From positions 9,672,001 through 9,736,000 of the forward strand of contig OX597814.1 in the NCBI GenBank assembly GCA_951406725.2: a stretch of DNA of 64,000 nt. Reading direction: 5' to 3'. The notes beneath the pieces are model-generated. The model saw nothing but the letters and a program-made list of their open reading frames with translations. It was not told where the DNA came from and did not search any database. The position numbers and the translations under genes were made by a program. Shown here piece after piece: positions 1-64,000 of the stretch (position 1 is its first letter; every line of letters starts with the position of its first letter). Origin of the DNA: Octopus vulgaris (Eukaryota).

Positions 1-459
1 CTCTACGAGGTCATTTTCGCTATTCATTCTTTCGGGGTTGATGAAATAAAGCACCAAGGTGCCTTGCGGTATTTATTCCTGCCCTTTCTGTTTTGATGTT
101 TTGGGTGGTAGGGGTTGAAATTCCCTACTTGAATCGTACAAGCATTCAGACCAGGTTTTCTGTTTGAGGATAGATTTATCTCTTCCTTCCTTCCTTCCTT
201 CCTTTCATTTGTATCTGAGGTCCTTTGATAGAATTGTTAGGGCGCTCTTTGGGTTCTGAGTTCTTAGGGAGTTGACTTTATCCTTTCAAGTACTGCTGTA
301 AATAGCGCAATTGAGCTAGAACGTTAAAACTTAGTGCACATGTTCAGCAGAGTTCAAGGTCAGTCTGTGCCAAGCGGCTTATTCTGCGTACTTTGCTTCG
401 TTACTAGTGCAACAATCCAGGTATTGAGTGATCAGACCACCTATACGTATATATATTTA

Positions 460-650
460 TGTGTGTGTGTGTGTGTGTGTGTGTTTTCACCCCACCCCCC
501 ACTTGACAGCCGATGTAGTGTGTTTGCGTCCCCATAACTTACAGGTTCGGCAAAGGTGTCGATTTCTTCAACTAAAAATCCTTTAAAAGCGGTGCTCCAG
601 CATGGCCGCAGTCAAATGACTGAAATAAGTAAAGGAATAAAGGAATTAAA
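460..650 (+). mobile_element. SINE family B, 3' part
   Basis: GGCGGTGCTCCAGCATGGCCGCAGTCAAATGACTGAAA tail shared with full copies. Confidence 0.8.
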
Positions 651-744
651 CAAATATCAAACATGGTAAACATATATAAAAATGCTTTTTTAAGAAAATT
701 GCCCGATTTTACTGAAATAGATATTCAATTCTGGGACACCCTGT

Positions 745-988
745 AGAGTGGATCTCAGTCGTTTGATCAACTAAATTTCCGACTCTGGTAAGTGGCTGAG
801 CATTCCGTAGACAAGAGTATTTTTATGCAGAATCAACGTGTTAGGGGTGTAACAAGGCCGTACATTTCTGAATTATGAAAAAAAAAATCATCTTTGCTCA
901 GGGACACAACGCGCTGTTCGGTCCAGGAATCGAACCCGTGACTTCATGATCATGAGTCCAACACCATAACCATCAGGCTAAGCACCCA
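745..988 (-). mobile_element. Degenerate tRNA-SINE (C-type head, D-type tail)
   Basis: Similar to 32852-33160. B-box-like GGTTCGATTCC on the minus strand. Confidence 0.65.
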
Positions 989-1251
989 GTGATGCCATGC
1001 AAGGTAAACTCCCGCCCCTCCTCAAATACTCTCACCGCAAATCAGTGGCAGTAGATAACAGGTATAAGAAATATAGCAATACTAACTTGTATACATACAC
1101 ACACACATATTTATACATCCATCCATATACGTACATACATACACACACACACATATGTATGTATATATATTTGTTGTGTTAAATGATGAGGTCAACAGGA
1201 GTCAGCGATATCAAATAGATATATCTGTCACCAGTCCACTCAAACAAAGAG

Positions 1252-1317
<66 letters not shown>

Positions 1318-1547
1318 TCAGGCAGGCACAAACATTGATTTACATACACATACATATTTACATAATGTTATTTTCTGAGGAAAACAAAAGTTTTACTGAA
1401 CGTAATCTGAGACTAAATAGACATTATCATTGCTGACTGAAAGATCCACTTAGAGAAAGATGATGGCCCAGTGTGGCATCGGCGTCGGCGTAGCGTTGCA
1501 GCCAAATGTATTTCTCTACTGGTATTGTTGTCAGTTACTAAAGGCGG

Positions 1548-1894
1548 TTATGAAGGCGCATGGCTCAGTGGTTAGAGCGTCGAGCTTACGATCGTGAGGT
1601 TGTGAGCTCGAATCCCGGACCGGGCTGCGTGTTGTGTTCTTGAGCAAGACACTTTATTTCACGTTGCTCCAGTTCACTCAGCTGTAGAAATGAGTTGCGA
1701 CGTCACGGGTGCCAAGCTGTATCGGCCTTTGCCTTTCCCTTGGACAACATCGGTGACGTGGAGAGGGGAGGCTGGTATGCATGGGCGACTACTGGTCTTC
1801 CATAAAACAACCTTGCCCAGACTTGTGCCTCAGAGGGTAACTCTCTAGGTGCAAACCCATGGTCACTCATGACCGAAGGGGGTCTTTACCCCCT
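1548..1894 (+). mobile_element. tRNA-derived SINE, family C, inserted in the 5' end of a family-A SINE
   Basis: A box TGGCTCAGTGG, B-box-like GCTCGAATCCC, central TTGAGCAAGACACTT...CACTCAGCTGTA block. 13-bp TSD TTACTAAAGGCGG at 1535-1547 and 1895-1907. Confidence 0.9.
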
Positions 1895-1900
1895 TTACTA

Positions 1901-2080
1901 AAGGCGGCGAGCTGGCAGAAACGTTAGCACGTCGGGCGACATGCGTAGCCGTATTTCGTCTGCCGTTACGTTCTGAGTTCAAATTCCTCCGAGGTCGACT
2001 TTGCTTTTCATCCTTTCAGGGTCGATAAATTAAGTACCAGTTACGCACTGGGGTCGATGTAATCGACTTAATCCGTTTGT
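1901..2080 (+). mobile_element. tRNA-derived SINE, family A (3'-truncated)
   Basis: AAGGCGGCGAGCTGGCAGAA...GAGTTCAAATTCC...CATCCTTTC; near-identical to copies at 22341, 26059, 39106, 63768. Confidence 0.9.
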
Positions 2081-2599
2081 TTGTTGTTTTGGCGTTCTAA
2101 TCTTGATTATCACATGTTTTAGTTTGTATATCAGGGTCTATATTTTCCATGCCTGCACCCATATATATGCGCATACATATGTACATACATGCATATATGT
2201 GCATGCATGCATACATACAAAAATGACTAGTCAGTTGATGTCGTCGAAATTCCAAGGAAAGAGCCATGTCTCTGAACTAGGAACCAGTTCTTCATTACTT
2301 ATGGTATTGAGGTGTAATTTGAGAGAGATTACGGTACCTACTTTTTGTTAGTCGCTCCTCGATGGTTCCTGCAGATTCTGGTAATGTGTATAGCAGGGAT
2401 GCAGTCAGAGCGCGATTGTTGCTCTTTCTCTACGCTTAACATTGTTTAGCAACCTTGTGAGGCTTAATGAAACAATTGAAACTGCTACTATTTCGCCTTC
2501 TTCCTCTGTGTATGTATACGTACATTCGTGTGTATGTGCGCGCGCACGCGTTTGATGTTTGTTCTAGGTGAGTGGAATATTTTGGGATGCTGTTGTAAT

Positions 2600-2846
2600 A
2601 GAATTAGGTATTGTAGATACGTCCGGTTGAATGAAAGGGGTTTTTCGTGTAGGGACTCGGAAAGGTATAATTTGCTGTAACAATAAACTGCGCTTCCCGC
2701 ATGTTCATGGAGGTTTTTAATTTATAGTATTTATGTTTCATTTTATGTGGTCAGGGAAAATGGCATAACACAACGGTGAATCTAAAGTACTGTTAGTACT
2801 CTGTTGCTTCGTCTGTTGACCAAATGTAGTATCTGTGTGCACTCTC
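2600..2846 (-). pseudogene. Old LINE (I/Nimb/RTEX-like) ORF2 relic, post-RT part
   Basis: Minus-strand translation joins across the SINE as ...RRNILRV|HTDTTFGQQ..., typical of the post-RT region of I-like LINEs. Heavily decayed. Confidence 0.55.
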
Positions 2847-3067
2847 TCTCTCTCTCTTTTACTCTTTTACTTGTTTCAGTCATTTGACTGCGGCCATGCT
2901 GGAGCACCGCCTTTGGTCGAATAAATCGACCCCGGGACTTATTCTTTGTAAGCCCAGTACTTATTCTATCGGTCTCTTTTGCCGAACCGCTAAGTGACGG
3001 GGACGTAAACACACCAGCACCGGTTGTCAAGCACAGACACACAAACACAGGGACAAACACAGACACA

Positions 3068-3126
<59 letters not shown>

Positions 3127-3512
3127 ATATATATATATATATACGACAGGCTTCTTTCAGTTTCCGTCTACCAAATCCACTCACAAAGCTTTAGTCGGTC
3201 CGAGGCTATAGTAGAAGACACTTGCCCAAGATGCCACGCAGTGGGACTGAACCCGGAATCATGTTGTTGGTTAGCAAGCTACTTTATTTCATATAATTTG
3301 CCATTTAGGCATTTACAAAGAGGGGACAAACAAGGACAGACAAATATAAAGGGTGAAGTAGCTTAACACAGTTACAATTTTCGAATGAAATTACGGATAA
3401 GATTATAAACAATGAATTTTACGAAGGCAATGTTTAAAAATATTAATGATCATGTCGAAGGACGGACACCCAGCCATCCGGGTAGAACCTTTACTTTCTG
3501 ATCCGGTCACAC

Positions 3513-6500
3513 TTACCTGGTGCCAAACATACCCATCTTGTATGCCACAGGCTTCCATCTTTTCACAAACATATCTCGTGACAGACACCTCTTCTCCAGC
3601 CTGATTTTGCTACTGAGGTGGTAACTAAAAAAGTTAATCAACCCCTGGCCGGAGACAAAGGTGCCTGTCACTATACCTTTCGTACGCGTCTTCCATACTG
3701 TTTCTTTCAGTATGGCTACTACACAGAAAAAACAAGCCTTTCTTTCCCTGTTAAGGAAAGGGGGCGGCACAATCTCGATGATAGACTCAGCTGATAGCTG
3801 TACTCTTCCCATCACTGACAACAGTTGTTCTACAAAAGCTATCAGTCCCGATAACTCCGGACACTCCACGAATGCGTGCAAGACGGTCTCCCTATTCTGC
3901 TCACATCGCGGGCATGTCGGCGAGACGGCACTACCGTGCCTTGACAGCTTGTCGCGAACAGGTAAAGCCGCACGGAAACATTGCCAGGCTAGGGATTTCT
4001 GGTAATTATCCAGATACCCCGGCCCGAACGTCCTCCGGAACAGGTTGATCAACTGATTTTCATCGTAGCCCAGGGTCTCCCCCAAGGCGTCTTCGGACTT
4101 AATCTCCACTAACCCGCTATAGAAATCCGTGGTGGAACTCCTGTTGCCGGCGTTGCCCACCCGAGATAGTAGCTGGAGCGCCTGACGGCACTCCAAATGC
4201 CATTCACTCAGTTTAGGTCTCCGCTTGATCCATGCACCGATGTCCGTTAGGGATGTTAACTGGGGAAGGTAGAACCGGACGTGCGGCGACCACACCTGCT
4301 CTCCATCCAGGTAAAGCCAGAGGTGCCTCAACCTTAACGCGAGTTTTCGCATCCTCAGCCAAGGCATCCCTAGCCCACCCTTTAGCGGTTTCTGGCAGCA
4401 GACAGAGCGCTTTACAAGTGGCTTTCCTCCTTTCCACAAAAATCGGAAAAGGATTCTCTCCAACTTGTTCAGCCACAAATCGGGGCAAGGCACCACGGTC
4501 AAACGGTAGGTGATTACTGATGCTATAAACATCTGCACCACCTCCGCCTTCCCTAGCAGGGATAACGCCCGCCCAGACCAGGTCTGGGTTAGAGCGGTCA
4601 CCTTGTTGGCCACCTCACTCCAATTTTTCTCAATCTGGAGGTCTGGCCCGAACCAGACTCCGAGCAGCTTAACAGGACCTTCCGTCCAACGCCCTACGAC
4701 GTTATTGGACGGCATCGGCTTGCCCCTCCAGGTGCCGAGTTGCAAACCGACCGACTTGTCCTTGTTAACCTTTGCTCCTGCCACCGCCTCGTAGCTTTTT
4801 ATGGCCTCTTCCACCACTGGAAGCTGGCCTTCGTCTGCCACGATGATGGAGGTGTCATCCGCATACGCCGTAGCTCCTCTTCCACACCATAGATCATGCG
4901 GCGCGCCCCCTAGTGCCTCCAACTTCCGCAGCAAAGGCTCAAGAGCCAATACGTATAGGAGCGAGGACAGGGGACACCCTTGACGAACTGAACGCTCGAT
5001 CCTGAACGGCTTCGAAAAGGAACCGTTCACCTTGACTACAGACTCGATGTCGCTATACAAAGCAGCGATCCAACCTCGAAAGGTCGGGCCTAGGCCAGCC
5101 TCTCCGAGGACCGCCGCCAGGTACCGATGGTCGACCCTATCAAATGCTTTGGACTGGTCTAAATGTATCAGTGCTCCCCCTGCGCCAGAAAGCTTCCCCA
5201 CCCTCTCTAAGGAGTAGCGTATAAGGTGGAGATTGTCGTGGATCGTTCTGCCGGGGATAGCGCACGTTTGCGCTTCCCCGACAAGTTTGTCCACGACCCG
5301 CGCCAACCTTTTTGCTAGCACCTTGGCCAGAATCTTTAACTCTGTGTTTAACAGAGTTATGGGCCTGAAGTTCCCTATCTCGTCCCCCTTGTTCGGGTCC
5401 TTCCTGATCAAGGTCACCGCCCCCCGGCTCGCAGACTTGGGAATTCTCCCATTCTGCTGCCAGTTGGCGTAGACGCTAGCCAGCAGGTGCCCGAACAAGT
5501 TTGGCATACTTCTATAAAATTCATAGGGCAGACCATCGAGACCCGGCGACTTCTCCCCGGGGCACTTGCCCAACACCTCGATTACTTCCTCGGCTGTGAT
5601 TGGCCCTTCACAGCACTCAGCCTCTCGTGTCGAGAGGCGCGGACCACCAGACAGGAAGTCCCTAAGGGCCTCACCATGATCCAGCGTCCCGCACCTCCCG
5701 AACAACTCGGCGAAGTGCTTGTGGAGTGCCTCACACATCTCGTCCCGCTTCTTGATCGTGCATCCGTTTTCATCAACAAGAGACCCAATTGTGGCATCGT
5801 TTCCACGCTGTGTTTCTATCGTACGGGCCCATCCGGCAACATTAATTCCCTCACGGCCCAATGCTCGTACTTTAGCCCGGACTCTACATCCCTCATGTTT
5901 GGTTTTGAGGTGACGGTCTAATGCCGTTCTCGCCGCTAAAATGTGAGATGCAGAGCCCAACCTCAACGCCTCCTCTAAGTTCTTAACTAGTTGCCCTTCT
6001 ATTCTAGCCCTATCTAGTCTTAGTTGTTTACTAAATCTAATGGACTCGAATCGAATGGCTCTTTTGAGGGTGAACCACCACCGGTTATTAACCACGGCTC
6101 CGGTTAACGCCCTCTGCACTAACACCTTAATCCGGCTACGGTATGCCTCGCGTGTCAAAATAGACTTGTTCAGCTTCCAGTAGCCGGTTCCTATCTTAAG
6201 TGTGCTATCTATGTCCAGTCTACACGTGACCATTCTATGGTCAGTATAGGGCACCTGGACGAGCTGTGGACAACTAAAACTAGACTTATCTCTAGTTCTT
6301 ATCACTATCCTGTCTAGATAAGACTTGAACTTTCCGTCGCCACTCATCCAGGTCCACTCTGGGACGTTCGGATGGTCAAGTCTGTAACGATCTGCTAGCT
6401 GAAACCGCTTAAGCAGATCCACGAGACGTGAGTTCACTTTCCTATAGATCGAGCCAACGCTATCGATGTGTACGTCAACGATAGCATTAAAGTCCCCTAA

Positions 6501-6914
6501 TATCACTAAAGTCTTCGACGTCACGAGAAAGCCCTCTAGGCGCCGATAAAAATCAGTTTGGAAACCTCTAGCACAAGGTGCATAGAGTCCGATCAACCTG
6601 AAGGCCTTACTGCTGTATGTCACATCAAGGACGACCAGCCCACCTTCTGGGTCTACATAGACTGTACTTGTCTGTAGAGCCAAGTCTTTACGGATCAGTA
6701 CCACTACGCCCCCTCGCCCTCCGGTCTGGCCAGGAGACATGATTTTCTCGTAGCCATTCAGGAGAGGCGAGAAGGTTTGTAGGCTGTCCAGCTTGGTCTC
6801 TGTAGCAACCATCACATGTATATCATGTGATCTGAGGTCGTCGAGGAAACAAGCCTGCTTCCACTTCGAACTCAGACCACGCACATTTAAACAACCAAGG
6901 TTAAGCGAAGCCAT
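3513..6914 (-). CDS. ORF2: APE endonuclease - reverse transcriptase - CCHC (zf-RVT-like) polyprotein, 1133 aa
   Basis: APE motifs NVRGL, ETK, GDFN, YLDRI, TDH. RT motifs KSPGLDGLPYEFY, FRPITLLNTELKILAK, DQSKAFDRV, RQGCPLS, YADD. C-terminal CPRC-x8-H-x4-C. No stops or frameshifts. Confidence 0.96.
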   Translation of the reverse strand: MASLNLGCLNVRGLSSKWKQACFLDDLRSHDIHVMVATETKLDSLQTFSPLLNGYEKIMSPGQTGGRGGVVVLIRKDLALQTSTVYVDPEGGLVVLDVTYSSKAFRLIGLYAPCARGFQTDFYRRLEGFLVTSKTLVILGDFNAIVDVHIDSVGSIYRKVNSRLVDLLKRFQLADRYRLDHPNVPEWTWMSGDGKFKSYLDRIVIRTRDKSSFSCPQLVQVPYTDHRMVTCRLDIDSTLKIGTGYWKLNKSILTREAYRSRIKVLVQRALTGAVVNNRWWFTLKRAIRFESIRFSKQLRLDRARIEGQLVKNLEEALRLGSASHILAARTALDRHLKTKHEGCRVRAKVRALGREGINVAGWARTIETQRGNDATIGSLVDENGCTIKKRDEMCEALHKHFAELFGRCGTLDHGEALRDFLSGGPRLSTREAECCEGPITAEEVIEVLGKCPGEKSPGLDGLPYEFYRSMPNLFGHLLASVYANWQQNGRIPKSASRGAVTLIRKDPNKGDEIGNFRPITLLNTELKILAKVLAKRLARVVDKLVGEAQTCAIPGRTIHDNLHLIRYSLERVGKLSGAGGALIHLDQSKAFDRVDHRYLAAVLGEAGLGPTFRGWIAALYSDIESVVKVNGSFSKPFRIERSVRQGCPLSSLLYVLALEPLLRKLEALGGAPHDLWCGRGATAYADDTSIIVADEGQLPVVEEAIKSYEAVAGAKVNKDKSVGLQLGTWRGKPMPSNNVVGRWTEGPVKLLGVWFGPDLQIEKNWSEVANKVTALTQTWSGRALSLLGKAEVVQMFIASVITYRLTVVPCPDLWLNKLERILFRFLWKGGKPLVKRSVCCQKPLKGGLGMPWLRMRKLALRLRHLWLYLDGEQVWSPHVRFYLPQLTSLTDIGAWIKRRPKLSEWHLECRQALQLLSRVGNAGNRSSTTDFYSGLVEIKSEDALGETLGYDENQLINLFRRTFGPGYLDNYQKSLAWQCFRAALPVRDKLSRHGSAVSPTCPRCEQNRETVLHAFVECPELSGLIAFVEQLLSVMGRVQLSAESIIEIVPPPFLNRERKACFFCVVAILKETVWKTRTKGIVTGTFVSGQGLINFFSYHLSSKIRLEKRCLSRDMFVKRWKPVAYKMGMFGTR

Positions 6915-6930
6915 TACAAAAGTAAAGGTT

Positions 6931-8334
6931 CTACTTACATTTCGTTGGAGAGGTAGGGCCCGACCTCACCACACGTTTGTGGGCCCCTTCTTTCTCCTCT
7001 TTCTTCAGATAGTCCGGCAAGTTCGCGATATGCCGGATGGCGTTTGGGTGTCTGTCTTTTAATTGTTTGAACGTTGTTTCCGCAATCCACGCGTGTCTAT
7101 TTCGATCTTTGTATTTGTTGTACAGTCTTGCTGACTGATGCTGAACCACAATATCGTTTATGTATTTGTCTTGTGTGTCGAATTCAATTAATATGAGTTC
7201 ATTTTCTTTTTTGTCTTCTTTTTCTGGGCCAGTTGAGCGGGATTTTTTTTTCCGTGTCTGTGGTGTGTCTTTGTTTTTATTATTTTTTGTAGGGGATGTG
7301 GACGGGGATGCTGCACGAATTCTTTTACGAACTGGTGTAAATCCCCCCTCTGATACCTCCATGGTATCGTCTGTGGTAGCAATAGTTTGTTCGGTAGGCG
7401 CCGCAGTTTTTAGGGGGGTGGGAGGTTTTAATAGTGTAGGGGTTTGTGAGTGCGAGGGCTGGGGTTTTTCTTCAGTCTGTTTTGGGGTTGGCACCGTAAC
7501 AGCAGGAGTGGGATTTTTTGTTTTTGTAGGGGTAGGTGTGTTTGCAAGGGTAGGGACTTTTTTATTATCTGAGGGGCCTGGTGTCTGCGGTTTCTTTTGC
7601 TTGTCTGGACAGTCTACACGAATGTGGCCCTTTTTGCTGCAGGCGTAACAGGTGGGTTTTCGGCCTTCGACCTGTACCCTGAGGGCTACGTTCTCGCCCA
7701 CGAGCACCCTCTCAGGAAGGAGCTGCAGGTCCTCCGCTGTTCCTTGAATTAATATATTAATGTTACGCCCGAGCCAAAATCGAGGGGTAGAGCATGTTAC
7801 TTCTAGTATTTTTATTTTGTCCGCCCTTTTATATAACAGGGCGGCCACTACCTCTACCGGATCTACGTCCGGCGGGGCTTCTACAATCCTGACCCGGGAC
7901 GACCTGCGTCCCCTATAGCTTGGAAAAAGTACCACCTCCTTGGTTTTTAGGGGGTTCACAGAATGCCCGGGGGCCATTTCTTCCCCCGAGAAGCGGACAT
8001 CCACAGTGCCATATGCCCGTCCCCTGGCGACGTACACGATGTCCTTCCAAATCGGGGACAGGCATTTCTCGATGGTGCTTTTTTCAAAGTGTTTGAACCT
8101 TCTGCTTTGTGGACAGAAAGTTTTAAACACTACGGTCCGCTTCTCGGTCTCCACGATACTAGCGGAGGGTGATATTTTAACATCACCACCCTCCTCTTGC
8201 ATTCTTTTAAATAGCTCGACGAGCTGGTTGACATCGATGTCAATCTTCTCGGTAGCCACTGCGGCTACCTCAGAAAATTTTTTAACATTGCTCTCCTCAA
8301 GAGCACTACTTTCGTGAATAATTTCAACAGACAT
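6931..8334 (-). CDS. ORF1: Tx1/L1-type nucleic-acid-binding protein (467 aa from first ATG) with gag-like zinc knuckle and Pro/Thr/Lys-rich tail
   Basis: CYACSKKGHIRVDC = CX2CX4HX4C. Lies directly upstream of ORF2 on the same strand. The track's start at 8358 is non-ATG; the first ATG (MSVEII) is at 8334. Confidence 0.9.
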   Translation of the reverse strand: MSVEIIHESSALEESNVKKFSEVAAVATEKIDIDVNQLVELFKRMQEEGGDVKISPSASIVETEKRTVVFKTFCPQSRRFKHFEKSTIEKCLSPIWKDIVYVARGRAYGTVDVRFSGEEMAPGHSVNPLKTKEVVLFPSYRGRRSSRVRIVEAPPDVDPVEVVAALLYKRADKIKILEVTCSTPRFWLGRNINILIQGTAEDLQLLPERVLVGENVALRVQVEGRKPTCYACSKKGHIRVDCPDKQKKPQTPGPSDNKKVPTLANTPTPTKTKNPTPAVTVPTPKQTEEKPQPSHSQTPTLLKPPTPLKTAAPTEQTIATTDDTMEVSEGGFTPVRKRIRAASPSTSPTKNNKNKDTPQTRKKKSRSTGPEKEDKKENELILIEFDTQDKYINDIVVQHQSARLYNKYKDRNRHAWIAETTFKQLKDRHPNAIRHIANLPDYLKKEEKEGAHKRVVRSGPTSPTKCK

Positions 8335-8760
8335 TATTCTGTTGAAATTAGACAACACAAAAATTACGAATATTGGTTTCCCACAAAACTGGGAAACCTA
8401 TAGAAAGTTTTTCTTCCAAAGTAGTTCAAAAAAGCAGTTCAAAAATTCCAATTCCCACCCCCATTCGGGGGAGGGGCACGAAAATAGTCTGGCAGGACTA
8501 TATATAGTCACGTAAATAAAAAGCCACAGTGGCTAACAGTTCAACGGTAAGAAATTATTCAATTATTTCCCGGTAAAACCGGAGAACAAGACAGTTCAGC
8601 AACGTTTAAAGGCAAATTTTCAGTAGTAGGAATTCAACAATTAATAACACACCAAAACTCTTACCGGGAAGAAAACGCGTCCAAACCGTAGTACGGTAGG
8701 CAAAGTCACTCTTCTGTCAGTGAGGTTAGCAAGCTACTTACCACACAGCCACTCCTGCGT

Positions 8761-9350
8761 CACTCTCAGTATATTTCTTCGTCGTTTCACTTGCTTTACG
8801 ATTTCTTTTAAAGTGGATCTTGTGGAATAATTCTAGAAACTTCTAGTATTTTCTGTCTTCAATGGCTCTATGGTATGTTTTGTGTTAAGTGTGGGGATTG
8901 GTTGTATTTAATGTTCAGTAGTGTTGCTAGTATGTTTGATTTGTTAAGTGCAATTCAAGCCTGTTATTTGGTATCCAGATTTTCAGGTGATTTACGTAGG
9001 TTTGGAGTAGATATGATTTCAGCTGCATAAGTAACATAGTTATATGAATAATTTTAACGAGATGTGCGAAGTTCTTACAGGTAGGTAAATGTTGAAAAGA
9101 AACAAAGGTGAGATTACTTTTAAATTTGCAATTCGGAAAATAACATATTTTGGAAATATTGTTTTAGGTTTACATAGGCTAGGATACCTGACAGGTAGTT
9201 TTCTAGCCAATGTTTTGTGTTATTTCTTAAATTGTCGATTGTTTTGTATAGAGTTGATAGCGGAGTGTGTAGTCGGAAGCTTTGCTGATGTAGTTAGAGG
9301 TTAGTCTGTGCGTTTGAGATTTGGTTGATGTTTAAACCATAACCTATTCC
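8761..9350 (-). pseudogene. Old LINE RT relic (same element as 2600-2846)
   Basis: Decayed RT motifs in manual minus-strand translation: ISKA(F)D-like, WLENYLSG, VISPL-FNIYL, VKIISY. Multiple frameshifts. Confidence 0.6.
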
Positions 9351-9367
9351 CACCCTCACACACGATA

Positions 9368-9753
9368 GGCGCAGGAGTGGCTGTGTGGTAAGTAGCTTGC
9401 TAACCAACCACATGGTTCCGGGTTCAGTCCCACTGTGTGGCATCTTAGGAAAGTGTCTTCTGCTATAGCCCCGGGTCGACCAATGCCTTGTGAGTGGATT
9501 TGGTAGACGGAAACTGAAAGAAGCCCGTCGTATATATGTATATATGTATATGTTTGTCTCCCTAGCATTGCTTGACAACCGATGCTGGTGTGTTTACGTC
9601 CCCGTCACTTAGCGTTTCGGCAAAAGAGACCGATAGAATAAGTACTGGGCTTGCAAAAGAATAAGTCCCGGGGTCGAGTTGCTCGACTAAAAGGCGGTGC
9701 TCCAGCATGGCCGCAGTCAAATGACTGAAACAAGTAAAAGAGAGTAAAGAGAG
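9368..9753 (+). mobile_element. SINE family B, full length
   Basis: GGCGCAGGAGTGGCTGTGTGG (A box)...GGGTTCAGTCCC (B box)...internal TA/TG microsatellite...GAAACAAGTAAAAGAG tail. Confidence 0.9.

Positions 9754-43374: not shown

Positions 43375-43375
<1 letters not shown>
43100..43375 (+). mobile_element. Non-coding interspersed repeat ending CTCTCTC(C/A)CTC-(AAT)n; same family as 57211-57745
   Basis: Shared GGAAACATGGGT...CAACATCCTTAAACA-CCCTTATTCAGGG...CCCACCTGCAAGGT. Confidence 0.8.
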
Positions 43376-43445
<70 letters not shown>

Positions 43446-43484
43446 CAATAATAATAATGATCATCCAAGAATTGTATATATATA

Positions 43485-43552
43485 TAATTATGACACATCC
43501 CCTACAGGTGAAGATAATTTTAATAAATCTAGAATTTATGCTGTATGCTATT

Positions 43553-43626
<74 letters not shown>

Positions 43627-43741
43627 CAAATAGCATACAGCATAAATTCTAGATTTATTAAATATATATATCAAATAGCATACAGCATAAATTCTAGATT
43701 TATTAAAATTATCTTCACCTGTAGGGGATGTGTCATAATTA
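43485..43741. repeat. Perfect ~70-bp inverted repeat centred on (TA)n, plus a 40-bp partial tandem copy
   Basis: TAATTATGACACATCCCCTACAGG...ATTTGATAT pairs with ATATCAAAT...CCTGTAGGGGATGTGTCATAATTA. Confidence 0.92.
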
Positions 43742-45506
43742 CGAAATGGTAGAAAAGACCATTTCAACTTTAGACTCAAGAATAAAAAAATTCTCCAAAA
43801 CTAGCACGCAGTTAAGGAAAATGTCAAGCTCATTGTCTGGAGATAAGAGACCAGTCATAGATAATGTTTCTGATACAATAGTGATGGGCGGTATGTCGAT
43901 TGTCTGACCTTGTCTCTATTAGCCAGAAAGGACTTAGTCTTATAAAGTGCAGAAAACGTTTATGGCCAAAGTAATTTGCATAATTTAAATAAAAACCAAA
44001 TCAAGGGGAAATAAGTCAAAGTGGCTAGTGGCATATATTTGAATAACATAGACAAATACAAGTATATCAAGAAATATACAACATAAATCCTCGATGAATA
44101 AACACGCGCTTGCGCACGCATTCATATATTCCGAATAAAAGTTTTGATTTAGGTCTTTCTATTAATGCAATCCGTCACAATTTGAAAAATTATCAGTAAC
44201 TTTTTATGGAACTGATATGGCAACTCACAGACATGATTCAGCTCCTGATTCTGAGATGTGTTGTTTCTTTTCTCTCCAACCACTACCATAACGACCCATC
44301 CCCCTCTGAACTAGTTTCCTTCACGTAGACATTCGTCTTTCCTTTTCTCTTCACCTTTACTTTGTCTCGCACTCTTTTCTCGCACTATCCACCAGAAGAC
44401 GACAATCTTCAAGGATACCTGCGTCCCCAATATTTTCCCTGCAAAGTCAAACTACAGCCGTTTTAATCGAATTCCAGCCATATTTGTCGCACTAGTCCCA
44501 AAAGACATGGATATTTTCCCTTCCACTTGACATTATCACTTCCTTTTAAAACTAAGGTTTTCTAAGTCCTTTAAACACTTTGTTTAACTGTTCTATATTT
44601 AAGAGATGAGGAATTATGTACATTTCAATATAATTGGATCTCCGTCGGTTTCAACGATGAGAATTCAGTTAGTTCATTAGAACTACATGCTCATTAAAGA
44701 AACCTATTTTAAGGGCTTCCTTTCATAGAAGTATTTAATATAATTAATTCTCGGGTAGAATCATTGTGATGCGGTGTATGGCAAGATTAGACCAAAATAA
44801 AATAAAGCTCAACTAAGGGGCTTCCTCACAGACTCCATCTATTCATTTTTAACTCTTAAGGCTTGAATCAACCTGGGACTCTGATGTAAGATACTTGAAC
44901 AAAAATGTTACGCTATAGGATCGAAACCGAAACCTCATTATTGCGGAGCCAACTTGTTTAGCTCTCATCCACACCAGCCTCCTACAGGCAAACATACCCC
45001 TCCCACAACCACACACACATAACGCACATATGCACACACGCTGACATACATTCACACACACACACACGAAACCCAGGAAAAATAGAATGTTTTCCAGAGT
45101 TTACATTGAAAAAAAGGAGAATTATAAACTTCATGATTATAAACTAAAAGGACCGTAAAAGAAAACGAGTACAAAATAAGCGAGTATAAACAAATGGACA
45201 TCAAAAAGCAGGACGGTAACATGCCTTTTATCAGCAATCCTCCCAAACACGTTATGGTTATGAACAGTTTTTTGGCGGGGATTTAGTATGTTTAGCAGTG
45301 TTCGATTGCTGTAGCAGGAGGATATCTCGGACAAATATTGTAGAACAAGAAGAGAAAAACAGATACAACGATAGCAAAGAATACTAATGAGACGAGTGAA
45401 TAGGGCTTCGACTGAAACACACAAAAAAGAAATGTAAATAGAGCTCCGACTTAAACGGGACAAGTATGGCTGCTTTTGTGTGTGTGTGTATATGAATATC
45501 TATCTG

Positions 45507-45596
<90 letters not shown>

Positions 45597-45655
45597 CATC
45601 CATCCATCTATCTGTCTATATTGGCTAAACTGGCAACATGACCATTCCTAAATAT

Positions 45656-45725
<70 letters not shown>

Positions 45726-46029
45726 GTAAGCACATGTCACCTCACAGAAATTTGAATTTGAAATCAAGGAATACGAAAAAGATACAAAGTGTGTACATAC
45801 ATACATACATACATACATACATACATACATACATACATACATACATACATACATACATACATACACACAGACACATATAATGCTTTATAAAGTATGGCAA
45901 AATACTTTAAATTTCTAATTAATGGTTATGATGTATAGTTTTATTTCATCCTTTTTAGGAGTCTTCAGCATGACTTGTAAACTTGCTAATTCTATGTTAC
46001 GCAGAGAGATATTACAATACAATACGATG

Positions 46030-46352
46030 CGTACGTTGGTACTCCATCGGTAATTACGACGAGTGTTCCAGTTGATCGAAGCAACGAAACAACCTGCCTG
46101 TGAAATGAACATGCATGTGGCTGAGCACACCACATGTGTAAATTTAACGTAGCTCTCAGGGAGATTCAGCATGATACAGAATGTGACAAGACTGGTCCTT
46201 TGAAATTGGTATTACTTATTTTAGCCAGCTTTTGGGACTGTAGCAATGTGAAATAAAGTGTTTCGCTCAAGCGTTCATCGTGCCACCAGGAATCGAACTC
46301 ACGACCTTACGATCGTGAGCGGAATACCTTCACTACTAAGCCATTCGCCTTC
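46030..46352 (-). mobile_element. Degenerate tRNA-SINE (C head, D tail)
   Basis: Similar to 32852-33160. Confidence 0.7.
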
Positions 46353-46355
46353 ATT

Positions 46356-46922
<567 letters not shown>

Positions 46923-47512
46923 ATCTATTAATCTATCCGTACATGTGTGTATGCCTGTCTGTCTGCTTGTTTATATGTTTGTGTATGTAAATATGTATAT
47001 ATAGTTAATAATTCGCCTAACTTCATCGCTATTCAGAGTTTATTCAGAGTTTGTTGCTATGTCCCATCCTTTTGTTTGTCGGTAGCTTGAAACGACCTTA
47101 CACACAACGAAAATACTTGGAGTAGTGACAGAGTTAATCAGCAGTTTCTAACATAGGAATAAATTTTACTAAATCTCACTGCTTACTCTTTCTCCCATGT
47201 ATTCGTACATTCAAACATGAGTGTGCGTATGTTTTTGTGCGCACGCTCGCACTGATATACACAACCCACTTTATAATCTCTCACAACATTTGCGAATATA
47301 AAGTGACAACCACCAATCAAATCGTTTTGTTTCACCAATGAGCTCATTCTGCCATACTGTACAATTCATTTGCAACTTACCCATAAATTCATAGTTATGG
47401 GAGATGGGGAGGGGACAGATGTAGGATCCTAATACCACATACACATCGACACAGCGCTATATATATATATGTGTGTGAATGTATGTGTGCGTACGTATGT
47501 GTTTGTGTGGGT

Positions 47513-47559
<47 letters not shown>

Positions 47560-47758
47560 GTATTATTATTCATTCAGAACTTTAATCAAACTGCAATTAG
47601 AATTTCTGGAGATGTACAATATCGACAAGTGAACTTTAGCCATCTAATCTTTAGTACAGAGCAACATGTATCAACCAGATAGCCTGTTAAAATCCTGACT
47701 ACTTCAGAAAACGCCGGCATAAATTCAAATTATCCTACACATGCGTACACACACAGAA

Positions 47759-47789
<31 letters not shown>

Positions 47790-47795
47790 CACGAT

Positions 47796-47842
<47 letters not shown>

Positions 47843-48746
47843 TACACACACAAAAGTAAACGTATATATAGACATACAGACATCGCCACACATACACACA
47901 CCTATATGATGCAAATACATACACGATGCACACACAGCATATTTACTGTATACGCCTGTCTGTGTGTTTGCGAGGTTATGTGCGAATGAATATATTTGTA
48001 TTATACATACGCATACACACATGTATACGCATTACACACACATACACACATATGTATTCATGTGTATATATATGTTTATTTGTAGGTGTATAAATGTGTA
48101 TACATACACATACGTGCACATAAAAGTATGACAAGCATTAATATTTATATACTTTTATACTCATAAATGGATAGATAGAAATGCATACATAGATGTATAT
48201 ACTCTTATATACATACATACATACATACAATCATACATACATACATACATACATACATACATACATACATACATACATACATACATACATACATACATAC
48301 ATACATAAATACATACATACACACTAATTCAGACATTTCATATAAATTTTAATTTATATGCGGTTGGGTTTTGATTACTTTAAAGGTTTCTCCCCACCCG
48401 TTTCAATTTTAAAATTTTCGTATATACATATGTGTTGTGGGCGCACGCATTATATATAATATATATATATATATATATTTCATGTTTGTGTTTGTGTGCG
48501 CATATATATGTACCTGTACTGTATTGTATGTATGTATGTATATGTGTGTCTCTGTGCGTGAGTATGAGAACGCTGTTCGAGGGCACATACGTATGTGGTA
48601 TGCTGCAATTACTCTTCAGTTTTATCACCCGTAGTTGAAGTTGCAGATACGACGTAAAAGAGGTCAAGGGTCAGAGTTTAGCGACACGTGTTGGCGAAAG
48701 AGATAGAGAAGGAAAAGGAGAAAGATAACATGTGAAATACAAAGAG

Positions 48747-48794
<48 letters not shown>

Positions 48795-49497
48795 GAAGAA
48801 AAAAGAAAGAGACAAAAAGATGGGGAGAGAAGAAAAATAAAGCGGATAAAGTCCTTTTTCCTTCAAAAACTTTGACTCGAAACCTCGATTCTAAATACGA
48901 TGAGAGATGAAGATAGTCGCCTTAGCATATTCAACTTGGAGGGCCATTCGAAATAAATCTCGTCTTATCTCGTCTTCTTCGAGGATTGCGTCGAAAAGAC
49001 GATGGCGCTGATGGCAACCGAAAGAAGAAGGGATAACGAGAGAGTGATATATGTAAATGGTTGCGTGTATGTATGTATGTATGTATGTATGTATGTATGT
49101 ATGTATGTATGTATGTATGTATGCATGTATGTATGTATGTATGTATGTATGCATGAGTGTGTGTATGTATGTATGTATGTATGTATGTATGCATGCATGC
49201 ATGCATGTATGTATGTATGTATGTATGTATGTATGTATGTATGTATGTATGTATGTATGTATGTATGCATGTATGTATGTATGAGTGTGTATGTATGCAC
49301 GTATGTGTGTGTGAATGTATGTATGTACGTATATATGTATGTATAAATAAATATATATATATGTACATACATACAGCCATACATGTATATATATATATGC
49401 TTACATATATATATCTCTATCATCTCTCTCTTTTTCTCTCTCTCTTTCTCACTCTATATATGTGTGTACGTGTGTGCGCGCGTATGTGTGTGCGTGT

Positions 49498-49552
<55 letters not shown>

Positions 49553-49684
49553 GATATGTATATGTATGTATACATGTGTGTGGTACTTTGAGCACAGCAC
49601 TACATTCGGAAAACGGAGACAGAGAGACACAGAGAGAAAAAGAGAGAACGAGAGGGGGAGAGAGAGGAGGAGAAAGAGAGAGAA

Positions 49685-49715
<31 letters not shown>

Positions 49716-50100
49716 AAGGGAGACAGAGAGGGAGGAGTGGGGATAGGAAAATGGGGTGAAAGAAAAAGAGAGAGGAAGGGAATGATTGGAAGTGCCAACA
49801 CAAACAAGCTAATTAAGACGAACATCAAGAATTATATCATTATTTATTCATTTGACAACAGTAGTTTCACGGAAAACACGGCCATTTTATTTTCTGATTT
49901 ACTTTTTTAGTTTTTTTTATTATGCTTTGCCTTTATCATATGCAACTTATTTGTTTTCCTTTTGAAGGGTTTGTTTTTGTTTTTGAATGATTTTTGCTTT
50001 TCTGAGTATTAGTATTTTTGTTGTTTTTTTTTGTTTTAATCTCAGAGTTAAATTCCACACCAGTTTGTATTTATCATTATATGGCGGCGAAAGCCGACAA

Positions 50101-50492
50101 AAAGCAATGAGTTGGTGGAATCGTTGTCACGGCGGACAGAATACTTAGCGGTATTGTCGACCTCGGCGGAATTTGAACTCACAATTTGAACGTTGTGAGT
50201 TCAAATTCCGCCGAGGTCGACTTTGCCTTTCATCCTTTCGGGGTCGATAAATTAAGTACCAGTTAAGCACTGGGGTCGATATAATCGACTTAATACCTAT
50301 GTCTGTCCATGTTTGTCTCCTCTATGTTTAGCCCCTTGTGGGTAATAAAGAAATAGGTATTTCTTTCGGCTTCACGTTTTGAAGTTCGGCCCTGCCTTTC
50401 GTCCTTTCGGGACCGATGAAATAAGTACCAGTTGCAAAACTGACAAGCCATAACCTATAACATTTCAGCCCTTGTACCTACAGTAGAAAGGT
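50101..50492 (+). mobile_element. Older family-A-related SINE with a nested, 5'-rearranged young family-A copy (50156-50355)
   Basis: GGTATT at both junctions (50150, 50356). 29-bp inverted duplication at the 5' junction. Confidence 0.8.
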
Positions 50493-53144
50493 TTTTTTTT
50501 ACAATTATCTTTATGTCGAACCTTAAATTTGTTTCAATAAAGACAAATAAATAGAATTTAATTTTGAAATGTAATTTTCGGAAGACGAACAATAAATAAA
50601 TAATGACAACTTAGTAAAAGATATAATGGTTAGTAGTAAAGTTATTACTAAGTATTGTATACTATAGAGGTTGACAATTCATATTCGTCTTTTTTATTAC
50701 TTGTAGTTCCATAGATATTTTCACTGACATATAATATTTATAGAATAAGGTGTGGTTTTAAAAATGTTTAAACTGGAGTTTTTAACGACCGCTTAAATTT
50801 GAAAACAAACTCTCTTTGCTTGTATTGCTCGTTGTGTCTCAGAGTAACCATATTTACATATAAGATAATTTAAATTAGTCAGAGCTCATTGCCTGAATGG
50901 GATTTCTTTTAGCATTTTAGAGAAAACAAAAATTGGTGCTTAGATGAGAGGTTCGTAGCATAGTAAGGAGGTTTCTTGTTTTCTTTTGTAATGTTGAAAA
51001 TGACAATTCAGAAGCAGAAAATTGTTGGAGACTTTAGTTTCGTCTTTCGTAATTTGAGAGTCCAGCAATTTTGATCCAACCGATGTAAATAACAGCAGCA
51101 ATAATACGTAGGGTAATTTCAATCAATTATAATAGTTTAAAAAAATATTTGTACCACTGTTTATTAAAATGTTATCAATAATGAGGGTAGCTATATCAAA
51201 CTCCATTCTTCATCAAGTGCCACATATTAGAGGAGGCTCCTAGTAACAACAGTGTAGCGCAAAACGGCGGTGCATCAGCATGGCCGCAGCTCTGAGCTGA
51301 AACTTTAAAGAAAAAAAAATTATAATCGTTTTAGTTTGTCTGAATCTACAGTTTTCACAAAGGATTTTTTCACTTACCGAATCTGGAGGTTAAGACAGTA
51401 CCCATGGCGTTTCTGTGCAAGCGAAACCGCTGAAATCGCTGCTGTCAATGTCCTGTTTAAACTTGCAAATCGATACTTGCAAGAAAGACATGAACTGGGA
51501 AGAAATTCCAGAAGGACGATGTTCTGGGAAGGAAGTATTATATGTAGCAGGGTCAGTGCCAGAACTGGAGTGGATAGACACAACAAGAATAGTTAAAGCG
51601 GGTTGAAAGTGTTTGAGTGGAGGAATCACAAGATCGGGTGTCTTTGAAGAACAGACGCTATCATAGCAGTGATAGAAATGGCAAAGAGAGGAGAAAGTAC
51701 ACATGTGGACCAGCAACTAGAGAGTGTTGGTAAGTGATTTTATACCAATCAATCGTGTGGTCTTTCTCTGGATACAGTCTGACATATCCTTAATGTCTGT
51801 CTTTAAGTAAATACTGAATATAGGTAAAACAGTATCGCATGAGTTTAATATTTAATCTGGGTACACTATTTTCTGGGTGTAATATCCAAACTGAGTACAA
51901 TAATGTTGTCGGTGTACAATACTGGATCTAAGTACATCAAGACTAGTTTAGCTTGTAATAGAAGTATTCACACCATTTTGTGCTACGTGTATTTTTGGGT
52001 GATCTTCATAAATAATCATCGCTATCCTGTAAGATTGGTTGATCGCTAGCTTTTTAGTTGTTGGAGTTAGGTTGCTCTAATGACAGCATCCTTTTCTTTC
52101 GGCATTCAGGTTTCTTTCTCTGTTAGTTAACTGTTATTGCTCAGTAACATATTAACAATAATACATAATACGTCAGAAGCTCTCTACAACATTCGTTATG
52201 GGTCCACCTGCAGTGTGTATCCACTGGTGTATATAATATAAAGGAAAACGCCATTGCTTTAATGTTTTCACGTAATGTACATTTACTCCACTTTCTTCTC
52301 GTGTGAAATGTTTCGAATTTGTCACAATAAATTACCGAACTTGCCTCCCAGTGGTTGATTTAGAATTGCATGGATTTATCTGACAATTAATCTTTTGAAT
52401 TCCTTAATATTTTTTTACTTGCATCTTTTGTATTTCTATCAACATTACGTTTTGACCAGTTTACTCTCTGATTGTCTTAAGGTATCACATTAGTAAATAT
52501 ACACATATTTGCGTTAAGAGATCGAAGCATTATACCAAAAAGAGGACAGTTGCGTAAGAGCTGAAGAATAGTTAGTAATTTAATCAATGATAGATTATTG
52601 TCGTATACGAGAGATACATTTGCATTTACGTGTACCAAATGCTAAAACTATTTGTTGGAACTGGCTGTCTTTGAAGTGAATGCAATAGATCGATAATTTA
52701 ATTCGTCAAAGTGGTTACCGTTCTTGACGATGTAAAACCACAATCACTTTAATTCCTGGCATTCGATCCCAATAAAACAGGATTCGTGAAGACAATCATG
52801 TTTCGTCAGAGTGGTAGAGTTTGAAAGAATGGATGATTCAGAACATTAATATGAAGCAAATCAAAGCATGCTTCAACTACCATGTGGGCAGCATATGCAT
52901 AAATTTCGTGTGACTTTCTTACAAAATCCAGGGCTGAGCTAAAATTATATACCTTCGACGAAAGGTTCTGCTCCAAACGTAAGAGCCCTCCAGTTTATCT
53001 CATGGTAAAATGGTTCAGTCCGCTTTCACGGTTTTGCCTTTTCCGTAAAAGTGCGTCAATACAAAATATTTAGTTGACTGAAATAGAATAAGGAAAGAAA
53101 AGAAATAGCAGATGCAAACAAACCATGAATGAAACCACGCCTCA

Positions 53145-53216
<72 letters not shown>

Positions 53217-53220
<4 letters not shown>

Positions 53221-53843
53221 CTGGTGGGAACACAAACCACCCCCAGTGCTTGAAAATGACCACATCTCACTCCTCTGGAACTTCACCATTCAAACTGACA
53301 GGAAGATAGATGCAAATAGGCCAGACATCATATTGAAAGACTTCAAACAAAGAACATGCCTCCTCATTGATATGACTGTCCCAATCGATATAAACGTATC
53401 TGTCAAGACCTACCAAAAACTGAGCAAATATAAAGATCTTGAAATAGAAATCAGCAAAATGTGGAAGCTGAAGACTAAAACAATACCTGTTGTCATAGGT
53501 GCCCTGGGAATGATAGCAAAAGGGGCTGATAGCTACCTAACTCAGATACCAGGAAACCCAAAAATGGCAGAAGTTCAAAAGATAGTGCTCATGGGAACTG
53601 CTCATATCCTACGCAAAATACTCTCTATGTAATCTCAAGGTTTAAAACAAACATAATTTTCGGTTTAAAAAAAAAAACAAAAAACTTTTTTTTTAGACAT
53701 TCATTAGTACAACATCCCCACCCCCCAAATATATGGCACACTAGGCATAACAACAACATGAACTTCCAACCCTGTTGTCTCTTGAGGTCTCTGTGTGAGA
53801 CTTGGAGCCAACTTGTACAAATATAAAGCAAAAGTCAAACATA

Positions 53844-53844
<1 letters not shown>
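53217..53844 (+). mobile_element. R4/Dong-clade non-LTR retrotransposon 3' fragment (restriction-like endonuclease domain), in (TAA)n
   Basis: Open frame LLWNFTIQTDRKIDANRPDII...IDMTVP...KLSKYKDL...PVVIGALG...QKIVLMGTAHILRKIL* carries the RLE RPD..D..KxxKY motif. (TAA)n on both sides. Confidence 0.9.
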
Positions 53845-53893
<49 letters not shown>

Positions 53894-53896
<3 letters not shown>

Positions 53897-54149
53897 CTAA
53901 AAGCAGAAACAATTCCTATCATAGTATGTGCATGATAAAAAATATTCAGACAAATACATAACAAAAACACCAGGACTTAAAAACACATATAACATACAGA
54001 AAATTGCACTACTAGGCACTGTACACACCCTAGCAGAACACTTTCCATATAATAACCATCAGAGCATCACAACAAATCACAGCACATACCTAAGGCACAC
54101 AGAGCTGCGCTCGGTAGTGAAGTGAAAGCACGCTATAAAAATAAAACTA

Positions 54150-54152
<3 letters not shown>
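53894..54152 (+). mobile_element. Dong/R4-like 3' fragment 2
   Basis: NLKAETIPIIV...QKIALLGTVHTL; flanked by (TAA)n. Confidence 0.8.
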
Positions 54153-54185
<33 letters not shown>

Positions 54186-54197
54186 TATAATAATAAT

Positions 54198-54310
<113 letters not shown>

Positions 54311-54351
54311 TAATAATAATAATAATAGATATATAGGTAGATAGATAGATG

Positions 54352-54399
<48 letters not shown>

Positions 54400-54401
<2 letters not shown>

Positions 54402-54551
54402 GGAAATTGACATAAATCCCAGTATAGTACAGCTCCAGGAAACAGTGTTATTAGGGACATCTAGGATACTTAGGAGAGTTCTTGGCATCTAAGTTTAGTC
54501 CGATGTTAGGATGTTTTCTTTTTCAACAGTCTAATCTGTTGTGTGCATGTG
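54400..54551 (+). mobile_element. Dong/R4-like 3' fragment 3
   Basis: EEIDINPSIVQLQETVLLGTSRILRRVLGI*, followed by TAA repeats. Confidence 0.75.
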
Positions 54552-54577
54552 AATAGTAATAGTAATAATAATAATAA

Positions 54578-54707
<130 letters not shown>

Positions 54708-54721
54708 GATAATAATAATAA

Positions 54722-55575
54722 TTGAAGGCTTTATCTTGGCTACCCAAGATCAGAGCTTATTGACCCGGAACTATGAAGCCAAGGTGATGAAAATGGCGTA
54801 GACCCAAAGTGCTGTTACTGCAACGATGATATAGAAACAGTGGACCACCTAATCTCTGGGTGCAAGGTTTTAGTACCTGCAGAGTACAAATCAAGACATG
54901 ACAGAGTTGACCAGTATCTACACGGGATAATGTGCCGGGATTAAATGGTATAAGCACCACCCTGAGGCTGTAACTAAAGGAGAAAATGTAACTATTCTTT
55001 GGGACTTTCCATTATGTACAGATCGGACCATCAAAGCAAATAAACCAGATAAGATCCAAACAATAAAGTCTATTTATTGATTCACATGAGCATACCCTAT
55101 GACCATAATATCTCGGCCGGCAAAAGAATTTGATAAGTTCAGAAAATATAAAGATTTGCTCACCGAAAAGGAAAAGATATGGAATCTCAAGACAGTTACA
55201 ATACCTGTGATTGTAGGAGCACTTGGAATGATAAAAAAAGAAACTGAAAATCATTTAAGAATGATCCCTGGCTTACCATCCATACATGAAGTGCAAAAAG
55301 ATTGTCTTAGCAGGTACGTCACACGTATTGAGATGAGAGAGCATTGTCGCTGTGAATATTCTTACCTTTCTCCTTTTATTTTCTTTGTTTACTTTTTTAA
55401 TTTAAATTTTTTGTTTGTTTCTGTCTTCCCCTTTTTCTCTATCACATGATTTTTTGTAAATGGACAATTTGATATGTTTATTTTAATGGCCTACCAATGT
55501 ATACAGTGCGTTTCTTTGTCCTAGGTGCCAGGAAGACACTCGGCAAGAAATGGTAACAGAATTGAAAGATGATAA
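54722..55575 (+). mobile_element. Dong/R4-like 3' fragment 4 (CCHC + RLE relic)
   Basis: EGFILATQDQSLLTRNY, ETVDHLISGC, RHD, KYKDL, PVIVGALG; frameshifted. Confidence 0.85.
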
Positions 55576-55631
55576 TGAAAATAATAACAACAACAACAAC
55601 AACAACAACAATAATAATAATAATAATAATA

Positions 55632-55862
55632 AGAAGAAGAATGAAACCTTTGGTGATTTGTTATGCACCACATATACTATGTAGTTGACGTTACATGCCC
55701 CTTTGATCCACGAATAGTCAAGAAAGAAGACAAAACATAGATAGATACAACTCTCTTACGTACGAAAAAAGTCCAGCTATGGAACATGAAGAAAGTGAAG
55801 ATAGTGTTAATTATTGTTTGGTCCTTGGGAACAGTATCAGAAGGCATCAAGAAGAATATAAA
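55632..55862 (+). mobile_element. Dong/R4-like RLE fragment 5
   Basis: VDVTCPFDPRI...LWNMKKVKIVLIIVWSLGTVSEG. Confidence 0.7.
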
Positions 55863-56538
55863 GGTGCCGAGCTGCAGGTCCACCAATTTCTCTTGGTTAT
55901 TCTTTGCTCCAGCCAACACTTCGAATTCCTTTAAGGTAGGGCTGATCACCTCGATATCCGAAATGTCCGACACCATAACAATGACTTTGTCCGCTTTAAC
56001 TGAAACGAATGTTCTGTATTCTAGTTCACGTAGGATGCCCCTCGAAACATCCAGCTTCTGTAGCAATGGCTGGTGATAGGAGGCCATATAATTTGACCAC
56101 TGTACATTGTAGAGATACAGTCCCGTTTTCAGTTGTCGTAGATATATTTGTTTGGGAGTGCGCATGACTATGTGTCACCGACGAACACCGACCTCTTGGC
56201 CAAAATCCTGTAATCTGTGTTTAGCAGTGTTACAAGCCTAAAATTATCTATTTCGCCCCTTTGTTCGGGTTCTTCCCCAGTAGCACCACCACGCAAGAGC
56301 TCACAACACTGGGAATTCTACGATTCTATTGCCAGCTGCTGTAGACAATAGCGAAGAGATCACCAAACGCGCCTGGCACATGAAAATAAAGATTAAAGAT
56401 CTTAAAGAGCAGTTATCAGCATTTCGCAGAACCCTGTATCTGTGCCCTAAAGACGCGGCATGCTGTCAAGATAAGAGGTGAAATCCACCACCGTTTCCAA
56501 CCCACCACACGCTCTGTACAGTTCGGCAAAGTTTCACT
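55862..56538 (-). pseudogene. Decayed Tx1-clade ORF2 (RT) fragment
   Basis: EIDNFRLVTLLNTDYRILAK and LAGAKNNQEKLVDLQLGT align with the intact ORF2 (EIGNFRPITLLNTELKILAK; VAGAKVNKDKSVGLQLGT). Confidence 0.8.
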
Positions 56539-57170
56539 GAAGACAGAGTTAAAACCAAAGAAATTAAAAAACTGAGAAATATCAGGATGTAGCCAGCGAG
56601 CTGAAGAGACTGTAGGAGACTGAGACAACAATTATATTCCGGTGGTGATTGGTGCTCTTGGCATCGCAAAAAAGCTACCTAAACGACTGAAAGATATTGG
56701 AGTTGATACTCGCGTTGTTGATTTGCAGAAAAGTACCATCCTATATTCTGCGAGAAGCCAAGGAAGAAATTTCGAGATTTGAGGTAACTTGTTGTCATCA
56801 AGCCTCACGATAATCTTCCTGATAATTAAACTGACATGTAGTAACACGAATAGTCAAAAGGGAAGGCGAAGAAGTAGATAAATACAACCCTCTTAAGTAC
56901 GAAATTGCTCGGGTATGGAAAATGAAGAATGCGCCAATTATTGTTGGGTCCTTGGGAACAGTATCAGAAGGCACTAAAAGAAATATAAAAGAAATAGGAA
57001 TAGAGTACCCAGTAGAACTGTTACCAGAGGTTTGCCTTCTTGGCACGGCCAGAATCATCAATAACCAGTAAAGTATTAGTTGAAAAGAACAGGTATCGTA
57101 GCCTGCAGGCAGCAAGCCCGCTACGCATGCAAATCCCCAGGAGCGCCAACAAAAACTGAGATAAAAAGAA
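56539..57170 (+). mobile_element. Two further Dong/R4-like RLE 3' fragments (56539-56830, 56835-57170)
   Basis: PVVIGALG...DLQKSTILYSAR and PIIVGSLGTVSEG...EVCLLGTARII; ends in (TAA)n. Confidence 0.75.
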
Positions 57171-57171
57171 A

Positions 57172-57210
<39 letters not shown>

Positions 57211-57745
57211 GTGGCTCTCATGGCTTCTGATCTTAACTGATTGGAAGTGTTATCATGTACATTGTTTTGTCTTGGTATAAAAGATGGGCTACAGCAAATA
57301 TTCTGCTCAATACCACAGATTTGCTTGTCAGTTGTTTGACCTTAACCAGTTGAGAATGTCCCTTAGTGGCTGACGATATGTGCATCTCTGATCACGAGCA
57401 GAAGTAGTGAGGGAGCATCATAGCCATGTGTTGAGAGGGATTCTTTGGGGTTTGAATAATTCACCTCTGGAAACATGGGTGGTTCGTTCAACATCCTTAA
57501 ACAACCCTTATTCAGGGACCTTTTGAGCGGGATGGGCTACTCAACCTGAAGAAATTTCTAACTGGGCCCCACCTGCAAGGTCATGTGCTGTTTATCTTGA
57601 TATGAGATCACCATGTCGCGCACATATGGTTGTGATGCATGTGCCTGGTGTACCTTTATCAGACGGGTAGTCATGATGGGTATATTGGGCTTCGTATATT
57701 TTACCCCAGTGTCACTTTGATGGCATGAACTGCTCTCTCACTCAA
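57211..57745 (+). mobile_element. Non-coding (TAA)n-flanked interspersed repeat (family shared with 43100-43375)
   Basis: (TAA)n on both sides; no recognisable ORF. Confidence 0.8.
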
Positions 57746-58869
57746 TGATAATAATAATAATATCAACTATAGCAACTACCATACTTGTCATATATCATTG
57801 GTTTGAGAAACTATTTCAAAGTTGGTTTTACTATTGATCAACCAGATCTACTTGAGTAGAAAAATAGGATTATCGACAAAGTGTTCGATTGAGTTATTTA
57901 CTGGTGGTAATTTTTTTTCTATTATGACCATGTCATGAAGTTGAGGAATTAAAAATAGTATTCTTCACTTTAAAGGAAGTAGCAGAGTTTATAGTAAATA
58001 AAGTTTGGTTGTTACTTTGAGCTTGTCGACCGGCCACAGAAGATCCTCCTCCTCCTCTTCCTCCTCCTCATCCTCTCTCTCTTTTTTGGTCAATATTTTG
58101 GTGAAGTTACAACCAAATAATTACTCAGGAGCATAATGTCTGATGAAGTGACGCCTGCAACTAGTCCCTTCTGGGATTACTTTCCACTGAATAGAACTGT
58201 TACGATAATCTTAGTGAAGGGGACATTTGTCTTTTAAACTCTTAGCAGTACGAGAAAATGAGATAAGCATCGCTCCCATGAGTCATCATGGCGTTGTTGG
58301 ATAAAGATTTATATTTCTTTAGAATTTCACTCCAAAAAAAAAAGCTATCAAATTTCAGTTGAGTAAAATGGATGAACTTGATTTTAAGATAGGAGATCCT
58401 TAGGGGAAGAAGCCGAGGTCAATGATAATGACAGCGATAGTGATCATGACGACGATGAAGATGATGTTGATATTGAAGATGAAGGTAGTAAATAGCGCTA
58501 AATATCTTCTTTCTCTTGATAATGGAGAGAGAATAGAAATATGTTGAACAACGAGAGAAAAGAACTGGTGAACGAGAGAAAGAAGTGAAAGATACGTAGT
58601 AAAAGATAAGATGATGTAATGCATAAAACTGTGCAAGACAAATTGTTTCTCCTTGGAAAGTGTCGTCTGCAAATTGAAGACGACATTGTTACATTGATCT
58701 TCTGACATTGACCTCCTATCTGACGACGTGTCATTTCATTGTCGAAATTGCACTTTAACCACCGCCGAGAAAACGGAGAAAGAAAGAGCAAAGACTAATA
58801 GTAAAGACTACAGGAGAAAGGAGTAGACATTTCATATAAATACATACATATATATAATATATATATACA

Positions 58870-58917
<48 letters not shown>

Positions 58918-59103
58918 ATATATGCATGTATATATAAATATATATAAATATATATATGATATATATGCATGTATATATAAATATATATATATACATACAT
59001 ATATACATACATACATATACATATGTATATATATATATATATATATGATATATATGTATGTATATATAAATATATATATATATATATACACATATATACA
59101 TAC

Positions 59104-59202
<99 letters not shown>

Positions 59203-60312
59203 TTTGTGTATGTGTGCATGTATATAGTATATATGTGTTTGTGTGAGAAAGGGAGGGAGAAAGAGAGAGGAAGTGATAGGGAAAGTAAGAGCAGAAAGAG
59301 AAGGGGAATGTCAGAGATGTAGATGGAAAATATATAAAAATAAATAGCATAGCTATATATTTATATGCTTATATAGTAGCAGTCCGGGTCAACAATCACT
59401 GCGCCACCGTCTCTCATCAGGGCGGATGCAATAAGGTTAATAAGAAGCAATATGTGATACATTCATCAACATCGATGATCACACAGACTTCAACGTAGAA
59501 CATCCCGGCTAGAAAAGATTTCTTCGACTGGATTTACTACTTAAAAGTACAGAATTGTTTATAGGAAAGCGATCTGCAGAAGTCTGCTTGTCTTCTAAAA
59601 TCGGCTTTCCGTATAAGGCATATGAGACATTTCGGCAAAGCAGTTTGGCGCCGCGTATTTAATGTCAATGACTAGAATCTGACTTACTTGACATTAGGCG
59701 TTTTAATGTTTCTTTCGTTTTATTATTCTTCTCAATCTCTCTCTCCAGTTCTCTGTGACTCTCTGTCTATGTGTGTGAGCGTCTAGTTGTGTTTGTATGT
59801 CTGTGTAATGTTTCTCCCCCACTCTATCTCTCACTCTCTTTAACGGTTTATGTAATTTCTGCATACATACGTATGTTTAACTCCAGCTCCGAGATATATA
59901 GTTGTCAAAGCAAATTGAATGCGTAGTCAACCGCGCCAAATCGTCAGCGTCCGAACAGCTGCACCCTATCGTCTCATTTCATTCCACAAGTGGCAACAGC
60001 CGACTGCATACGAGATACGTCCCGGTGTGGCTTTCTAATTCACTGATTTTATATTCGTCACTACTTCAAGCAAATTACAACACCCGTTTATCTCCCTTTT
60101 CTCTCCTTCAATACACACACAAACACGCACACATACTCACATGTCGTGCCATGAACCCTCGATTTCCGATGGTGTGGTAGGGGCTCCGTCTTACTATATA
60201 TCATAATTGGGCATTTGAAAACCTGACGGTATCAATCCGTTTCCTTGTCTGATTATATAAAAGAAGCGAGCAAAGGAGAGAAAAATGGAGGCGGAAAGAG
60301 AAAGATAGACAG

Positions 60313-60361
<49 letters not shown>

Positions 60362-60406
60362 GTGTGTGAGGGGAGAAATAGAGAGCGAGGGAAATATCTA
60401 CGTATC

Positions 60407-60668
60407 ACGCGTCTGAAAGGATTGGAGACAAACACTTTCCTCTCTGGTCAATCTCTCATCAACTTCTACAAGTACCACTTGAAAAGGAAAGTGAGAGTAG
60501 AGAGGCAAGTTTTGTCTAGCGAATGTTTCAGAAAAAGTTGGGTAAATGTAGCAAGGCTGGCACGTATGAATAACGAAGCCACCTTGAGCATGATCCTATG
60601 AACCCAGAAATTGAAAACAGAGAGTTGCTTATTCGCAAAAAAAAAAAAAAGAAATATAACATGTGACT
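60407..60668 (+). mobile_element. Internal fragment of the second Tx1 family (ORF2 C-terminus)
   Basis: TRLKGLETNTFLSGQSLINFYKYHLKRKVRVER vs ORF2 TRTKGIVTGTFVSGQGLINFFSYHLSSKIRLEK. Confidence 0.85.
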
Positions 60669-61513
60669 CCACGCGTGAGGGGGAGAGAGAGAGAAAACGT
60701 AAGAGAGAAAAAAGAAAGAAAACGAAAAAGCTAGATAAAGTTATAGAGAGAAGGTGAGCGAAAGAGAAAGTGAGTGAGAGAGAGAGAGAGAATGAGAGAG
60801 GGGGAGGAAGAGAAAGCCTTGTAGACGGACAGGCAGACAGATTGACAGAAAGCAAGTAAATATCATGAATAAGGATAGTATAATATTAGATTAAGGCGAG
60901 AAGAGCAATGGATAAAGGAACAAAAATTCAGCAGTAAACATTAAAACATTAAAGAAAGCATACAATTATATAGTTATTTGTATTTATGTATTAGAACTGA
61001 TTTAAGTATGTACTTTCTGTGAGTATGATAAAGTAATTCGAGATCTGTTTTACTATGGTGTAACGAAGAGCCAGATATACTACTACAGATAAGATCGGTT
61101 TTGGAAATGAAATAAACGATAGAGCAGATATGTCGGATGTTACAAAGGCGGGAAACATGTGTAGCAAAAAAAAAATGGAAGTAAAAAGGAAGGAAAAGAA
61201 CAGAGATAGGAAGAAGAGGAAACAAGGAATGAAAGAAGGAAAGAAAACAAGGGAGAAGGAGGGAGTATGTACAATAGCAGACATGAAAGGTCAACATCGA
61301 AAAATTACAGAATGAAACTCATTTGAAAGTGAAAGTAGACTCAAACAGATGCAAAAAAAGGGGTGAAGTCAGTTGAAGTGAAAGTATATTTTGCAAAATA
61401 AGAGTGACTGATAAAGGGAGAGAATAAATATTCAAGAAACCAAACAAACAAACAAACAATGAAAAAATGAAAATGGATAAATAATGAAATAGGAGAGGAA
61501 GATATAGACGCAT

Positions 61514-61568
<55 letters not shown>

Positions 61569-61715
61569 TATTTATAATATATATATACATATTTATATAT
61601 ATATATATATCTACATATATGTGAGTGTATGTAGGTGTATATATATATGTATATATAGTCACAAATACACACATATATGTATGCACATATCAATATCAAT
61701 CAATCTATCTGTCTG

Positions 61716-61770
<55 letters not shown>

Positions 61771-62984
61771 GTCTATATATCTGTCTGTCTATTTCTCCCT
61801 CACACGTACACACAGACAAGCTAGTAAATATATGGATATATAGGTGTGGATAGATAAATATATAGCTTAAAATTAAATGCGTATTCACACACACACACAA
61901 GGATACGCTCACATGCATATGCATCCGCAAACACACGCAGACACACACGTTCCTGTGCATACATATTTTGCTTACATACACACGTACAAATACCGCAAAA
62001 ATTAATAGGAAATAGAGAGAGAGATGGGGAGACCGAGAGGGAATCTTGGTATTTAAACAGAAAAAATGAGAGAGAGAGAGGGAAAGAGAGAGAGAGAGAG
62101 AGAGAGGAAGGGAGAGAAGGAGAGAGTGAAAGAATGAGAGGGAAAGAAAGAGAGGGGTGGTGGTTGAAGAAATTAAATAAAAGATTAGCACGGGAGAACT
62201 GGAATTAAGAGAGAGTCGTTTAGAACTGAAGAAAAATGAATTAAAAGCAAAATGTGAAAATTAAATAAAGAATATAAGAAAGGACAAGGAAAAATATGGC
62301 GTCTAATGGAAATGTTTGCGAGAAAACGATATGTACTGCTAATGAGTGTGATTATATTGTAATGAAGACGATGTGGAAAGCTCAATATTACTGTGAAAGA
62401 CAGCGCAAACAGAGATTTGGCGTATTATTTAGATTGTTTATCGGATCAACAACTAGGAATTGTTTTGAAAATGTGACAGGAAGTTGTAAAAGATTTTTTA
62501 AAAAAAAAACCCCTTCAAAACAATTGTAAAAACAGCAATAACAAATACATGGAAGCGTTTGAGGGGTTTAGAAAAGGAATTTGATGTGCGCGTGTGCGTG
62601 TTTGTGTATGTGGAGAAAGGGTTGATTTTTCTGGAATAAATAAATAATCGGGAATCGCTTGTTTATAAACTTATGCATTGATTTGCTTATTTGGCTTTCT
62701 CATTCATTCGTGTTTCCTTTTTCTCTTTCTCCTTTTCTACCCCCTCCCCACCTCATTCGCTTTTCACATTTTTATTCCGTCTATTCTACTAAACACCCTT
62801 AGATAACTCTTTATTTGCATTACATACATTCATAACATAGATACACATATACATATATATATATATATATGCACACACACACACACATATATACATAAAC
62901 ATACGTGCGTACACGCACGTATACATACACAGAGTTTGAAAATTCATTTTCAGCTTCAATAAGATGCGCGCGTATATATATATA

Positions 62985-63380
62985 CTAGCAGTATCGCCCG
63001 GCGTTGGTCGGGTTTGTAAGGGAAATAACTATATAAGCATTTTTAGAGAGTTATAGCCAAAATATAGCAAAAAAAGCAGTAAAAATGGAAAAAAAATTAT
63101 GGTAATTTTTTAAAAATCGTTGACTCATCGTAGACATTTTTAGAGAGTTACTTCCCTTATATAATAGCGAAAACAATGCATTAAATAGAAAAAAAATGAT
63201 GGTAAATTTTTTTTTAAATCGTAGACTCATCGTAGACGCGCGCTAATACCCAGAAGGGCTCGATATGAATCACGACTATAAGATACCCGGTTTTGGTTAA
63301 ACTGCACCGCAAAATGTGGGAGTAGTTAGGAATCTAAATCGTAGGAGACAGACACACAACTTGACTTTTATATATAAAGA
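62985..63380 (-). mobile_element. Non-autonomous Helitron (same family as 19892-20285)
   Basis: TC...hairpin-CTAG termini, A|T insertion beside (TA)n. Confidence 0.85.
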
Positions 63381-63767
63381 TATATCAAATACAAAAGGGA
63401 CAAGAACGCAAAACATCCGGACAACTAGGTGATACAAAATGGGACAAAAAAACATCCAGATCGACGATACAAAAAAACAAGGACGGGTCATTCGAAGCGT
63501 CCGGATCATCCTCGCAATTTCGGCTGATATACATGTATATCAGTGGCGATTCTGGCACTCGGGCCGTTCGGGCTTAGCCGGAGTATAAATTTAGTAAAGT
63601 GAGTGTGTATTTGCAAGCTGATTTAGTTTCTACCAACACTGACTTCAAGTATGTAATTCCAGCCAATAACCCGAGCTCTTTTATTGAGCCTGGTCGCAGT
63701 TCATTTATTTTCTTTCAGCGTCTGGCGGTCGCCTTAGACGTGCCCTGTGTCAAAAAATGTCTTTCAT

Positions 63768-64000
63768 AAGGCGGAGAACTGATAGAAACGTTAGCACACC
63801 GGGCGAATGCTTAGCGGTATTTCGTCAGCCGCTACGTTCTGAGTTCAAATTCCGCCGAGGTCGACTTTGCCTTTCATCCTTTCGGGGTCGATTAAATAAG
63901 AACCAGTTACGCACTGGAGTCGATATAATCGACTTAATCCGTTTGTCTGTCCTTGTTTGTCCCCTCTGTGTTTAGCCCCTTGTGGGTAGTAAAGAAATAG
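63768..64000 (+). mobile_element. SINE family A, full length (ends at window edge)
   Basis: A/B boxes and 3' tail TTTGTCTGTCCTTGTTTGTCCCCTCTGTGTTTAGCCCCTTGTGGGTAGTAAAGAAATAG. Confidence 0.92.

Follow-up and report, generated by a model that had tools for sequence, protein, structure and literature searches.

A Tx1-type LINE and a family of SINEs in Octopus vulgaris share a 26-nucleotide block near their 3' ends

The window, by which we mean the whole stretch of 64,000 nucleotides of Octopus vulgaris DNA that was analysed, contains on its minus strand a full-length LINE of the L1 clade and of Tx1 type (3285..8723), 5439 bp long and devoid of a poly(A) tail. Its ORF1 (6931..8397, minus strand), 488 amino acids from stop to stop, carries a CCHC zinc knuckle (Pfam zf-CCHC, E 4e-4); its ORF2 (3513..6965, minus strand), 1150 amino acids from stop to stop, is intact and contains, according to Pfam, an APE endonuclease, a reverse transcriptase and a zf-RVT domain. 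A 3'UTR of 228 nucleotides follows (3285..3512, minus strand). The element is bordered by a perfect target site duplication (TSD) of 16 bp (8739-8724 upstream, 3284-3269 downstream, on the minus strand), in line with the approximately 15 bp of the L1 clade. Its host is a SINE that belongs to a second family, B, in whose head it was inserted: the 5' piece that it cut off (8724..8759, minus strand) is 100% identical to the B head that stands uninterrupted at 9370, the remainder of the host copy lies at 2862..3284 (minus strand), and the 16-mer of the TSD occurs once in uninterrupted SINE-B heads.

The LINE has the features of the L1 clade, namely a separate ORF1 and an ORF2 with APE endonuclease and reverse transcriptase that is nearest to L1: of the relatives with a solved structure, human L1 ORF2p comes nearest, with E 8.5e-67 versus 6e-20 for R2. 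The top named database match of ORF2 is a protein of Argonauta hians (58%), and lower matches are named ‘Transposon TX1’; it is from these matches that we place the element in the Tx1 branch. In a reverse transcriptase tree of 24 rows, which holds no curated Tx1 references, ORF2 groups with the Argonauta protein (100/99), and the two stand in an open fork with two ‘Transposon TX1’ proteins, apart from the algal rows. This tree does not prove Tx1, and the element is best described as a probable member of that branch.

Other remains of retroelements are scattered along the window. A decayed reverse transcriptase fragment at 55830-56542 (minus strand) comes from a further Tx1-type element, with 29-47% amino acid identity to ORF2, and short ORFs at 53129-53632 and 13212-13721 (both plus strand) resemble retroelement remains, with no Pfam match at E 0.001. 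A trinucleotide tract of about 5 kb (TTA/CTA-type, ~14500-19700) produces many spurious long ORFs.

A family of SINEs, which we call A, is represented by five full-tailed copies within the 64 kb, all on the plus strand; it is short, about 232 nucleotides, multicopy and non-coding. The copies are mutually 88-93% identical (six pairs). The copy at 63768..63999 has its downstream flank cut by the end of the window. The copies at 22341..22573, 26060..26290 and 39106..39338 are the three of the five in which TSDs can be read, of 15 bp (13/15 matching), 16-17 bp and 14 bp (12/14 matching); the third sits within an A-type head of greater age, at GGTATTTC. The fifth copy, at 50156..50355, is 5'-truncated and likewise lies inside an A-type element older than itself, at GGTATTTC; it has a TSD of 6 bp only, beside an inverted 5' piece (50156-50184) that duplicates its own sequence, as might result from a fold-back during reverse transcription. 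A further copy, at 1901-2084, breaks off about 9 nucleotides into the tail block described below.

The head of SINE A contains A- and B-box-like words that can be seen by eye, and neither ARAGORN nor Rfam reports a tRNA in the head of SINE A or of SINE B. The four full-length copies tested have no internal T4 run. The body of SINE A has no exact match in the genome and viral contig collections searched, and membership of MetaSINE was set aside since, by eye, the body is unlike the BivaMeta sequences that were available. The 3' half of SINE B resembles, also by eye, the body of family A, and B is possibly a dimeric SINE. Three octopus tRNA-SINEs, OK, OR1 and OR2, were reportedly described by Ohshima and Okada in 1994. 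Both A and B are likely to be among the abundant octopus SINE families already known, and family A could not be assigned to a named one by its sequence; in the accessible parts of Matetovici 2016, Nishihara 2016 and Luchetti 2016, OR1 and OR2 are named as CORE-SINEs only.

The link between the LINE and SINE A is a block of 26 nucleotides (14 T, 8 C, 4 G and no A) that lies in the LINE's 3'UTR at 3319..3344 (minus strand) and opens the tail of SINE A. An earlier note on this DNA had claimed an exact match there, with near-exact ones in four further SINE copies, and this is what we find: positions 3344-3319 of the LINE and 63942-63967 of the SINE (plus strand) agree with no mismatch, and the block recurs in the copies of SINE A at 22516, 26233 and 39281 with 2 mismatches each and at 50298 with 3 (23-24/26). 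The similarity between the LINE and the SINE tail extends from the block to position 3315 (29/30). The block starts 60 nucleotides ahead of the common GAAATA end in the LINE and 58 nucleotides ahead of it in all five full-tailed copies of SINE A; it is predicted to be unpaired, and is the best-conserved part of the shared tail.

Pure chance was rejected as the origin of the block. It has 6 matches in the window, while 100 shuffles yield none. For the SINE copy 63768..63999 compared to the LINE, the longest exact match measures 26 nucleotides, versus 10 when the last 60 nucleotides of the LINE are removed; with 300 shuffled 3'UTRs, the longest match has a mean of 7.9 and a maximum of 11 nucleotides.

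An old SINE at 25727..25890 (minus strand, found with blastn) has the head and body of family A, at 68% identity, and a different tail. When family A is compared to it with blastn, the similarity ends at query position 187, that is, at 22516, the first base of the block. Because the two part company at precisely this base, the block can be taken to open an exchangeable tail module, as is expected of a tail derived from a LINE. SINE B contains a sequence that loosely resembles the block (23/27), near 38397-38423 and in other B copies, past an internal microsatellite. The exact block has no match in the viral, metagenome and genome contig collections searched, and a search for the C-terminus of ORF2 in metagenomes gave 73 pattern matches, none of which was confirmed.

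Beyond the block, the two tails agree in layout more than in letters. Both the LINE and the five full-tailed copies of SINE A terminate in GAAATA (3285..3290 on the minus strand in the LINE) without poly(A), and both have, ahead of this end, a predicted hairpin with a 4-bp stem and a 5-nucleotide loop in the same register: TGCC-TAAAT-GGCA in the LINE (3299..3311, minus strand) and GCCC-CTTGT-GGGT in the SINE. The common architecture described in the earlier note is thus confirmed. However, only 16-19 of the terminal 34 nucleotides are identical, 40-44 over the last 60 when the sequences are aligned on their common end, and 4 of the 5 loop bases differ. Of 1000 shuffles, 6-10 attain the score of the terminal alignment, a result that looks better than it is because both ends are fixed at GAAATA.

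The earlier note proposed that covariation in the hairpin be checked. In a gap-free alignment, 23 of 24 cells pair, versus 25-46% when the partners are slid. Two of the four pairs are altered on both sides between LINE and SINE, which amounts to a single evolutionary contrast; when substitutions are placed at random at the rate observed, the four pairs all survive in 3-8% of trials, and in about 1% they do so with two double changes. The fold of the LINE end is slightly more stable than its shuffles (z ~ -2.1), whereas the SINE ends, with z between -0.19 and -0.90, do not exceed theirs. Covariation thus gives modest support to a shared structure, as one event and not as independent events, and the SINE fold itself is unremarkable. 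A related proposal, that this lineage recognises a structured tail, is weakly supported by these folding and pairing results; the best-conserved part, the block, is unstructured. As for TSD lengths, which were said to agree, the 16 bp of the LINE are perfect, while the 14-17 bp of SINE A can be read in three of the five copies only. The position of the LINE within a SINE-B head is not mentioned in the earlier note.

Public contigs from 4 of 24 listed runs (none of the 24 on record as RNA), the four belonging to four studies and bearing three organism labels, were aligned to positions 3258-3760; the contigs listed comprise 24 of 320 loose ends, 32 of 6547 pieces and 15 of 17 joints. Two records show no difference from the LINE: X1 record 3 (3323-3576), which leads from ORF2 across the 3'UTR and enters the block, and X16 record 25 (3329-3582), which leads from ORF2 to the block at a depth of 402, versus 4.3-10.0 for the seven other X16 records listed, bearing in mind that contig depth is not copy number. 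With 3 differences, X15 record 17 (3262-3595) goes from ORF2 to the block and on into the SINE-B flank, and may represent this very insertion. The simplest reading of the zero-difference contigs is that the LINE belongs to a young, multicopy family.

Seven of the 15 joints listed (17 in total) connect a diverged end of ORF2 to the block, with an unalignable 3'UTR in between. For four of these seven, the match extends beyond 3344 into sequence of the LINE type, not of the SINE type; the three whose match ends at 3340-3344 may rather represent insertions of SINE A near an old LINE. Listed records correspond to three of the joints, with identities in ORF2 of about 83%, 86% and 88% (X12 records 9 and 11, and X16 record 27), and the diverged X1 records 1 and 2 have the block, the hairpin and the SINE-B flank on one contig. 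The earlier note had allowed that the block might be missing from other copies of Tx1: both young copies and copies with 83-88% identity in ORF2 carry it, and a chimera limited to one copy is rejected on the same grounds. In a sublineage of Tx1, the block outlasts the remaining 3'UTR, which suggests that it may be under selection there. These contigs support the view that the shared tail is a feature of a Tx1 sublineage, and not of one copy.

Ten of the 24 loose ends listed (320 in total) diverge at 3292-3314, keeping the hairpin or GAAATA with the block absent, and X1 record 4 combines such a blockless terminal module with an ORF2 that is 90% identical and with the same SINE-B site. Because many contigs with the terminal module are without the block, the latter is not required by every relative. 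The strings at these loose ends are consensus letters of 1-11 contigs, most of them not tied to Tx1. By eye, five of the ten show CTCT(A/G/T)TGT, in element sense, just ahead of the hairpin, where SINE A has A or G, and two of these five have a TTTAT loop, nearer to the CTTGT of the SINE than the TAAAT of the LINE copy is. Among the loose ends listed (24 of 320) and the pieces listed (32 of 6547), no Tx1 contig has a complete terminus of the SINE type. Four loose ends at 3304-3311 (X1, X15 and X16) have, in element sense, about GCAAAGTTAC in place of the block before the same hairpin, a second type of tail within this group of terminal modules.

A relative with yet another ending lies in the window itself. 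The copy at 60407..60650 (plus strand), 5'-truncated and of the same Tx1 lineage (55% amino acid identity), has a 3'UTR of 35 nucleotides that ends in A14, with neither block nor hairpin; both of its flanks begin with GAAATAT. Since there are blockless contigs and this poly(A)-ended copy, the shared tail must be confined to one sublineage.

Where the elements insert, and when, bears on which LINE could have moved SINE A. In the diverged X1 records 1, 2 and 4 and in X15 record 18, the sequence runs on into the SINE-B head at the site where the LINE is inserted, a count biased by the fact that the reference included that flank and by the listing of 24 of 320 loose ends. Within this flank-biased sample, the LINE and the diverged contigs show the preference, typical of Tx1, for one fixed position within a repeated sequence. 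Diverged Tx1-type copies at one SINE-B head site suggest a lineage that targets the tRNA-like promoter region of the SINE. For SINE A, the word GGTATTT directly follows three of the five copies (at 22574, 39339 and 50356), 3 matches versus 0.23 expected, and two of these three copies are nested in older A-type heads. GGTATTT is a word of SINE A's own head, hence the nested copies; moreover, the GAAATA end of SINE A is the reverse complement of TATTTC in the target, and a read-through RNA could pair with the nicked primer. In this small sample, the preferred targets therefore differ, SINE-B head for the LINE versus GGTATTT for SINE A. Ages differ too: SINE A is older than the LINE, because its copies are 88-93% identical to each other, while the LINE is intact and has zero-difference contigs.

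Consequently, the claim that this very family of LINEs mobilises SINE A does not hold up well: four of the five loop bases are different, the targets differ and the LINE is younger. Neither a near-identical terminus with a cognate loop nor a shared target preference is found, and the family of 8723-3285 is probably not the motor of SINE A. The mismatches of loop, target and age are better accommodated by a sister or ancestral subfamily.

The reading that we favour, with a confidence somewhat better than even, is that SINE A acquired its tail from the Tx1 sublineage and was mobilised in trans by a sister or ancestral subfamily, not by the young family of the window. A Tx1 sublineage without poly(A) would mark its own RNA with the pyrimidine-rich block and the small hairpin, and the tRNA-headed SINE A would have gained this tail by a template switch onto Tx1 RNA. 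The ORF2 protein would bind the two-part signal, block and hairpin, and begin target-primed reverse transcription at GAAATA; that of a sister or ancestral subfamily would thus copy SINE A in trans, leaving TSDs of about 15 bp, which, with the site preference, may be the footprint of a Tx1 endonuclease. The subfamilies would later have drifted in loop sequence and target site, hence a conserved block beside a half-diverged terminus. To judge from the 3' end that they share (40-44/60), SINE A and Tx1 appear to behave like a stringent pair.

There is the possibility that the flow was reversed: a Tx1 subfamily would have captured the block from SINE A, by template switch or gene conversion at CTCT-TGT, while another LINE moves SINE A. 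We regard this as unlikely, though several observations speak for it. A perfect block adjoins a half-diverged terminus, many relatives with the terminal module are without the block, and the targets of the LINE and of SINE A are unlike. Furthermore, in X12 contigs the depth is 8.5 million for the block versus about 6,000 for the LINE's own 3'UTR; because the block is about a thousandfold deeper, donor templates of SINE A abound. However, the block survives in Tx1 copies (83-88% identity) that have no other alignable part of the 3'UTR; a capture would have to begin exactly at the junction between body and tail of the SINE, with no body included; and the register of the hairpin and the GAAATA end are common to both as well.

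A second alternative, to which we give a rather low probability, slightly below that of a capture, accepts a Tx1 origin for the tail and makes it a relic: SINE A would owe its later moves to relaxed recognition or to a different LINE, with pairing of read-through RNA to the preferred site as an aid, and with no stringent dependence. Loop and terminus have indeed diverged, and a poly(A)-ended Tx1 relative exists (60407-60650). Since SINE A has no internal T4 run, Pol III would read into the flank, where GGTATTT follows three of the five copies. There is also a precedent in crocodilian SINEU, attributed to Tx1 without a common 3' end (Kojima 2015, PMC4494074, in the portion available). Yet all five full-tailed copies of SINE A keep the tail down to GAAATA without poly(A), and the lengths of the SINE TSDs match that of the LINE. 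Convergence, in which the block would be a degenerate TGTY repeat arisen twice, finds some encouragement in its lack of A, its TGTC/TGTT-like composition and the looser version inside SINE B near 38397, but is very unlikely given a match of 26/26 at an equal distance from the end, the shuffling results above, and a hairpin register and terminus common to both elements.

If tail acquisition from Tx1 and mobilisation in trans are right, a Tx1 partner would identify what drove the spread of much of the SINE DNA in the octopus: SINEs account for about 11.6% of the genome of O. vulgaris in the part of Bonar 2026 (PMC13282606) that was available. A broader conjecture, which we advance tentatively and rate below even, is that an octopod Tx1 sublineage is a stringent, poly(A)-independent L1-clade element of animals with a two-part signal, that it drove a SINE expansion that ranks among the largest in the octopus genome, that its subfamilies split SINE-head targets between them, and that a sister branch switched to poly(A). 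The transition from stringent to relaxed recognition would then fall within one animal lineage.

Octopus repeats have been annotated before. In the available text of Marino 2022 (PMC8967140) and Bonar 2026 (PMC13282606), annotations include L1-Tx1, tRNA-Core and tRNA-Deu without naming partners, and 13 families of active L1-Tx1 with 421 recent insertions are counted in O. vulgaris; in the octopus repeat literature, as far as its text was accessible, no partner LINE is assigned to octopus SINEs. Nor did we find in the literature any L1 or Tx1 of an animal that shares its tail with a SINE, a search that left the annotations of Repbase, Dfam and SINEBase outside its scope. SINEBase, in the accessible text on it, derives consensus regions from LINEs for Bov-B, CR1 and L2 only, and ‘Tx1’ occurs 0 times in the main text of Martelossi 2024 (PMC11481361), as in Kojima 2018.

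SINE A and Tx1 may be compared to the known systems, here as far as the accessible parts of the sources describe them. With the stringent pairs of L2, CR1, RTE and Nimb, they have in common a tail homology of about 60 nucleotides and a stem-loop near the end. The bivalve pairs of Martelossi 2024 (PMC11481361) were accepted at 35-61 bp and 72-95% identity, and 40-44 identical positions out of 60 fall within or just under this range. The partners differ, however, being L2, CR1, CR1-Zenon or Nimb in those pairs; and classical pairs are most alike in their terminal part, while here only 16-19 of the last 34 nucleotides are identical. Zebrafish ZfL2-1 and ZfL2-2 use the loop as the site of specificity, and swaps of the loop sharply lower mobility (Hayashi 2014, PMC4176376): L2 needs a cognate loop, whereas four of five loop bases differ here, and to carry this specificity over to Tx1 is an extrapolation by analogy.

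The closest case on the side of Tx1 is that of SINEU, tied to Tx1-Mar by target preference in the available part of Kojima 2015 (PMC4494074), where no LINE has the 3' end of SINEU. In both systems a SINE is attributed to Tx1 machinery, and both involve fixed sites in another repeat, and tandem or nested insertions of SINEs. The sharing is of opposite kinds: SINEU ends in poly(A) and shares its target, while SINE A and the LINE have a common 3' end and different targets.

So far, tails shared between SINEs and L1-type elements are known mainly in plants and algae, and here the element is an animal LINE of Tx1 type. The accessible text of Ohshima 2012 (PMC3472496) and 2013 (PMC3747384) lists 3 SINEs with L1 tails among 58 pairs, all from green plants or algae: ZmSINE2 and ZmSINE3 of maize with LINE1-1_ZM, and SINEX-3_CR of Chlamydomonas with L1-1_CR. 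The same text leaves open the stringency of ancestral elements of the L1 clade, a question that becomes testable when one genome offers both an intact Tx1 of an animal whose tail is shared and a poly(A)-ended sister. As presented in those sources, the plant pairs resemble SINE A and Tx1 in that the LINE is of the L1 clade, with a conserved 3' end and a small hairpin, common with the SINE; compensatory changes in the stem are known there, and the octopus hairpin shows modest signs of them in one contrast. Unlike them, the octopus pair comes from an animal and from a branch of Tx1 type, its tails have neither poly(A) nor poly(T), and the part that is best kept is an unstructured block upstream of the hairpin.
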